Source: Candidatus Colimorpha pelethequi (GTDB lineage: Bacteria > Bacteroidota > Bacteroidia > Bacteroidales > P3). From it: a stretch of 64,000 nucleotides of DNA. Each line of letters opens with the position of its first letter. Position 1 is the stretch's first letter. Under the pieces are notes generated by a model. That model was not told the DNA's origin and made no database searches. It saw nothing but the letters and a program-made list of their open reading frames with translations. The translations under genes and the position numbers were made by a program. Below, in pieces: positions 1 to 64,000 of the stretch. The stretch lies in NCBI GenBank assembly GCA_018064245.1, contig JAGHVO010000004.1:42078-106077 (forward strand), given 5' to 3'.

Positions 1-81
1 GTCGCCTACGGCAAAAAGTGCGCTGCCCGCAATCAGCAGCATGTACGCAAAGATTTCTTGTTTGAATTTAGCTTTGTCCAT
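1..81 (-). CDS. 5' end of a membrane-protein gene running off the left edge (YitT-like N-terminus, tentative)
   Basis: Reverse-strand ATG at 79-81. Translation MDKAKFKQEIFAYMLLIAGSALFAVGD is a basic head followed by a TM helix. Only 27 codons are visible. Confidence 0.3.
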   Translation of the reverse strand, partial: MDKAKFKQEIFAYMLLIAGSALFAVGD

Positions 82-178
82 TCTTTTGTAATTCTTTGTT
101 ATTCAGTAAATAATAGTAAAATAGCATACGCAAATGCTTTTGCAAAGTTACGAAAATATTGCGGATGTCCAAATAGGC

Positions 179-649
179 TTAGTTACTATTATGTGATGGT
201 TTATTGGGTCGGGAAAGTATGATTAAAAACAATATGACTAAAATGCATATTGATAGTAGATTAGGAACGTCGAAAGCCCAAAAGGCAAACTTTCGATTGA
301 CATTTAGGTTTCTGGTTAAAAGATCGAAAATTCCACTATACATTTGCGTCGTTATGGCTCCGACAATCAATATGAGCAAAATTGTCTTGCAAGGGATATT
401 GACATTCTTTCCCCATAAAAGGAATGCCAAAAACAGAGAGGCGCATAGTATTAGTACATCTGTCGTGAATATGGGTGGATCAAACCGATGCATATTAAAA
501 GAATAGATTATTACGCCGATTTTTGCCAAGAATACATATAGGCAAATGAATGTACATAATATTCTAAGAAACAGTTTTCGATTAGGTCGCATAAAAAAAA
601 GCGCTTTTATGTTTGTCCTTTTATTCCTTCGTTGTTGAATGTCAATCAA
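179..649 (-). CDS. hypothetical multi-pass membrane protein, last gene of the ECF sigma operon
   Basis: 156-aa ORF with several hydrophobic helices. It starts 6 nt after the stop of the upstream ORF. Confidence 0.55.
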   Translation of the reverse strand: MIDIQQRRNKRTNIKALFFMRPNRKLFLRILCTFICLYVFLAKIGVIIYSFNMHRFDPPIFTTDVLILCASLFLAFLLWGKNVNIPCKTILLILIVGAITTQMYSGIFDLLTRNLNVNRKFAFWAFDVPNLLSICILVILFLIILSRPNKPSHNSN

Positions 650-655
650 AGCGCA

Positions 656-1291
656 TCATTTCTCCATTTCTTTGAGTTCTTTGATGTCGGAAAGCAGCGT
701 ACTGATTGTCTTGTTCTCCTTCTTGGACATTTTTATACTTATGATGATGCACACAATACTAATGAATACGCAAACTCCTATGTTGTACAATGCGCCTCCA
801 ATGCCAGGTCCGCCGCTAAATGCATCTGTCTTTACTACCCAAAACAGCAACAATGGCAAACCGATGATGACCATTGGTACACGGTATTTTTTCTTCTTTT
901 TTTTCTCTTGATAAAGCTTGTACGACTCTATCTTTTCCTGAGCCGTGAGGAGGTCGAGTTCCGCCAGTTTGTGTAGGTTGAACTGTTTCCGAAGCAATAT
1001 CCAATCCCATATAAAGTACCCCAGTATGGCAAAGTCAAGCAAGAGGCTAATGCCCCTGTCGATAGTAAGCTCATCAAGAAGGATGAAAAATCCACCGATG
1101 AACATCACGGCAAGAATGATGATGCATCTCAGGTTTATGCGCATCTTGCGCTTGAAATAGGTGGTGCTTTCTGCTACCGATTCGCGCAGTCGGTTCTCGT
1201 GAAAGGTGGTTCGTATTTCCACCTGTTGCTTCAATTCCCGTAGTTGCTCTTTCATTTCCAGCAACTCGTTGGTTGTAATCTGTTCTTCCAT
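656..1291 (-). CDS. hypothetical membrane protein with N-terminal coiled coil (candidate anti-sigma partner)
   Basis: 211-aa ORF, 5 nt downstream of the ECF sigma gene. It has charged heptad-like N- and C-termini and 4 predicted TM helices. Confidence 0.6.
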   Translation of the reverse strand: MEEQITTNELLEMKEQLRELKQQVEIRTTFHENRLRESVAESTTYFKRKMRINLRCIIILAVMFIGGFFILLDELTIDRGISLLLDFAILGYFIWDWILLRKQFNLHKLAELDLLTAQEKIESYKLYQEKKKKKKYRVPMVIIGLPLLLFWVVKTDAFSGGPGIGGALYNIGVCVFISIVCIIISIKMSKKENKTISTLLSDIKELKEMEK

Positions 1292-1296
1292 TGCGT

Positions 1297-1833
1297 CTAT
1301 TTATTTGATGGGTTGTTCATTTGTTTCAGTTGCTCCCTGATTCGAGTCAGTCGGGCGCCGACATTCGTGGCGGAGATGCCGATGATGGAGCCAATTTCAT
1401 CGTAGGGGAGGTCTTCGAGCCAAAGCAGCATCAATGCCCTGTCGAACGGTCCAAGCTGTTTTATCCGCTCATGCAACATCTCGTACTGACGTGCGGCGAC
1501 GGCTCCGTCATCCTCGGATTGTAATAGTTGAGGATCCAACTCCACAAGATAGCCAGTGGTATGCTTGCATTGCCTATCAAAGGAAATGCAGGTGTTCATG
1601 CACACGCGGTAGAGCCAGGTCCGAATGTCGCTTCTGCCTTCAAACCCATCAAACCCTTTCCATAGGTTTATCAGGCACTCCTGCACCATATCATCTACCA
1701 GGCTTTTGTCGTCCGCAAATAGGAGGCACAACGAATAGATGGTACTTTTCTCCCGCTTGACAAGCTGTGAAAAGGACGCTTCCTTTTGTTTTGTGTCGGT
1801 TGGTTTCATAAACGCTTTTTGATGCTCTTTCAA
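1297..1833 (-). CDS. RNA polymerase sigma-70 factor, ECF subfamily
   Basis: Region 2-like DDMVQECLINLWKGFDGFEGRSDIRTWLYRVCMNTCISF and region 4 HTH LPYDEIGSIIGISATNVGARLTRIREQLK. Confidence 0.9.
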   Translation of the reverse strand: MKEHQKAFMKPTDTKQKEASFSQLVKREKSTIYSLCLLFADDKSLVDDMVQECLINLWKGFDGFEGRSDIRTWLYRVCMNTCISFDRQCKHTTGYLVELDPQLLQSEDDGAVAARQYEMLHERIKQLGPFDRALMLLWLEDLPYDEIGSIIGISATNVGARLTRIREQLKQMNNPSNK

Positions 1834-2108
1834 ATTGTCTCTGTTATTAGACGCAAAGTTCTTCTATTCCTTACACTTTTTTGAAAAAATATTTTAGGGG
1901 TTGAAAATTAAAAAATAGCACAGAAAATGAATGGTTTTCCGTTTCCTGTGCAGATTTCATAAGAATGGCCGTCTTGATGGAGGACTATTGTTGTTGTCTA
2001 ATAAAATTGCAAGCCTTCTTCATAATGCTATTGATTTGAAAAAGGCTTGGTTCCGTTTGGGTTCGATTTTGTCAGACGATTTGCGTAATTGTCTGACATT
2101 GTGCTTTG

Positions 2109-2181
2109 AGCGACAAACGGGGCTCGAACCCGCGACCTGCGGCTTGGGAAGCCGCCGCTCTGCCAACTGAGCTATTGTCGC
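2109..2181 (-). tRNA. tRNA-Gly (anticodon CCC)
   Basis: Reverse complement GCGACAATAGCTCAGTTGGCAGAGCGGCGGCTTCCCAAGCCGCAGGTCGCGGGTTCGAGCCCCGTTTGTCGCT folds as a 73-nt cloverleaf. It has a perfect 7-bp acceptor stem, a TTCGAGC T-loop and the anticodon loop TT-CCC-AA. No CCA is encoded. Confidence 0.9.
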
Positions 2182-2214
2182 AATGTTACTTATAATAACA
2201 TAGAGATGTCTCTT

Positions 2215-3990
2215 TTATTGTGCTTCGGGTGCATTATTTTTGTCGTTTTCTTCGTCCGACTCGGAATCGGCGTTCTTTTTGCTGTTGTCGATGGCTTCGC
2301 TGACATTGATGACATAGTCGCCCAACTTCTCGTAAAGGGCGTACAATGCGCTGTATGCGGAGCCGATGGCATAGTCATACACACCCAGTTTCAGTGCGTC
2401 CAAGTGTCGCGAACGCAGTTGGTCGCGGTAGAGGTTGATGGATTTCTCTGCTTCGTAGGCGGCGTCGAGGTCAATCTTGCTGTAGTCGGTGTTGAGGTTG
2501 TTGTCCATCACTTGCAACGACTGCTGCACCAAAGAGGTCATGTGGGCGAGGTTGTCGTTGAGACCTTGGTCGAAATGCACTGCCGTCTCGCGCTTGTTTT
2601 TGCGCGTCATGGCAATCTGGTAGATGGTGTCGCCGATGCTTTCGAGGTTGTCCACGATACGGAGCATGGAACTGATGCGCTGCGAACCCTCTTTCGAGAG
2701 GTCTCCTTCTGAAATCTTGGTGAGGAATTTCGCAATCTCCATTTCCATACGGTCTGTGATGCCTTCGTATTTCTCGATGCGGGCTACGATGTTGTTAAAC
2801 TCTTCGTCGTCCTTAGCGGTGCGTAGTGGGGGAAGAAATGTGTACATGCGCAGCACGCGCTTTGAGAAGGTCTCTATTTCCTTGCGTGCCGATTCCATGT
2901 TCAGCTCTGCGGTGTTCATCCAACCACCAGAGATGTAGGTCAGGCGGAACTCGTCTTCGGCATCTTCGTCCTTGGGTTTCACCATCCAGTTTACCACCTT
3001 GCAGAAAGTGGGAATGAAGAAGGAGAGCACGATGGTGTTGGCTACATTGAAGAAGGTGTGGAAAATGGTAATAGACAAGGGAATGACGGATGCGGCCTTT
3101 TGGGAATCAATGTCGTATGGACTGATGCCTTTCCAACTTTCTGTCATGTGGGCAATCAGGTTCATTTCGGGATGGAAGATGATCAGCGTGAGGATAGTGC
3201 CTACCATGTTGAACACAAAATGGGCGCGAGCGGCTTTCTTGCCTTCGGTGTTCGCCACCATGGCGGCGATGTTGGCGGTCAACGTGGTGCCGATATTCTG
3301 TCCCATGATGATGGCTACGGCCACGTCGAAACCAATCCAACCGTTGGCGGTCATTACCAAGGTAATTGCCATCACCGCCGAAGATGCTTGGATAAGAACT
3401 GTAAGCAGTGCGCCTACGATGATGAAAATCAGGATAGACCAAAATCCGTAGTCACCCCAACGACCCATGGCCTCCAATATGGCGGGGTTTTGGCTGAGGT
3501 CGGGCATTGCATCTTGCAAGAACTGCAATCCGATGAGCAACAAACCAAATCCGATAATGAACTCGCTGATTGACTTCATTTTGTCCTTCTTCATGAGCAT
3601 GAAGGGCGCGGCAATGGCGATGATTACCAGCGGGAAGAGGAATTTCTCGCCACCGCCTCCCATGCCGAGGAGGATGATCCATGAGGTTACCGTGGTGCCG
3701 ATGTTGGCACCCATCACTACGGCTATGGCGCCGGCAAGGGTCAAGAGTCCGCTGTTGACGAAGCTCACCACCATTACTGTCGTTGCCGTAGAGGACTGGA
3801 TGGCGGCGGTTACGGCAGTACCAGTAAGGATTCCGCTCACGGGATTGCCTGTCATCTTGCCCAGAATGTTGCGCATTTTGTTGCCGGCAACTTTCTGCAA
3901 TCCTTCACTCATCAATTTCATGCCGTAGATGAAGACAACTACGGCACCCGTAAATTTGATGACAATCAATAATATATCATAAAAGTTCAT
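2215..3990 (-). CDS. Na/Pi cotransporter family protein (NptA-type) with C-terminal PhoU-like domain
   Basis: 591 aa. Duplicated Na/Pi cotransporter motifs (AAIQSSTATTVM, LIQASSAVMAITLV) and a helical PhoU-like C-terminal third. Confidence 0.9.
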   Translation of the reverse strand: MNFYDILLIVIKFTGAVVVFIYGMKLMSEGLQKVAGNKMRNILGKMTGNPVSGILTGTAVTAAIQSSTATTVMVVSFVNSGLLTLAGAIAVVMGANIGTTVTSWIILLGMGGGGEKFLFPLVIIAIAAPFMLMKKDKMKSISEFIIGFGLLLIGLQFLQDAMPDLSQNPAILEAMGRWGDYGFWSILIFIIVGALLTVLIQASSAVMAITLVMTANGWIGFDVAVAIIMGQNIGTTLTANIAAMVANTEGKKAARAHFVFNMVGTILTLIIFHPEMNLIAHMTESWKGISPYDIDSQKAASVIPLSITIFHTFFNVANTIVLSFFIPTFCKVVNWMVKPKDEDAEDEFRLTYISGGWMNTAELNMESARKEIETFSKRVLRMYTFLPPLRTAKDDEEFNNIVARIEKYEGITDRMEMEIAKFLTKISEGDLSKEGSQRISSMLRIVDNLESIGDTIYQIAMTRKNKRETAVHFDQGLNDNLAHMTSLVQQSLQVMDNNLNTDYSKIDLDAAYEAEKSINLYRDQLRSRHLDALKLGVYDYAIGSAYSALYALYEKLGDYVINVSEAIDNSKKNADSESDEENDKNNAPEAQ

Positions 3991-4015
3991 GTGGTCGTGT
4001 TTGTATAATGAATTA

Positions 4016-4023
4016 CAAAGATA
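4016..4023 (-). promoter_or_regulatory. candidate Bacteroidota -7 promoter box (TATCTTTG on minus strand) for the Na/Pi transporter gene
   Basis: Plus-strand CAAAGATA is the reverse complement of TAnnTTTG, about 26 nt upstream of the ATG at 3990. Confidence 0.4.
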
Positions 4024-4086
4024 CGATTTTTTGGGATTTTATGTTGTGAAATGATATAAGTTTTTTTATTGGCTAAATACTATAAA

Positions 4087-4113
4087 AAGAGCCGCAGCAT
4101 CGCCGCGGCTCTT
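4087..4113 (-). terminator. rho-independent terminator after pnp
   Basis: Perfect 9-bp stem AAGAGCCGC/GCGGCTCTT with a 9-nt loop, flanked by an A-run (U-run in minus sense). It lies 22 nt downstream of the pnp stop. Confidence 0.6.
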
Positions 4114-4134
4114 TTCAAAATCTAATGAAGGTGA

Positions 4135-6402
4135 TTAGTCTCTGTGACGGTCGCCACCGGAACGACGGCGGTCGTCGCCTTCACGACGGGGACCATGGCC
4201 GTTGCCGCCTTCGCGACGCGGACCGTGGTTGTTGCCGCCATTGCCGCCTTCACGACGGGGACGAGGAGCTTCTTCCACATAGCCTTCTGGTTTGGGAAGC
4301 AATGCGCGGTGGCTGAGCTTCAGCTTGCCGGTCTTCTCGTCAATAGCGATGATTTTCACCTGTACTTCGTCGCCTACGTTCAATACGCCTTCCAAAGTCT
4401 CGGTGCGCTTCCAGTCGTATTCGCTGATGTGCATCAAGCCCTCTTTGCCAGGAAGGAATTCGAGGAAAGCACCAAACTCGACGATGCTGACCACCTTGGC
4501 GTCATAGACCTGTCCCACTTCGGGAACGGTGCAGATTTCCTTGACCCATTTGAGGGCGACCTCGATGGACTCTTTGTCGGGTGAAGCGATGTCAACGACT
4601 CCCACTTCGCCTTTCTCTTCGATATTGATGATGGTGTTGGTCTCTTTCTGGATTTTCTGGATGACTTCGCCGCCCTTGCCAATAACGGCACCGATGAAAT
4701 CTTTGGGAATCTCAATCTGGACGATGCGGGGCACGAAGGGTTTGTAGTCCTCGCGAGGAGCGGGGATGGTGCTCTCGATATGGTCGAGGAGGTAGAGACG
4801 ACCTTGGCGAGCCTGTTCGAGGGCCTTGGCCAAAACGTCGTAGCTCAAGCCGTCAACCTTGATATCCATCTGGCAAGCGGTGATACCGTCGCGGGTACCC
4901 GTTACCTTGAAGTCCATGTCGCCGAGGTGGTCTTCGTCGCCCAAGATGTCGCTCAAAACCACCCATTTTTCGCCCTTGGAAATCATACCCATGGCGATGC
5001 CGGCAACCGGCTTGCGAATCTTGACGCCGGCGTCCATAAGTGCAAGACAACCAGCGCAGACGGTAGCCATAGAGGAGGAACCGTTGGATTCGAGAATGTC
5101 GGAAACTACGCGGATAGTGTAGGGACATTCGTTCTCTGAGGGCAAAACCTCTTTGAGGGCACGCCATGCCAAGTGACCGTGGCCCACCTCACGGCGGCTA
5201 AGTCCGCGGTTGCCTTTCACCTCACCGGTAGCGAAGCCGGGGAAGTTGTAGTGCAGGAGGAAACGGCTGGTGCCTTCAACTACGGCACCGTCGATAATCT
5301 GCTCGTCGAGCTTGGTGCCGAGAGTTACGGTGCTCAAAGACTGGGTCTCGCCACGGGTGAAAATGGCAGAACCGTGAGCCGAGGGCAAATAGTTTACTTC
5401 GCTCCAAAGAGGACGGATTTCTTCGGGTTTGCGGCCGTCGAGGCGCACCTTCTCTGCCAACACCATGTCGCGCATGGCTTCGCGCTCGGTGTCGTGGTAG
5501 TAGCGGTCAATCATGAATTTCACGTCGTCGGTGAGAGTCTCTTCGGTATAGTTGGCTTCGATGAATTCCTGTTTGATGGCCTCGAAACCTTCTTCACGCA
5601 TTTGCTTGTTGGCGATGCCCTGCTTTGCGAAATCGTAGCATTTCTGGTAGCAGTTGTCGTGGATGCGCTGACGGAGTTCTTCGTCGTTCACCTCGTGGCA
5701 GTATTCGCGTTTCTCGGTCTTGCCGGCCTCAACGGTCAGCTCGGCGATGGCGCGGCACTGGATGCGGATGGCTTCGTGTGCGGCCTTGAGGGCGTTGAGC
5801 ATCACCTCTTCGCTTACCTCTTTCATCTCGCCTTCCACCATCATGATGTTCTCGTCGGTAGCGGCAACGATGAGGTCGAGATCTGCGTTTTCGATGTCCT
5901 GTGCGGGAGTGTTGATGATGTATTCACCATTGAGATAGGATACGCGAACCTCGGAAACGGGACCGTTGAAAGGGATATCGGATACTGCCAATGCCGAAGC
6001 GGCTGCCAAAGCGGCAAGTTGGTCGGGCATGGTGTTCTTGTCGCCCGAGATAAGGGTAATCTGAACCTGCACTTCAGCGTGGAAGTTGTCGGGGAAAAGA
6101 GGACGCAATGCGCGGTCCACCAAGCGGGCAATCAAAATCTCATGCTCGGAAGGACGTGCTTCGCGCTTGAAAAAACCACCAGGGAATTTGCCCATGGCGG
6201 CGTATTTTTCTTGGTAGTCAACGGTAAGAGGCATAAAATCGACATTTTCTCCCACTTCGCGCTTGGAACATACGGTGGCAAGAAGCATAGTGTCGTTCAT
6301 GCGGACGACAGCAGCGCCGTCGGCCTGTTTGGCGAGTTTGCCAGTTTCAATTTCAATCATGCGGCCGTCGCCGAGATCGAATCTTTTGGTGATGATGTTC
6401 AT
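4135..6402 (-). CDS. pnp: polyribonucleotide nucleotidyltransferase (PNPase) with Arg/Gly-rich C-terminal tail
   Basis: [14 protein letters not shown] start, two RNase PH domains, KH ([21 protein letters not shown]) and S1 ([21 protein letters not shown]). The ORF-track start at 6465 adds 21 non-conserved residues, so the ATG at 6402 is preferred. Confidence 0.95.
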
Positions 6403-6483
6403 TTGTTTTCCTTTCTTTATTACATCTTTAACATCCGGTCCGACGCACCGCGCGCCAGACCTCATTATTTTTAATTAAAAAAA

Positions 6484-6509
6484 AGACACCCGAGAAGACT
6501 CGAGTGTCT
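6484..6509 (-). terminator. hairpin between rpsO and pnp (terminator/attenuator)
   Basis: 11-bp stem AGACACCCGAG/CTCGAGTGTCT with one mismatch and a 4-nt loop, followed in minus sense by a run of 8 U. Confidence 0.5.
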
Positions 6510-6536
6510 CAACCATAACCAAATAAATATGAAAAA

Positions 6537-6806
6537 CTATTTTCTCAAGTTCAACTCTTTGATGATGGCACGGTAGCGCATAATGTCCGTCTCCTTGAGG
6601 TAGTCGAGCATGCGACGACGTTTGCCAACCAAACCTACCAAAGCGCGCTCTGTTACCTGATCTTTCTTGTTCTGTTTCATCAGTTCGGTGAGGTGCTGAA
6701 TGCGATAGGTGAACAAAGCAATCTGGGATTCTGCAGAACCGCTGTTGTTTGCTGCTTTGCCATATTGAGCAAAAATTTCTTGTTTCTTTTCTTTCGTCAA
6801 ATACAT
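6537..6806 (-). CDS. rpsO: 30S ribosomal protein S15
   Basis: 89 aa, MYLTKEKKQEIFAQYGK...GLVGKRRRMLDYLK is canonical S15. Confidence 0.97.
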   Translation of the reverse strand: MYLTKEKKQEIFAQYGKAANNSGSAESQIALFTYRIQHLTELMKQNKKDQVTERALVGLVGKRRRMLDYLKETDIMRYRAIIKELNLRK

Positions 6807-6843
6807 ATCTTCTTTTCTTCTTTTTTTGTTTTCAAATCGATTG

Positions 6844-6851
6844 CAAAGATA
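6844..6851 (-). promoter_or_regulatory. candidate -7 promoter box (TATCTTTG) for rpsO
   Basis: Plus-strand CAAAGATA lies 38 nt upstream of the rpsO ATG. It matches TAnnTTTG. Confidence 0.45.
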
Positions 6852-7100
6852 CTACATTTTTTTTGAACGGAGCAACCTTTTTTGAAAAAAAAACCACATT
6901 CTTTCTTAAAATATTGACATATAGTTTTGTGTAAAAGTGTTGCAATGTTCTTTTTCTTTTGCGTTCAGTGTTATTTTGCAGTTTTTTTTTGAAGAAAAAT
7001 GCCGTTTAGTGCCTAATGTTTGCCTAAAATCCGATGTGAATCGCTGCGAAATATTCTATTTTGCTTTTGCGGTTAATTTTGTCTTAGTATATTCAATAAA

Positions 7101-7125
7101 AGAGGGTATCGCGTGGATACCCTCT
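7101..7125 (-). terminator. rho-independent terminator after the aminopeptidase gene
   Basis: Perfect 10-bp stem AGAGGGTATC/GATACCCTCT with a 5-nt loop and an A-rich flank (U-rich in minus sense). It lies 10 nt past the stop at 7136. Confidence 0.6.
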
Positions 7126-7135
7126 TGAAGGTGGC

Positions 7136-8527
7136 TTATGCGTTCATGGTTGCTTCGATTTCCTCAACGGTCTTGGGAATGGGCTTGCCCAGGACTCGGC
7201 AGCCGGTTTCAGTGATGAGGATGTCGTCTTCAATGCGGATACCGCCGAAGTCTTTCCATTTCTCCAGTTCGGCGAAGTTGATGAATTCTTTGTTGGTGCC
7301 TTCGGCATTCCATTTGTCGATAAGGGCGGGGATGAAATAGCATCCAGGCTCATCGGTTACCACGAAACCAGGTTGCAGTTTTCTGCCGCAGCGGAGGCTG
7401 CCCAAGCCAAACTGTTCGCTGGGACGAGTCTCGTTGTCGTAGCCTACATTGATTTGGCCGTAGTCTTCCATGTCGTGGACGTCAAGACCCATCATGTGAC
7501 CGAGGCCGTGGGGCATCAACAGTGAGTGGGCACCGTTGGCGACGATGTCGTCGAGGTTGCCTTTCAGTATGCCGAGGTCTTTGTAACCTTGTGCCAATAT
7601 GCGACTTACGGCGGTGTGGACTTCCTGGTAGGTGATGCCGGGGCGGGAGATGCGTATGCATTCGAGTTGGCCGGCAAGGACGATATTGTAGATGGCGCGC
7701 TGACGATCATTGAACTTGCCTCCCACGGGAACGGAACGGGTGATGTCGGAGCAGTAGTTCATGGCGGTTTCGCAACCGGCGTCCATCACCAGCATACGAC
7801 CGGTTTCCAGTTTATGGTCGTGGTTGTGGTTGTGGAGAGTCTCACCGTGGATGGTCATGATTACGGGGAAACTCACGGGACCGTTGCCTTTCCAGGCTTC
7901 GCCCTGCATGAATCCGGCTAGTTCGTATTCGTAGCGGCCGGGCATGGCCATTTTCATTGCTCCAACATGCATGTTGTAGGCTGTGGCGATGGCGCGTTCG
8001 ATTTCCTCAATTTCCTCGCCGCTCTTGATGCTGCGCTGTTTCACGCAGGCGAGGATGAGGTCCATTGAGGCGTAGCTGCGCACGGCGTCGTATTTGATTC
8101 CCAAGAGGGTGCTGAGCTGACGAATGTTATCGGCGCGATAGGGGGGGAGATAGTGGAACTTGGCTTGGTGACTGGCGATCTGGTTGTTGATGAACGCTTG
8201 CAAATCTTTGAGACTGCCGCTGTTCTCTACGCCTACGCTGGCGGCGAGTTCCTTGACGGAGGGCAGCGGGCCGGTCCAGATGATGTCGTTGATGTCGTAG
8301 TCGTTGGCGAAGATGTAGTCCTTGCCGTTGTCGCAGTCGAGCACACCTACGAGGTCTTCACGTTGCAAACCAAAGAAATAGAGAAACGAACTGTCCTGAC
8401 GGAACCAATAGGTGTTGTCGGGATAGTTGCAGGGCGCTTCGTGGTTGCCCTGGATGATGATGATGCCGTGTCCGATGTCTTTACGGAGTTGTTCGCGGCG
8501 TTGGATGTAGGTCGATTTTGGAAACAT
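7136..8527 (-). CDS. Xaa-Pro aminopeptidase (M24B family)
   Basis: 463 aa. Has an aminopeptidase P N-terminal domain and M24 metal-ligand motifs (DAGCE, HGLGHMMGLDVHD, GIRIEDDILITETG). Confidence 0.9.
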   Translation of the reverse strand: MFPKSTYIQRREQLRKDIGHGIIIIQGNHEAPCNYPDNTYWFRQDSSFLYFFGLQREDLVGVLDCDNGKDYIFANDYDINDIIWTGPLPSVKELAASVGVENSGSLKDLQAFINNQIASHQAKFHYLPPYRADNIRQLSTLLGIKYDAVRSYASMDLILACVKQRSIKSGEEIEEIERAIATAYNMHVGAMKMAMPGRYEYELAGFMQGEAWKGNGPVSFPVIMTIHGETLHNHNHDHKLETGRMLVMDAGCETAMNYCSDITRSVPVGGKFNDRQRAIYNIVLAGQLECIRISRPGITYQEVHTAVSRILAQGYKDLGILKGNLDDIVANGAHSLLMPHGLGHMMGLDVHDMEDYGQINVGYDNETRPSEQFGLGSLRCGRKLQPGFVVTDEPGCYFIPALIDKWNAEGTNKEFINFAELEKWKDFGGIRIEDDILITETGCRVLGKPIPKTVEEIEATMNA

Positions 8528-8596
8528 GATTTATAATAGTTAAGGGTTATTATTTAAGAGGATTTCAATGATGGATGTGATTTATATATTATAGTA

Positions 8597-11500
8597 TTAG
8601 AACGAGAATCGGACGGAGATGCCACCTTTGGTGGTGGAGTTGGGATAGGCGTTGGAGATGTATGGCGTGTTGATGTTCGTTTGGAAGAATACTTTCAGCG
8701 AGAGTGTGGAGGAAAGATCGTATTCGCCGGAGATTTCTGCCATCCAGACTTGGCTGCCAGAAGAAATCTGACTAATGGATTGGTTGATTTTGCGTATCTC
8801 GGTTTTGTTGCTGTTGTAGGTGAGGTTGAGCTGCAACACGATGTCGCTCTTTAGGTTGTGGGTCTTTCCTCCTGCCTTGACGTTGAACGCTACGTCCTTG
8901 AAACGGTATCCGCCGCCGAAGGTGATACCGTCTCGTGAGGTCTCTGTGAGTTGGTTGTTGGAGAAACTGAGTGCGAGGGTGCGGTTGCGTTGCAGCGAGA
9001 AATTGAACTGCAAGCTGTTTACCATGCTTACCGCGATGCGAATGAGGGGGTTGAACTGCTCGGCAATCTGTATGGCGTCGGTGCTCAGGGGGGCGATATA
9101 GTCTCCGGTATTGTTGATGATGGACTCTGCTCCGTAGTCGTAGTCGTCAACGCCCGAAATGGCGGCGTCGGTGTAGTAGTTGGCTATTGAGTAGGTGGAT
9201 TGATATTTGTGGGTGAGGGTGATGTTGGTGAACCATTTCTTGAGGAACTGTATTTTGTTGAGACCGGTGTAGTTGACTGACCAGTTGGGCAGCGGAAAAT
9301 TGAGGAAAGGTGAAAAACTGCTGCTGTTGGGGTCTTTGCCAAGATAGGTTGCCAAGAATGAGCTGAGCAATACCGTTTGGCTGTTGGCACTGTATCCTGC
9401 GGGGTAGTAGTCGCCAATTACGGTGTCTTGCACCATATCGTGACAGTATGGGTCGGGATTCATCTTGGCAAGGCGGTTTGCAATGATCATCCGGTTGCTG
9501 AGGAATTGTTGGAAAAGTTTCTCTTTGTTGGAGAAGGCTGTTCCGAGACTCCATGTGGTTGTAGTGTAGCTTCCAGTGGTGATGGCCGATAGCGGACCCT
9601 CTACGCGATCCCATTCGGAGAGGTATTTGTAATAGTATTCATCTCTTGATGAGTAGTTCTGGGAGCAGGTTACGTCAATCTTGAAGTCGCGTATTGGTTC
9701 CAATGTGGCTTGGAGCGAGAATGTCTGGTTGAAGGTATTCTCGTGTGCGTCGTTGAAGAGCGTGTCGCGCGAAAGCAGGTCGTTGCGTAGCAGATATTCC
9801 GCAGCCTCGTTGGTGCGGATGCCCAGCAGATAGTTGACGCCGGGTGTCCAGAAATTGGTCGGGTCAAGACCCACAATGGTGGCTTCTCCCATATAGCCGG
9901 GCAGTCTGTTGCCTGTGGTAAGCGAGTATTGTGCGTTGGCGGTCTTGAGGCAGGTGACAAATCGGATTGAAAAATCACGTATGGCGCGCAATTTCTCGAG
10001 CAACGCCTCATGCTTCAGCGAGTCGGCCATGGCTATGGAGTCTTGTTTTGTAAGAGGCTTCGGATTTTTCACGTTTTTGGGATTTCCTCTCGTCTTGGAT
10101 GCAGTAGTCTTCTTGTTGCCGGCGTTGTGTGCGTTGCGAATGAAAGGTATCTTATTGTAGAGAGTCTGCATGTTGGCGTTGGCGGTGCCTTGCAGTGTCA
10201 TGCTGTTGCTGAGGGTGCTGCCTTGGCTGGCAAGTGCTTGTGTGGTACCAAGATAGTTGTAGGTTGTCCGGTAAGTGATGGGAACTTTCAGGAAATCTAG
10301 ATAGGGCAGTTTGTTGATGGGAGGGTTCCATGTGGCGCTAAGTACCTGCTGGAAGTTCTGCATGGTTCCTCCTCCCATGATGGAATGCCAGATGGAGTCG
10401 TGCGAACCTTCCGATCCAAGCGGTCCGATGGGTTCGTCGATGCGGGCGTTGGCGTTGGCGGTATATTGAAGTTGCAGGTTGCTGGTAAGGTCGTAGTTCA
10501 CACCATAGTTCCGTTGCCATGTAAATTGTTTGAAATAGGTTGGCTTGGTAATCACCAATGCGGTGCCTTTGTTGCGCATCATGGTTTCTTCGTAGTCGCG
10601 AAAGACCTCCGTGCTGAAATTGATGTTCTTGGGTTGATAGAAGAGGTTGAGGTCGCGGAAGAACTTGAGGTTTTTGTTTTGGAACGCCTTCTTTTTGAAG
10701 AACGGTCGCCATTGTTTGGGTTGCGCGACGGCGAAATTGTAGTTCAAGCTTCCTCGGTGCTGGTCTTTGTTGTAGTATTGCAAGTCTTCGTCGCTTTGCC
10801 GTTCGCGGCTGTAGGCGTAAGAGAACGCAAAGTTCTCGATGTCGTAGAAATGGCTTTCAAGCGCTTTCTCGCCCACACGGTCTTTGCGTATGTTGGTGAG
10901 CGTGAGATTGGTGGCCGACCTGCGCTCTTGGGTCATCAATTTGACGCTGTCTCGTTCGGCCTTGGTCTGATAGGTCTGGAGGTCTTCTTTCAGGATTACG
11001 TCGGGGTCGAGTGGGTTGTACTCAGGACTTCCGATATTGGTGGTGTGGTCGATGTAGAAGGGTATGCGCACTCCCCAGTTCTCGGGAAGGAACTTGCCCA
11101 ACTCCATATCCAGGGAGGCTTGCAGTTGCAGTTGGTTTTTCAGTTCCAGCGTGGTCAGCTTGTCTTCCAGATTGCCGTAGCCCGCCGTGGTGTAGGAACC
11201 ATAGAGGGACAGGTTGCCGAGGTCTGCGAGATTCGTTCTCGCCAAGGCCATTGCAGCCCAGCCACCACGGTTGTTGTAGTCGCAGAGTCGCAACTCGTTC
11301 ACCCACAGCAATGCTGACTTTGGCAGCATGTCGTTCCCGTCGTCGAGAGTCTCCTTTCGGGGATTGCGTACGCCAATCATGATGACTTTCACCTTGCCGA
11401 GGTTTGGCGTACCCAAGACTGTGTATTTGCGGTTGTCTATGTATTCGTAGTAGAGCTGTGTGCCGCTCAGCGTGGCGTCACCGCTGCGGATTTTTCGGTT

Positions 11501-14500
11501 ACGGTTGGCTTTGATTTCTACCAGTTTCTGAAGGTCGATTTCAACGTTGTTGTCTTCAGGCCAGATGCTATAGGGATCATCGACACTTGTGTGCCACGGC
11601 GTGAGTTTGAGTGGAACTTCGTATTCGTAGTAGTTGTTGTTGTAGTCCGAGCCCAGTCGTACAAAGAGACGGAGGTCGTCGTCGCGGAGGTTGTCTGTCT
11701 CGAATTGTTTTTCGGCATGGACGAACATCTTGATCTTTCCGTAATAGCGTAGGTCGTATTGCGAGTTGCGATATACGGCGCGGGCATCGCCCTGGGAAAG
11801 ATTGGTGATTTCCAATGCCAAAGCCTGCTCGTTCATCTGGGTTGACGAGGAGGTTGTGTACCATTCTTCACGTTGGATTCCGGGAGGCAGCACATAGGGA
11901 ACGGGCTCGCGGGCGCCGTTTTCTTCAATGTTTACTGTAGAAATCGAGAAACTGGTGTTGGCGTCGGTGCCGGTGGCATAGTCGCCGGGCTGCAGCAGAC
12001 TTTCGGAATATTTTCTCCAGGTGGCGTAAACCAACTCCAAGGTGGCGAAACGAAGAATGATGGGCTTGTCGAACTCGTTGAGGAACATACGCATGAATCG
12101 AATCGACTGGAAACCGTTGATGTTGCCTACCTTCTTGTCGGGCTCGCGGATGGGTATTCTGAATTGATACCATTTGCAGGATGTGACCTCTCCGTTGGCG
12201 AGTTGGATGCCTGTGGCTTCTTGAATATCAACGATATGGTTCTCGCCAATGTTCATGTGGGCGGGGTCGAGGTTGATTACATATTGATAGTAGTTTTCCG
12301 CCTCGCTCAAGGTGTTGTCTTTGTTGATGTCCTCGACGTTGGGGAGCGTGGAGGCCGCTGTTGAGTAGCTTTCTTCGTTGTCGTCGTCAACGGGAGAGTT
12401 TCCTTCGGGGTTGTTGTAGTATTTGTATCGGTCGTTGATTTTGACGTCCTGCTCGTCGTAGTAGCTGCTTCTGTAGTAGCGGAAATCGTCGCTGCTGGGG
12501 TCGGTGAGGGCTTGCTGGTAGGCGTTGCTGGATGTGCCGTGGGTCAGTTCGATGCGTTGCAGGTAGTCGCTGAAGAACGACTGCTCGTCTTGCGAGCCGT
12601 GTGTGCTGCTCAGTCCGTCGTAGCCGATGTCTTGGTACTTGCGTGCCGATGCGTCGTTGTCGAAGGCGTTGACGATGGGTTGCGTAGTGGGCACGCGACC
12701 CCAAATCGTGGTATCGACATTGATGACCTCCTCGCTGGCGGGTAGTCCGTTTTCGAAACTCTTCCTACCGTCGCGCAGAATGTCTTCGCTGATGTCGCCT
12801 AGGTTGAAATACAGTTTTCCGCCCGTGTGGTTCGAATCTTCGATGAAAGGATCCATCAGCCAGAATTCGATGGTCTCGATGTTCTGGGTCTCGAAATCGG
12901 TGTATTCCATCTTGCGCATGATGCCGCCCCAACGCGACTGTGGGTTGAGCAACTTTCCGTCGGCGTCGGTGCCGGCGCTGTATTGAGTTGGTTCTACGTC
13001 GTAGTTGTAAGGACCGCGTTCTTCTGGGTAATAGGCCAGGTTCAGTTCGTAGATGTTGGTGGGCATGCCGGCGGCGCGACTCTTGTTGGGGAATACTTCC
13101 TGCTCGTAGATTCGGCGTGCGTAGGGCTTTGAACGGTCGTCATCGGTGATATTCTCTGGACTGTTGTTTTCGTAGAAAAGGTTGTCGATGCGATACCATG
13201 CCAGTCGGGCGCGGTTGTATCCGTAGGCGAGTCCCGAACCGGTGCGCGTCTCGGGGAACATGGGCAGACTGCTCTGCCAGTCTTGCGGCGTGCTTGCCAA
13301 AAACCACGAACCTACGCCTTTGAGGTCGATGCTGCTTTCGGCGCCTTCAAAGTCGTCGATATAGGAGGATGATTCTTCGCCTACCTTCGACATTCCGGGA
13401 ATGAAGTGGGCGAATTCGGCCGAGAGGGTGAGCGTGGATGGCGCTTTGGTTTCGATGCCGGGCAGCCAGTCGATCATCTTTGTGATGAAAGGCGCTTCGT
13501 GACGGTAGTTCAGGTCCAAACCCCAGATGGTGTTGCTGGTGGGCTCTTCGCCGAAGTTGTTTTTCTGGGTAAGCGGCTTTTCGTAGAGGTTCATCACCGT
13601 GGCGCCTACGTTGAAGTCTTTTTCTATCTCGTAGTTGAGGTGAAGTCCCATCATACGCTTGGTCATCATGCTGAACGAGTTGTTCTCGGAACTTACGCTG
13701 ATGGGTGTTCCGCTGCTGAGGATGCTTTCGTTGATGATGCGCACTGTACCCATGGTGTAGTCCACGGTGTAGTCCACGTTCTCTATCAACGGCATGCCTC
13801 CCGCCGTGACGCTGACGCTTCCTTGCGTGACACTGTATCCAAGTGAAATTTCGCCGCTTACCGAACTGGTGAAGTAGCCTTCAAGATAGAACTTGTTCTT
13901 GTCGGCATATTGCCGTGCCAAGGTCTGCGTCATGGTGTAGAGCGAGTCGAAGCAGTATTTGTTCGCCAGTCGCTCGTCGCCAAGTATCTCTCTGAGGTCT
14001 TTGCCGAAGGGCTCTACTGTGGGGAAGAAGATGCGTCCTGTGGTGGATTGTATCGTGCCGCCTTTGTAGGCTGCACTGTCGAACCAGTCGAAAACACCAT
14101 CGGCATAGTAATAGTTCTGAGATGCATCCATGCGGTCGAGGCCGAAGACTTCCACCAAAGGCAGTCCCTCTTTGGAACCTTCCGTGAAGTAACCGATGCC
14201 CACGCCGCCTTCGGGACTTTCATAGAGTAGGTTCAGACGGAAGTTCTCTGGGCTGATTTGGGTGCTTTTCAGAAAATAGACGTTCTTCATCATCAAGCGC
14301 CACAAAGGACCGTGGGTGTTGGTTGCGGTGCTTTTCAAAAGTTTTACGACCAATGTGTTGGGGTCGTTGATGCCGTCGGTGGTCAATTCGCCTACTTGAT
14401 AGACGGTGGTGTCGCCGATGATTTGGTATTGGAACGCCACGGCAAGCATCTGGTCGCTGCTCAACGGTTGCGTGAGGGAGATGAAACCCAGTTGGCTGTT

Positions 14501-15703
14501 GAATGTATATTCGTTGCTGTTCAGCAACCGTGCACTCTCGATTTTCTCGTAGTCGGTGCCGCTCACCATTCCCAGTCCTTGCATGTAGCTGGTAATGTTG
14601 TTTACGCTGCGTATGGCGTTGACATTGATTAAGTTCAGTAGGTTGTTGGCGTTCATTGACGGACGTTCCGATCCGTAGCCTATCACATGGCTATTGGAAG
14701 GATTGCGCTCGCCCAAATCGGTCAAGGCTAGCAGGTTGCGGTTGTTGGTGACGGCGGCGCCTACGTTGGTGCGCCAAACCTCGAGGCGGATGATCTTGAT
14801 GTTGGTGTTTACGGTGGGCAAAGTGCTCATCGCTTTGTTGTAGTTGTCGTAGAAATATTGTGCGAGAAAATAGTGTCGGTCGGCTTCGTATTCGTCGGCG
14901 CGGATTTCAAATTCCTGCGCACTGGCGCCGCCCTTGACTTGCAGGTTCTCGGTGCTGGTCTCCTTTTGACTGAAAACGGCGTCAACGGTCAACTTGCCGA
15001 ATTTCATCTTCGTGTGGGCTCCGAATAGTTGCTGACTTCCTTTGATCAAGGTGGTGTTTAACGGGAAGGAGATGTCGCCCACTTCTGCCAACTGAAGGAT
15101 TTCATCTTCCTTGCCTTCGTATTTCAGTTTCAGCTTGTTCTCAAAGTCAAAAGTGGCTTGCGTGTTCCAGTTGAAGTCAAAATCTACCAAGTCGCCGATT
15201 TTTACGTTCATGCTTACTTGGATGTTTTCGTCGAAGTCGAAGGTTGTCTGACTGCGTTTGTTCTGGTCTCTGGCGGGGTCGTCGCGATAGTTGTTCACCA
15301 GCTGGAAGGTCAGTTCGGCGCTACCTGTGGGGTTGATCTCAATCTTGGGGATTTCTCCGAGTTTCTTTATCTTGTCGCTGATGGCGTTAAAGCCTGGAAT
15401 GTTGTCTAAGAACCCCAATGCACCGCCACCTTGGTTGCCTTGTCTGCTTTTCTCGTCCCAGTACTTGTCCATCAACTTGTCCATCTTCCAGTTCTGGTAT
15501 TCGTCGAAGGTCATGCTGGAACGCTCAATCACAATGTCGCCGATTTTTCGCACATGCACATATTCGTTGCGCTTGGTGTCGTATTCTACCGTGTCGGTCA
15601 TGTTCGACGGCGTGTAGCCTGTTCCCCACGACTGCCAGTTGGAAGACGTTTCGGGAGTCTGCGACCATGCGTATTGCATAGACACGACTGCCAAAAGCAG
15701 CAT
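8597..15703 (-). CDS. sprA: T9SS outer-membrane translocon SprA/Sov
   Basis: 2368-aa single ORF with a beta-rich C-terminus ending ...GGISVRFSF. Size, composition and the ruvA-adjacent position are typical of Bacteroidota SprA. Confidence 0.88.
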   Translation of the reverse strand: MLLLAVVSMQYAWSQTPETSSNWQSWGTGYTPSNMTDTVEYDTKRNEYVHVRKIGDIVIERSSMTFDEYQNWKMDKLMDKYWDEKSRQGNQGGGALGFLDNIPGFNAISDKIKKLGEIPKIEINPTGSAELTFQLVNNYRDDPARDQNKRSQTTFDFDENIQVSMNVKIGDLVDFDFNWNTQATFDFENKLKLKYEGKEDEILQLAEVGDISFPLNTTLIKGSQQLFGAHTKMKFGKLTVDAVFSQKETSTENLQVKGGASAQEFEIRADEYEADRHYFLAQYFYDNYNKAMSTLPTVNTNIKIIRLEVWRTNVGAAVTNNRNLLALTDLGERNPSNSHVIGYGSERPSMNANNLLNLINVNAIRSVNNITSYMQGLGMVSGTDYEKIESARLLNSNEYTFNSQLGFISLTQPLSSDQMLAVAFQYQIIGDTTVYQVGELTTDGINDPNTLVVKLLKSTATNTHGPLWRLMMKNVYFLKSTQISPENFRLNLLYESPEGGVGIGYFTEGSKEGLPLVEVFGLDRMDASQNYYYADGVFDWFDSAAYKGGTIQSTTGRIFFPTVEPFGKDLREILGDERLANKYCFDSLYTMTQTLARQYADKNKFYLEGYFTSSVSGEISLGYSVTQGSVSVTAGGMPLIENVDYTVDYTMGTVRIINESILSSGTPISVSSENNSFSMMTKRMMGLHLNYEIEKDFNVGATVMNLYEKPLTQKNNFGEEPTSNTIWGLDLNYRHEAPFITKMIDWLPGIETKAPSTLTLSAEFAHFIPGMSKVGEESSSYIDDFEGAESSIDLKGVGSWFLASTPQDWQSSLPMFPETRTGSGLAYGYNRARLAWYRIDNLFYENNSPENITDDDRSKPYARRIYEQEVFPNKSRAAGMPTNIYELNLAYYPEERGPYNYDVEPTQYSAGTDADGKLLNPQSRWGGIMRKMEYTDFETQNIETIEFWLMDPFIEDSNHTGGKLYFNLGDISEDILRDGRKSFENGLPASEEVINVDTTIWGRVPTTQPIVNAFDNDASARKYQDIGYDGLSSTHGSQDEQSFFSDYLQRIELTHGTSSNAYQQALTDPSSDDFRYYRSSYYDEQDVKINDRYKYYNNPEGNSPVDDDNEESYSTAASTLPNVEDINKDNTLSEAENYYQYVINLDPAHMNIGENHIVDIQEATGIQLANGEVTSCKWYQFRIPIREPDKKVGNINGFQSIRFMRMFLNEFDKPIILRFATLELVYATWRKYSESLLQPGDYATGTDANTSFSISTVNIEENGAREPVPYVLPPGIQREEWYTTSSSTQMNEQALALEITNLSQGDARAVYRNSQYDLRYYGKIKMFVHAEKQFETDNLRDDDLRLFVRLGSDYNNNYYEYEVPLKLTPWHTSVDDPYSIWPEDNNVEIDLQKLVEIKANRNRKIRSGDATLSGTQLYYEYIDNRKYTVLGTPNLGKVKVIMIGVRNPRKETLDDGNDMLPKSALLWVNELRLCDYNNRGGWAAMALARTNLADLGNLSLYGSYTTAGYGNLEDKLTTLELKNQLQLQASLDMELGKFLPENWGVRIPFYIDHTTNIGSPEYNPLDPDVILKEDLQTYQTKAERDSVKLMTQERRSATNLTLTNIRKDRVGEKALESHFYDIENFAFSYAYSRERQSDEDLQYYNKDQHRGSLNYNFAVAQPKQWRPFFKKKAFQNKNLKFFRDLNLFYQPKNINFSTEVFRDYEETMMRNKGTALVITKPTYFKQFTWQRNYGVNYDLTSNLQLQYTANANARIDEPIGPLGSEGSHDSIWHSIMGGGTMQNFQQVLSATWNPPINKLPYLDFLKVPITYRTTYNYLGTTQALASQGSTLSNSMTLQGTANANMQTLYNKIPFIRNAHNAGNKKTTASKTRGNPKNVKNPKPLTKQDSIAMADSLKHEALLEKLRAIRDFSIRFVTCLKTANAQYSLTTGNRLPGYMGEATIVGLDPTNFWTPGVNYLLGIRTNEAAEYLLRNDLLSRDTLFNDAHENTFNQTFSLQATLEPIRDFKIDVTCSQNYSSRDEYYYKYLSEWDRVEGPLSAITTGSYTTTTWSLGTAFSNKEKLFQQFLSNRMIIANRLAKMNPDPYCHDMVQDTVIGDYYPAGYSANSQTVLLSSFLATYLGKDPNSSSFSPFLNFPLPNWSVNYTGLNKIQFLKKWFTNITLTHKYQSTYSIANYYTDAAISGVDDYDYGAESIINNTGDYIAPLSTDAIQIAEQFNPLIRIAVSMVNSLQFNFSLQRNRTLALSFSNNQLTETSRDGITFGGGYRFKDVAFNVKAGGKTHNLKSDIVLQLNLTYNSNKTEIRKINQSISQISSGSQVWMAEISGEYDLSSTLSLKVFFQTNINTPYISNAYPNSTTKGGISVRFSF

Positions 15704-15739
15704 TAGAATATGGCGGAAGTTTTTGATGGTGTATGAGCT

Positions 15740-15769
15740 TTGTTGTTGATTTGTTGATTTGTTGAATCG
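15740..15769. repeat. inverted copy of the CAAATCAACA word array
   Basis: TTGTTGTTGATTTGTTGATTTGTTGAATCG lies between ruvA and sprA. Confidence 0.7.
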
Positions 15770-15813
15770 AGAAGGACGATATTCGGATATTTGTTAGTCT
15801 GACGGTTGAATAA

Positions 15814-16389
15814 TTACAGTCTTTTCAACGCTTCCTTGATGAGTTCTTCCACACTGAGAGAAGCGTCCAAACCTTGCAGCACTTTGTCGGCGGCAGCTTT
15901 CGGAAAGCCAAGCATTACCAAGGCGGAAAGGGCTTCTTCTTTGTTCGCTGTTGTGAGTACGGGCGTCGCTCCAGAGGATTTCCAGTTGCCGCCAATCTTG
16001 TCTTTGAGTTCCAAAACGATGCGTTGCGCTGTCTTGGCGCCGATGCCTTTTACTTTTTGCACGCGCTTGGCATCTTCGTTGGCGATAGACTGGCAAAGTT
16101 CTTCCACGCTCATGGAAGAGAGCATCACCCGCGCGGTTTGTGAACCTACACCATTTACGCCTATCAGCATACGAAACAGCTCTCGTTCGGCCTCTTCGCA
16201 GAATCCGTAGAGTATGTGGGCGTCTTCTCGAATCACCTCATGCACAAGCAATTTGACAATTCCTTCGCTTTTTTGCAGTTGTTCGTAGCTATAGAGCGTT
16301 ATTTCCATCAGATAACCCACGCCGCCACAGTCTATCACGGCTTGTGTGGGTTCTAGTTTTGCAAGATTTCCGGAGATGTATTCGTACAT
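15814..16389 (-). CDS. ruvA: Holliday junction branch migration protein RuvA
   Basis: 191 aa, MYEYISGNL...GGVGY N-terminal OB domain and two HhH motifs (GVGSQTA, GIGAKTAQRI). Confidence 0.95.
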   Translation of the reverse strand: MYEYISGNLAKLEPTQAVIDCGGVGYLMEITLYSYEQLQKSEGIVKLLVHEVIREDAHILYGFCEEAERELFRMLIGVNGVGSQTARVMLSSMSVEELCQSIANEDAKRVQKVKGIGAKTAQRIVLELKDKIGGNWKSSGATPVLTTANKEEALSALVMLGFPKAAADKVLQGLDASLSVEELIKEALKRL

Positions 16390-16420
16390 TTGGAGATTTG
16401 TTTAGTTAAGAGTTATCGAG

Positions 16421-17803
16421 TTACAAATCACTGTTTTGTTGCCATCCAATTCCTTGGGCTGGGGAGTTTTCTTGTAGTGTGTAGTCGTCGTTTTCGGTGT
16501 CGGCAAATAGTGGGTCTTCGTCCCATTCTCCACCTTTGACAATGCTGTGGGAGATTGTTAGTGTATGACTTACGCGGTCGTCAAGGTCTATGAGCATTTC
16601 GCCTTCGCTGTGGCTTCCGTAGATGATGCAGTCCGAAAAAGAGATTTGCATTGCGTCGTAGAGGTATTCGCTACCTTGGTAGCTGTAGTGGTTGTTGAGC
16701 ACCACGCTTGGGTTGGTGCGGGTGCTGTAGCGCCAATAGTCGGCGAAAGTGCTGTTTGCAAAGGCGTATTTCCCACCATATTGCAGCGCCAAGGTCGCAG
16801 TTCCACAGGTGTGTACCAGCACGTTGGAACCTTCTATCCATGCGGTTTGTCCCATAATGCCCGCCATGGATTGGTTGCGGATAATGGTGTTTTCAATCTT
16901 GAGGGTGGGATTGTTGTTGACATTGGTGTCGGCAAGGATGCCTACATAGCCATTCTCGATGATGGCATTGCTGATTTCGTTGTCTTTGCTGCCGGTACTC
17001 AGCCAGATGTAGCCCCATTGCCCTGGCAGTTTGTTGTAGTGGGAGTCGTGACGGATGGAGGTGAACAACACGGGCGTTTCTGCGGTGCCTTGCACCTTTA
17101 GCGTGGCACTGTCATAGACCCACAGCACAGCGTCATTGTGGAAATAAAGTTCGTCGCCGTCTTTGAGTGTCAGTGTGTTGCGACTGTCAACAACGGCATA
17201 GCCAATGATGACATGAGGCAGGTCGTGACGCCAATTGTCGCAGTCTATCACGCTGTAGCGGTAGGGATTGCCAAAAGCGTCCAAAGGATAACTGCCATCG
17301 GCGTTGCGAAGCACGTGGTCTGGATTGTGGTAGATGGCGTTGCGTCCCCAGGCCGTTAGGACAATCTGTTTCTGCGTATTGCCGTCTTGCAGCAAAATGG
17401 CGTCTTCCACAACAAAAGGCGATGTGGCGTCGTTGGGGTTGATGTTGGCGCGAACAAAAATGAAAATGCTGTCGTTGGGGAGGATGGTAACGTCGTGTTG
17501 AACCATGCTGGTGTCGCCGTCAACGTTCAACCGGAAGCGACTGTCACGACCTTCTCGAAGTGTAATGGTCTCGATTTCAACGGGGTTGTTGGAATGATTG
17601 TAAACCTTTACTTGACGCGTGATGGTGCCCATTGTCGTGAACACTGTGTCGAACGCCACCGTGTCGGTAGAGAATTCCAATCCTGCGATACCTTCTACGA
17701 GGGGGTCTTTTTGGCATGAAAACATTGATAGTCCTAACAAGCAGGAAATCAATGCGCCAAAGATGAATTTTCTATATGGAGATATACAATTGTTTTTTTT
17801 CAC
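16421..17803 (-). CDS. conserved hypothetical lipoprotein (beta-rich, possibly parallel beta-helix)
   Basis: 460 aa. Signal peptide with lipobox LSMFSC. Function not recognisable by eye. Confidence 0.7.
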   Translation of the reverse strand: MKKNNCISPYRKFIFGALISCLLGLSMFSCQKDPLVEGIAGLEFSTDTVAFDTVFTTMGTITRQVKVYNHSNNPVEIETITLREGRDSRFRLNVDGDTSMVQHDVTILPNDSIFIFVRANINPNDATSPFVVEDAILLQDGNTQKQIVLTAWGRNAIYHNPDHVLRNADGSYPLDAFGNPYRYSVIDCDNWRHDLPHVIIGYAVVDSRNTLTLKDGDELYFHNDAVLWVYDSATLKVQGTAETPVLFTSIRHDSHYNKLPGQWGYIWLSTGSKDNEISNAIIENGYVGILADTNVNNNPTLKIENTIIRNQSMAGIMGQTAWIEGSNVLVHTCGTATLALQYGGKYAFANSTFADYWRYSTRTNPSVVLNNHYSYQGSEYLYDAMQISFSDCIIYGSHSEGEMLIDLDDRVSHTLTISHSIVKGGEWDEDPLFADTENDDYTLQENSPAQGIGWQQNSDL

Positions 17804-17949
17804 TACCCAATGATTATCATATTGTTGCGTACTGCTTTCTGTTCGCGGATCACAAATCGCAGATCACGCTCTTTGATACTATAACTAATAATAAACGCAT
17901 TTTATTTGTTTTTATTATTATAGGGTAGAGAATTGACGAGATATCGTTG

Positions 17950-18780
17950 TTAAAGAATTTTTTGAATCTCGGACCAAATCCACTCGATGTGGGTGTCGTT
18001 GAGGAAACGTTTGCCGATGGAATGTTGATTTTTGCCAACAAAATAGACGCAATTGTCTGATGTTGAGAGTGCTCGTAATGCCGGCGCAACTCCTTTGACG
18101 GGTGAGCTGCAGAGTGGGCGGAAAAGGATGTCGGCCAGTCCGTCAAACCATCTACCCATCGAAATCATGTTGCTGTTTACTACGCCAGGGTCGGCCACGT
18201 TGATGTAGATGTCGGGTTTCCCCAATGATTCTTGATGTCGGTAGAGCGCAATGCTGAAAAGCAACAACGCCAGTTTTGTGTCGGCATAGGTGCCGAGTTG
18301 ACTGAAATCCTTTTTTGTTTTTTCAAAGAGTCTTTCGTCTATTTTTCCAAAACGGCAAGTAAGCGATACCATATTGACGATGTGAGCGTTGCTTTTTGTG
18401 TATGGCATCAACGTCAAGGTCAGCAATGCGGGTCCAATAAAATTGACTTGCAAGGTGTTTTCGTATCCGTCTTGCGTGAGACGGAAATCGCGGTTGATGA
18501 TGCCTGCGTTGTTGAAAATCCCGTCTAAAAGAACATTGTCGTTTTGCAGTATTTTGGCCACTTCCAAGGCGGCGCATTGTACTGATTCAAGTTGGGACAG
18601 GTCGAGCTTCAGCAATGTGAGTTGGGCGTTGGGAAACTGTTGCAGGATGGATTGCCGTGTCTTTTCTCCTTTGTCAAGGTTGCGGCAGGCCATGATGACG
18701 TGGTTGCCTTGTGCGGCGAGGCTTTTCGTGGCCTCTGAACCCATACTGCCGGAAGCGCCGGTAACGAGAAAAGTGGACAT
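17950..18780 (-). CDS. SDR family oxidoreductase
   Basis: TGASGSMG Rossmann motif near the N-terminus and a YADTK catalytic YxxxK. Confidence 0.85.
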   Translation of the reverse strand: MSTFLVTGASGSMGSEATKSLAAQGNHVIMACRNLDKGEKTRQSILQQFPNAQLTLLKLDLSQLESVQCAALEVAKILQNDNVLLDGIFNNAGIINRDFRLTQDGYENTLQVNFIGPALLTLTLMPYTKSNAHIVNMVSLTCRFGKIDERLFEKTKKDFSQLGTYADTKLALLLFSIALYRHQESLGKPDIYINVADPGVVNSNMISMGRWFDGLADILFRPLCSSPVKGVAPALRALSTSDNCVYFVGKNQHSIGKRFLNDTHIEWIWSEIQKIL

Positions 18781-18867
18781 GTGAAAAGTTTCTTAATAAT
18801 TATTGTTTATGGTATTATTGTTAACGTGGAATTTTTAGAAGTTACCTAAGGTGTAATGACCAAAAAA

Positions 18868-18903
18868 CTCAAATCAACAAATCAACAGTTCAACAACTCA
18901 ACA
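18868..18903. repeat. CAAATCAACA word array abutting a stop codon
   Basis: CTCAAATCAACAAATCAACAGTTCAACAACTCAACA ends 1 nt before the stop at 18904-18906. Confidence 0.8.
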
Positions 18904-19872
18904 TCAGTATTCCAGACGGACATTATCTACCCAAAGAACGTTGTCGAGGGCGCCTTTGAAAGCTCCCATGCTGCCCGAGGAGATGGACATCACGGCGTGG
19001 GTGACGGGTGTCGAGGCATCGCCCCATCCCTCTTCAAGAATGGGAACGCGCTTGCCTTTGCTGTTGAGGGCGTAGAGTGTTTTTTCTCCTGTGATAAGAT
19101 CCATGTAAGGCTTGTATGATTCTGATTTTCGTGCGTCTCCATAGATGACGGGTATGCGTTTGTTCTTCACCCATCCGGAGGAGGATTTGCTGATGCGGTA
19201 GAATGCGGTGCCGACACGCTTGGCGTGGATGTTTCCTTTTTCGTCTTCCCAGCGGTTTTGCAAGATGAGCATGACCTCTTCGGGGTCGTAGCCGTCAACG
19301 GTGCGTGCTCCTTTTACAACCTTGCCTGTATTGGGAACCACCGCTTTGTAATCCAATAGCATGGCGGTAGGACGCTTGGTGAACGGAATGCCCCAGTCCA
19401 TGTAGGAATAGGGATTGGTGACGCTGGAAATGGGCTCGAGCATCTTGCCCCAATACAACGTTCCAGAGGCCAATACTTTGATATTTACAAGTCCCAAGAC
19501 CTTGCAACTGGCATAGCAGGTGATGAGCTTGGCGCACCGACCCGTGGGACCTTTGTCGGGCATGGCGGAGCAGCTGGTCTTGGTAATGCCCATCACTACG
19601 GCGTAGGCGTTGGAGGAGGACCAGATGGTTTTGGAATAGTTATAGACTTTGTTGACCGAAAGCGTGTCGTTGGGTGCTACTACATAGATGTCGCGGGTGT
19701 TGCCCCCGATGATGGCAGACTCCTTGATGTGGCGCACGGTCCATTGCTCAAAGTCGCCAAAGGGTACCAACTCGTAGCGTTGTGCCGAGGCAAAATTCCC
19801 CAAAAGGAGAAACCAGACCAAACAACTGATTGAGAATTTAGAATTTAGAATTGAGAATTGAGAACTTATCAA
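18904..19872 (-). CDS. secreted hypothetical protein (PCMD-like, tentative); start uncertain
   Basis: 322-aa ORF with hydrophobic N-terminus CLVWFLLLGNFASAQ and an FGDFEQW motif. The ORF-track start is a TTG lying inside an intergenic repeat word. Confidence 0.6.
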   Translation of the reverse strand: MISSQFSILNSKFSISCLVWFLLLGNFASAQRYELVPFGDFEQWTVRHIKESAIIGGNTRDIYVVAPNDTLSVNKVYNYSKTIWSSSNAYAVVMGITKTSCSAMPDKGPTGRCAKLITCYASCKVLGLVNIKVLASGTLYWGKMLEPISSVTNPYSYMDWGIPFTKRPTAMLLDYKAVVPNTGKVVKGARTVDGYDPEEVMLILQNRWEDEKGNIHAKRVGTAFYRISKSSSGWVKNKRIPVIYGDARKSESYKPYMDLITGEKTLYALNSKGKRVPILEEGWGDASTPVTHAVMSISSGSMGAFKGALDNVLWVDNVRLEY

Positions 19873-19986
19873 ATTGAGAACTTATTGAATTGAAAATTGA
19901 GACAATAGAGGGAATAGAGACGATAGAAGGGGGAGGAAAGTTATGAGTTAAGGTTAAGGTTAAGGTTAAGGTCAAGGTCAAGGTCA
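19828..19986. repeat. composite intergenic word array (TTGAGAAYT words, then AAGGTY hexamers)
   Basis: GATTGAGAATTTAGAATTTAGAATTGAGAATTGAGAACTTATCAAATTGAGAACTTATTGAATTGAAAATTGAGA ... (AAGGTT)4(AAGGTC)3A. The last TCA is the stop codon of the SDR gene. Confidence 0.85.
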
Positions 19987-20787
19987 CAGTTCACTGCTCA
20001 CTGATCTCCAGATTTTGTCTTCGATGCATCTGGGCAACAGGGCAATGAGTAGGGGAAGGTAGATGTTCATGAATCCGGGTTGAACGGTGGGCTTTTTGCG
20101 GAACATTCCTTTTAAAGCCTTGCGTACCAGCCAGTCGGGGGTCTTGATGACTCCCACGCGGACGCCGAGGCTCAGCAGGCTCTCTTTCAGTCGGTAGAGT
20201 GGGGTGGCGATGGCGGCTGGACAGACTGTGGTGACGCCCACGCCGTAGGGTCGCATCTCGAAGGAGAGCGACTTGCCGAAACTCCTCAGATAGGCTTTCG
20301 TGGCGGAGTAGATGGTGATGCCGGGTGTGGGCAATTTGGCTGCCATCGACGACATGATGAGGATATAGCCGTGTCCGCGCTGCTTCATCTGGGATCCGAA
20401 CAGGATGCTCATCTGGGTGACGGTGTCCATGTGCAAAGACATCATGGTATTGATGCGTCCCATGTCTTCGGCTTGCAATTCCTTGAAAAAGAACATTCCT
20501 GCATTGTTTATCAGGACCTCTACTTCAAGTTGCTCTTGCCGACAGAAATCCAGCAATTGCTGTGCCGCCGTGGGCTGTGCCAAATCCTGATAGTGTGGAA
20601 TGGCGTGTATGCCATAGCGTGCTGCCACTTGTGTGGCTGCTTGTTGCAACTCTTCTTCTTGGTTGCTGACCATCAATAGGTCGTAGCCTTTGGCGGCGAG
20701 TTGCTCTGAATATTTCAGTCCCATTCCCGAACTGGCTCCAGTTACCAGTGCCAGAGGGTGGGTTGTGTGTTGCGATGTTTCTTCCAT
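19984..20787 (-). CDS. SDR family oxidoreductase (candidate hydroxysteroid dehydrogenase)
   Basis: LALVTGASSGMG and YSATKAYLRSF (YxxxK). The start is moved to MEETSQ (20787) because the longer ORF overlaps the upstream gene, which ends at 20799. Confidence 0.85.
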   Translation of the reverse strand: MEETSQHTTHPLALVTGASSGMGLKYSEQLAAKGYDLLMVSNQEEELQQAATQVAARYGIHAIPHYQDLAQPTAAQQLLDFCRQEQLEVEVLINNAGMFFFKELQAEDMGRINTMMSLHMDTVTQMSILFGSQMKQRGHGYILIMSSMAAKLPTPGITIYSATKAYLRSFGKSLSFEMRPYGVGVTTVCPAAIATPLYRLKESLLSLGVRVGVIKTPDWLVRKALKGMFRKKPTVQPGFMNIYLPLLIALLPRCIEDKIWRSVSSEL

Positions 20788-20798
20788 TTGTTGTTGCT

Positions 20799-22034
20799 TT
20801 ATTGTCGTGCGGCCTTCTCGGCGGCGTCCACCTCGTTTTGCAACCGTTTGGGAAGGTTGTTTACGCAGTGGTGACATTTCATCTCCAGTGTGTACATTCT
20901 GCCGATGCAGTAGTTGGAGTGTCCGCATTGGCTGCAGGTCACTTCGCCCGATTTAAGCTTGTTGACAAACTCGGTGTCGTGTACCAAGGCGCGTGCCACT
21001 TGCAGCCCCGTGAATCCTGCTTCCAACACCTCTTCCATTTTGGCTTTGGAAACCAATCCGCCCACATAGATGAGCGGCAGTTTCAACGCTGCGCGGAACT
21101 CCTTGGCATCTTCCAAGAAATAGCCCTCGCTATAGGGTACGGTGGGAATCATCAGCCTTCCTGCGAATGCCAAACCTGCTTTGAGCCACCAGAAATGTTT
21201 CATATCCATGTAATAACGTAACGTCTTGAGCGGCATGGCGCCACGCATCACCTCCATGGGGGCTTTGCTGACGAAGCCTGCGGTGAGTACCAGGGCGTGA
21301 ACGCCCAATCGCTCCAACTCTTGCGCCACCTTGATGCACTCTTCGCGTTGCATGCCTTTGCGGAATCCATCGTGCATGTTCACCTTTACAACCACACCCA
21401 TATCGTCGCCTGCTACGCGCATCACTTCTTTGATAACCAGCTGCATGAAACGCATGCGGTTCTCCAGCGAGCCGCCAAATTCATCCTTGCGGTGATTGGT
21501 GTAGGGCGAGAGAAACTGGCTGATGAGGTAGCCGTGACCGGCGTGAATCTCCACGCAGTCGAATCCTGCCTGACGGGCTAGGTTGACGGCTTTGCCGAAA
21601 TCTTGTACCAGGCTGTAAATCTCCTCTTTTTTCAGTTCACGAACGAAAGTGGGGGAGTAGAGGTTGAAACCTCCCGAAGCGCCAACGGGTTTGCAACCGC
21701 AGGTGGCGCGGTGGGTCATGTTGCCGCAGTGTCCCAGCTGGATGGAGGCTTTGGCGCCTTCGGCGTGGATCGCGTCGGTGAGTTTCTTGAGTTCGGGAAC
21801 GATTTCTTCGCGCATCCATAGCTGGCCGTTGAAAGAAAGTCCCGACTGGTTGACGGCGGCGTAGGCGATGGTGGTCATGCCCACGCCTCCACGAGCCACG
21901 GCGGTGTGGTAGTTGAAAAGGTCTTGGGAAGGGGAGTTGTTATAGGCCATATTCTCAAAGGCGGCAGAGCGTATCACTCTGTTGCGGAGCGTTATGGGTC
22001 CAATCTGACAAGGGGTGAAAATGGGAGATTCCAT
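20799..22034 (-). CDS. NADH:flavin oxidoreductase, Old Yellow Enzyme family, with C-terminal Cys cluster
   Basis: 411 aa. OYE TIM-barrel motifs (FDCVEIHAGHGYLISQFLSP, NHRKDEFGGSLENR). The C-terminus has CSQCGHSNYC...CHHC. Confidence 0.85.
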   Translation of the reverse strand: MESPIFTPCQIGPITLRNRVIRSAAFENMAYNNSPSQDLFNYHTAVARGGVGMTTIAYAAVNQSGLSFNGQLWMREEIVPELKKLTDAIHAEGAKASIQLGHCGNMTHRATCGCKPVGASGGFNLYSPTFVRELKKEEIYSLVQDFGKAVNLARQAGFDCVEIHAGHGYLISQFLSPYTNHRKDEFGGSLENRMRFMQLVIKEVMRVAGDDMGVVVKVNMHDGFRKGMQREECIKVAQELERLGVHALVLTAGFVSKAPMEVMRGAMPLKTLRYYMDMKHFWWLKAGLAFAGRLMIPTVPYSEGYFLEDAKEFRAALKLPLIYVGGLVSKAKMEEVLEAGFTGLQVARALVHDTEFVNKLKSGEVTCSQCGHSNYCIGRMYTLEMKCHHCVNNLPKRLQNEVDAAEKAARQ

Positions 22035-22106
22035 TGTATTGTATTTGGTTTTTTCTAGAAGTTATAGAATTGTCTGGTCACTAATCACTAGTCACGGATC
22101 ACTAAA

Positions 22107-22892
22107 TCACCATATCCAGGGGATGATTCTTTTCTTTTTGGACATGTCGGTTGTGGCGCCGAATTCGTCGCAGTAGCGTTGGTGGATTTTGGCGGCACGG
22201 GGACCAAGATTGGCGAAGGTCCAGAGTGCGAAAACCAATCCCGCCCACGACCAGGTGAGCAACGCAAATCCCAACCATTCAAGCAATTCGCCGAAATAGT
22301 TGGCGGAGGTCACATGGCGGAACATGCCCCCTTGGGGAAGGTAGTGTTTCGTGTCGGAAGGGTCTTTGCGGAGGTTGCGGATGATGCTGTCGGAAGAGAT
22401 GTTGACATACATTCCAAAGAGGAAAACAAGGAGTCCGAGCAGAAATCTTGGGTCGGTGAGCCAGGTGGAACCGTAGTAGTCCTCGGAGGAGATAAAGAAA
22501 ATCCAGCCGCCTTGCATGATGGCGTTCAAGGTGTTGAAGGTCACGCCCATCAGAATGATGGAGAGTGGCATCTTGCCGTTGCCGCGAATCTTTAGCGGGA
22601 AGATGAACGACCGTTGGAAATAGTGTAGCTCAAAGACCAACAGCAATACCAGTCGTATGGTGTCGCCACGACGGTCTGAAAACCACCACATCAACAACAT
22701 TGCGAAGAATACGGGCGCTTCCATCAGCACCCAGCCGATGCGGTTGTTGATGGCGGGTCCCCATTTCTTGTTGTAGAATTTGCCGTAGCCGGCATCCACG
22801 AAAAAGAGACAGACGAAAACCACCACCGCAATGGCGGCCATAATAATCAGAAAGAGGTTGAAACTATGAGGTGACAATTGAGAACTTATCAA
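22107..22892 (-). CDS. 3-oxo-5-alpha-steroid 4-dehydrogenase (steroid 5-alpha-reductase) family membrane protein; start uncertain
   Basis: Polytopic membrane protein with the C-terminal signature HVTSANYFGELLEWLGFALLTW. The ORF-track start is a TTG inside a repeat word; the first ATG is at 22841. Confidence 0.8.
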   Translation of the reverse strand: MISSQLSPHSFNLFLIIMAAIAVVVFVCLFFVDAGYGKFYNKKWGPAINNRIGWVLMEAPVFFAMLLMWWFSDRRGDTIRLVLLLVFELHYFQRSFIFPLKIRGNGKMPLSIILMGVTFNTLNAIMQGGWIFFISSEDYYGSTWLTDPRFLLGLLVFLFGMYVNISSDSIIRNLRKDPSDTKHYLPQGGMFRHVTSANYFGELLEWLGFALLTWSWAGLVFALWTFANLGPRAAKIHQRYCDEFGATTDMSKKKRIIPWIW

Positions 22893-22930
22893 ATTGAGAA
22901 TTAGTCAAGGTCAAGGTTAAGGTCAAGGTT
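22875..22930. repeat. composite word array (TTGAGAAYT then AAGGTY)
   Basis: CAATTGAGAACTTATCAAATTGAGAATTAGTCAAGGTCAAGGTTAAGGTCAAGGTT. Confidence 0.85.
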
Positions 22931-22935
22931 ACTAT

Positions 22936-25900
22936 TCACTTGCTGTTCAGCTTTTGTTGGGCGGGTTCGTAACCGTATTCAGCGGCAGTGGTGAGCCATT
23001 TCTTGGAGAGCTTCTTGTTCTGCTCTACGCCGTCGCCTCTCTCGTACATAATGCCGAGGTTGTACATGGCTACGAGGTGGCCGAGTTCGGCGGCTTTCTC
23101 ATACCAAGTGGCGGCTTTTGACATGTCTTCGCGTACGTAGATGCCTGATGCATAGCAGTTGGCTACCATGAAACAGCCGCGTGCCGAACCTGCTTCTGCG
23201 GCTTGGGTGTAGAGTTCGAAGGCTTTCTTTGAATTGAGCACCACGCCGTCGCCCTCTTCGTAGCAGAGTCCTAGGTTGCACATGGCCTCGGTGCTGCCTT
23301 GTGCCATGGCACGTTCAAAATAGCTTACTGCCAAGGCTTTGTCTTCAGGTACGCCATCGCCTTCTTGGTAGCATTGTCCCAAGAGGTTGAGTGCACGGAT
23401 GTTGTTGAGTTCGGCGGCTTGCTTGAAATAGTCCATGGCAAGCACGGTGTCTTGGTCGCAACCTACGCCGTTGGCGTAGCAGATGCCCAAGTTGAAGATT
23501 GCGCCGCTATTTCCAGCCTTGGCGGCAGAGTCGAAATAGGTTTTTGCCAGGGCGTAGTCTTGCTCGCAGCCTAAACCTTGGAAACGGGCCACGCCCATAT
23601 TCAGGTATGCTTCACTGTTGCCGGTGTTTCGGGCTACGTTTTCGTAGATGAGATAGGCGTCTTCGGGGTCGGCTTGGAGGCCTATGCCGTTTTGTTCGCA
23701 ATCGGCGAAGAGTAATGTGGCTTCAAGATGTCCCTTCTTGGCGGCATGGTAGAGATATTCTACGGCTTTTTCGTAGTAGGCGTTGTTGTCGATGAGATAT
23801 TTGCCCAGCATATAGTTGCAGTTGGCGTTGTTGTCGGCCACTCCTTTCATGTAGTAGTACATGGCGGAATCGATGTCACGACTTACAAATTCGCCATTGT
23901 AGAAGAAGTCTCCCAAACGGGATGCGGCATTGCCGACACCCATTTCGGCGGTTTTGCGCAGATAGGCTAAGGCTTGGAGCGTGTCTTTGGCTACGCCGCA
24001 TCCTTCAAGATAGCTGCGTCCAACGTAATAGAGGCCCATTGCGGGGTCGTCTTCCGACTGGGCCGCCTGCATGTAGTATTCAAAAGCCTTGGCGGAGTCG
24101 CAGGGTACGAATCGCCCGATGCGGTAGAAGTCGCCCAAGTAGCACATTGCGGTTGCCATGCCTTGATTGGCGGCTTGTGTATAATAATCGATTGATTTGA
24201 CGGAGTCAAGTTCCACGCCGTCGCCCAATTCATAGAAAAGACCCATCTTGAACAGACCTTCGGCATCGCCGTGGTCGGCAAGAATCTTGTAATAGTAGAA
24301 TGCGGTGTCGTAGTTGACATCCACGTAGGTGCCGGTCTCAAAGCAGTAGCCGTACCAGTAGATGGCGTCGCGGTTGCCTTCCTGGGCGGCTTGTTTGAGC
24401 AAGCCGAGACCTTTGTTGATGTCGGCTTCGCTTTGGTCTCCTAAAAGTCCGTTGAGGTAGAGCATCGATTGCTCGTAACGACCGGCGGGTGAATTGGCGG
24501 CAATGTAGTATTGCTCCGCTTTCTTGGCGTTGGGTTTGATTTTCAATGGTTCTGAGCCTTCTTTATAGAGTCTGCCGAGCACCGAATTGCAGGTTTCGTC
24601 GCCTTTCTTGGCTCCGGTCTCTAAGTATTTGACGGCTTGCTTGTAGTTTTCTTTCTGTTCTTCCAAGGCGGCAAGGTAATAGTAGCCTTCGTAGTTGCCT
24701 TTGGCGACGGCTTCGTTGAAATATCTGGCGCCTTCTTCAGGATTGTTGTTTTCTCCCATGGCGATACGGCCCAGCAGGATGAGTGCGTCGGTGCTGCCCC
24801 AGTCGGCGGCTTTCTTTTCATAGGCGAGGGCGCGCTGCGGGTCGGCGGGAATGTTGTTGTAGCCATTGTAGAAGACGTCAAACAGCGCCAAAGCGGCATC
24901 AATGTTGTATTGCTTGAAGCCTTCCAGAAGGTAGGCTACGCCTTTTTCGTCGTTCTCTTCGGTTCCGACACCTTTCAGGTACATCTGTCCAAGAAAGTAG
25001 GCTGCAGTGGCGTCTTTGTCTATCTCAAAGGCTTTCTCGAAGTTTTCCAACGCTTTTGCTTCGTCGGCATCGAAAAGGGTTCCGTACAAATAGGATTTTC
25101 CCAACGCTATGTATGTAGAACTGAATTCGGGGTCAAGCTGCAAAGAACGGTTGAAACTTGCAACGGCTTGTTGCTTGTTGTTGATGAGTGGATTGCTGCT
25201 CTCGGAATAGAGGCAACCTTTTATGTACTCTGTGTAGGCTTGGGGGCCATACTTTTTGTCTATCTCTTCCAATAGCTGCAACGCTTTGGCATCATCTACA
25301 GTTGCTCCATTGCCATAATGGTGGTTGATGGCATTTCGTGTCATACAGTAGATGTCGCCTTGTTCAATGCCGTGGTTAAGGTATTTCCAGGCTTTCTTTG
25401 AGTCGTTGCAATCGAAGAAATAGTAAAAAAACAGTATGTCGGAGCTTCCGTACTCCCCTAAGGCATCGGCTTTAAGGGCGTAGGATATGCCTTTGTCTTT
25501 GTCGGGTTCGTTGCCGGGAAATCCGTAGTAATACGCTCTTGCCATATAGGTAATGGCTGCGGGATCGCCACTTTCGGCGGCTTGAATTATCAACTTGTAG
25601 GCTTTTGCGGTATCACATGCCACTCCGTAGCCATTCAAATAGGCTCTTCCTAATCGATAAAGGCCATACAACGAACCTTCGTCGGCGGCTTGCTGACACA
25701 AGCGCAACGCTTGTGCGGTATCGCGCTGGATGCCTGAATAATACAAGAGATAGCGTGCCACATGTGCTTTCGCGTCGGCGTTGCCCAACTCCATGGCTTT
25801 TTGGTAGAGGCTGTAGGCTTTTGCCGAATCAACGGCAACGCCCCAACCGCATTGGTAACGTTCGGCGAGGGTGATCATGGCTTTCGTGTCGTTCTGACTG

Positions 25901-25983
25901 ACACCTTTTTGCAGTTTCTCAATCTGTTGCGCCCAAAGCATGGCGGGCATCAGCAAGAGTCCTAAAACAAGAGCTTTTTTCAT
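22936..25983 (-). CDS. Sel1-like repeat (SLR/TPR) protein, secreted
   Basis: About 1015 aa of recurring ...A..WY.KAA.QG...A...LG..Y..G.GV..D... units. Signal peptide MKKALVLGLLLMPAMLWAQQ. The start at 25983 fits the -7 box at 26002-26009. Confidence 0.85.
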   Translation of the reverse strand: MKKALVLGLLLMPAMLWAQQIEKLQKGVSQNDTKAMITLAERYQCGWGVAVDSAKAYSLYQKAMELGNADAKAHVARYLLYYSGIQRDTAQALRLCQQAADEGSLYGLYRLGRAYLNGYGVACDTAKAYKLIIQAAESGDPAAITYMARAYYYGFPGNEPDKDKGISYALKADALGEYGSSDILFFYYFFDCNDSKKAWKYLNHGIEQGDIYCMTRNAINHHYGNGATVDDAKALQLLEEIDKKYGPQAYTEYIKGCLYSESSNPLINNKQQAVASFNRSLQLDPEFSSTYIALGKSYLYGTLFDADEAKALENFEKAFEIDKDATAAYFLGQMYLKGVGTEENDEKGVAYLLEGFKQYNIDAALALFDVFYNGYNNIPADPQRALAYEKKAADWGSTDALILLGRIAMGENNNPEEGARYFNEAVAKGNYEGYYYLAALEEQKENYKQAVKYLETGAKKGDETCNSVLGRLYKEGSEPLKIKPNAKKAEQYYIAANSPAGRYEQSMLYLNGLLGDQSEADINKGLGLLKQAAQEGNRDAIYWYGYCFETGTYVDVNYDTAFYYYKILADHGDAEGLFKMGLFYELGDGVELDSVKSIDYYTQAANQGMATAMCYLGDFYRIGRFVPCDSAKAFEYYMQAAQSEDDPAMGLYYVGRSYLEGCGVAKDTLQALAYLRKTAEMGVGNAASRLGDFFYNGEFVSRDIDSAMYYYMKGVADNNANCNYMLGKYLIDNNAYYEKAVEYLYHAAKKGHLEATLLFADCEQNGIGLQADPEDAYLIYENVARNTGNSEAYLNMGVARFQGLGCEQDYALAKTYFDSAAKAGNSGAIFNLGICYANGVGCDQDTVLAMDYFKQAAELNNIRALNLLGQCYQEGDGVPEDKALAVSYFERAMAQGSTEAMCNLGLCYEEGDGVVLNSKKAFELYTQAAEAGSARGCFMVANCYASGIYVREDMSKAATWYEKAAELGHLVAMYNLGIMYERGDGVEQNKKLSKKWLTTAAEYGYEPAQQKLNSK

Positions 25984-26001
25984 TGAAATATATATTTTTT
26001 G

Positions 26002-26009
26002 CAAAGGTA
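26002..26009 (-). promoter_or_regulatory. candidate -7 promoter box (TACCTTTG) for the Sel1-repeat gene
   Basis: Plus-strand CAAAGGTA lies 19 nt upstream of the ATG at 25983. Confidence 0.45.
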
Positions 26010-26114
26010 CAAAAAAAAGTTAGAAGTGAATAGTGAATTGTGAATAGTGATTGCACTCTTTTTGCCAAGCAACAAACTGCATTTTTTATAATTGATTGAA
26101 GAATGACAAAAAAA

Positions 26115-26142
26115 GTGCGGCACCTCAATTGAGGCGCCGCAC
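26115..26142 (-). terminator. rho-independent (bidirectional-looking) terminator after the 67-aa gene
   Basis: GTGCGGCACCTC-AATT-GAGGCGCCGCAC stem-loop with one mismatch, flanked by an A8 run on the left and a T7 run on the right. Confidence 0.65.
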
Positions 26143-26167
26143 TTTTTTTGTGTTTTTTTTAATTCAA

Positions 26168-26371
26168 TTAGTCCCAATCATCGTTGTTTCCTGTGAAGTA
26201 GCCGCCAAAGCGGTTTCCATTGTTGACGTTTTGCGGGTCGGTAGTAAAATTGTAGTCTTCCTTCGATGATCCAAAACTACTTAAGCGCTGACTACTCAAG
26301 GCAAAGCCAATCTCAGCCTTGAACTCGACACTTTTGATGGTGGGTTTGATATATTGTTTCTTGTTTTCCAT
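26168..26371 (-). CDS. small hypothetical protein (67 aa), Gly/Asn/Asp-rich C-terminus
   Basis: ATG-initiated ORF directly downstream of the LRR gene, followed by a strong terminator. No recognisable family. Confidence 0.5.
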   Translation of the reverse strand: MENKKQYIKPTIKSVEFKAEIGFALSSQRLSSFGSSKEDYNFTTDPQNVNNGNRFGGYFTGNNDDWD

Positions 26372-26445
26372 TGTGATGTTTTTTAATGAATTGGCAATAG
26401 GACTTTTTAGTGAATTGCAATTCGTGAAATTTGTTGTTTTTATTC

Positions 26446-28464
26446 TTAATGCTGAAATACTAGTACTTTCTTTCCTCTCCAGATGTAGATGCCTTTGGGC
26501 AGGCCGTTGAGGTTGTCGGCGTTCCTGCGTATGAGACGGCCCATGGTGTCATAGACGTCGTTGCTGTAGCGGATGTTGTTCAGGGGCTTCTCCACGTCGT
26601 AGATGCCCATGGGACTGTTGTCTGAGAAATCGATGCCCAACGTGGGTGGAAGACCCTGCGGGGCACCAGCAGGAGGATTGTAAGTAAAGTAGCAGCGGAA
26701 AGGATTGACATGAGCCGAGCCGCCACTCTGCACAAAATAGCCGTCGGAGTAGCCGTAGTTGTTGGTACTGCTCATCGTGGTGCGCTCAATAACGCCACAG
26801 AAGGTCATCTCGTCATGGGTGACCGGATGATAGTTGGAAGAGTGAGATTGTGGGAACACGGCATTGGTCTGAGTGATGGTACAAGTCTGGGTAGAGCCGT
26901 CCTTAGACAAGTCGTAACCTACCAGATAAGGGGTATAGGCTGCTATATTGCCCGTATGCTCTGTAAAGGTGATGGTATTGTTATCGAAGTCGGAAAAATC
27001 ATACACTTCCAAACCGGTTGGAACGGATGCTGAGAATGGCAGATAGAGGGTGCTGCGGTTTCCGCTGGCAAAGTCGCGAGTGTAGGTCGCCTTTTCGGCC
27101 GTGAATATGAAAGGTGAGAAGAATTTATCCTGACAATCGGTCAAAACAACTTCCTTGGCCTTATACTCTCCGTCATCCAGATAAACGAAGTTGGCAGGAA
27201 TGGTGGCATAGGGTATGTGGGACGCGATCTGATCTTCATTATCTACAACGGTAAAATTATCGGGAATCTGACAAATCGAATTATTACCATTCGAAACGGA
27301 GTTTACAATTCGATGGGCATAGCATGCCACATAGCCATTACTTATTTGACCTTTCTCAAAAGTTATATTCGTAAGATTATATACGGTTCTCAGATTTTGA
27401 CATAAAAAAAATGCGTGGAAATTGATTGAGGTTACTGATCTACCAATCACAACGGATTTGAGGCTTTCGCAACCGTAAAATGCATTATCCCCGATAGAGG
27501 TCACGGAATTAGGAATAACGAGGTTTTCTGGACATCCGATTCCATAGAATGCATTATTCCCGATGCTGGTTGTCAAATTAGGAATGGCGGTATTCTTGCA
27601 TCCTAGAACTAATTTGTTGTTTGACGTCTTGATGATGGCATTACAGTTGTTTCGGCTGTCGTAGGTGGTGTTGCCGCTAGCCACGGTTATGTTGCGAAGG
27701 GAAGAACAGTTCTTGAATGCTGTATTGTCTATACTGGTGACGGAACTGGAAATATTAAGGGTTGTGAGCGAGGTGCAACCCTTGAACGCTTCCGACCCGA
27801 TGCTTTGCAAAGAGCTGCCACAGTTGACTGTGGTAAGACCGACACGGCCTTCGAATGCTTTGCTTTTGATTTTGGTTACGGAATTGGGAATGGTGCTGTT
27901 TTTGAATCCATACACCAACATATTGGTCGCTGTCTCTATAATAGCGTTACAGTTGTCTCGACTGTCGAAGGTGGTGTTTTCGCTTGCTACGCTGATGTTG
28001 GCCAGAGTGTTGCAGGATCCGAAGGCTGTCTCATCGATGTAGGACACCGAACTACCTATAACAATACTGGTAAGAGCCGTACATTCGGCAAAAGTGTATT
28101 GTTTGATGCTATCCACAGAATTGCCAATGATGATACTGGCGAGATCGGGGCAACGCTCAAAAGCCCCTTCGTCGAGTTTGGTGACTGTGTTGGGAATGGT
28201 GATACTGGTAATGTTATCGCACCGGTAGAAAGCATTATACACAATGCGCTTGACGGTATAAGTCACACCGTTATGGGTTACTGTTGACGGAATTTCCAAA
28301 TCTCCGGACGCTTGAGAGACAGAAACAATGGAGACACTGTTGGATCCAGTGATTTGGTAGTTCAAAAACTGACCTGCAGGAGCCTCTACCGTAAAGGTTT
28401 CTCCATCTGCCCATGCGACTAGAGAGCAGAAACCCAATGCAAAAAGTAATAGTAATTTTTTCAT
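26446..28464 (-). CDS. BspA-like leucine-rich repeat surface protein with T9SS-type C-terminal sorting domain
   Basis: 672 aa with a signal peptide. Repeated I/LxIPxSVTxIxxxAFxxCxxLxxI LRR_5-type units. The beta-rich C-terminus ends ...LPKGIYIWRGKKVLVFQH. Confidence 0.85.
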   Translation of the reverse strand: MKKLLLLFALGFCSLVAWADGETFTVEAPAGQFLNYQITGSNSVSIVSVSQASGDLEIPSTVTHNGVTYTVKRIVYNAFYRCDNITSITIPNTVTKLDEGAFERCPDLASIIIGNSVDSIKQYTFAECTALTSIVIGSSVSYIDETAFGSCNTLANISVASENTTFDSRDNCNAIIETATNMLVYGFKNSTIPNSVTKIKSKAFEGRVGLTTVNCGSSLQSIGSEAFKGCTSLTTLNISSSVTSIDNTAFKNCSSLRNITVASGNTTYDSRNNCNAIIKTSNNKLVLGCKNTAIPNLTTSIGNNAFYGIGCPENLVIPNSVTSIGDNAFYGCESLKSVVIGRSVTSINFHAFFLCQNLRTVYNLTNITFEKGQISNGYVACYAHRIVNSVSNGNNSICQIPDNFTVVDNEDQIASHIPYATIPANFVYLDDGEYKAKEVVLTDCQDKFFSPFIFTAEKATYTRDFASGNRSTLYLPFSASVPTGLEVYDFSDFDNNTITFTEHTGNIAAYTPYLVGYDLSKDGSTQTCTITQTNAVFPQSHSSNYHPVTHDEMTFCGVIERTTMSSTNNYGYSDGYFVQSGGSAHVNPFRCYFTYNPPAGAPQGLPPTLGIDFSDNSPMGIYDVEKPLNNIRYSNDVYDTMGRLIRRNADNLNGLPKGIYIWRGKKVLVFQH

Positions 28465-28742
28465 TTTAGTTCTGGGCTAGTTTTAATTAATAATTCTCGT
28501 TATTGTTTACAAAGACAGGACATTGCCTCTAATCTTTGCATGAATTTGTTTTTGCAAAATTACACAATTATTTTAATCCAGAATCAGTTTGCTTTATGTT
28601 TTCATGTCTCAAACATTGAATCGACATGACAAACAAAAATACCCACATGTTATTCGCAAATTATTCGCAAATAATATTTCTGGGAATTTTCTATACACAT
28701 TAGCGGTAATTATCGTTTAAATGTAAAAGCAAATTCCTTGTC

Positions 28743-28808
28743 TTAAAACTCAAAACTTAAAACTCAAAACTTAAAACTTAAAACTCAAAACTTAAAACTC
28801 AAAACTCT
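28743..28808. repeat. tandem heptamer array (AAAACTY, about 9 units)
   Basis: CTTAAAACTCAAAACTTAAAACTCAAAACTTAAAACTTAAAACTCAAAACTTAAAACTCAAAACTC. Confidence 0.9.
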
Positions 28809-28937
28809 CCTGTTCTGTAATGTGCATTTTCTTTACCTACAAAATTAAGATAAATTAAAATAATAAACTCATTTTGCAGTATCCTAAATTTTATCTAAGT
28901 TGCAGTAAATCAAATATTTATATTTTAACATTTTAAT

Positions 28938-28964
28938 TTGTTGTAATTCAATATCTTACAACAA
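28938..28964. repeat. perfect 9-bp inverted repeat TTGTTGTAA-N9-TTACAACAA
   Basis: Read directly. A related TTGTAA...TTACAAC pair lies at about 29071-29102, on the other side of the 11-mer array. Confidence 0.7.
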
Positions 28965-28965
28965 T

Positions 28966-29020
28966 CTTTCGGCGATCCTTCGGTGATCTCTCGGTGATCC
29001 TTCGGTGATCCTTCGGTGAA
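28966..29020. repeat. tandem 11-mer array (CCTTCGGTGAT, 5 units)
   Basis: CTTTCGGCGATCCTTCGGTGATCTCTCGGTGATCCTTCGGTGATCCTTCGGTGAA. Confidence 0.9.
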
Positions 29021-29218
29021 CTCGATTTAAAATATTGCAAATCAGCAACTTGTGAAATTTTCAAAATTATTGTAAAATATTATAAACCAATATATTACAA
29101 CTTTTGTCCAAAATTTTTAAGAATTTTTATGTTAAAAACCGCGTCAAGTTGGCATCAAGTTAAAATTTATAAAAATTAAGATTTTCACCATGGGTAGGTT
29201 GACGACTTACCTGGATTA

Positions 29219-29719
29219 TTATTGTAACAAGAAAAACAAACCAGGGTATTGCCGCTTTAAGAAATCTATGCATTCTTTGTTTGGATAGCATAGTTGATTT
29301 CCTACAGAGTGGAATGTTCGACATATATACCCTTGTTTATTCACAGAAAATGTCCATACTTCATCATTCGTATTATATCTATTGCCACAAATAAAATCTA
29401 TCACAATACAAGGTTCAAAGTTCATGTCCGTTCCACATCCCATGGATGAATTAATAAGCAAGACAACACTGTCATAATCCACTTTTGTTATAGAAAACGA
29501 TTGTAAACTGTCAAAAAGAGCATTTATGTAATTTTGTTCCATCGAAAACACGTATGAGGCATAGTGGCTCCTTACATAATCCATATTGTACGTTTGAGTT
29601 TTAATTACGCTTACACGCTCTACGTAGGGGTTTGCAATATAGATTTTTACAGCAGAGAATGATTGCGAAAAACAGATGCTGCAATGGATAACAGCAGCAA
29701 TGATTAATAGCTTCTTCAT
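29219..29719 (-). CDS. hypothetical secreted protein or lipoprotein, AT-rich
   Basis: Signal peptide MKKLLIIAAVIHCSICFSQS (start moved to the internal ATG at 29719). Cys-rich, with no recognisable domain. Confidence 0.6.
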   Translation of the reverse strand: MKKLLIIAAVIHCSICFSQSFSAVKIYIANPYVERVSVIKTQTYNMDYVRSHYASYVFSMEQNYINALFDSLQSFSITKVDYDSVVLLINSSMGCGTDMNFEPCIVIDFICGNRYNTNDEVWTFSVNKQGYICRTFHSVGNQLCYPNKECIDFLKRQYPGLFFLLQ

Positions 29720-29844
29720 ATTTCTTTTATTTTGCGTGATGGAGATCATTGGCTCCGAAATAGGAAAATCCTGTCTCACAGTCGGTTTCCTTGCCGGTAA
29801 ATTTTAGTCTCGAAAACATTTCTCCCCTCCCTTTAGGCCTTTTG

Positions 29845-30525
29845 TCAATCAAACATCAATACATCTTTGAAGTCCCACTCGAAATCAGAATATTCATACA
29901 CAATGGATTCAATGTTTTTTATGTTGTGATGGTCTATCAATAATCTTATCGCTATGGAATAAATTGGTAGCACAGAATAGTGCCTGTTCTTGTGAGAAGA
30001 TTCCGCTATTCTTATTTTTGTAATATTCCAATCCTCAATCATCTTGATTTCTTTATGATTGCTTGGACTTTTCATGTTTTGTTTAAAATAGCGGATGTTT
30101 TTGATGTTCGGGAGATCATCTTTAACCACTTCAAATCCTTCCCCTCGTTTGTTCCATATCAAGTACTGAAAATAGGACCTGTTTGATTCAATATTGGGGA
30201 AACCTATTGTACAGCTCAGGAATAGTGTGTCCGCTCCATCTGGCTTTGACAAGACAGACACTAAAGAGTCAATTAACGCTCGGATCAAAGAGTCTGATAA
30301 TTCGTTCATTAAAATCGTTTTGCGAGAAATGATATTTGCAATATAACCATCAAAAGCATCATCGATGGATTTTTCCAAAGCAGGGACTTCCTCTTTCGCG
30401 ACATAATCGGTGGAAGGAATGGAGGGGGTAACGTCTTTGTAAGAAGCACACCCCGACAAAAACAATAGAATGGAAACCGACAGGGAGAATCTTCCAAGCT
30501 TAAAATTATTATTTCTCATTGACAT
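29845..30525 (-). CDS. hypothetical lipoprotein, AT-rich
   Basis: Signal MSMRNNNFKLGRFSLSVSILLFLSGC with lipobox LSGC. The ORF-track start at 30552 is also possible. Confidence 0.6.
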   Translation of the reverse strand: MSMRNNNFKLGRFSLSVSILLFLSGCASYKDVTPSIPSTDYVAKEEVPALEKSIDDAFDGYIANIISRKTILMNELSDSLIRALIDSLVSVLSKPDGADTLFLSCTIGFPNIESNRSYFQYLIWNKRGEGFEVVKDDLPNIKNIRYFKQNMKSPSNHKEIKMIEDWNITKIRIAESSHKNRHYSVLPIYSIAIRLLIDHHNIKNIESIVYEYSDFEWDFKDVLMFD

Positions 30526-30638
30526 AGTTAAGAAGATTAAGACTAGTTTCATTCATCTTACCATCCCATTGGGACGCTAAAATATTGTTGTATGAGTTTG
30601 AAGCATATTTTTCTCGTTGTTAGCCTAGGTGTCAATTA

Positions 30639-31181
30639 TCAAGGATATTCAAAACCAAACTTCAGTTTGACAAGCTTTCTGTCTTTAATCCAATACTTAA
30701 TAAAATATGCATACTCATTGTTCTCTCGCACATATTCCGAATTAGACTCATCCTCCCAATAACAATATATCCTACATCCATCCTTTTCTTCTATCCAGGT
30801 AGGGTTTCCTTGCTTCTCCACAATATTATCCACCAACTCACCAAGAGAAACATTGTTATTTGTCAAAAATGCCCCATCATAATCATAATACAAGCACGAG
30901 TCTAAGTCAAAAAGATATCCTATCTCGAACACACTCATCACGCCCATAGGATCCCCAGGATAATGTGTCATTCGCAAATATTGTTGTCTCCCCTTATCGA
31001 CCAAGACAATATGACCATTAATAAAATAATTCTCAGCATCTGGAATATTTGCCCCCTCTGAATCCAATAGGCAAAATGAATCTACGCATTTCTCATAATG
31101 TCTTATTATAAGATTGCTATTCTGCGAAAAGCATGATGATATTATAATCGCAAGGAGGAAGTTGCTTAAAAACTTTTTCAT
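30639..31181 (-). CDS. hypothetical lipoprotein, AT-rich
   Basis: Signal MKKFLSNFLLAIIISSC with a lipobox. 180 aa, no recognisable domain. Confidence 0.65.
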   Translation of the reverse strand: MKKFLSNFLLAIIISSCFSQNSNLIIRHYEKCVDSFCLLDSEGANIPDAENYFINGHIVLVDKGRQQYLRMTHYPGDPMGVMSVFEIGYLFDLDSCLYYDYDGAFLTNNNVSLGELVDNIVEKQGNPTWIEEKDGCRIYCYWEDESNSEYVRENNEYAYFIKYWIKDRKLVKLKFGFEYP

Positions 31182-31334
31182 ATTATTCGTTTGCTAGATG
31201 CATTGGGAATTACCGTCTCATGATGAATCCCACCGATAATTGTTTGGCAATCTTTTCTTTGCATTTGAAAATGTGATGACGTATATTTGCAATAACGGAC
31301 AATAGACTGTTCTTTGTGGGATTCAATTTTGAAT

Positions 31335-34300
31335 TTACGCTATCCAACCATATCCTTGAACTGCCATATCTACAAAATGGTTCATCAGGAGATTGGTCTT
31401 TTCATTGAATGCCACGCGATCATAACTTTCGGGAAGGTCGGTATTGAGGGATAACTGGATAAGTGCAAGCACCTTTTTACGAGGTTGCTCGTCTTTATAC
31501 CAATCCACAACCATGACCTTGTCTTTTTCCTCTATCAGTTTCTTATACAAGTTCTTCGAAGCAAGTATAACCTTCTGCTCTTCAGCCTTGCTCAGTTTCC
31601 TGCCTTGGCAAAGCAAGTCATAGATTTCGAGTTCTTCTTCCTGAAGATCCATTACAGTAGAACGACCTTGCTCACGTTTCATTTCTTCAACGAGCTGCAA
31701 GAGTTTCTCATAATAATCTTCGTTCTCCGTGCCACCCGCATTATACCGGTCAATGATATTCTTGTATCGCTGAGAGAATGCGACACGAGTACAGTTCTTG
31801 TTGATAAGCTGCTCCAAGGTCTTTTCTATGAATTCTCGTAGATTCTCAATCTCCAGAGCTTTGTAAGGTGTAGAGTTTATCTCTTTTCGCAAAGCTTCTA
31901 CATCGAGTTTGCTCAAATCAATGACCTTACCTTGGTGTATGCAATACTCCGATTGGTCCTCAGCCACCATGGCCGTTACACTATCGTCCAGGGTGTAAGC
32001 CATCCTTGCCTTGGCCTTATTGAGTTTCTCATCATCAATCTGATTGCAGAACAAACCATTAAGATAACTAAGGGGCGCAAACTTCTCGTTATACCAATCT
32101 CGCTCAAAGATTTCGGGCTTGCTGGCATCATAAAGATTCATCAGCAAGTTGCTGAGCACTTTGAAGCGGTCTTTCCACTCGTCCTTTTCGAGAATCTTCA
32201 GGTAGGCTGCACGAAGCAAGTCAAGTTGGTCGAGCGTATTGCTTTCTGCAATAATGTTCTCCATGCTGATGCCCAGTTTCAAAAGGAACGCTTCACATTC
32301 CAAGATGCACTCATCAATACTTTGTATAAGTGCTTCAATGTCCTTTGCCGGATATTCTGCATTGTCATCATTAGAAGCATAATCACTCAGAGCCTGTTGC
32401 ATGTATTTGAACACGTTCACATAGTCAACCACAATACCGCAGTTTTTGCCCGGATAAACTCGGTTGGCACGCGCGATGGCTTGCATCAGCGTATGTCCCT
32501 TCATGGGCTTGTCCAGATAGAGCGTTGACAATGAAGGCACGTCGAAGCCAGTAAGCCACATGGCACAGACGAACACAAGACATAGCGAATCGTCCTTATC
32601 CTTGAAGCGGTCTTCTATGTCCTTGCCGTCGGCCGTAATCTCATTCATCTTCTTGCGATGCAGCGTGATGTCAAGTCCCTGATCCTGGAACTTCTCCACC
32701 TCTTCAGCGTCTTCACTGATAACAACAGCCATCTCAACCTTATTCATATAGTTGAGTTGTTCTGTCAGTTTCTCTCGTTCTTCTTTTGTCTTGGCATTAT
32801 TGCGTTCCTTGACGAGAGCCTTCTTTCCCTCTGCCCAGTATTTCTGCACCTTGTCATACATCTTTACGGTAGTGTATTTGTCCACGCTCACCACCATTCC
32901 CTTGCCGAGGAAACCACGACGAGGAAAATGATATGCAATGTCTTGCGCTATCTTTTCCAGACGTTCATCACGCTTGATGACTTCAAGAATGCGAGATGAA
33001 GAGTTCTCCAGAAGTTCTCTTTCGCGGTCATTAAGCTGTTCTTCCTCTACAATGTCCACAATGTCGTCATCGAGGAAATTGTTTTCCAATCCTACTTCCG
33101 GCACTCTTCGACTATAAAACAATGGTACAGTGCTGCCGTCCGCAATAGCCTGAGCAAAGTTATACTCACTCACATAGTCCCCAAACCACTGATTGGTTAG
33201 TCGCTTACTTCCAAGCAAAGGTGTGCCGGTAAATGCAATGTAGTTGGCATTTGGCAGACCTGTGTGCATATTCTCCGCCAACTGCTTGTATTGCGTGCGA
33301 TGAGCTTCATCAACAAGGACAAAGATGTCATCACGTTCGGAAAGGACAGGATATTTCTTTGTCTTGTCATACTGGAACTTATGTATCAGCGTAAACACCA
33401 TGGGTTTGTTGCTACCCAGAAACTCACGCAACTGTACGGCGTTCTTTGGCTGACACTCTTCCTTGTCGCCAATAACCTCTGCCCTCACGAACGTCTTGTG
33501 TATCTGGGTGTCAAGGTCATCACGATCGGTAATGATGAGGAATGTGAAGTTGCCAGGCAGCTTGCGTTTGACCTTCCTTACGAACATCACCATCGAATAA
33601 CTTTTCCCCGAGCCCTGTGTATGCCAGAATACGCCAAGTTTACCATTCAGTTCATCCCTCTTGCCAACACGCTTCATCAAGTTGTTCACGCCAAGGTACT
33701 GGTGATTCTTTGCAATGATCTTGATGCGCTTATTGTCAAAGAAGATAAAGTTTTCAATGTAATCCAGCAAACGTTCCTTTCGGAATAAACCATCAATAAG
33801 ATTTGTTATGCTCAGACCATATTCTGCTATTTTATCACGGTCCAGTTTCTCCTTCTCATCGTCAACACGAAGCCATTCAAAGAAAAACTCATAGCCTGCA
33901 TTCCATGCACCGAGCTTTGTCTGCAAACCATTGCTGAGCACGCATATTTGGTTCAGGGCAAAGATGTTTGGAATATCCTGACGATACGACACGAGGTTCT
34001 TGTTGTACGATTCCTCCACCTTTACCGTAGAGTTCTTCAGTTCTATGAACACCACTGGCAAACCATTCACAAACAGCAGCACATCTGGACGGCGATAACG
34101 GAAATGACCTTTTATCCACATCTGGTTGACGCAATGGAAGTCGTTGTTCTCCACATTGTCGAAGTCGATGATCTTTACAATATCAAAGTCTTCCTTTCCG
34201 TTCTTCTTTACCTTGACCTTGATGCCGTTGCGTATTTGGTTGTAGAACTTATAGTTCGTGTCCACCATATCCGTGCCAGTATAGTCTTTGCGAAAATCTT

Positions 34301-34538
34301 TCACTATGCCAGCCAATGTCTCGGGGTCAATCTGTGGGTTGATGCGTTTCAAGGCATTGAAGAATATCTTTGGCAGAATACACTCCGTCACATTATCACG
34401 ACCAGTCATCGATACATCATCCTGTGCCTCAACGCTCGGGTCACACGCTATGCGTTGCCAACCATATTCTGGTAATGAAAGGCGATTGCAAATTGCTTGT
34501 TCTATATTGTCTTCGCTGATAAATGATTTCATAATCAA
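31335..34538 (-). CDS. hsdR: Type I restriction enzyme R subunit
   Basis: 1067 aa. Nuclease N-terminal region, SF2 helicase motifs (HTQGSGKS, VLVDEAHRTQY, AFTGTPL, QAIARANR) and a helical C-terminal domain. Confidence 0.95.
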   Translation of the reverse strand: MIMKSFISEDNIEQAICNRLSLPEYGWQRIACDPSVEAQDDVSMTGRDNVTECILPKIFFNALKRINPQIDPETLAGIVKDFRKDYTGTDMVDTNYKFYNQIRNGIKVKVKKNGKEDFDIVKIIDFDNVENNDFHCVNQMWIKGHFRYRRPDVLLFVNGLPVVFIELKNSTVKVEESYNKNLVSYRQDIPNIFALNQICVLSNGLQTKLGAWNAGYEFFFEWLRVDDEKEKLDRDKIAEYGLSITNLIDGLFRKERLLDYIENFIFFDNKRIKIIAKNHQYLGVNNLMKRVGKRDELNGKLGVFWHTQGSGKSYSMVMFVRKVKRKLPGNFTFLIITDRDDLDTQIHKTFVRAEVIGDKEECQPKNAVQLREFLGSNKPMVFTLIHKFQYDKTKKYPVLSERDDIFVLVDEAHRTQYKQLAENMHTGLPNANYIAFTGTPLLGSKRLTNQWFGDYVSEYNFAQAIADGSTVPLFYSRRVPEVGLENNFLDDDIVDIVEEEQLNDRERELLENSSSRILEVIKRDERLEKIAQDIAYHFPRRGFLGKGMVVSVDKYTTVKMYDKVQKYWAEGKKALVKERNNAKTKEEREKLTEQLNYMNKVEMAVVISEDAEEVEKFQDQGLDITLHRKKMNEITADGKDIEDRFKDKDDSLCLVFVCAMWLTGFDVPSLSTLYLDKPMKGHTLMQAIARANRVYPGKNCGIVVDYVNVFKYMQQALSDYASNDDNAEYPAKDIEALIQSIDECILECEAFLLKLGISMENIIAESNTLDQLDLLRAAYLKILEKDEWKDRFKVLSNLLMNLYDASKPEIFERDWYNEKFAPLSYLNGLFCNQIDDEKLNKAKARMAYTLDDSVTAMVAEDQSEYCIHQGKVIDLSKLDVEALRKEINSTPYKALEIENLREFIEKTLEQLINKNCTRVAFSQRYKNIIDRYNAGGTENEDYYEKLLQLVEEMKREQGRSTVMDLQEEELEIYDLLCQGRKLSKAEEQKVILASKNLYKKLIEEKDKVMVVDWYKDEQPRKKVLALIQLSLNTDLPESYDRVAFNEKTNLLMNHFVDMAVQGYGWIA

Positions 34539-34559
34539 TTTAGTTTTAGGTTGGTGAGT

Positions 34560-35801
34560 TTATCGAACCATTACTTCAAGTTTGCCACTCATCAAGCGAG
34601 GGAGGAGAAGGTCGCGCTGGCGAGTAAGAAGGGTATTTTGTTTTGCGTAAGAGAATATACTTATCAATAAAGGTTCAATTTCACTATTAAACTCTTTTAT
34701 TATATCCTCATCTGGAATGGTCATTTTTATTCTAAAAATATCTTGCTGACTTAATCCTGGTTGTGCCGCATTCCTATTAAGGTTTTGCATCAAAAGAAAG
34801 TATTCTTTTTGATGTAAGGTAAAATATATATAGTTTTTGTAAGATACGTTATTCGGTGATATAAAGAAAACGTGTTCATTTATAGAATATTCCTTAAATG
34901 GGAAATCATCTCTAAACAAAGTTACTTTTCCAATATATGCACCATCTTTGTATAATAGAATATCGTTGCCTGTATTTTTCCCACGTTTTAATTTACGATA
35001 AAATTCTATAGGAATTAGCTTGACTGAATGATAATCAAATTCTGCAAGATTTTTAATAACCTCTGCACCAAAAGATGGCATGCCTTCTGCTAGACTATCG
35101 TCTACTCCACCCTTAGGCCTTGAGCCTGTTTCTAAACAAATTCCCCAATCACCTAATCTTTCCACCTTCCACCCCTTCGGCAGTCCATTCTCCATTTCCA
35201 CATTCTCGTGTCCTGGGAAACGGAAGCGGACAAACCATTCTTTGTATAGGTTCTCTGCCATCTGCTCTAACAGACGGATGCGTTTGGTGTTGTTCTCTAT
35301 TAGGGTGTCGTAGGTTGAGAGAATGGAGGCTATCTTTTGCTGTATGGGGAGAGGGGGAATTGAGAACTTGATTTTTGCCAGTTTTTCCCAAGATAAATTG
35401 TCTTGGGTAGCACCCAATGCCATTGCTTGGCATCTTTTTTGCAAAATATCAAAAGAATACTTGACAAATCTCACATCAGCCTTGTTTGGATTAGCAATAA
35501 ATCCCATGATGCTATCTGGGAAACAAGCCTTAATTCCAAGAATTGAGGTGTCTGCAATATTCGCTGCAATAGTTATACAAAGAGTTTCTGGATTCCAAAG
35601 TTTGCTCTGTGCAAGTCCCTGTTCATTATATGTTTCTTCGAAATCAGTAAGATGTAACCCAGCTTTCTTAACATCTCCTGTCTGAATGAATGGATAATCT
35701 CCACCAAACAGAGATTCATCATTCCTTGGTCGATGTTTTGAACGCCCACGTGAGACCGACCCCAATTGGTCTAATGTTAGTTTTGGCCATTCCATACTCA
35801 C
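34560..35801 (-). CDS. hsdS: Type I restriction enzyme S (specificity) subunit, two TRDs
   Basis: 413 aa. Has the conserved central and C-terminal helices (PPLPIQQKIASILSTYDTLIENNTKRIRLLEQMAENLYKEWF; TLLTRQRDLLLPRLMSGKLEV). Confidence 0.9.
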   Translation of the reverse strand: MSMEWPKLTLDQLGSVSRGRSKHRPRNDESLFGGDYPFIQTGDVKKAGLHLTDFEETYNEQGLAQSKLWNPETLCITIAANIADTSILGIKACFPDSIMGFIANPNKADVRFVKYSFDILQKRCQAMALGATQDNLSWEKLAKIKFSIPPLPIQQKIASILSTYDTLIENNTKRIRLLEQMAENLYKEWFVRFRFPGHENVEMENGLPKGWKVERLGDWGICLETGSRPKGGVDDSLAEGMPSFGAEVIKNLAEFDYHSVKLIPIEFYRKLKRGKNTGNDILLYKDGAYIGKVTLFRDDFPFKEYSINEHVFFISPNNVSYKNYIYFTLHQKEYFLLMQNLNRNAAQPGLSQQDIFRIKMTIPDEDIIKEFNSEIEPLLISIFSYAKQNTLLTRQRDLLLPRLMSGKLEVMVR

Positions 35802-36730
35802 CCCTCCTTATTATTTATTTCAACATTCGACAATGTATCTTCGTTCCATTTCAATGGATTATTTACAATATATTCGGCAATTCGGCGGTATTCCATTTCA
35901 TTGCGGATGATATGGTCGTGATAATTGGCCTGCCACAATGGATTGTTTTTGTTGAATTTTTGATACACGTTCGTGTGGTTGCCGCATTGGTTGTCACGTC
36001 GTAGAGACGCACGGCCGTGCGTCTCTACGGTGCCGTGCGTTCCAACGGTGTCGTGCGTCCCAATGGTGCCGTGCGTTCCAACGGTGCCGTGCGTTCCAAC
36101 GGTGCCGTGCGTTCCAATGGTGTCGTGCGTTCCAATGGTGCCGTGCGTTCCAACGGTGCCGTGCGTCCCAACGGTGTCGTGCGTCCCAACGGTGTCGTGC
36201 GCCCCAACGGTGCCGTGCGCCCATACGTGGGCGTGCGTCCCCGCGTGGTCATCATCCGCATAACCATCACCCATGTGTTCGCCGTTCATGTTGTCAATCC
36301 AATCATCGATGCGGTTTATCGCAGACGATTTGAATCCTGCCACAAATGACGATATTGATTTTGGTTCGCGTTGTAGAGACGCACGGCCATATTGTAGAGA
36401 CGCACGGCCGTGCGTCTCTACAATACGGCCGTGGTCATCGTTATCCAATATCAAAATGGCGTGTATATGATTTGGCATAATCACATATTCACCCAAATAT
36501 AATTCATCACGCATTTCGAATGATTTCAGGAATTCGGCATTGACGATTTCTCCAATATTGTTCAATATCATTTGTCCATCAACAATTTTTCCAAATATCT
36601 GTTTGCGGTCATTTGTGACAATGGTAATGAAATAACATCCGTTTTGTGCATAATTCCATCCTCTCAATCGGTTTGAGGGAATTCTGTATTTGTTTAGGTA
36701 TCTGTCCGAACCGTTTATATCCATACTCAT
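35798..36730 (-). CDS. RAYT-like / IS200-type Y1 HUH protein with in-frame repeat insertions
   Basis: HUH motif in YVIMPNHIHAILIL and Tyr motif in LWQANYHDHIIRNE. ATGA overlaps with both neighbouring genes. (GTHGTV)n and ETHGRASLQ segments lie between the two motifs. Confidence 0.8.
   Translation of the reverse strand: MSMDINGSDRYLNKYRIPSNRLRGWNYAQNGCYFITIVTNDRKQIFGKIVDGQMILNNIGEIVNAEFLKSFEMRDELYLGEYVIMPNHIHAILILDNDDHGRIVETHGRASLQYGRASLQREPKSISSFVAGFKSSAINRIDDWIDNMNGEHMGDGYADDDHAGTHAHVWAHGTVGAHDTVGTHDTVGTHGTVGTHGTIGTHDTIGTHGTVGTHGTVGTHGTIGTHDTVGTHGTVETHGRASLRRDNQCGNHTNVYQKFNKNNPLWQANYHDHIIRNEMEYRRIAEYIVNNPLKWNEDTLSNVEINNKEG
36001..36028. repeat. perfect 28-bp palindrome GTAGAGACGCACGG|CCGTGCGTCTCTAC (REP-like) inside the RAYT-like ORF
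   Basis: Self-complementary, read directly. Confidence 0.9.
36029..36247. repeat. 18-bp tandem array (about 12 units of GGTGCCGTGCGTTCCAAC-like) inside the RAYT-like ORF
   Basis: Period-18 repeats with point variants. Each unit contains CCGTGCGT, which is the right arm of the adjacent palindrome. Confidence 0.9.
36371..36424. repeat. half copy plus perfect 34-bp palindrome ATTGTAGAGACGCACGG|CCGTGCGTCTCTACAAT inside the RAYT-like ORF
   Basis: TTGTAGAGACGCACGGCC at 36371-36388, then the full palindrome at 36391-36424. Confidence 0.9.
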
Positions 36731-37836
36731 TCTTCCTTTCCATTTAGTTCGTTATATTCCTCAATCCACTCACGCAGTTTCTGCTGCAGCAAAGCCTTGT
36801 CGGGCAAGCAGAGGGCGTACTGCTGGGCGTAGATGTTGGCATCTTGTGGTAGCGTCAACTCTACGAGGGCGTCATTCTTGCTCGGGCAAAGCAAGATACC
36901 TATGGTAGGTTTCTCAAACTCCAATCGCTTGTATCGGTCGAAATAGTTCACATACATGAGCATCTGACCAAGATCCTGATGTGACAACTTATCTACCTTC
37001 AAGTCAACGAGTACGTAGCATTGCAGGATGCGATTGTAAAGCACAAGGTCGACATAGAAATTGTCCTCATCGAAAGTGAACCGTTTCTGGCGCCCCTCAA
37101 ACAGGAACCCCTTGCCACACTCCAGAAGGAAATCCTCTATCTTGTCGAGAATTGCTGTTTCAAGTTTATTTTCAGTATATGCAGCTTCTGGTTTCAAACC
37201 CACAAACTCAAGCACCAAAGGATTCTTGATGATGTCGGATGGTTTTTCGATGGTCTGACCTTCGGTCGCGAGTCGCATCACCTCAGCCTTATCTCGACTC
37301 AGAGCCAGACGTTCGTAAAGACTGCTGCTAACTTGCCGTTGCAGTTGCCGTTTACTCCATTGTTGATTATATGCCTCTAGCTCATAGAAACTACGAGCAT
37401 CAGGATTATCTTCTCGCATTATGATTTGATAATGTGTCCAAGGCAATATGAATGAAGGATTTGCTGACCGCTGGTCATCATTTTGATTTTGCTGACCACT
37501 GGTTAGCATTTTAGAATACACCATATAAAACTGGCGCATACTACGCAAGTTAGCATACGACCATCCTGCTCCATACTTCTCCGTCAGTCTTGCTGATAGT
37601 CGCTTCAACACGCCCTTGCCATACTCTGCCCGGGAATTACCCCCCTGCTCAAACTCCACTATATACTGCCCCACGCCATAGTAGGTATAAACCATTGCGC
37701 TGTTCACGGTCTTTGCTATTTGCGTGCGGCTCTCATCAATGAGATTGGCAATGTGATCAAACAGAGTGTCTTCAGAAACTATCGCCGAATTCAACTTTCC
37801 GATGTCTTTATTTTCCTTCATGGTTTTATTCTCCAA
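36727..37836 (-). CDS. DUF1016/YhcG-family PD-(D/E)XK nuclease domain protein
   Basis: 369 aa. The N-terminal region ...TVNSAMVYTYYGVGQYIVEFEQGG..RAEYGKGVLKRLS..L and the C-terminal YVDLVLYN....CYVLVDLKVDKL nuclease core are typical of YhcG. Confidence 0.8.
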   Translation of the reverse strand: MENKTMKENKDIGKLNSAIVSEDTLFDHIANLIDESRTQIAKTVNSAMVYTYYGVGQYIVEFEQGGNSRAEYGKGVLKRLSARLTEKYGAGWSYANLRSMRQFYMVYSKMLTSGQQNQNDDQRSANPSFILPWTHYQIIMREDNPDARSFYELEAYNQQWSKRQLQRQVSSSLYERLALSRDKAEVMRLATEGQTIEKPSDIIKNPLVLEFVGLKPEAAYTENKLETAILDKIEDFLLECGKGFLFEGRQKRFTFDEDNFYVDLVLYNRILQCYVLVDLKVDKLSHQDLGQMLMYVNYFDRYKRLEFEKPTIGILLCPSKNDALVELTLPQDANIYAQQYALCLPDKALLQQKLREWIEEYNELNGKEE

Positions 37837-39529
37837 ACAATTCTTTCAAGTTCTTTTCAATCTCACTCTCCAATGTCTTCGCCTCGTTGGAGAGGGCAGA
37901 GAACTCACTATTGAGGTTGAGTATTTCGGCACGGAACTCTTCTTCCGTCATTCCATCATCCTCAATCACCACGCCCACATAGCGGCCAGCATTGAGGCTG
38001 TAGTCGTTGTCGATGATGCCATCCTCGCCATCCAGTTTGGCAACTTTGCACAATCCTATCACATCCTGGTATTTGCCATCGGGCCAACGCTTCAGAAGCC
38101 AATCTATCTGCGCTTGCCAGTAGTTATCGTTTTCGTTATCGTTGAGACGAGTCTTGTACTCGTCGATCAATGCCCAGAATGCATCGCTGTCACCCTCATA
38201 GAGGCGGCTGATGATGCCAAGGTTCTTGATCTGCTCGTCAGAGAATTTGCGATGAGCCCTATCTACCTGTGTGAAGATATTGCGAGCATCAATGAAGAGA
38301 ATCTCATCACGCTTGGTTCTTTGCTTGTTGAAGAACCAAAGTGTGGCAGGGAGCGTAACAGTTGAGAACATATTGCTTGGGAGCGTCACCATCTGACTGA
38401 TGATGCCATCCTCTATCATCTTCTTACGTATCTCCAGTTCTGAGCCACCAGCATCGCTTGCAGAGTTCGCCATTACAAGTGCCGCCTTGCCATTGTCATT
38501 AAGTGCTGTAGCGAAATAGCCAATCCACAAATAGTTGGCATTAGGTACGGTTTCCTTCTTGTCTCCCGATTTTTTGCCAGAGTTTGTCTTGTTGCGAGGC
38601 ACTCCGTAGGTATTGAAACGGGCATCGCCAACCACTTTCTCCACAACCACCTCATCGACATTAAACGGCGGATTTGCCATCACATAGTCGAACTGACCGA
38701 ATGCACTATATGGGTCGCTATAGAAGGAGTTCGCTTCTGTAATCTCACCACGTATATTGTTAAGCAAAAGGTTCATCTTTGCCAACTTCACGGTGTCGGG
38801 TTCCTTCTCCACACCATAGCAACGGAAATGCATCATTTCGTCGTTTGTTGCATTATGACGATGCATGTAGCGAGCCGCCTGTACGAACATACCGCCCGAA
38901 CCGCAAGCTGGGTCAAGGAATTTCTTGTCACCAGTTGTTGGCTGAAGCACTTCTACCATATATTGTACTACGCTGGCAGGAGTATAGAATGCTCCACCAC
39001 CCTGACCTTCAGCAAGAGCAAAGTTGCCAAGGAAGTACTCATAAATCTGACCAAAGATGTCAATACTGATGTCTTCCGGAATATCTTTGAACACTCGAAC
39101 AATACGACTCAAAAGTTCTGGTTCCTCTTCGGGAACCAACTGACCATACACTTCCTTTGGCAACACACCTTCCATTCGTGGATTCTCACGTTCGATGGCT
39201 TCCATGGCACGCTTCACGAGCAATGCTTTGTTGGCATCGTCTGGAGCATCGTTCAGGTAGTCAAAGTAGGCACATTCTGGAAGGTAGAAACCGCATTTCT
39301 CTACTGCAACATCTTTGTATTCCTTCTCCATACGAGTACCCTTATACTGATTGTACTCAGCATCAATCTCTTCTTTGTGCTGTTTGAAAAGCACATCCGC
39401 ATAACGAAGGAAGATTAAGCCAAGGATTGGCTGCCCGTACTTGTTGGCTGCCAAGTGGGCACCTGCACGAAGCATATCTGCCGAGTGCCAGAGGTTATCT
39501 TTAAGTGTTTTGAGTTCTATGTCTGTCAT
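37826..39529 (-). CDS. hsdM: Type I restriction-modification N6-adenine DNA methyltransferase subunit
   Basis: 567 aa. HsdM N-terminal domain, SAM motif LDPACGSGGMF and catalytic NPPF. Confidence 0.95.
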   Translation of the reverse strand: MTDIELKTLKDNLWHSADMLRAGAHLAANKYGQPILGLIFLRYADVLFKQHKEEIDAEYNQYKGTRMEKEYKDVAVEKCGFYLPECAYFDYLNDAPDDANKALLVKRAMEAIERENPRMEGVLPKEVYGQLVPEEEPELLSRIVRVFKDIPEDISIDIFGQIYEYFLGNFALAEGQGGGAFYTPASVVQYMVEVLQPTTGDKKFLDPACGSGGMFVQAARYMHRHNATNDEMMHFRCYGVEKEPDTVKLAKMNLLLNNIRGEITEANSFYSDPYSAFGQFDYVMANPPFNVDEVVVEKVVGDARFNTYGVPRNKTNSGKKSGDKKETVPNANYLWIGYFATALNDNGKAALVMANSASDAGGSELEIRKKMIEDGIISQMVTLPSNMFSTVTLPATLWFFNKQRTKRDEILFIDARNIFTQVDRAHRKFSDEQIKNLGIISRLYEGDSDAFWALIDEYKTRLNDNENDNYWQAQIDWLLKRWPDGKYQDVIGLCKVAKLDGEDGIIDNDYSLNAGRYVGVVIEDDGMTEEEFRAEILNLNSEFSALSNEAKTLESEIEKNLKELFGE

Positions 39530-39536
39530 AGGTGTA

Positions 39537-39740
39537 TTACATTTGGGTGTCGTTAAGGAGATATTTCACATCAACTTCAAGAAGTTTTGCTATCTTGTCT
39601 AAAGTCTGCAAGTCTGGTTGAATACTGTTACTGCACCACTTGCTAACGGTGCATGGTGTTTTGCCAATCTCTTCTGCTAGCCACTTGCCGGTTTTACCCT
39701 TTTCTACAAGGACAACCTTGATTCTATTTAGATTTGCCAT
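39537..39740 (-). CDS. XRE-family helix-turn-helix transcriptional regulator (candidate controller of the hsd operon)
   Basis: MANLNRIKVVLVEKGKTGKWLAEEIGKTPCTVSKWCSN. It sits 7 nt upstream of hsdM. The ATG at 39740 fits the -7 box at 39768-39775. Confidence 0.8.
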   Translation of the reverse strand: MANLNRIKVVLVEKGKTGKWLAEEIGKTPCTVSKWCSNSIQPDLQTLDKIAKLLEVDVKYLLNDTQM

Positions 39741-39767
39741 ATTGGTATAATTGATTATAATTTGATG

Positions 39768-39775
39768 CAAAGGTA
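39768..39775 (-). promoter_or_regulatory. candidate -7 promoter box (TACCTTTG) for the HTH-hsd operon
   Basis: Plus-strand CAAAGGTA lies 28 nt upstream of the ATG at 39740. Confidence 0.45.
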
Positions 39776-39933
39776 TCAAAATTCTATGACATAAACGATT
39801 GTTCTGCTAAGAAAAGTTACGCAAGGTCCTATAATTTCACGGAAATTTTTAGGGATTGCCACCTGAAAATCCCACTTTTCGGTGTTTTTTTTATCTAATT
39901 GTTGAAACGACAATGAGGTTCGTTTTTATTTCG

Positions 39934-39941
39934 TATCTTTG
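39934..39941 (+). promoter_or_regulatory. candidate -7 promoter box (TATCTTTG) for the kinase gene
   Basis: ATTTCGTATCTTTGCA lies 21 nt upstream of the ATG at 39962. The same 16-mer occurs at the glnA promoter candidate. Confidence 0.45.
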
Positions 39942-39961
39942 CACTTTAAATCTAAAAAATA

Positions 39962-41650
39962 ATGGAAAAGATAGAAGTCGTTATCGTAAACAATTCGAAG
40001 AGAAAAAAAGTAGAACAGGGTACTTCTTTGGCCGAGTTGGCGAAGGATTTTGGTGGCGTTTTGAAGGATCGCGAAAACCGTGACCCTTATCCCATCCTCG
40101 GCGCGTTGGTCAACAACGAGGTGCGTCCACTCTCTTACAAAATATACAACCCTAAGACCATCAGGTTTTTCAGTATCAAGCATCGCCAGGGTTGGCGTAT
40201 GTATCAGAACTCGCTGCGTTTTATGCTCTACAAGGCTGTGCGCGACTGTTTCCCCGAGGCAAAATTGATCATCGACCATACTTTGCAGAATGGGTTCTAC
40301 TTCCGACTCCAAAACATGGGTACGGAACACGAGCAGCTGGAGGTATGCAAAACGCTGCGTGGCTATATGATTGAACTGCAGCGCAAGGACTTGCCCTTTG
40401 AGAACAAGACCATGCTGCTTGAGGATGCCAAGGAACTTATCCGCCACGAGGGAATGCCCGAAACGGAACGTCTGTTTGAAGGCTTGACGCAGATGTACAT
40501 CGAGATGCAGTTCTTGGGAGGCACGGTTCACAAGACTTCTACCGAGTTGGCTCCCTCCACAGGTTGCATCCGTTGCTGGGATTTGCGTCCCTTCGCTGAG
40601 GGCTATCTGCTCCAGTGCGCCGATCCCGACTATCCCGAAAAGCTCAACCTCTATCAGGAAACTCCCAAGCTTTTCAATATTTTCCAGGAACACCACCGCT
40701 GGGCCGACCTCTTGAAGGTGCCTACCATTATGGATCTCAACCGTGTGGTGCGTGATGGCGGCTCTAACCACCTCATTCATGTCGCCGAAGCGTTGCATGA
40801 AAAGAAATATGCCGAAATTGCCGAGATGATCTACAGCAAGAAAGACTCCGTGAAGATGGTGCTTCTGGCGGGTCCCTCTTCGTCGGGCAAGACCACCAGC
40901 TGTCGCCGCTTGAGCGTACAGCTGAGCGTGCTGGGCTTCGACGTGCAGCAGATCTCTTTGGACGACTATTTCGTATGCCGTGCGCGTACGCCTAAGTTGC
41001 CCAATGGCGAATACGACTTCGAGAATGTCAACGCATTGGACATCCCTCTGCTGAATGAACATCTGTTGCGGCTCTTCGCTGGCGAGCGTGTGGAAATTCC
41101 CACTTTCGATTTTATCAAGGGTGATCCCTATTTTAGTGGCAAGAGTCTCCAGATGAAAGAGGACAGCATCCTCTTGGTGGAAGGTATCCATGCCTTGAAT
41201 CCACTGCTGACAGCCCAAATCGACGACTCGCTGAAGTTCAAGGTCTATGTGTCGGCTTTGACGCAGATTGCCATCGACGACCAGAACATCATCCACAGCA
41301 GCGACAATCGTTTGATTCGCCGCATGGTGCGCGACAACAACTATCGTGGCTGGGATGCCTACGACACCATCCATCGTTGGGAGGAGGTGCAGCGTGGCGA
41401 ACAGAAACACATCTTCCCTTATCAGGAGAACGCCGACGTGATGTTCAATTCCGCGTTGCTCTATGAGTTGGGTGTGTTGCGTGTGTTCGCGGAGCCTCTG
41501 CTGAAGAAGGTGCCGCACAACTGCGAGGAGTTCGCCGAGGCGCAGCGTCTGCTCAACTTCATCGAACTGATTGAACCTATCGATTCCAAGTGCATCCCTC
41601 CAACTTCTATCATGCGTGAGTTCCTGGGTGGCAGCAGTTTTGAGTATTAA
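39962..41650 (+). CDS. TGS-domain / uridine-kinase-like P-loop nucleoside kinase family protein
   Basis: 562 aa. N-terminal TGS-like fold, Walker A LLAGPSSSGKTT and a PRK/Udk-like C-terminal half. Confidence 0.8.
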   Translation: MEKIEVVIVNNSKRKKVEQGTSLAELAKDFGGVLKDRENRDPYPILGALVNNEVRPLSYKIYNPKTIRFFSIKHRQGWRMYQNSLRFMLYKAVRDCFPEAKLIIDHTLQNGFYFRLQNMGTEHEQLEVCKTLRGYMIELQRKDLPFENKTMLLEDAKELIRHEGMPETERLFEGLTQMYIEMQFLGGTVHKTSTELAPSTGCIRCWDLRPFAEGYLLQCADPDYPEKLNLYQETPKLFNIFQEHHRWADLLKVPTIMDLNRVVRDGGSNHLIHVAEALHEKKYAEIAEMIYSKKDSVKMVLLAGPSSSGKTTSCRRLSVQLSVLGFDVQQISLDDYFVCRARTPKLPNGEYDFENVNALDIPLLNEHLLRLFAGERVEIPTFDFIKGDPYFSGKSLQMKEDSILLVEGIHALNPLLTAQIDDSLKFKVYVSALTQIAIDDQNIIHSSDNRLIRRMVRDNNYRGWDAYDTIHRWEEVQRGEQKHIFPYQENADVMFNSALLYELGVLRVFAEPLLKKVPHNCEEFAEAQRLLNFIELIEPIDSKCIPPTSIMREFLGGSSFEY

Positions 41651-41682
41651 TTGGTGAATGGTAACTGGTAACTAATTACTTT

Positions 41683-41719
41683 TCAATTCAACAACTCAAC
41701 AATTCAACAAATCAACACA
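41683..41719. repeat. CAAATCAACA-family word array running into the aroK 5' end
   Basis: TCAATTCAACAACTCAACAATTCAACAAATCAACACA. Confidence 0.8.
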
Positions 41720-41740
41720 AGGCTCTATCTCATCGGTTAT

Positions 41741-42217
41741 ATGTACAGCGGGAAGACCACGCTGGGACGCCAGTTGGCAAAGCTGACGGGGTGGGACTTT
41801 GTGGATTTGGATGCTCTTTTCGAACAACGCTACCATACGGCTATCCCTCTTTTCTTCAGCCGATATGGCGAGTCGGCTTTTAGGAAACTGGAACGTCTTG
41901 TGCTGGAAAGCACGGAAAATATGGATCGTACCATCATCTCTACGGGTGGTGGCACGCCTTGCCAGGGCGACAATATGGACTGGATCCTGGCACATGGCAC
42001 GGCGGTATATCTTGAGATGGATGTCGATGCGGTGTGCCGTCGTATTCAGCGGTCGAAGAAAAACAGACCTTTGCTTATGGGTATGACACCTGAGCAACAA
42101 CGTGAGTTTGTGGAACGGCAACTCTCGCAGCGCATTCCTTTTTATTTACGGGCGCAACACAAGGCCAGCGGCGAAAATCCCGACTTGTCGGCAATTGTAA
42201 AAGACTTATTGAATTGA
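41741..42217 (+). CDS. aroK: shikimate kinase (true start probably upstream and non-ATG)
   Basis: GYMYSGKTTLGRQLA P-loop, and shikimate-kinase-like STGGG and LSQR segments. The first ATG (41741) falls inside the P-loop. Confidence 0.85.
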   Translation: MYSGKTTLGRQLAKLTGWDFVDLDALFEQRYHTAIPLFFSRYGESAFRKLERLVLESTENMDRTIISTGGGTPCQGDNMDWILAHGTAVYLEMDVDAVCRRIQRSKKNRPLLMGMTPEQQREFVERQLSQRIPFYLRAQHKASGENPDLSAIVKDLLN

Positions 42218-42252
42218 GAATTAGTCAAGGTCAAAGTTAACGTCAAGGTCAA
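42206..42252. repeat. composite word array (TTGAGAATT then degenerate AAGGTY)
   Basis: CTTATTGAATTGAGAATTAGTCAAGGTCAAAGTTAACGTCAAGGTCAA overlaps the aroK stop and ends 6 nt before the recN stop. Confidence 0.8.
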
Positions 42253-42258
42253 TTTCCC

Positions 42259-43905
42259 TCATTTCATCAGTTCCTTGGCGGTTTGCAAGGCCGATGCGGT
42301 GGGATTGTCGGACGAGAGCATGGTGGCTATCTCGGTGATCCGCTCTGCGTTGTCAAGCTCTTTGAGGTGCGAAATGGTGCGTGATGCTTCCACCTGTTTA
42401 TAGACTTTGAGGTGCTGCTGGGCGCGTGACGCAATCTGCGGCAAATGGGTGATGGCGATGACTTGCATGTGCTGTGCCATCTGTTGCATGATTTTGCCTA
42501 CGGCGAGGGAGATGTTGCCCGAAACGCCACTGTCTATCTCGTCAAAGATGATCGTGGGAAGCAATTGTTGTGCGGTAATCATGGATTTGACGGCAAGCAT
42601 GAGTCTCGACATCTCGCCACCGGAGGCGACCTTCGAGAGTTCTCGGAACGTACCTCCTTTGTTGGCGTTGAAAAGCGCTTGGATCGTATCGTGGCCTGTG
42701 GGACCGAAATCTGCCGCAGGACTGATGGAAATCTTTAGTTGCGCCTCACTCATTCCGAGTTGGTCGAGTGTGGGGGCGATTTGCTCTTGCAACTGTCTTG
42801 CGGCTTGTTGCCGCTGCGCTGTCAGCTGCTCGGCGAGGGTCTGCATCTGCGAGTAGGCTTTGTCCACCTCTTGCATGGCTTGCTGTATCTGCGCTTCGAT
42901 GTTGTTGAACGAGTTGAGCTGTCGCTCCAAATCCTCTTGTAGGTTGAGAAGTGCCTCTATGGTGTTGACTCCGTGCTTTTTTTGTAGTTTGTAGATGAGG
43001 TCGAGTCTGCCATTGACTTCTTCGAGACGCTGGGGATTGTATGCCAGATGGCTGTCGAGTTGGTTGATTTCCGAAACGATGTCTTTCAGGTCGATGAGTG
43101 CCGAGTCGAGCCGTTCGGCAAGTGTCTGTATGTCGCTGTGATACGAGGCGATATGTTGGAGCTGACTCTTGGCGGTGTTGAGGCGTGCCAGGGTGGAGTC
43201 TTCTTCGCTGTCGCACAGCTGGTTCACGGCGAGCAACGTCTCTTTGATGGTTTCGGTGTTTTGCAGCAGTTGCGACTCTTGCTCTAGGTCGGCTTGCTCA
43301 TCGACTTGCAGGCGGGCTTGTTGCAGTTCGTCAAACTGAAATTGCAGAAAGTCGGCTTCTTTGCGGTTCTTTGCGTCTAGTGCGGTAAGGTCTTCCAGCT
43401 GCTTTCTGCAAGCGCAGTAGTGTCGGTAGGCTTGCTGATAATCGGCAATGCAAGAATGTGCCATTGTGTCGAGAAGCTCGGCTTGGAAACTGCGGTCGCC
43501 CAACAGAAGCGTGGCATGTTGTGAATGGATGTCGAGGAGGTGCGCGCCGAGGGTTTTCAAAAAGGGAAGTTGTACGGGTGAGTCGTTGGCGAAGGCGCGC
43601 GATTTTCCGCTGGGAAGTATTTCGCGACGCAGCAAAAGCACGTCGTCATAGTCGATGTCGTTCTCTGTGAAAAGATTTTGAAGTTGCAGTCCTGAGATGT
43701 CGAATTCTGCTTCAACGATGCATTTTTTGTCGGGTTCTCCAAGCACTTGGGTGTCGGCACGCTGTCCCGTGAGCAGTCCTAAAGCGCCGAGAATGATGGA
43801 TTTGCCAGCGCCAGTCTCGCCTGTGATGGCAATGAATCCTTGTGAGAAGCAGATGTCGGTCTGCTGAATGAGCGCGTAGTTTTCTATGTGTAGGGAACGA
43901 AGCAT
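42259..43905 (-). CDS. recN: DNA repair protein RecN
   Basis: MLRSLHIENYALI...ITGETGAGKSIILGAL Walker A, a long coiled coil, and C-terminal SGGEMSRLMLA and IFDEIDSGVSG. Confidence 0.95.
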   Translation of the reverse strand: MLRSLHIENYALIQQTDICFSQGFIAITGETGAGKSIILGALGLLTGQRADTQVLGEPDKKCIVEAEFDISGLQLQNLFTENDIDYDDVLLLRREILPSGKSRAFANDSPVQLPFLKTLGAHLLDIHSQHATLLLGDRSFQAELLDTMAHSCIADYQQAYRHYCACRKQLEDLTALDAKNRKEADFLQFQFDELQQARLQVDEQADLEQESQLLQNTETIKETLLAVNQLCDSEEDSTLARLNTAKSQLQHIASYHSDIQTLAERLDSALIDLKDIVSEINQLDSHLAYNPQRLEEVNGRLDLIYKLQKKHGVNTIEALLNLQEDLERQLNSFNNIEAQIQQAMQEVDKAYSQMQTLAEQLTAQRQQAARQLQEQIAPTLDQLGMSEAQLKISISPAADFGPTGHDTIQALFNANKGGTFRELSKVASGGEMSRLMLAVKSMITAQQLLPTIIFDEIDSGVSGNISLAVGKIMQQMAQHMQVIAITHLPQIASRAQQHLKVYKQVEASRTISHLKELDNAERITEIATMLSSDNPTASALQTAKELMK

Positions 43906-43993
43906 CGAGGTCTATGTGTTGATTTGAAGATTTGGAGGGTTGAAGATTATCGAATTGAGAATTCGTTTTCGTATTCGTTACAAATCACTAATC

Positions 43994-45199
43994 TTATTCC
44001 AGCATCGGGGCGATGCGGTTGAGGGCTTTGATGAAGAGGTCGATTTCCTCGCGGGTGTTGTAGATGGCGAAGGAGGCGCGTACGGTGCCGGGTATGCCGT
44101 AGCGGTCCATGATGGGCTGTGTGCAGTGGTGTCCGGTGCGCACGGCGATGCCGAGCTTGTCGAGCAATGTGCCTACGTCGTAGGGATGTGCGTTGCCTAT
44201 GAGGAAAGAGATGACTGAGGTCTTGTTGGGTGCCGTGCCGAAGATTCGCATGTTGGGAATCTGTAGGAGTTGCTCGGTGGCGTATTGCGTGAGTTCATGC
44301 TCGTGCTGGAAGATGGCGTCAATGCCAATGCTTTCCATAAAGTTCATAGCGCTCTCCAAACCCAATACGTCGCCCACCGACGGCGTGCCAGCCTCGAATT
44401 TGAAGGGCAACTCGTTGTAGGTGGTCTTCTCGAAAGTTACGGTCTTGATCATCTCTCCGCCTCCTTGGTAGGGTGGCATCTTGTCGAGCCATTCCTCTTT
44501 GCCGTACATCACGCCTACGCCCATGGGTGCGTACATCTTGTGCCCCGAGAAGCAGTAAAAGTCGCAGTCGAGTTCCTGCACATCCACCTTGATGTGGGAG
44601 ATGGCCTGCGCACCGTCAATCAGCACGGGGACGTTGTGGCTGTGGGCGATGGCGATGATTTCCTTGATGGGGTTGATGGTGCCGAGGGTGTTGGAGACGT
44701 GGTTGACTGCCACGATGCGGGTCTTTTCGGTAAAAAGGTTTCTGTAGGCGTCTAAGTCGAGGATGCCTTCGTCGCTGAACGGAATCACACGCAGTCTTGC
44801 GCCTTTGCGTTCGCAGGCAAGTTGCCAGGGCACGATGTCGGAGTGGTGCTCCATTCCCGACACGATGACTTCGTCGCCTGCGTTGAGGAACGCCTGTCCA
44901 AAGGAGGCGGCAACAAGGTTGATGCTCTCTGTAGTGCCACGGGTGAAGACGATCTCGTGGTTGTGGCGGGCGTTGATGAACCGCTGCACATGCTGGCGTG
45001 TGGCTTCGTAGGCCTCGGTGGCTTGGGCTGCCAGATGGTGTGCGCCACGGTGGATATTGCTGTTGAGTGTGAGGTAGTAGTTGCTGAGCGTGTCAATCAC
45101 GCAACGAGGCTTTTGCGTGGTGGCGGCATTGTCGAAATAGACTAGGGGATGACCATAAACTTCTTGGTCGAGAATTGGAAATTGCTCACGAAGGTTCAT
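43994..45199 (-). CDS. sufS: cysteine desulfurase, SufS/CsdA-type (aminotransferase class V)
   Basis: 401 aa with NIHRGAH, a PLP lysine in FSGHKMYAPMG, and GHHCTQP containing the active-site Cys. Confidence 0.9.
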   Translation of the reverse strand: MNLREQFPILDQEVYGHPLVYFDNAATTQKPRCVIDTLSNYYLTLNSNIHRGAHHLAAQATEAYEATRQHVQRFINARHNHEIVFTRGTTESINLVAASFGQAFLNAGDEVIVSGMEHHSDIVPWQLACERKGARLRVIPFSDEGILDLDAYRNLFTEKTRIVAVNHVSNTLGTINPIKEIIAIAHSHNVPVLIDGAQAISHIKVDVQELDCDFYCFSGHKMYAPMGVGVMYGKEEWLDKMPPYQGGGEMIKTVTFEKTTYNELPFKFEAGTPSVGDVLGLESAMNFMESIGIDAIFQHEHELTQYATEQLLQIPNMRIFGTAPNKTSVISFLIGNAHPYDVGTLLDKLGIAVRTGHHCTQPIMDRYGIPGTVRASFAIYNTREEIDLFIKALNRIAPMLE

Positions 45200-45336
45200 C
45201 GCATTTGGTTTTTATGGAGTATGAACATCACTATCAGGAAAAGTAGAAGTGCGAGAAGGAAAAGGTAAAAAGCGACGCTACATCCTTTCTTTGGCAAAGG
45301 ACGTTCGGGACGTGGGTCTGTAATGATGTTGCGCAT
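45196..45336 (-). CDS. candidate 46-aa single-pass membrane peptide translationally coupled to sufS
   Basis: Not in the ORF track (below its size cut-off). My translation is MRNIITDPRPERPLPKKGCSVAFYLFLLALLLFLIVMFILHKNQMR. Its TGA overlaps the sufS ATG (ATGA). Confidence 0.35.
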   Translation of the reverse strand: MRNIITDPRPERPLPKKGCSVAFYLFLLALLLFLIVMFILHKNQMR

Positions 45337-45352
45337 GGACTTTTACTATGAC

Positions 45353-46117
45353 TTAGGACTCTATATTTTCAGCTTTTGATTTTTTCTTAAGAATGGCTCG
45401 GATTACCAAGAATACTATTGCGGCACCTGCCAAGGCGAGGATGATGATGGAAAGTTGACTGCTATAGCGTTCGATGACCGACGGGTCGGCTGCTTGGTAG
45501 GCGAGGTAGCCCAACAGGGCGAGGATGCAGTTCCACACAGCGGCACCGATGAAGGTGAAGAATGCAAAGGCGCCGATGTTCATCTTGGCGAGGCCTGCGG
45601 GAATGGAGATGAGCTGTCGGATGACGGGGATGAGGCGTCCCACCAATGTCGAGACGTTGCCGTGTTTGTTGAAATAGGCTTCGGCACGTTCCATCTTCTC
45701 GCCACTAAGTCCGAAAAGATGTCCTAACTTGCTGTCAACGAATTTGTAGATTACCCATCTGCCAAGCCAGCGCGAAAGAAAGTAGTTGATGAAGGCACCC
45801 AACATAGCGCCCAATGTGCCTATCAGCACTATCATCCAGATGGTCATGCCGCTTTTGCTCTCGGGGTTGGATGCTACATACACTGCGGGAGGAATGACAA
45901 CTTCGGAGGGGAAAGGTATGAAAGAACTTTCCACGGTCATCAGCACGCCTACGGCGGTGTAGTTCATGTTGGCGTCGTACCATTTCAACGCAGAGGCGAC
46001 AAAGCCCGACGAGGCGGTGTCGGTGCCGCGTACCTGTTCGGCGACATTCTGCGCCTGTACCGTTCCCAAAGTGCCCAAGGCAACGCAGAAAATCAATATT
46101 TTGAAAAATAATTTCAT
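45353..46117 (-). CDS. DedA family membrane protein
   Basis: Motifs ESSFIPFPSEVV and GRLIPVIRQLISIPAG. 254 aa. Confidence 0.9.
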   Translation of the reverse strand: MKLFFKILIFCVALGTLGTVQAQNVAEQVRGTDTASSGFVASALKWYDANMNYTAVGVLMTVESSFIPFPSEVVIPPAVYVASNPESKSGMTIWMIVLIGTLGAMLGAFINYFLSRWLGRWVIYKFVDSKLGHLFGLSGEKMERAEAYFNKHGNVSTLVGRLIPVIRQLISIPAGLAKMNIGAFAFFTFIGAAVWNCILALLGYLAYQAADPSVIERYSSQLSIIILALAGAAIVFLVIRAILKKKSKAENIES

Positions 46118-46150
46118 GTTTGATATTGTAAATTGTAGAGTTGTATTTCC

Positions 46151-46257
46151 TAGTCACTAATCACCATTCACTAATCACTTTAATTGAGAATTCGTTTTCG
46201 TCTTCGTCTTCGTCTTCGTCTTCGTCTTCGTTTACGTCTTCGTTTACGTTTTCGTCC
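46151..46257. repeat. composite word array (CACTAATCAC, TTGAGAATT, then TCGTCT/TCGTTTAC repeats)
   Basis: TAGTCACTAATCACCATTCACTAATCACTTTAATTGAGAATTCGTTTTCG(TCTTCG)5TTTACGTCTTCGTTTACGTTTTCGTCC ends at the TPR gene stop. Confidence 0.85.
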
Positions 46258-47565
46258 CTAATCACTATCCTTCAACTCCTCTATCATCCTCACCACTTCG
46301 GGGTCTTCCTTCATTTCGGGATAGTCAATCAAAAGTGCGCTCAACCCATCTTGGTAGTCGGCGGCGCAAGCGTTGAGGGTTTCGAAGAGTTGTTGCTGTT
46401 TTTCGGTTTTGTAGTAGCAATAAGCCAGCCGACTGTTGAATTCGTAGGGACTGATGGATGTGCGTTCTCCCTCCTTGAGCAGGTCGATGGCTTCTTTGTA
46501 GCGTTCGTGGTGCATCAAGAAATCGGCATAGCCCAGCCAATGTTCCTCTTCTTCGCCATTCATGCCCAAGGCGCGTTGGTACAGCGGCTCTGCGTTGTCG
46601 GGGTCGTTCAGCATGTCGTAGCAGTCTGCCATCAATCCCCATGTCTGGTCGTTGAATCGGTCTTGTTCGACGGCTTGTCGCAGATATACGATGGCGGTGT
46701 TGTAGTTTCTCACGTCCATGTAGATGGTGGCGATGGCGGTGAGTGTCGAGGACCTGTCTTCCGAGTAGTTGATGCCTTCCAGCAGGCGACTTACGGCCTC
46801 GCCGGTCTTGCCTAATTGCTGCAGGCAGGATGACAGCCCGAGGTAGGCGTTGTAGTATTCTTTGTGGATGGTGATGGTGAACTCGAAGGCGTCAAGCGCT
46901 TGTTCGGTGAGCCCGAGCCAATAGTAGGCGCATCCCAGGCAGTACCATGCAATGTGGCAGTAGGGGTGCTCTTCTACATGTTTTTTGTAGAACGTCGCTG
47001 CCGTGTCCAAGTTGCCTTGATGTTCCCAGCAATAGTAAAGGTTCAGCAACGAACGGTCTTCGTCGGCGTTGATGCCGATGGATTTCTTGAAACACTCTTT
47101 GGCTCGCTCCCAGTCTTCCAACTTCAGGTATTCGTCGCCGATGTTTCCGTAGATCAGGTCCAGCCGATATCCGTCGATGGCGGCTTTTTGGTAGTGGTGG
47201 ATGGCTTTCTGTGGGTGGTCCAAGGCGCTATAGACGGCTCCGAGGGCATAGTGCACGTCGGTGTTGTCGGGCTCGAGCTGGAGCAGGTCGCAGAGAATGT
47301 TCAAGGCGGCTTCGTAGCGACCTTCGGCGCAGAAGACGTGGGCGCGACGCAGGCGAATCTCCAATTCCTGCGGGAAGAGGTTCTCGGCGTAGCGTACGGC
47401 GTCTTCCAGATTGTCGTGCTCACAGGTGTCGAGATAGTAGTCGATGATGACCATAAGGTCCTCTACATCATAGTAGTGGCTGCCTCCTGTGCGTTGCATG
47501 AGCTCGTATTCCTGCACGAGCTGGCGCACGTCGTCTTCGTAACCTTCAAAGCGATTGTTTTTCAC
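46258..47565 (-). CDS. tetratricopeptide repeat protein
   Basis: 435 aa of TPR-like helical repeats (A..Y..A...DP....A...LG.......A). Confidence 0.8.
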   Translation of the reverse strand: MKNNRFEGYEDDVRQLVQEYELMQRTGGSHYYDVEDLMVIIDYYLDTCEHDNLEDAVRYAENLFPQELEIRLRRAHVFCAEGRYEAALNILCDLLQLEPDNTDVHYALGAVYSALDHPQKAIHHYQKAAIDGYRLDLIYGNIGDEYLKLEDWERAKECFKKSIGINADEDRSLLNLYYCWEHQGNLDTAATFYKKHVEEHPYCHIAWYCLGCAYYWLGLTEQALDAFEFTITIHKEYYNAYLGLSSCLQQLGKTGEAVSRLLEGINYSEDRSSTLTAIATIYMDVRNYNTAIVYLRQAVEQDRFNDQTWGLMADCYDMLNDPDNAEPLYQRALGMNGEEEEHWLGYADFLMHHERYKEAIDLLKEGERTSISPYEFNSRLAYCYYKTEKQQQLFETLNACAADYQDGLSALLIDYPEMKEDPEVVRMIEELKDSD

Positions 47566-47639
47566 GTTACAAAATTACGATAAAAAAAGGAAATGGTGAT
47601 TTGATGTCAGAATAGTTTTCAACAATCAATAATTCTTAT

Positions 47640-47647
47640 TATTTTTG
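47640..47647 (+). promoter_or_regulatory. candidate -7 promoter box (TATTTTTG) for the sialidase gene
   Basis: Lies 19 nt upstream of the ATG at 47666. Confidence 0.45.
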
Positions 47648-47665
47648 CAAATAAATTTATTTTGT

Positions 47666-48854
47666 ATGAAACTATTCCGCGCACTTTTGCTTTTGCCCAT
47701 CCTTTTGAGCTGTCAGAAAAACGGGGAAATTCCCGTAGTCCCCGCTGCCGACACGGTGGTTTGTGCCGCCGACACTGCCTTCTTTTACGAACAGTGCATC
47801 TACCGACCTGGCGACTATGAATCTACCAATTGGCGCATTCCCGCCATCTGCACTTTGCCTGACGGAACGTTACTGATTGTGAACGACAAGCGCAAGCACA
47901 ACGAGGGTGACCTTCCTGAGGATATCGACATCGTTTCGCGTCGCAGCACCGACAATGGCCGCACTTGGAGCGAGCCGGTGAACATCGCTGTGGGTACGGG
48001 CTACAAGCACGGCTTCGGCGATCCAGCTTTGGTGGTTGCCGAGAACGGCGACGTGATTTGTGTCTTTGTGGGTGGCAATGGTTTGTGGGCTTCTTCTGCC
48101 GCCGACCCTATCCGCTCTTATGTCTGCCGTAGCACCGATGGTGGCATTACTTGGTCTGAACCTCAGGAGATTACCGAACAGATTTGGGGCATCCATACCG
48201 TCAACAGTTCTACGCGTCGCTACAAGGCTTCTTTCTTTGGGTCGGGCAATGGTTTGCGACTAATGCGTGGCGAACATAAGGGTAGAATCCTTTTTGCCGC
48301 CGCAATGCGTCCTACGGGTGATGCCTATGTGCTCAACAACTTTGTGGTTTATTCCGACGACAACGGCGCTACGTGGAATGTCTCGGAGTGTGCTTTTACG
48401 GGTGGCGACGAGGCGAAGCTGATGGAGCTGGTGGATGGCCGCGTGTTGATTAGTGTGCGTCGTAGTGGCGAACGTGGCTTCAACATTTCGAATGATGGTG
48501 GCGTAACGTGGGGCACGCAAGGCACTTGGCCTGAGATGACCACCAACGCCTGCAACGGCGATATGTTGCGCTTCTCGGCAGTGGATCAGGGTGGTGAGAA
48601 GAATATCCTTTTGCATTCCATTCCCAACTCTATGAATCGCGAGAATGTGAGTCTTTTTGTAAGTTTCGACGAAGGGGTGTCGTGGCAGAATCCCGTCACG
48701 CTTTTTGCTGGTCCTTCGGTCTATTCTTCATTGACGCTGCTCAAAGACGGCACCATTGGCGCTTATGTGGAGAAAAATCCCGACGGCGCCTGCGAGTTGT
48801 GGTATATGAATTTCTCTTACAAATGGTTGGAGAAACAGCGCGAGAAAATTGAGA

Positions 48855-48868
<14 letters not shown>
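47666..48868 (+). CDS. exo-alpha-sialidase (GH33), lipoprotein
   Basis: RIP motif (NWRIPAI) and five Asp-boxes (STDNGRTW, STDGGITW, SDDNGATW, SNDGGVTW, SFDEGVSW). Lipobox LLSC. The ORF-track start at 47645 is a TTG upstream of the ATG. Confidence 0.92.
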
Positions 48869-52530
<3,662 letters not shown>

Positions 52531-52552
52531 TCAATGGAAAATTATCATTCTG

Positions 52553-52560
52553 CAAAGTTA
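52553..52560 (-). promoter_or_regulatory. candidate -7 promoter box (TAACTTTG) for the GH2 gene
   Basis: Plus-strand CAAAGTTA lies 23 nt upstream of the ATG at 52530. Confidence 0.4.
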
Positions 52561-52761
52561 AATAAAATTTGTGCATTTTATTGTGGCAATCTTTCTTTGC
52601 TTGTTCTTTTCTTGAAGCAATTTTTTTTGTTTTAGTAATAACAATGATAGTCAGTTGTTTGTAAAGGAATTTAAGAAATATTTCAAATCGGGAAAGTTTT
52701 GGGCTTTTTTTTGTTACTAACAATAATAAAGGCGAAATTTGATTGTATCAAAATAAAATGT

Positions 52762-52769
52762 TATTTTTG
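52762..52769 (+). promoter_or_regulatory. candidate -7 promoter box (TATTTTTG) for the OMP gene
   Basis: Lies 45 nt upstream of the ATG at 52814. Confidence 0.4.
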
Positions 52770-52813
52770 CAAATTCAATTGAAATTCAAGATATTCATTT
52801 AATTTATAAAACT

Positions 52814-53587
52814 ATGAAAAAATTCTTTATGTTGTTGGCTTTTGTCGCCACGCTGGGTGTCGCTTCGGCACAGTACTACACAACTACCTCTTATCTTCCG
52901 CAAGACGGAGAGCGCCAGTTTGGCCTTGTGATAACTCCCAATTTCGGTTCCCAGACTTTGGGTTTTGCTCACGACTATGCTACCTCGGCCACTGAAAACA
53001 TTTTGTTGGACGGTAGCATGAATCAGGGCATCGGCACTGAAATCGGTCTGTACTATGGCTACGAAACCGACCATGGCGGATTCATCGATTTTGGCGCTTA
53101 TCTCTTGGTGTCTTACGGCATCAATCCGTTCAAGGGTTCGGTAACCGTGAAGGACGCTTTGACTGGTCTGTCGCAGGATTACGACGTCAAGTACACTTCC
53201 AAAGCCGTTATGTTCCGCGTTTCGCCTTTCTTGGCTCACCGTTTTGGCGATAATTTCGTCCTCGATTTGGGTTTCGATGTCGCTTTTGCGCTTTCGTTGA
53301 AAGGTAATTTGAATCTTGATGGTTACACTACCAGTGAGTCTTCAAGTAGTTCGCTCAGCTTGTTCCGCTTTATGGCGGATCCTTATGTGGGAGCAAAGTA
53401 TTTTCTGACCGATTTCTTCTTTGTGGGCGCTCGTGCGGGCTATCGTCTGGGCGGCGATGCCAAGGCTGACGAACCACTGTATAACGGCACTATCAGTATG
53501 AATGTGGCTGAGCAGACTGCCTCCAGCGCGTATATGTTTACGCCTTCCAAGATTATGGTTCAGTTGATGTGCGGTCTCCAATTCTAA
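52814..53587 (+). CDS. outer-membrane beta-barrel (porin-family-like) protein
   Basis: Signal peptide ending ASAQ, alternating beta-strand pattern and a C-terminal aromatic residue (...LMCGLQF). Confidence 0.7.
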   Translation: MKKFFMLLAFVATLGVASAQYYTTTSYLPQDGERQFGLVITPNFGSQTLGFAHDYATSATENILLDGSMNQGIGTEIGLYYGYETDHGGFIDFGAYLLVSYGINPFKGSVTVKDALTGLSQDYDVKYTSKAVMFRVSPFLAHRFGDNFVLDLGFDVAFALSLKGNLNLDGYTTSESSSSSLSLFRFMADPYVGAKYFLTDFFFVGARAGYRLGGDAKADEPLYNGTISMNVAEQTASSAYMFTPSKIMVQLMCGLQF

Positions 53588-53610
53588 CCAAACTTGATTT
53601 TTCTCTATCA

Positions 53611-53642
53611 GGGTGCAAAACCGTCGGTTTTGCACCCTTTTT
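53611..53642 (+). terminator. rho-independent terminator
   Basis: Perfect 12-bp stem GGGTGCAAAACC/GGTTTTGCACCC with a 3-nt loop and a T5 run. Confidence 0.7.
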
Positions 53643-53741
53643 CTTTGTTGATGTTGTTTTGGTTATATCAAGGCAAAAGCAGGCCTGTAAAGAGAAATGG
53701 AATAAAGTTTTCAAAAAAAAGTGAAGATGAAATATATTTCG

Positions 53742-53749
53742 TATCTTTG
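53742..53749 (+). promoter_or_regulatory. candidate -7 promoter box (TATCTTTG) for a long glnA leader
   Basis: ATTTCGTATCTTTGCA is identical to the box context at 39929-39944. It lies 320 nt upstream of the glnA ATG. Confidence 0.4.
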
Positions 53750-53770
53750 CAGAAAAATGAAAGGTTTGAA

Positions 53771-54060
53771 AGCCTCGAGATGTCCGAGGAGTTGGATAGC
53801 TTAAAACTTAATGCTTAAAATTGTAGACTTAATACAGATAGCTTAAAACTTAATGCTTAAAACTTAAAACATAAAACTGTAAACTTAAAATTTCCTGAGA
53901 TGTCCGAGGAGTCAGATAGCTTAAAACTTAAAACTTAAAACATAAAACTGTAAACTTAAAACAGATAGCTTAAAACTTAATGCTTAAAACTTAAAACTTA
54001 ATGCTTAAAACTTAAAACTTAAAACTTAAAACTTAAAACATAAAACTTAAAACTTTAATT
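53771..54060. repeat. repeat-filled leader region (CTTAAAA-type heptamers plus two copies of a roughly 30-nt unit)
   Basis: GAGATGTCCGAGGAGTNNGATAGCTTAAAACTTAA occurs at about 53777 and about 53897 (120 nt apart). It is embedded in CTTAAAAC/ATGCTTAAAAC/CATAAAACTGTAAAC words. Confidence 0.9.
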
Positions 54061-54068
54061 ATCATATC

Positions 54069-55568
54069 ATGAATAAATACCAGCACAACCCGAACCGCTT
54101 GGTTCAGTATCTGCAAAAACCCATGTCGCAGTTCACAAAGGCCGACATGCTCAAGGTTATTGAGGAATTCCAGATTGAGATGATCAATTTCCGCTATATG
54201 GCTAACGACGGAAAGCTCAAGACGCTCAATTTTGTCATCAACAGCATGGAACACGCCGACGAGGTGCTTACCTCTGGCGAACGTGTTGACGGCTCCAGCT
54301 TGTTCCCCTTCTTGGAAGCTGGCAGCAGCGACCTCTACGTCATTCCTCGTTTCCGTACCGCTTTCCTCGACCCATTCGCCGAGATTCCTACTCTCGACTT
54401 CCTCTGCAATTTCTACACCAAGGACGGCACTCCTTTCGAGATGGCTCCCGAATATACGCTCGCCAAGGCCGGCAACGAGTTCCGCAAGGCTACTGGCGGC
54501 ATGGAGTTTGAGGTGATGGGCGAGTTGGAATACTACGTCATCGCTCCCAAGGAGGATGTCTATCTCACCGCCGACCAGCGCGGCTATCACGCTTCCACTC
54601 CTTACTGCAAATTTGAGGGTTTCCGTACCGAAGCCATGAAACTCATCGCTGAATGTGGCGGACTCATCAAGTACGGTCACAGCGAAGTTGGAAACTTCAT
54701 GGTGGGCGACACGATGTATGAGCAGAATGAGATTGAGTTCCTGCCTACCACGCTTGAAGACGCCGCTGACCAGTTGGTTATCGCCAAGTGGATTATGCGC
54801 ACCTTGGGCTATCAGTATGGCATCACCGTTACTTTCGCTCCCAAGATTACCGTGGGCAAGGCAGGAAGTGGTATGCACATCCATACGCGTATCTCAAAGG
54901 ATGGCAAGAATATGTACATCTCCGAGAACGGTCTCACCGAGGTGGCTCACAAGGCTATCGCCGGCATCTTGAACCTCGCTGGTTCCTTGACCGCTTTTGG
55001 CGACACCAATCCTACCTCTTATTTCCGCTTGGTTCCTCATCAGGAGGCTCCTACCAACATCTGCTGGGGCGACCGCAACCGCTCTGCTATGGTACGCGTT
55101 CCGCTGGGCTGGACCAAAGGCAGCGGCAACATGATGGCACATTGCAATCCTTTGGAGAAGAACGACGATGTGGATTTCTCCCACAAGCAGACCATCGAGT
55201 TGCGTACTCCCGACGGCTCCGCCAACGTCTATCTGTTGCTTGCCGGTATGACTGTGGCCGCTCGTCATGGCTTTGAGATGGAAAACGCTGTTCAGTATGC
55301 CAAGGATCGCTATGTGTCGGTCAACATCTTCGAGCATGAAGAGGTGCTGAACCGCCTCGACGTGCTGCCCGACAGTTGCGCGGCTTCCGCCGACTTGCTT
55401 GAGCGTGACCGCGCCATCTACGAGGAGAAGGGCGTTTTCGCTCCCGCTCTCATCGACGGCATTCTCAAGGAGCTTCGTTCTTACAACGACCGCACCCTCC
55501 GTGCCGAAATCGGAAACGACTCGCAGAAGATTCTCGAACTTGTCGAGACTTTCATCCACTGCGGTTGA
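54069..55568 (+). CDS. glnA: glutamine synthetase (about 500-aa GlnA-type)
   Basis: GSGMHIHTRIS, NPTSYFRLVPHQEAP and DRNRSAMVRVP catalytic-domain motifs. Confidence 0.9.
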   Translation: MNKYQHNPNRLVQYLQKPMSQFTKADMLKVIEEFQIEMINFRYMANDGKLKTLNFVINSMEHADEVLTSGERVDGSSLFPFLEAGSSDLYVIPRFRTAFLDPFAEIPTLDFLCNFYTKDGTPFEMAPEYTLAKAGNEFRKATGGMEFEVMGELEYYVIAPKEDVYLTADQRGYHASTPYCKFEGFRTEAMKLIAECGGLIKYGHSEVGNFMVGDTMYEQNEIEFLPTTLEDAADQLVIAKWIMRTLGYQYGITVTFAPKITVGKAGSGMHIHTRISKDGKNMYISENGLTEVAHKAIAGILNLAGSLTAFGDTNPTSYFRLVPHQEAPTNICWGDRNRSAMVRVPLGWTKGSGNMMAHCNPLEKNDDVDFSHKQTIELRTPDGSANVYLLLAGMTVAARHGFEMENAVQYAKDRYVSVNIFEHEEVLNRLDVLPDSCAASADLLERDRAIYEEKGVFAPALIDGILKELRSYNDRTLRAEIGNDSQKILELVETFIHCG

Positions 55569-55593
55569 TGCATAAATATTGGACTATAACAGA

Positions 55594-55624
55594 AAGGGAC
55601 TTGGCAAAACCAAGTCCCTTTTTT
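55594..55624 (+). terminator. rho-independent terminator after glnA
   Basis: Perfect 11-bp stem AAGGGACTTGG/CCAAGTCCCTT with a 5-nt loop and a T-run. Confidence 0.75.
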
Positions 55625-55733
55625 GTTGGAATTAGTTACTTGTTGATAGTGGATTTTCTGTAATGTGTTTTATATGAAGCAAGTGGATGGACAATTTTTT
55701 GAAATAAATGTACAAGACGTTTGCAAACTGTAA

Positions 55734-55767
55734 AACAAAAAAAAACGGCAAGGTAGAGATTGCCGTT
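55734..55767 (-). terminator. rho-independent terminator after the 264-aa membrane protein gene
   Basis: 8-bp stem AACGGCAA/TTGCCGTT, preceded on the plus strand by an A-run (U-run in minus sense). Confidence 0.5.
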
Positions 55768-55797
55768 GGAAGAACATAGTTTTATTTTTTGTTCTGT

Positions 55798-56592
55798 TTA
55801 TTCGGTAGCCGCTTCTGCAGGTTTGTCTGTTTTTGAGGGTGTACGGTAACTTAAAATGATGCAATAAAGCGAAATGGTGAGTAAAGGCAGATGCATAAAA
55901 CCAACATAGATGCTGTTGGGATTGAAAAATGATGTCATGTTGTAGCAGCCTATGATGAAACCGATGATTGCCGTGATCCGATAGGTGGCCAGGTTGATTT
56001 TTGGAAGATTTAGTGTCATAATCGTGAGGAAAGCAGGTGTTGTCAGGCAAAAGGCAGTCGCAGAATTTTTGACGAAGAAATGCAGTGGATTCAAGTCAAA
56101 ATGTCCATGATTGTCGAATGGGCATAAATAAGCGAATAAGGCCAGAATAATCATCCACACATATTTCCACTGAAAATTCTTGAAATCGTAAACGTTTTTT
56201 TGCTGCAAAGTCTCGCGAATCCAGACATACGCAACAAACAGGAACATGGCTAAATTGACGGTGACGATGCTTATCCCGTATGTCTCGGTAATGGCGATGT
56301 TTTGGATGAATGCGAAAGCAGTATACGACAAAGCTACGTAGGCATTGAAAAGGCTTTTCATCTTGTCTTTAAATACAAACAACAAGATAAACATCATAAG
56401 CGACAAAGACTGTAACAGGATGTTCAGGTTTCCAAAATGTGTTTGGAAAGCATTTGAGAGTGTTACCGATATGATTTGACCGATGTTTGCAAAATCAAAA
56501 TTGCGGCTAGCAAAAGGCAACAAGACCGACTGCGCCATTATCAAAATGATGGCGAACCACCATTTGTCTGAGATTTTTTCAAGTTTTTCCAT
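55798..56592 (-). CDS. hypothetical polytopic membrane protein
   Basis: 264 aa with about 8 hydrophobic helices. It starts 10 nt downstream of the preceding ORF. Confidence 0.65.
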   Translation of the reverse strand: MEKLEKISDKWWFAIILIMAQSVLLPFASRNFDFANIGQIISVTLSNAFQTHFGNLNILLQSLSLMMFILLFVFKDKMKSLFNAYVALSYTAFAFIQNIAITETYGISIVTVNLAMFLFVAYVWIRETLQQKNVYDFKNFQWKYVWMIILALFAYLCPFDNHGHFDLNPLHFFVKNSATAFCLTTPAFLTIMTLNLPKINLATYRITAIIGFIIGCYNMTSFFNPNSIYVGFMHLPLLTISLYCIILSYRTPSKTDKPAEAATE

Positions 56593-56601
56593 TTTCCTTC
56601 T

Positions 56602-57690
56602 TTATCGGCCAAACCTTGCAAGGCATCCTATGGAAAATACGAAGTTGATTCCGAAACTGTGGTTGTCGCCGAATTGCATGTAGTTGCCGGCAAGCGCTAT
56701 TCGGGCGTCGTATTCCATCGCCCGAGGCTTCGCTTCCCAAAGGTTGATTGACTGGCTGAATTTCAGATCCATCGCGATACCGAGTTCTCCATAGAAACCT
56801 TTGTCGATATATCTGAAATTGCGGTAGGTCTCATTCGACAGCACCTTGGCGCTTCCTGCCCCTATGTAAGGAATGAGTCTTACGGAGCCTTTGTCGTAGA
56901 ACGCATATCCGTAGCGTCCTCCAAAGTGACTTAACGTGAATGTGTATTCTTCTGTCAGTTCCTCCGTTGCGCCAGATGTCAGCATCGAGATAAGCTTGTT
57001 GGAATAGACGCGTCCGCCACGACCCATGATTCCCAGTTGATGACGGCCCCATGCGATGAACAATGAGATGTCGGCGCCAAAGTCGAAATCAAGATATCCG
57101 TCTTTGCCGTTGATGTAATCCGTTCCGCTGAATCCTATTGTAAATCCGACGCCGAATGGCCTTTGAAGCTTTGGTACGGGACCTGTCGCTGATGTGTTTT
57201 TCAAGATATTGCTGGTGCTGTCCATCCAACGGTCCACCACAGCTTTGTCGATGCCGCCGCTTGATTCCCTGATGAATTTCAAGACTTTTCTCTCCCACAT
57301 GTCTTTTGCTACTTCTACCAACTCGTTGGCACGCTCTTCGTTTATCGACAGCGGCTGCAACTCTCGGCATGTCATTTCGCCGAGGTTGAAAAGCACTTGA
57401 TTATAGCGCAGGTTGTTGTATTCAACTACTTCAGGGTCGTACCACGACTTGGCTTCGTCCATTCCGCAGAGCAGTGCGTAACGGCTTACTTTTACGCCGT
57501 CAATGGTGTCACATACAGGCTCTTGCAGGAAAAAGCAATACAACTCTGAACTTGCGCCGCTGCTGTCTCCTTGACGGGGTACAAAATCGGTCCAACTGAG
57601 ACGGTCGGTCCAAAAACGGTATCCATATCCTTGCGCATTGAGGTTGGCTATTGCCATGAAACCGAGGAGAAAAAGTAAAACTTTCTTCAT
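56602..57690 (-). CDS. hypothetical secreted protein with beta-barrel-like C-terminal half
   Basis: Signal peptide MKKVLLFLLGFMAIANLNAQ. The C-terminal 180 aa has alternating Gly/aromatic beta-strand character. Confidence 0.65.
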   Translation of the reverse strand: MKKVLLFLLGFMAIANLNAQGYGYRFWTDRLSWTDFVPRQGDSSGASSELYCFFLQEPVCDTIDGVKVSRYALLCGMDEAKSWYDPEVVEYNNLRYNQVLFNLGEMTCRELQPLSINEERANELVEVAKDMWERKVLKFIRESSGGIDKAVVDRWMDSTSNILKNTSATGPVPKLQRPFGVGFTIGFSGTDYINGKDGYLDFDFGADISLFIAWGRHQLGIMGRGGRVYSNKLISMLTSGATEELTEEYTFTLSHFGGRYGYAFYDKGSVRLIPYIGAGSAKVLSNETYRNFRYIDKGFYGELGIAMDLKFSQSINLWEAKPRAMEYDARIALAGNYMQFGDNHSFGINFVFSIGCLARFGR

Positions 57691-57771
57691 CTGATGTTTT
57701 GTTTTTCATAAAAATAACGATGTTTTTTTTGAATTATTATCAATTTTTTTTGTCGGTTTCAAAAATAGTTG

Positions 57772-57779
57772 TACTTTTG
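57772..57779 (+). promoter_or_regulatory. candidate -7 promoter box (TACTTTTG) giving a roughly 170-nt leader for the ABC operon
   Basis: GTACTTTTGCAG, with a TTTG-containing T-rich tract about 20 nt upstream. Confidence 0.4.
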
Positions 57780-57874
57780 CAGTGTCGTAGTTTACTAATA
57801 CACCAACAAACAAATAACGAATAATTTTGATTATTAGTCAAATAATGTTTAATAAAGTTGTGACAATCAAAAGA

Positions 57875-57910
57875 TTCAAATCAACAAATCAACAGTTCAA
57901 CAAATCAACA
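57875..57910. repeat. CAAATCAACA word array
   Basis: TTCAAATCAACAAATCAACAGTTCAACAAATCAACA. The 26-mer at 57885-57910 is identical to 48885-48910. Confidence 0.9.
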
Positions 57911-57956
57911 ATTGCACCACTTTATTTTTTTATTGCTTCTAAATACCTTAAATAAT

Positions 57957-58787
57957 ATGATTCAGATTCAAAACCTTGATTTCTCCTACAAGAAATTCCC
58001 AGTGTTCCACAACATCAGTCTGGAGTTCAAACCTGGCAATATCTACGGCTTGTTGGGTGAGAATGGGGTAGGAAAGACCACCCTGTTGAAAATCATTAGT
58101 GGCTTGCAGCCTATCCAGAATGGCAGTTGTAGGGTTGACGAGTTTGTGCCTTTTGAGCGCCGTCCCCAGTTTTTGGAAAACATCGTTTTCTTGCCCGACG
58201 AGGTGCAGTTGCCCGACAACGAAACGCCGCTGAGCTACGTCCAGACTTTGGCTCCGTTCTATCCCAAATTCGCACTTTCTGCTTTCTATCATTTGATGCA
58301 GGAGTTTGAGGTGGAACCTGATCGCAAGTTCAACACAATGTCGTTTGGTCAGCAGAAAAAGTCGTTGATTTCTTGCGCCCTTTCGTTGGGTACCGACTAT
58401 ATTCTGTTGGACGAACCTACCAATGGCTTGGACATTCCCTCTAAGGCGCAGTTCCGCTCGTTGCTTTCCAAGCGTGTGCAAGAGCAAAGCACCATCATCA
58501 TCTCCACCCATCAGGTGAAGGATGTGGAAAACCTTATCGATCCTATCGTGATTCTCGCCTACGACGCTATCTTGCTGAACGCATCGGTGGAACGCATCAC
58601 CCAAAAACTCTTTTTTGAGTATGGTGGCGCGCAACGCGAAGATGCACTCTACAGCGAGTTGCAGCCGGGCGGCTATCTGAACGTGTTGCCCAACGCCACG
58701 GGCGAAGAGAGCCAGGTGAACATCGAAGCACTCTTCAACGCCGTGCATCACAACAAGAAACGTATCGCTCAGTTGATGGCGGAATAA
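57957..58787 (+). CDS. ABC transporter ATP-binding protein
   Basis: Walker A GENGVGKTT, signature MSFGQQKK and Walker B ILLDEPTNGLD. The start is moved to the ATG at 57957 (MIQIQNLDFSY). Confidence 0.9.
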   Translation: MIQIQNLDFSYKKFPVFHNISLEFKPGNIYGLLGENGVGKTTLLKIISGLQPIQNGSCRVDEFVPFERRPQFLENIVFLPDEVQLPDNETPLSYVQTLAPFYPKFALSAFYHLMQEFEVEPDRKFNTMSFGQQKKSLISCALSLGTDYILLDEPTNGLDIPSKAQFRSLLSKRVQEQSTIIISTHQVKDVENLIDPIVILAYDAILLNASVERITQKLFFEYGGAQREDALYSELQPGGYLNVLPNATGEESQVNIEALFNAVHHNKKRIAQLMAE

Positions 58788-58851
58788 TGCTTGCCGCAAA
58801 TCTCTCAATCTGAAAATCTATATATCTTCAAATCTGAAAATCTTTATTAAT

Positions 58852-59664
58852 ATGAATCCCAAATTTTCCTGGAATCGTTTTTGTAAGGTTGTAGCCAAGG
58901 ACGGCCGCAGCCTTTGGAGCAACTATGGCCTGACAATGTTGATTATCTCGATGTTGCCGTTTGCCTTTTGGCTCTTCAAATTTGTGTTGTCGGTTATGAC
59001 GCACAACATTTCCGAAACCGACCCTGACTTGCGCAGGTCTTTTTATTTCTTTGCACTTCCTTTATTGGTCGCCATTATGGCTCCGTCGAGGATGTATCGT
59101 ACCTGCAACCTCCCCAAAGAAGGCATCTATTTCGCCATGCTGCCAGCCTCCAAACTGGAGAAATACTTGAGCATGATGCTCTATTGCGTAATTGTTTGCC
59201 CGTTGCTCAGTTTCCTGGCTATTCTGCTGATGGATACGCTGCTCAGCGTGCTTCCTTTCGGCTCCTATATGCAGGGCTGGTGGGTCGATAACGCTACGGT
59301 ATCTATGGGTGATGATGTTCCTGGCTACATAGTGTGGGGTGTCGGAATCCTTATTTTCCTTTGGTATTTCAAGAATGTTATGCTGTTTATGTTCACCTCC
59401 ACGATTTTCAAGCGCCACAAAGTGATCAAGACCGTCCTTTGGCTTATGGCAATCTCTTTTGTGTTGTCTTTGATTATGATGCCTCTTCTTGTGGTGATCG
59501 GCAACTCATATTCTGAATCCATTGAAGCTTTCTTTGGAAATTATCGTATTGATTATGAATTGCTTGGCGGTTATGTGTCGTGGAGCGCCGTGGCGGAGCA
59601 TTTGGTGGTTTCCGCCGTGTTGGTGTGGTGGACAGGCCACAGATTGAAAAAGATGAGATACTAA
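58852..59664 (+). CDS. hypothetical membrane protein (putative permease partner of the ABC ATPase)
   Basis: 270 aa with about 6 TM helices, between the ATPase and GntR genes. Confidence 0.7.
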   Translation: MNPKFSWNRFCKVVAKDGRSLWSNYGLTMLIISMLPFAFWLFKFVLSVMTHNISETDPDLRRSFYFFALPLLVAIMAPSRMYRTCNLPKEGIYFAMLPASKLEKYLSMMLYCVIVCPLLSFLAILLMDTLLSVLPFGSYMQGWWVDNATVSMGDDVPGYIVWGVGILIFLWYFKNVMLFMFTSTIFKRHKVIKTVLWLMAISFVLSLIMMPLLVVIGNSYSESIEAFFGNYRIDYELLGGYVSWSAVAEHLVVSAVLVWWTGHRLKKMRY

Positions 59665-59727
59665 TAAAGTATTAAGTTTTAAGTGGTCACAAGTCACTAT
59701 TCCCCAGTCACTAATCCCCAAGTACCC

Positions 59728-60072
59728 ATGGACTTCAAGAAACAAAAATCAATATATTTGCAGATAGCCGATACGCTGTGCGAACGTATCGTGTCGGGCG
59801 AATGGAAGCCGGACGACCGCATCCCTTCGGTGCGCGACGTGGCTGCCGAGATGGGGGTGAATCCCAACACGGTGCTACGGTCGTTCGACCAGCTGCAGTC
59901 GTCCGAGATTATCTACAACCGTCGTGGGGTGGGCTATTTTGCCGCCTCCGACGCCGTGGAGAAAATCCTCGAAATCCAGCGCCGCGAATTCCTCGAAGAG
60001 GAGTGGCCCGCAGTGTTGCAGAAAATGAAAATGCTTAACCTCAACCCTGAAGAACTTCTGGGCGTGGTCTAA
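59728..60072 (+). CDS. GntR-family (YtrA-like) transcriptional regulator
   Basis: Winged-HTH region IYLQIADTLCERIVSGEWKPDDRIPSVRDVAAEMGVNPNTVLRSFDQL. The short (114 aa) form is typical of the YtrA subfamily. Confidence 0.9.
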   Translation: MDFKKQKSIYLQIADTLCERIVSGEWKPDDRIPSVRDVAAEMGVNPNTVLRSFDQLQSSEIIYNRRGVGYFAASDAVEKILEIQRREFLEEEWPAVLQKMKMLNLNPEELLGVV

Positions 60073-60082
60073 TGTCATCCCT

Positions 60083-60116
60083 CTAATCACTAATCACCAG
60101 TCACTAATCACTAACC
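60083..60116. repeat. CACTAATCAC word array
   Basis: CTAATCACTAATCACCAGTCACTAATCACTAACC lies between the GntR stop and the next start. Confidence 0.85.
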
Positions 60117-60130
60117 AAAAATAAATCATT

Positions 60131-61216
60131 ATGAACCATTATAAAATATTTTTCCTGCTTGCAGTTGTATTGTTGGCTTCTTGCAAGTCTCCGTTCGAAA
60201 AAATCGATCCTTCGGAACCTATTGTCGTACGTGATAATTATGGTGATGCGGCTCACTATTTTTATAGTGATGTCGATTATAATTATCCCAGTGACGCCAA
60301 CTATGAAATGGGTGATGCCATTGTTTCGTCACCAGTAAACTCGCTTGAGGTTGATTGGGTGTTCGGCTCGGTAAAAGTGGCATATTACGACGGCAAGGAG
60401 GTTCGTTGCACGGAGCAAAACGACAATCCCACCGAAATTACCCGTATGCGCTATTGGCTGGATGGCACTACGTTGAGAATCCGTTTCAGCAAGTCGGGAC
60501 AGTACGAGATGCGTCTGAAACAAAAGGATCTTACCATTCTTTTGCCGAATCTTTCCAAGCCTAATCTCAGAATAAATACTGCTTCTGCAAGTGTGTCGAT
60601 AGAGGGAATTTCCTCAAAAGAAATCAATGTCGATGCCTCTTCGGGCGATATCGTCCTCGAAAATGTGAAAGCATCGTCCCTCGATTTGCGTAATATTTCT
60701 GGCGACATCACCCTGACGAATGTAACGGCCAATAGGCTGGAAATGGAAACGAGTTCGGGCGATGAGAAAATGTCGGGCTGTAATTTCAAGATTACTAACT
60801 TGGAATCTATATCTGGCGAAGTCTTGTTGTCGGAGTCTGGTTGCTCTTCTTTGAATATGGAAACAAGCTCGGGGAATGTGGAAACCAATAATATCCAGTG
60901 CGAAACATGCAACGTGGAATCTGTCTCGGGCGATATTTCGATGAATGGAACCGTAAAACATAATACTGAATTGGAAACCAGTTCAGGAAATGTGTTTTTG
61001 TGTGGTCTCAAGAGTGGTTCTTGCAGTGTCGAGACTGTTTCGGGCGACGTTACGCTGTACACCAGCGAGAAGAATCTTGCGGTATCTTTCAGGACTGTCT
61101 CGGGCGATTTCAACAGTTCGCTTCCTTTTACCAAGAATGGCGATGTCTATAAAATGGGCACGGGCAGCGTGAAAATTGATGTTGAGACCGCTTCGGGCGA
61201 CTTGAATATCAAATAA
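60131..61216 (+). CDS. DUF4097-like (putative adhesin / beta-helix) lipoprotein
   Basis: Lipobox LLASC. Roughly 20-aa repeats each contain [SV]SGD[IV] or TSSGN[VE]. Confidence 0.8.
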   Translation: MNHYKIFFLLAVVLLASCKSPFEKIDPSEPIVVRDNYGDAAHYFYSDVDYNYPSDANYEMGDAIVSSPVNSLEVDWVFGSVKVAYYDGKEVRCTEQNDNPTEITRMRYWLDGTTLRIRFSKSGQYEMRLKQKDLTILLPNLSKPNLRINTASASVSIEGISSKEINVDASSGDIVLENVKASSLDLRNISGDITLTNVTANRLEMETSSGDEKMSGCNFKITNLESISGEVLLSESGCSSLNMETSSGNVETNNIQCETCNVESVSGDISMNGTVKHNTELETSSGNVFLCGLKSGSCSVETVSGDVTLYTSEKNLAVSFRTVSGDFNSSLPFTKNGDVYKMGTGSVKIDVETASGDLNIK

Positions 61217-61239
61217 TAGAAAAGAAATTTTGATAAAAT

Positions 61240-62727
61240 ATGCTGAAAATGAATACAAAAATCAGTTGTTTGTGCTTTGCTTTGTTGTTGATGCTGGGTG
61301 CGCAAGTCAAGGCTCAGGATTGCCAGGCTAACCTGAAAAAGCATGTCTATTATATGGCTTCCGACTCTTTGCGTGGCCGCAAGGCGGGCAGCCCCGAGGC
61401 GCGTCAGGTGGCGACATACATCGCGCAGCAATATGCCGAGGCTGGATTGAAACCTTTTTTTGAGGATTGGTACCAGGATTTCGGCATCTCGGGCAGCCTG
61501 AATGCCAATTGCCGCAATGTGGTTGGATGGATTGAAGGTAACGACCCGCAACTCAAAAACCAATATATCGTCGTGGGGGCCCACTACGATCATCTTGGGG
61601 TGAAAAAAGGTCAGATTTACAATGGCGCCGACGACAACGCTTCTGGAAGCGCGGCGGTGATTGAGATGGCTCGCTGGCTCTCGCAACATCGCTCAGAGTT
61701 GAAATACAGCGTCATTTTCTGCGCTTTCGATGCCGAAGAGGTGGGGCTCTTGGGGTCGGGTGCCTTGGCGGATATGCTTGATGGGAAGGGCTTGATTGGA
61801 CAGGTGAAACTCATGCTCAGCATTGATATGGTGGGTTGGTACGGCCAAAGCGGTTTTCTGCGTCTTGCCGGAGTGAATACCTTGGAGCAGGGTCGCAAGC
61901 TGATGCAGCAGATGGCAAACGACGAGAACGGTCATTGGATCAACATCCGTCCTGTGGGGTTCGAGGGTTCGCCCATTACCGCTACGGACACGGAACCTTT
62001 CGCTCGCCGCCAGGTGCCTACCTTGGCGGTTACTACGGGTCTGAAATCGCCCTATCACAAACCTCAGGACGATGCCGATTTGATTGACTATGCCGGCATG
62101 GAACGCGTTACCGACTATCTGGTACAGCTTGTGGAATCTTTCGCTTCGGGCAAGATGCCTTTGGTGGCTTCGGGTAAGGTGGCTTACAAGCATCGCGACA
62201 CACTTCCTGCTTTGCAACTGGGTGTTGATGTGGGTACTTTGGATGGAACCCTACGTTACGATGACGCTAACCTGGCTTCTTTTTCTCGCAAGGGTTGGTC
62301 GTGTGGCCTGAATCTGCGTTGGAACATGGCTCCTCACTGGGCTTTGCAAGGTGGTGTATATTACAACGATGGCAGACTGAATGTGGTGGATCCCGACAAC
62401 CTGCTGGGCGACAGCCGCAAGGCATACGAGCGCGACTTGATGGTGCCGGTGATGCTGCAGCTGCAGACGGGCATGCCTATGACTAACTTTTGGCTCGGCA
62501 TGGGCGGCTACTACGACAGGATTCTCTCCTCGAGGGTGTGGGCGCAGGATGTGCTGTCACAGTTGGAACCCAACCAATACGGCGTGGTGTTTGGCTGGGG
62601 AATCTATGTCAGTCGCTTGTCTTTCCAGTTGATGTACACTTGCCCTCTGGGTAATTATTATGGGTCGGATTGTGGTTTTGAGTCGTCTAAAAGTCAGTTC
62701 AGATTCTCGATAGGCTTCTTGTTCTAA
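61240..62727 (+). CDS. M28-family metallopeptidase fused to a C-terminal beta-barrel-like domain
   Basis: M28 motifs VGAHYDHLG, GADDNASGSAAVIE and FDAEEVGLLGS. The last 190 aa or so is beta-strand-rich and ends ...FRFSIGFLF. Confidence 0.85.
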   Translation: MLKMNTKISCLCFALLLMLGAQVKAQDCQANLKKHVYYMASDSLRGRKAGSPEARQVATYIAQQYAEAGLKPFFEDWYQDFGISGSLNANCRNVVGWIEGNDPQLKNQYIVVGAHYDHLGVKKGQIYNGADDNASGSAAVIEMARWLSQHRSELKYSVIFCAFDAEEVGLLGSGALADMLDGKGLIGQVKLMLSIDMVGWYGQSGFLRLAGVNTLEQGRKLMQQMANDENGHWINIRPVGFEGSPITATDTEPFARRQVPTLAVTTGLKSPYHKPQDDADLIDYAGMERVTDYLVQLVESFASGKMPLVASGKVAYKHRDTLPALQLGVDVGTLDGTLRYDDANLASFSRKGWSCGLNLRWNMAPHWALQGGVYYNDGRLNVVDPDNLLGDSRKAYERDLMVPVMLQLQTGMPMTNFWLGMGGYYDRILSSRVWAQDVLSQLEPNQYGVVFGWGIYVSRLSFQLMYTCPLGNYYGSDCGFESSKSQFRFSIGFLF

Positions 62728-62766
62728 TTCTCAATGTTTTTTTTTGCTATAATGTCATTGATGTCT

Positions 62767-64000
62767 ATGAAATCTCATGAATCCTTTAAATGTAGGGCGT
62801 TAACCGCTATAAACTGGTGGCGTGCCTTGGTCTTGTCCTGTTTTGCGCTTTTGTCGTTCGATGCCTTTGCGCAGCAGCCTGTCGTCGGCGTGCTGTTGGA
62901 TGACAAGAGTTCAGACCCCGTTCCTTTCGTGAATATTGCCTTGCTGAAGGCTGCCGACAGCTCGTTTGTATGTGGCGCTACCACCAACGACCAAGGCAAG
63001 TTCTCGGTCAACTATGTCGGCAAGTTGGCCGACTCTAATGCACTTGCTGCCGATAGCATCCCGCTGTTGCTGCGTATCTCGTCTATTGGCTACAAAACCA
63101 TCTACTTCCCTGTGCCTCAAAAGCATGACCAACCGCTGGAAATTCGTATGTCGAAGGGCGCCACCACACTCAACGAGGTGGTTGTCACTGCCGATCGTCC
63201 GCTTTATGCCATCGATGGCGAGAAGACGCTATACAACGTGAAAGACGATCCCGCTTTGCAAAGTGGTACTGCCAGCGACGCTCTGCAAAACGCTCCAGGT
63301 GTGGAGGTTGACGCCGAAGGTAACATCACCTTGCATGGCACCGAAAGCGTCAGCATTTGGATCAACGACCGTCCGTCGCATCTCACCGCCGAAGGTCTCA
63401 AACAATACATCAAGTCGCTTCCCGCTGATGCTATTGATCGTATCGAGGTTATCCAAAACCCATCGGCTCGTTATGGTGGGGGCGGACCAGTGGTCAACAT
63501 CATCACGCAGACCAAGGTCAAGCGCAACGAGTTCTTCGGCGTCGGCGCCAACGGCTCTACTTTGCCGAGCGCCATAGGTTGGATGTCGTATGTCTATGCC
63601 AACGACAAATTCTCTATCAATGTCTTCGCCAATGGAGGGTACAACCGCTCTCATTCCGAATCCACTTCCAACGGTGATTCGTATGATTCTGACGGACAGC
63701 TGTCGGAACACAACGAGATGGAGTCGGAATATGAAAACAGGATGCGCCATACGGGGCTTTTTGTTTCGGGAAGCTATACTTTCGACACAATGAACGACCT
63801 CTCTTTCTGGACGGGTATCTATGCTAATTGGTCTAAATCTGAGTCCGATCTGGAACAAACGCGCACCGAATATCTGTTCAATCCTGGAGAGTACCATTTC
63901 AGCGATTTGTCCCATGGTAAAAATAATGCGCTGGGTGGCTACATGGGTGTGAACTATACGCATAAGTTCAACAATGAAGGTCATCGTTTGGATTTGAGTT
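62767..64000 (+). CDS. TonB-dependent-receptor-like outer-membrane protein (CarboxypepD_reg plus plug), 3' end beyond the window
   Basis: Read by hand, since the open-ended ORF is absent from the track: MKSHESFKCRALTAINWWRALVLSCFALLSFDAFAQQPVVGVLLDDKSSDPVPFVNIALL...IDRIEVIQNPSARYGGGGPVVNIIT. In-frame ATGs also occur at 62734, 62752 and 62761. Confidence 0.8.
   Translation, partial: MKSHESFKCRALTAINWWRALVLSCFALLSFDAFAQQPVVGVLLDDKSSDPVPFVNIALLKAADSSFVCGATTNDQGKFSVNYVGKLADSNALAADSIPLLLRISSIGYKTIYFPVPQKHDQPLEIRMSKGATTLNEVVVTADRPLYAIDGEKTLYNVKDDPALQSGTASDALQNAPGVEVDAEGNITLHGTESVSIWINDRPSHLTAEGLKQYIKSLPADAIDRIEVIQNPSARYGGGGPVVNIITQTKVKRNEFFGVGANGSTLPSAIGWMSYVYANDKFSINVFANGGYNRSHSESTSNGDSYDSDGQLSEHNEMESEYENRMRHTGLFVSGSYTFDTMNDLSFWTGIYANWSKSESDLEQTRTEYLFNPGEYHFSDLSHGKNNALGGYMGVNYTHKFNNEGHRLDLS

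Follow-up and report, generated by a model that had tools for sequence, protein, structure and literature searches.

A predicted RAYT-like HUH nuclease and a predicted DUF1016 nuclease as cargo of a Bacteroidales type I restriction-modification operon

What are two nuclease-like genes doing between the methylase and the specificity genes of a type I restriction-modification (R-M) operon? The question is raised by a stretch of 64,000 nucleotides from Candidatus Colimorpha pelethequi (GCA_018064245.1, JAGHVO010000004.1:42078-106077; hereafter the 64-kb window), in which six co-directional genes on the minus strand follow each other in the order HTH, hsdM, DUF1016/YhcG, RAYT-like, hsdS and hsdR, an order proposed in a first-pass annotation and upheld here by ORF calls and by Pfam, NCBIfam and PADLOC identities. 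The same annotation suggested that the two passengers might form a back-up layer of the R-M system. Part of this idea stands, as family surveys show that neither passenger is a random neighbor, while nothing was found that links either one to sensing of the R-M complex.

By its domains the locus is a type I R-M operon with predicted restriction and methylation at a bipartite site, and it belongs to a kind that has spread horizontally and widely among Bacteroidales. HsdM (37826-39529, minus strand) possesses the N6-adenine methylase domain (N6_Mtase, PF02384, E 9e-75) and the HsdM_N domain (PF12161, E 2e-17) expected of type I systems and is recognized by PADLOC as MTase_I (E 5e-180); Bacteroidales have a great many homologues of it, at 85-97% identity. 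HsdS (34560-35795 or 35801, minus strand; PADLOC Specificity_I, E 3e-96) has two target recognition domains, with Methylase_S (PF01420) matching in two stretches; it is almost the same as its counterpart in a related operon, L162, in the conserved regions at the center and the C-terminus, and differs from it in the target recognition domains. HsdR (31335-34532 or 34538, minus strand) encodes HSDR_N, SWI2_SNF2, T1R_D3-like and T1RH-like_C domains (Pfam), with both the nuclease N-terminus and the SF2 translocase present, and it scores 489.7 bits against TIGR00348 (cut-off 284.55, E 1.5e-146).

The gene junctions are tight and, with small corrections, as first described: a 7-nt gap between the HTH gene and hsdM; between hsdM and the DUF1016_N/YhcG_C gene (36727-37821 from an ATG, or to 37836 from a TTG, minus strand), an 11-nt overlap with the TTG start or a 4-nt gap with the ATG start, the ATG being backed by a 97%-identical homologue, the cargo of L162; and an ATGA overlap between DUF1016 and the RAYT-like gene (35798-36730, minus strand). 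The fourth had been given as another ATGA overlap, and the junction sequence reads GTGA instead; a 2-nt gap to the ATG at 35795, which is the start in the L162 homologue, would be the more likely arrangement. The fifth, a gap of 21 nt between hsdS and hsdR, holds for the TTG start of hsdR and becomes 27 nt with the ATG at 34532. No terminator-like sites above chance were found within the operon.

One promoter, 5' of the small XRE-type HTH gene (39537-39740, minus strand), would drive the whole operon. A Bacteroidota-type -7 box, TACCTTTG, is found at 39768-39775 (minus strand), 28 nt 5' of the HTH start codon, in a position that is invariant across five to six aligned promoters of homologous HTH-led operons. 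This box had been reported as a single one; it is real, but it is not the only one, because the operon contains another three on that strand (33155, 34917 and 36494), and motifs of this type are not enriched in the 64-kb window (45 matches versus 38.6 expected). Between the box and the start codon lies an inverted repeat, TATAAT-CA-ATTATA (39746-39759, minus strand), conserved in part in the promoters of the related operons L161 and L163, which is a candidate operator. The HTH protein itself (67 aa; Pfam HTH_3, E 4e-9; top PDB match the XRE protein 3bs3, E 4.5e-19) is the product of the operon's leader gene and probably its autoregulator. The same gene leads L161 and L163, and homologues at 41-57% identity lead loci of the order HTH-hsdR-hsdM-DUF1016-hsdS.

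Comparison of near-identical hsd backbones (HsdM 87-97% identical) shows that the junctions between hsdM and hsdS (M/S) and between hsdS and hsdR (S/R) act as variable cargo slots, the M/S slot here holding two independent cassettes. At least six cargo states share this backbone: the slots may hold nothing (M-S-R in L166 to L171), DUF1016 and an IVP-like gene (M-DUF1016-S-IVP-R in L162, DUF1016 being 97% identical), a DUF1016_N remnant and Fic (M-remnant-S-Fic-R in L164), a HAD-like gene (HTH-M-S-HAD-R in L163), a 74-aa ORF (M-74 aa-S-R in L172) or RAYT alone (M-RAYT-S in L173, 83% identical). Both passengers are thus dispensable cargo, one of them seen elsewhere as a decayed remnant. Such diversity and variability of cargo, and the decay of DUF1016 in L164, are what would be expected if R-M operons were a 'genomic sink', in which insertions are tolerated, transfer is frequent and unrelated genes pile up that serve neither the host nor the R-M system, an idea discussed by Payne et al. 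(2024; bioRxiv 10.1101/2024.01.29.577857). We consider this unlikely, as neither ORF is disrupted and both have kept their active-site residues, the translational coupling has been kept precisely, and the enrichment of the cargo at the level of families, presented below, is far beyond any plausible random rate.

The first of the two passengers encodes a protein of 364 aa (from the ATG), with DUF1016_N (PF17761) at 138.2 bits (cut-off 32.8, E 2e-40) and YhcG_C (PF06250) at 160.9 bits (cut-off 32.5, E 3e-47), and it belongs to PADLOC's PDC-S02 (E 5e-134). The catalytic motif E-D-(D/E)xK is maintained, with E234, D258 and K275 invariant and D273 present in at least 90% of 59 sequences. An AlphaFold model (pLDDT 76) shows a predicted helical N-terminal domain, for which no structural match was found, followed by a NucS-like PD-(D/E)XK nuclease domain with an intact active site; the best structural match of this C-terminal domain is to NucS/EndoMS (2vld and 5gke; about 108 residues, TM 0.21-0.32), a match that fits the relationship to DUF91 proposed, along with the E-D-(D/E)xK motif, in 2005, while no mismatch-repair context is seen at the locus. 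A gene-neighborhood survey, suggested in the first-pass annotation, revealed a non-random distribution: among de-replicated metagenome loci, a methylase (HsdM-type or Type III) is directly upstream of DUF1016 relatives in 18 of 51, HsdS is directly downstream in 10 of 49 and ResIII is downstream in 6 of 49, and 11 of the 39 loci on viral contigs lie within type I R-M operons. The usual place of the DUF1016 family is between the gene for a DNA methylase and either hsdS or res. The idea of a defensive role based on embedding is not new for this family: its co-occurrence with R-M was already in print in 2012 and 2023, and Payne et al. (2024; bioRxiv 10.1101/2024.01.29.577857) used the exact same logic of 'guilt-by-embedding' in naming PDC-S02 as a defense candidate. 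The DUF1016 part of the locus adds little to this, since it is an already listed candidate, with the same two domains, the same habit of location between hsdM and hsdS and nothing structurally different. When expressed alone in E. coli B, one PDC-S02 representative provided no protection against T4, T5 or T7; of the eight candidates in that published test, four protected against these phages, and this representative was not among the four.

These observations bear on the possibility that one or both passengers are guardians of the PrrC type, kept latent by HsdM, HsdS and HsdR and set free by anti-restriction proteins such as Ocr, ArdA or those resembling Stp, whereupon the PD-(D/E)XK enzyme would cut double-stranded DNA and the HUH enzyme single-stranded DNA. 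PrrC is an established precedent, as is the concept of a guardian, embedding in a type I R-M operon is a feature that both passengers share with PrrC, both families are strongly, recurrently and co-directionally embedded in such operons, the catalytic residues are intact in both proteins, and in the operons of relatives these slots house known abortive-infection or defense genes (AbiH, Fic, RhuM, KAP, TIR, SMODS). PrrC had been placed, in the earlier description of this locus, between hsdM and hsdS; in the prr locus it in fact lies between hsdS and hsdR. No PrrC-like domains (the ABC-ATPase sensor or the anticodon nuclease) were detected in either passenger by Pfam, PADLOC or NCBIfam searches, and, with cargo missing or decayed on near-identical backbones and with the failure of the PDC-S02 representative to protect on its own (although a guardian would need its R-M partner), such a role appears doubtful. 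DUF1016 most likely represents an R-M-linked accessory nuclease, whose role would depend on the R-M context.

The second passenger encodes a protein of 310 aa, its native start being probably the ATG at 36724, which is predicted to be an HUH-Y1 nuclease of the TnpA_REP subclass 2.4 (RAYT group 4), described by Quentin, Siguier, Chandler and Fichant (2018; PMC6006769). The motif set of the subclass is present (PNHIHAI for HuH, LWQANYHDH for WQ and EYIVNNP for Tyr, in agreement with the published NH[IFV]H, WQ and YIxNNP), and so is its taxonomy, Bacteroidetes; residues H88, H90 and Y287 are invariant, and the match of the family profile to the structural reference, E. coli TnpA_REP (PDB 4ER8), spans both the HuH and the Tyr motif. 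Y287 aligns with the 4er8 position that we take to be the catalytic Tyr115. The NCBIfam model REP_Tyr_transpos (NF047646) is narrowly missed, the score of 77.2 bits falling just below the curated cut-off (80), because a repeat insert splits the match into two stretches. This insert contains a tandem array of 12.7 copies of an 18-nt unit (36014-36241; Tandem Repeats Finder), which is located between HuH and Tyr, is in frame, codes for repeats of (G/A)TH(G/D)T(V/I), and varies by whole units among close homologues. A variable insert between HuH and Tyr, bearing in-frame 'double-foot' REPs of the form GT[AG]G...C[TC]AC, is a hallmark of subclass 2.4 (PMC6006769), and the gene in question carries two in-frame copies of such a palindrome (GTAG...CTAC), GTAGAGACGCACGGCCGTGCGTCTCTAC, at 36394-36421 and 36001-36028, with none found outside the RAYT ORF in the 64-kb window. 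Of the best 80 of at least 427 relatives, 65 bear a REP palindrome, with compensatory variants. The protein is thus a predicted HUH/Tyr nuclease of single-stranded DNA hairpins that comes with its own in-frame REP hairpins. The gene is under purifying selection (dN/dS 0.17-0.26 versus relatives), which is a further point against its being functionless cargo. Unlike what is described for the subclass, it has no flanking REPs or intergenic DNA and is translationally coupled within a type I operon; that paper (PMC6006769) makes no mention of restriction systems, with 0 occurrences each of 'restriction' and 'hsd'.

How this gene came to its place is suggested by the sequences at its borders. The cassette sits exactly at the DUF1016/hsdS junction, with the direct repeat TGAGTATGGA on both sides, the left copy (36720-36729, minus strand) comprising the DUF1016 stop, GT and the RAYT ATG, and the right copy (35791-35800, minus strand) the RAYT stop, GT and the hsdS ATG. 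This 10-mer occurs just twice in the 64-kb window, both times at the ends of the cassette, and the empty site in L162, GGAGGAATAAGTATGGATTGG, has one copy only, providing an exact pair of an empty and a filled site. The perfect 10-mer, however, contributes only about four informative bases in addition to the stop and start codons, and the wider 31 nt around the junctions match imperfectly (24 of 31, counted by eye). While the comparison of the two sites is direct, the insertion event itself we infer. The RAYT cassette would have arrived later than the rest, precisely at this junction, and would have duplicated the coupling sequence stop-GT-ATGGA, so that the translational coupling of the operon was kept.

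The reading we favor, to which we assign a probability of roughly 0.6, joins these elements: a widespread type I R-M operon with two cargo cassettes, of which RAYT would be the later insertion. DUF1016 would then most likely be the accessory nuclease, and RAYT an element, most likely domesticated or semi-selfish, that finds in R-M operons a safe harbor of choice. Both cargo genes would ride on the operon's promoter and its horizontal mobility. Alternatively, RAYT could act on the operon, driving gain, loss and exchange of cassettes, or diversification of hsdS, at the coupling junctions in an integron-like manner, with single-strand hairpins or junction sequences as the recombination sites. On this backbone the content of the cargo slots does change more quickly than the hsd genes do, duplicated junction sequences flank RAYT cassettes in two independent operons (in L173 a duplicated hsdM 3' end follows RAYT), and in all 27 embedded loci of the survey described below (best 80 of at least 427) RAYT lies within the operon next to hsdS. 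The last of these points is uninformative, however, since both internal slots of an M-S-R operon adjoin hsdS. Cargo also varies in operons free of RAYT, no REP hairpin is present at any junction, the palindrome being confined to the RAYT ORF in the 64-kb window, and the known Y1 transposases, those of IS200/IS605, insert without target duplication. We therefore view such an activity as rather improbable.

The preference for R-M operons that is part of our favored reading is apparent from a survey of 80 species-level RAYT loci, the best-scoring of at least 427 relatives, so that the fraction in the whole subclass may differ. The survey, another suggestion of the first-pass annotation, again points to a non-random distribution: 27 of the 80 loci (34%) are inside type I R-M operons, all co-directional and usually translationally coupled, 21 of them with no more than 63 nt between RAYT and an hsd gene, while 0 hsd genes are found in the 770 kb of the remaining 53 loci. 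Methylase_S and HsdR are the only recurring neighbors among these best 80. The binomial probability of 27 of 80 is about 7e-30 under an assumed background of 1.4%, a value estimated from published hsd gene counts and not from a matched control. RAYT-like genes of this family are, in sum, inside restriction operons far above chance, and we found no published report of such embedding in the literature. The R-M state is scattered over the RAYT tree, with 17 changes versus 17.6 in shuffles, and entry into R-M operons has been gained and lost repeatedly. About two thirds of the relatives (best 80 of at least 427) are outside any R-M locus, and the next-closest clade sits in a housekeeping site, both of which speak against a guardian role as well.

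The locus can be compared with the systems in which defense cargo is known to be embedded in type I R-M, EcoprrI with its PrrC and the EPEC island RptR-hsdM-hsdS-darT-darG-hsdR (Zhang et al., 2025; PMC12255303), whose cargo slot is described in that paper as a recombination hotspot. Like the EPEC island, it has a small regulator as the first gene, co-directional hsd genes and two-gene cargo between hsd genes; unlike the island or EcoprrI, its cargo consists of predicted PD-(D/E)XK and HUH nucleases, where the others have a toxin-antitoxin pair and an anticodon nuclease, respectively. The regulators are alike in position and small size; no RptR chain is among the PDB matches of the XRE protein at E up to 1, and none of the operator repeats TAGCTA, TAGATA, TATCTA and TATATA is seen in the promoter sequence, read by eye.

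Now that 'guilt-by-embedding' is used to search type I R-M operons for new immune genes, the locus presents a clean example of the working of cargo slots, and its RAYT part is the more useful one: this HUH family normally bears the label 'transposase', for which reason defense screens filter it out, and yet it is embedded in about a third of the species surveyed (best 80 of at least 427), with an intact active site and under purifying selection. Its association with R-M thus offers a concrete and cheap hypothesis. If the association is purely selfish, R-M operons are safe harbors for domesticated transposases. A bolder version, to which we give little credence, has the RAYTs of subclass 2.4 truly working together with type I R-M, either as a hairpin nuclease covering the single-stranded invaders that HsdR cannot restrict (conjugative plasmids, microviruses and rolling-circle replicons, which enter or replicate as single-stranded DNA), or as a recombinase that reshuffles, at the coupling junctions, the cassettes of cargo or of hsdS. 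If true, it would account for a third of the family being translationally coupled in hsd operons in several phyla, and it would mean that the family has escaped defense-discovery pipelines through their exclusion of 'transposases' from the outset. As to the embedding rate itself, 34% equals what is seen for embedded genes with an accepted role in defense, which, by the logic of 'guilt-by-embedding', favors an R-M-related function over hitch-hiking and, in this respect, counts against the hitch-hiking element of the reading favored here.

The locus under study (31335-39775, minus strand) is a type I R-M operon of known architecture, led by a regulator and carrying embedded cargo. The six co-directional ORFs proposed in the first-pass annotation are all present, and encode, in order, an XRE-type HTH protein of 67 aa (HTH_3), HsdM (N6_Mtase and HsdM_N), a DUF1016 protein (DUF1016_N and YhcG_C), a RAYT-like protein of 310 aa, HsdS with two TRD stretches, and HsdR (HSDR_N, SWI2/SNF2, T1R_D3-like and T1RH-like_C). 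The RAYT matches Y1_Tnp weakly and NCBIfam REP_Tyr_transpos near its threshold (77.2 bits, cut-off 80). An exact-sequence look-up of HsdM matched no record. The closest characterised example of a regulator-led type I operon with embedded cargo is the RptR-Hsd-DarTG island of EPEC (Zhang et al., 2025, PMC12255303); homology of the HTH protein to RptR was considered and rejected, no RptR structure being among its PDB matches.

The gene junctions, initially described as a 7-nt gap, an 11-nt overlap (or a 4-nt gap from a second Met), two ATGA overlaps and a 21-nt gap, stand except at hsdS and hsdR. The overlap between RAYT and hsdS reads GTGA rather than ATGA, though hsdS more probably starts at the ATG at 35795, as in a close homologue, which leaves a 2-nt gap; hsdR probably starts at the ATG at 34532. 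The predicted DUF1016 start is the second Met (37821), the same as in a 97%-identical homologue. A strong SD-like AAGGAGG lies 8-9 nt 5' of the hsdS start, whatever gene precedes it (window 35791-35815; 5425-5450 in the related locus L162). SD-led initiation is mostly absent in Bacteroidota, and a strong SD is unusual there; the site would fit either acquisition by horizontal transfer or selective pressure for coupled translation.

The reading we favour, with a probability of about 0.6, is that of a widespread R-M operon with cargo slots, carrying here DUF1016 and RAYT cassettes. In Bacteroidales assemblies, homologues 85-97% identical to the window HsdM number in the thousands, and the genomic context of several of these provides the comparison. 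While the window has the order HTH-M-DUF1016-RAYT-S-R (M, S and R being hsdM, hsdS and hsdR), the locus with the closest HsdM (L161, 97%) has HTH-M before the contig ends, with the same PRK/aroK flank. Other loci have HTH-M-S-(HAD-like)-R (L163, HsdM 91%), M-DUF1016-S-(23S_rRNA_IVP-like)-R (L162, 90%), M-(125-aa DUF1016_N remnant)-S-Fic-R (L164/L165, 89%), M-(74 aa)-S-R (L172, 90%), M-RAYT-S (L173, 91%), or simply M-S-R (L166-L171, 87-88%). Such differing gene orders on related backbones show that both internal junctions, M|S and S|R, behave as cargo slots, whose turnover outpaces divergence of the hsd genes. The window DUF1016 and RAYT are independent cassettes, as each is found without the other, and, judged from these gene orders, both are dispensable for the R-M system. 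Direct evidence that DUF1016 cargo can decay is presented by the DUF1016_N-only remnant between hsdM and hsdS (L164:9770-10147), on a backbone 89% identical to that of the window. In more distant relatives the same slots are filled with recognised defence-type genes, in the orders M-Fic-DUF1016-S-x-AbiH-x-RAYT-Fic_C-RhuM-R (L011), M-Fic-x-Fic-DUF1016-S-KAP-RAYT-R (L005) and M-DUF1016-TIR-HEPN-x-S-SMODS-x-R (L131). The last of these operons (L131:2297-13063) has at least six embedded genes, including, besides DUF1016, TIR, a HEPN/NTase-substrate-binding pair and a SMODS cyclase.

As to how a RAYT cassette may have entered, three comparisons are informative. In L162, whose DUF1016 is 97% identical to that of the window, hsdS follows directly, with the junction GGAGGAATAAGTATGGATTGG. 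The 10-mer TGAGTATGGA, made up of a stop, GT and ATGGA, has exactly two copies in the 64 kb window, one at each end of the RAYT ORF, and the two junction sequences match at 24 of 31 positions (aligned and counted by eye). In L173, a mini-ORF encoding MEKIYNNLKELFG and a stop follows the RAYT stop just before the hsdS start (2432-2492), and its end (NLKELFG, stop) duplicates the HsdM C-terminus (NLKELFGE, stop); the mini-ORF resembles the scar that a cassette inserting between hsdM and hsdS would leave. The empty junction, the 10-mer pair and the duplication together suggest that RAYT cassettes enter at the coupling junction, duplicating it, which would keep downstream translational coupling intact. 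We infer that the insertion occurred either by illegitimate or microhomology recombination or through an enzyme-driven step; that the RAYT itself takes part in cassette turnover seems quite improbable to us.

Of the two passengers, the DUF1016 protein is an already-known candidate accessory nuclease. It matches PADLOC PDC-S02 with an E value of 5e-134, the PDC candidates having been drawn from genes that lie within BREX, DISARM and type I R-M systems, with mobility proteins excluded (Payne et al., 2024). A 2012 paper already tabulated DUF1016 as co-occurring with R-M genes, and a 2023 report described its enrichment beside invertible hsdS genes. A survey of DUF1016 neighbourhoods, as proposed in the first pass, bears out this association: across 80 metagenome loci, reduced to 62 clusters by collapsing near-duplicates at 85% identity, the gene immediately upstream encodes an HsdM-type methylase in 13 of 51 de-replicated cases and an N6_N4 methylase in five, and the gene immediately downstream encodes HsdS in 10 of 49 and ResIII in six. 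The closest relatives (about 65% identity, from the human gut) reside within HTH-hsdR-hsdM-DUF1016-hsdS operons, with HTH proteins 41-57% identical to that of the window. DUF1016 is also found on 39 viral contigs in IMG/VR, inside type I R-M operons in 11 of them. Two such loci (L181:5399-9496 and L211:7085-10192) have several hsdS copies in alternating orientation, which is how invertible hsdS shufflons are laid out and which fits the published enrichment of DUF1016 beside programmed inversions. The catalytic E/D/(D/E)xK residues are conserved; in the AlphaFold model (pLDDT 76, pTM 0.50) the C-terminal domain alone matches NucS/EndoMS, and the helical N-terminal domain has no structural match. 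When one PDC-S02 representative was expressed by itself in E. coli B, it did not count among the candidates that gave protection against T4, T5 or T7. The initial suggestion that the passengers serve as PrrC-like guardians of the R-M complex is possible, though we rate its probability low; that the passengers are pure hitch-hikers seems about equally unlikely to us.

The RAYT is likewise of a known enzyme type, and its recurrent R-M habitat is unreported. It has the features by which TnpA_REP subclass 2.4 was defined (Quentin et al., 2018, PMC6006769), namely the NHIH, WQ and YIVNNP motifs, the variable HuH-Tyr insert and the in-frame "double-foot" REPs (GTAG...CTAC), and its family profile aligns with E. 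coli TnpA_REP (4er8) across the HuH and Tyr motifs. In that paper "restriction" and "hsd" each have zero occurrences and RAYT neighbourhoods are not covered, and our literature searches found nothing connecting RAYTs or HUH enzymes with hsd operons. The parallel neighbourhood survey, with one genome per species and 80 loci that scored best among at least 427 relatives, found type I genes at 27 of these 80 loci by iterated HsdM, HsdS and HsdR profiles (tblastn with the window Hsd proteins gave an under-count of 23), in Bacteroidota, Planctomycetota, Spirochaetota and others. In all 27 the RAYT is co-directional with the hsd genes and lies between or abutting them, at no more than 63 nt from one in 21 and overlapping one in nine; no hsd genes are present in the remaining 53 loci (770 kb). 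The sole recurrent families among immediate neighbours in a Pfam tally are Methylase_S upstream (15/65) and HsdR domains downstream (7/60). Against a background of about 1.4%, a figure we estimated from roughly two hsd loci in each genome, this embedding has a binomial P of about 7e-30. The R-M-embedded RAYTs do not form one clade (17 tree changes, versus 17.6 in shuffles); the R-M state is scattered over a protein tree that is poorly resolved (39 of 65 inner branches open), which suggests that many gains and many losses of the association have taken place. The clade next closest to the window RAYT stands alone, in a conserved housekeeping site. Among 2.9 million IMG/VR contigs no subclass 2.4 RAYT could be confirmed, which makes an origin on phage unlikely. 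One locus (L110:794-9782) has a SNF2-family helicase, DUF4391, a hypothetical gene, RAYT, an N6_N4 methylase and DUF1016, so the pair recurs outside type I R-M, in another modification-type system.

Residues H88, H90 and Y287 of the RAYT are invariant, and dN/dS versus relatives is 0.17-0.26. The REP palindrome occurs in the 64 kb window in two copies only, both within the RAYT ORF, and this palindrome lies inside the ORF in 65 of the 80 best of at least 427 relatives, with compensatory stem variants; by the published definition, in-ORF palindromes and the 18-nt array are ordinary for the subclass. Close homologues (P0002-P0025) range from 223 to 258 aa in steps of 5 aa, the number of GNVGG-type repeats varying, and the in-frame array (36014-36241) thus seems hypervariable by slippage. 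In a Deltaproteobacteria MAG (L057:1-20597), the same palindrome, AGAGACGCACGGCCGTGCGTCTCT, has seven copies in 20 kb that lie outside the RAYT gene, indicating that the subclass still has dispersed REPs in some genomes. Four apparently hairpin-rich loci (L007, L025, L056 and L072) were rejected, their hairpins being masked N runs.

Upstream of the operon, the TAnnTTTG box noted at first as a single copy is real (TACCTTTG, 39775-39768) but not single, as three further same-strand copies lie within the operon. The motif is not enriched across the window (45 matches versus 38.6 expected); the position of the box is invariant across six aligned HTH-led promoters, and it is this conserved position, not motif frequency, that argues for a promoter. 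An inverted repeat, TATAAT-CA-ATTATA, downstream of the box and ahead of the start codon, is a candidate operator. Inside the operon, neither terminator-like sites nor sigma-70 promoters exceed chance, the promoter scan using a model that does not cover Bacteroidota promoters. Downstream of hsdR are three AT-rich ORFs with no Pfam match (29219-31181). With the operon, they make up a region whose G+C (about 0.34-0.49) is below that just outside (about 0.50-0.52); no tRNA gene lies nearby, and the borders are an LRR_5 (BspA-type) gene on one side and a PRK-family kinase gene on the other.

Follow-up and report, generated by a model that had tools for sequence, protein, structure and literature searches.

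TnpA_REP (RAYT) proteins of subclass 2.4, which is group 4 of the RAYT classification of Bertels et al. 2017, were described by Quentin, Siguier, Chandler and Fichant in 2018 (PMC6006769) and carry the motifs NH[IFV]H, WQ and YIxNNP. REPs usually flank the genes of this subclass. In addition, the segment that separates the HuH and Tyr motifs can hold 'double foot' REPs (5' GTAG ... CTAC 3') in frame, and this variable region also has short DNA repeats (PMC6006769). We analyzed a gene of this type on the minus strand of a 64-kb stretch of DNA, hereafter the window. It resembles the subclass in its signature motifs, its in-frame double-foot REP, its short-repeat insertion domain and its occurrence in Bacteroidetes. 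It differs in that it has no flanking REPs (no REPtron), has both variable loops filled at once and lies in a Type I restriction-modification (R-M) operon, a context absent from Quentin 2018 and Bertels 2017. The original prediction had proposed a RAYT with its substrate inside its own DNA or mRNA. This matches the published description of subclass 2.4, so the arrangement is real but was already reported in 2018 and is not new.

The E. coli TnpA_REP (YafM, PDB 4ER8; Messing et al. 2012, PMC3479197) shares the Y1 HUH fold with the window RAYT, and the HUH motif, the tyrosine and the asparagine ligand align between the two. Out of the key GTAG-binding residues of the E. coli protein (W94, Q95, W99, E100, H101 and R104; Fig. 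S11 of PMC6006769), four of six are identical (W, Q, H and R), and both REPs have a 5' GTAG. However, the E. coli enzyme belongs to subclass 2.2 (DHLH, WE, YIHYNP), its REPs are bulged and lie outside the gene, and it has 165 aa, of which 54 separate HUH from Tyr. The TnpA proteins of the IS200/IS605 family (IS608, ISDra2) are alike in fold and chemistry and recognize a DNA hairpin plus a guide tetranucleotide, but they are less than half the length of the window RAYT, and RAYTs, for their part, behave like single-copy domesticated genes. An IS200/IS605 insertion sequence was considered as an identity for the locus and rejected: there are no IS ends and no tnpB, the gene is single copy in the window, and the hsd neighbors overlap or nearly abut it. 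Di Nocera et al. 2013 (PMC3733652) describe further short palindromes that sit in frame in coding genes, namely intragenic REPs and Rickettsia palindromic elements; they typically lie in loops or linkers, where they add 10-80 residues. In contrast to those cases, the host gene here encodes the recognizing enzyme, and the insertion is family-wide and not sporadic.

The gene (35798-36730, minus strand) has an ATG start and encodes 310 aa. Motifs, profiles and a structural model place its product among the Y1 HUH enzymes, in the TnpA_REP/RAYT class, which confirms the original call of a RAYT-type HUH reading frame. The HUH motif MPNHIHAIL (36452-36478, minus strand; residues 85-93, with PNHIHA at 86-91) agrees with the subclass signature NH[IFV]H and is invariant in alignments A1 and A3, with H88 and H90 invariant across 64 aligned sequences. 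The WQ motif LWQANYHDHIIRN (35900-35938, minus strand; W266-Q267) aligns with 4ER8 residues 93-105 and so corresponds to the part of E. coli TnpA_REP that binds GTAG. The catalytic tyrosine motif EYIVNNP (35855-35875, minus strand) agrees with the signature YIxNNP and is invariant in A1 and A3. In the alignment Y287 corresponds to Y115 of 4ER8, and N291 to its metal ligand N119. The stretch WQANYHDHIIRNE, first read as the catalytic Tyr motif, instead aligns with the GTAG-binding W94-R104 of the E. coli enzyme. The catalytic Tyr is Y287, so the HUH-to-Tyr distance is about 197 aa, against an earlier figure of about 175 aa. Between these motifs the helix alphaC segment REPKSISSFVAGFKSS...IDDWIDN (36290-36370, minus strand), which forms near-invariant columns in A1 and A3, divides two insertion sites; it is modeled by AlphaFold2 (AF2) as residues 126-152 with high pLDDT.

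Profile scores are slightly below the family cutoffs. NCBIfam REP_Tyr_transpos reaches 77.2 bits in two stretches (cutoff 80) and Pfam Y1_Tnp 18.1 (cutoff 23), probably because the inserts split the domain. A search of PDB sequences returned 4ER8 as the sole match, with weak similarity (E = 0.0014). In the AF2 model the Y1 core has pLDDT >90 and both inserts <50. The top 30 Foldseek matches in the PDB are all Y1 transposases (ISDra2, IS608/ISHp608, IS200, Sulfolobus tokodaii) or 4ER8, the latter with a target-normalized TM of 0.60. Compared with relatives, the core has a dN/dS of 0.06-0.17, and thus the gene is not a pseudogene. PADLOC contains no RAYT model, and an exact-protein look-up found neither a record of the protein nor same-species copies.

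The RAYT is one gene of a Type I R-M operon that lies wholly on the minus strand. The first gene is hsdM, the methyltransferase (37826-39529; Pfam N6_Mtase and HsdM_N, PADLOC MTase_I). It is followed by a DUF1016/YhcG PD-(D/E)xK nuclease gene (36727-37836; Pfam, PADLOC PDC-S02), the RAYT, the specificity subunit hsdS (34560-35801; Pfam Methylase_S), which starts at or just past the RAYT stop, and the restriction subunit hsdR (31335-34538; Pfam HSDR_N, SWI2_SNF2 and T1RH-like_C, PADLOC REase_I). ATGA overlaps had been proposed on both sides of the RAYT. The upstream one is present, joining the DUF1016/YhcG stop to the RAYT start; on the downstream side, an hsdS start at GTG 35801 gives a GTGA junction, and a start at ATG 35795 leaves a 2-nt gap after the RAYT stop. 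A co-directional Type I R-M operon was found at 14 of 99 loci with subclass 2.4 RAYT genes and at 0 of 101 REP-bearing control loci. No report that connects RAYTs with Type I R-M was found in the literature searched, which covered few subscription-journal papers; the enrichment is unreported in the papers checked, and absence there is no proof of newness.

Two perfect copies of the 28-nt palindrome GTAGAGACGCACGGCCGTGCGTCTCTAC lie inside the reading frame (36001-36028 and 36394-36421). Based on their GTAG start and their catalogued sequence, these are REPs of the kind recognized by RAYT enzymes: they have the form GTAG...CTAC of the double-foot type, fitting a 5' GT[AG]G and a C[TC]AC end, and the exact 28-mer is listed as a subclass 2.4 REP of Chloroflexus aggregans in Table S1 of PMC6006769. 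Site A (36382-36433), between strand beta3 of the HUH motif and helix alphaC, holds a perfect 34-nt double-foot palindrome (36391-36424; perfect stretch 34-36 nt) within an extended palindrome of 52 nt that is 96% self-complementary. It is translated as IVETHGRASLQY and its predicted hairpin has an energy of -45.6 kcal/mol as RNA and -27.8 as DNA (z about -12); the corresponding residues 103-122 have pLDDT <50 in the AF2 model. Next to it is a duplicated right half of the same REP (36368-36388, 21-nt period, translated GRASLQR), with the half copy itself at 36371-36388. Site B (36000-36029), between helix alphaC and strand beta4, is a perfect 30-nt palindrome translated as VETHGRASLR, with a predicted hairpin of -23.1 kcal/mol as RNA and -14.7 as DNA. 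The two full REPs and the half copy are all in the VETHGRASL frame and between the HuH and Tyr motifs. The positions of both palindromes and of the half copy, and the repeat translations, are as the original prediction gave them.

Outside the reading frame, no copy of GTAGAGACGCACGGCCGTGCGTCTCTAC was found in the 64 kb with up to 3 mismatches, and none of 100 window shuffles gave a match. No flanking REPs surround the RAYT gene in the window, as the gene is packed in an operon whose junctions give no intergenic room. The expectation that REPs flank RAYT genes is borne out in several relatives but not at these tight junctions. In Rfam the long hairpin had only sub-threshold chance matches to plant and animal miRNA precursors (20-29 bits, gathering thresholds 76-330).

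The second insert also contains an array of about 12 tandem 18-nt units that keep the reading frame (36029-36247, minus strand); their consensus is GTTGGAACGCACGGCACC, translated VGTHGT, with units in register. Tandem Repeats Finder (TRF) places it at 36014-36241 with a period of 18, 12.7 copies and 89% matches. The number of units was as expected, but the core had been taken for the right arm of the palindrome; each unit is a diverged version of the left arm of the REP. Directly after the array, in the same register, comes the REP left half GTAGAGACGCACGGCCGT as the next unit, with identity at 12 of 18 positions. The GC content of the array is 59%, versus about 40% in the flanks, and its predicted structure is weaker than that of shuffles (z +1.8 to +2.3). 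Its residues have pLDDT <50 in the AF2 model. Pfam 'Collagen' and NCBIfam collagen-like adhesin and His-Xaa-Ser matches were rejected as low-complexity hits arising from (GTHGTV)n.

We compared 73 complete metagenomic relatives that were picked by protein motif alone. A perfect palindrome (arm at least 9 bp) is present between HUH and Tyr in 52 of them (71%). REPs flank the RAYT gene in relatives such as L006, L134, L137, L154 and L196, and wherever the flanks have REPs the internal palindrome has the flanking sequence (L167, L172, L178, L196, L195, L159, L134, L137 and L154). In-frame tandem arrays occur in 32 of 97 relatives, with periods of 9-81 nt that are multiples of 3, the one exception being an overlapping 10-nt TRF call. 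At one locus, proteins P0001-P0023 differ by whole GNVG[GD] units (15 nt, 5-aa steps). The closest relative, P0024/L001, is 83% identical and has neither REP nor array. It was rejected as a clean empty site: the start of helix alphaC is also missing, and the comparison does not define insertion boundaries.

The palindrome, absent from the rest of the window, is dispersed in other genomes. The scan for the REP covered at least 120 loci and gave 136 copies among the matches listed; about 100 of these are in loci without a RAYT gene, and 59 are within other long ORFs. The 24-nt REP core occurs in >12 phyla among the matches listed. The identical 28-mer is shared by RAYT genes whose proteins are only 31-56% identical, and it is unchanged between the window RAYT and P0016 in spite of a dS of about 0.45. 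The VETHGRASL frame is used in 33 of 36 internal copies, while in other long ORFs both open frames occur. The ETHGRAS peptide motif is missing in 11 of 107 scoreable close homologs, and these 11 keep all catalytic motifs. Most relatives with the same internal REPs are outside any R-M operon.

We consider it highly likely that the gene is an intact subclass 2.4 RAYT with its own double-foot REPs in variable loops, and that the array is an amplified REP left arm. This draws on the observed family assignment, REP identity and loop position, on an intact frame under purifying selection and on recurrence in relatives. The predicted enzyme would be a Y1 HUH single-strand DNA nuclease/transferase that recognizes REP hairpins with a 5' GTAG, and the internal palindromes would be copies of its cognate double-foot REP. 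They may have entered through the enzyme acting close to its own gene, and they occupy two loops whose length varies across subclass 2.4 (beta3-alphaC and alphaC-beta4). Internal REPs could persist because the 28-mer is stop-free in two of three frames and the loops tolerate added residues, probably with little effect on enzyme activity. In the array, the REP left arm would have been amplified head to tail, with changes only in whole codons; slipped-strand misalignment at the hairpin, or rounds of cleavage and rejoining there, would be the probable route. Some observations weigh against this explanation. The window has no flanking or other REP copy, both profile scores are just under their cutoffs, and P0024 offers no clean empty site. 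The frame bias (33 of 36) is also not predicted by purely neutral repeated insertion, and points to shared descent or some constraint.

Several of these patterns would fit an internal REP that is kept by selection and is no passenger, either as a founder REP carried along in gene transfer or as a site by which the enzyme autoregulates through its own gene or mRNA. The internal palindrome is present in 71% of relatives and co-varies with flanking REPs, the identical 28-mer recurs in genes that are 31-56% identical, and its 24-nt core spans >12 phyla among the matches listed. The 33 to 3 frame bias is strong, the gene here has no intergenic flanks, and the window's sole REPs are internal. However, recurrent conversion from genomic REP copies would equally preserve sequence identity, and the 11 homologs (of 107) without ETHGRAS have complete catalytic motifs. 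Selection of this kind seems rather unlikely. The hairpins might instead act on RNA in the hsd operon, where they lie between hsdM and hsdS/hsdR: they could stabilize the upstream hsdM-DUF1016 mRNA or slow ribosomes or RNA polymerase, lowering hsdS/hsdR relative to hsdM. E. coli REPs can shield upstream mRNA against 3' exonucleases, and Type I systems gain when methylation comes before restriction. The RNA hairpins are predicted to be very stable (-23 to -46 kcal/mol, z -7 to -13), and they may possibly affect mRNA stability or translation. On the other hand, they are translated and hence unwound by ribosomes, neither is followed by a T-run, and a scan found no terminator-like site there, which does not support the proposed attenuator. 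Internal REPs mostly lie outside R-M operons in relatives, and thus go with the RAYT gene rather than the operon. Control of the operon by these hairpins is accordingly improbable.

The array had also been proposed as a contingency locus in which copy number switches or tunes a phenotype. Arrays of this type occur in a third of relatives, and the number of units varies beside internal REPs in near-identical ones, so the proposed length variation is real in the family (5-aa steps). Switching on and off is not, as the 18-nt unit and all family periods bar the one overlapping TRF call are multiples of 3; a frameshift switch is impossible, and a change in copy number alters only loop length. The array is moreover predicted to be a disordered peripheral loop, and we regard a contingency function as very improbable. 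Short reads assemble tandem arrays and palindromes poorly, and the exact protein has no record elsewhere, as would be expected if the region were an assembly artifact or a decaying pseudogene. In this case, however, 933 nt are open, including 228 nt of repeats, the catalytic residues are all intact, dN/dS is 0.06-0.17, and the same architecture is found in dozens of independent assemblies. An artifact or a decaying pseudogene is thus extremely unlikely.

The subclass 2.4 RAYT with internal REPs is therefore one clear additional example of a known phenomenon and carries little weight alone. As an example it stands out in that both permissive loops are filled, the 12-unit half-REP array ends in a complete REP, and there is no extragenic REP within 64 kb. 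The Type I R-M association and the base-level conservation of the 24-28-nt REP across phyla, in host genes that diverge to 30-50% identity, could matter more, if upheld by a proper census, since they bear on the cellular role of single-copy 'domesticated' RAYTs and on the way in which they spread. One speculative and rather doubtful view is that a RAYT with an internal REP is a self-contained unit of enzyme plus substrate, independent of its flanks, that repeatedly lodges co-directionally in horizontally mobile Type I R-M operons. The association may then be functional, for example if a hairpin-specific ssDNA nuclease aided defense, or through control or rearrangement of the hsd genes. If true, such a self-contained unit could explain the identical REP core in more than a dozen phyla.

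The RAYT (REP-associated tyrosine transposase, TnpA_REP, a Y1 HUH enzyme whose target palindrome is the REP) is encoded by a minus-strand ORF of 310 aa with an ATG start (35798-36730). The ORF contains two copies of the perfect 28-nt palindrome GTAGAGACGCACGGCCGTGCGTCTCTAC (36001-36028 and 36394-36421) and a half copy (36371-36388). At the second copy the perfection extends over 34-36 nt, within a 52-nt palindrome that is 96% self-complementary (36382-36433). No match to the 28-mer was found in shuffled window sequences, and none outside the two known copies in the 64-kb window when three mismatches were allowed. Tandem Repeats Finder identified an array with a period of 18 nt at 36014-36241 (12.7 copies, 89% matches) that, in register on the coding strand, comprises 12 units of GTTGGAACGCACGGCACC, translated as VGTHGT. 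The REP left half GTAGAGACGCACGGCCGT (VETHGR) directly follows the array in the same register, like a further unit. It is identical to the array unit at 12 of 18 positions and the 9-nt core ACGCACGGC is exact. Thus, we conclude that the array consists of diverged REP left arms arranged head-to-tail. The G+C content of the repeat-rich stretch is 59%, compared with ~40% in the remainder of the gene. Based on the sequence, the shuffles and Tandem Repeats Finder, the ORF, in-frame palindromes, half copy and 18-nt array reported in the original prediction are genuine. The two REP copies are identical and self-complementary and could also base-pair over a distance of ~365 nt; this long-range pairing is present in the minimum-energy fold of mRNA segment 36000-36440 (z = -5).

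The product is a Y1 transposase with an intact reading frame. The NCBIfam model REP_Tyr_transpos matches it in two stretches (77.2 bits; cutoff 80), Pfam Y1_Tnp matches weakly, and a sequence search of solved structures returned E. coli TnpA_REP (4ER8) as the sole match. An AlphaFold model, built with 64 homologues as input, has a core with pLDDT >90 (approximately residues 30-100, 125-150 and 255-300), and its top Foldseek matches in the PDB are all Y1 transposases (ISDra2, IS608, IS200 and 4ER8). Values fall below 50 at residues 103-122 and 163-252, exactly the REP-encoded and array-encoded parts; in the predicted structure the REPs lie in two peripheral loops of low confidence. Y287 in EYIVNNP, aligned with Y115 of 4ER8, is the catalytic tyrosine (Messing et al. 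2012, PMC3479197). The motif first proposed for this role, WQANYHDHIIRN, is not catalytic: in the 4ER8 alignment it is the counterpart of the GTAG-binding segment W94-R104, of which four of six key residues are identical in the window protein. Judged from dN/dS, which is 0.06 against P0024 (the RAYT of the closest relative, locus L001) and 0.13-0.17 against the homologue P0016, the catalytic core is evidently under purifying selection. The window RAYT is therefore not a pseudogene.

Y1 HUH enzymes were split into subclasses by Quentin, Siguier, Chandler and Fichant 2018 (PMC6006769). All three signatures of their subclass 2.4, NH[IFV]H, WQ and YIxNNP, are shared by the window protein (PNHIHA, WQ and YIVNNP). 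Subclass 2.4 REPs are of a 'double foot' type, with 5' GT[AG]G and the complement C[TC]AC at the 3' end, and the variable insertion domain of these enzymes was explained by short DNA repeats (PMC6006769). Table S1 of that paper enters the exact 28-mer of the window for Chloroflexus aggregans and, for Chlorobium, Cyanothece and Calothrix, sister REPs that differ from it in the inner stem but not in the outer one. A more general description of in-frame intragenic REPs was given by Di Nocera et al. 2013 (PMC3733652). The REP-bearing RAYT arrangement is already described in the literature (PMC6006769); the proposal that the gene carries its own substrate was correct, and is not new.

A protein search with the window RAYT retrieved 3142 homologues. 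In the alignments VETHGRASL(Q/P/R) recurs at two positions, site A after the HUH strand and site B between helix alphaC and the WQ strand, and is wholly absent from some homologues. A metagenome scan by protein motifs, in which the REP was not a criterion, kept 80 loci, 73 of them with a complete gene (N-terminal and C-terminal core segments both found); 52 of the 73 have a perfect palindrome with arms of at least 9 bp between HUH and Tyr. The internal palindrome varies by lineage but equals the REPs flanking the same gene (L167, L172, L178, L196, L195, L159, L134, L137 and L154), which identifies the internal copy as the cognate REP. RAYT genes only 31-56% identical in protein to that of the window carry the identical 28-mer, and it is unchanged between genes at dS ~0.45, indicating constraint on the DNA rather than the peptide. 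In-frame tandem arrays occupy the same interval in 32 of 97 RAYT genes (periods 9-27 nt, up to 18 copies). P0001-P0023, proteins of one conserved locus, differ from one another by whole GNVG[GD] units (223-258 aa). P0024 (L001 1851-2432) has neither REPs nor array, and the conserved start of helix alphaC is missing as well, with IGTDDIGT in place of REPKSISSFVA; a deletion between the two insertion sites may have produced it.

The palindrome is not unique to the window locus. A search for the 24-nt core AGAGACGCACGGCCGTGCGTCTCT, with each species represented by a single genome, identified at least 120 loci (L008-L127). In most of the matches listed, the core is part of the complete 28-mer including its GTAG/CTAC feet. 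These matches span over a dozen phyla, among them Bacteroidota, Spirochaetota, Desulfobacterota, Chloroflexota, Planctomycetota, Proteobacteria, Fibrobacterota, Calditrichota, Omnitrophota, Patescibacteria, Armatimonadota and Firmicutes. The RAYT proteins with this core have diverged to 30-50% identity; what is conserved is the DNA. These listed matches hold 136 REP copies, ~16 within RAYT genes, ~10 at 50-330 bp from one and the remainder in loci without a RAYT. Of the 136, 59 are within stop-to-stop ORFs that have 150 codons or more (in some cases >1000), with either stop-free frame used (VETHGRAS or RDARPCVS). The double-foot REP of the window type is often intragenic in non-RAYT genes. Within RAYT genes (L002-L207), 33 of 36 REP copies are read as VETHGRASL, although the RDARPCVST frame is likewise stop-free and is often used elsewhere, in genes of other kinds. 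This bias suggests shared descent or peptide constraint. On a Prolixibacteraceae contig (L089 6617-7820), five REP copies spaced by 309, 309, 250 and 309 nt have the appearance of a longer tandem repeat with REPs at intervals.

The window RAYT lies in a Type I restriction-modification (R-M) operon with the order hsdM, DUF1016/YhcG nuclease, RAYT, hsdS and hsdR, all on the minus strand (31335-39529). ATGA overlaps had been proposed on both sides of the RAYT; the upstream junction is indeed ATGA, and downstream there is either GTGA or a gap of 2 nt. In tblastn searches with the HsdM, HsdS and HsdR proteins of the window, Type I genes were found beside the RAYT in 14 of 99 RAYT-bearing loci, and in none of 101 loci that have a REP but no RAYT (Fisher p = 3e-5). 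In all 14 they are on the RAYT's strand, in varying order. Loci named for this context are L001, L046, L122, L133, L148, L158, L139, L175, L177, L132, L152, L135, L129, L086 and L093. The order hsdM-RAYT-hsdS is common to L001 and L046, and the DUF1016-RAYT adjacency recurs in L021. No mention of the link was found in Quentin 2018, Bertels 2017 or the literature searched, and it may still be reported elsewhere. The two RAYT borders (35791-35821 and 36720-36750) share a direct repeat of 31 nt, in which identity is 77% and TGAGTATGGA is exact. In L001 (2390-2520), the RAYT C-terminus equals the last residues of the window DUF1016 protein (ELNGKEE), and the RAYT is followed by a duplicated remnant of the 3' end of hsdM. 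These repeats and remnants resemble scars left by a cassette that inserted through recombination at gene junctions. In PADLOC, the DUF1016/YhcG PD-(D/E)xK nuclease gene (36727-37836, minus) matches PDC-S02, a candidate defence system (E = 5e-134). Directly upstream of hsdM, an 80-aa minus-strand ORF (39537-39779) matches the N-terminal part of several PADLOC models (RmrA, PDC-M64, HTH_VI); our guess is a small helix-turn-helix regulator of the operon. Another RAYT neighbourhood at a defence locus is L005 (8001-13738), where the homologue P0025, with a site B REP, is directly upstream of cas9-cas1-cas2.

A RAYT acting near its own gene would accumulate REPs around and inside it, and only copies in a stop-free frame within a tolerant loop would survive. 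The hairpin could then promote slipped-strand misalignment, or repeated cleavage and rejoining, amplifying one arm into an array whose copy number would drift in whole codons. The frame bias, the conservation of the REP at the DNA level and the lack of flanking space around the window gene leave room for a stronger reading, in which the REP inside the gene would be maintained for linking substrate to enzyme. The hairpins had also been proposed as attenuators. The REP RNA hairpins are very stable (-23 to -46 kcal/mol) and might influence mRNA decay or translation, but the defining T-run is absent and most relatives with internal REPs sit outside R-M operons. A contingency array fails as an on/off switch because the repeat units are multiples of three, although length polymorphism itself is likely.

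The REPs inside the window RAYT are a real feature that was correctly spotted. Systematic follow-up would be worthwhile for the association with R-M systems and for the identity of the REP across phyla.
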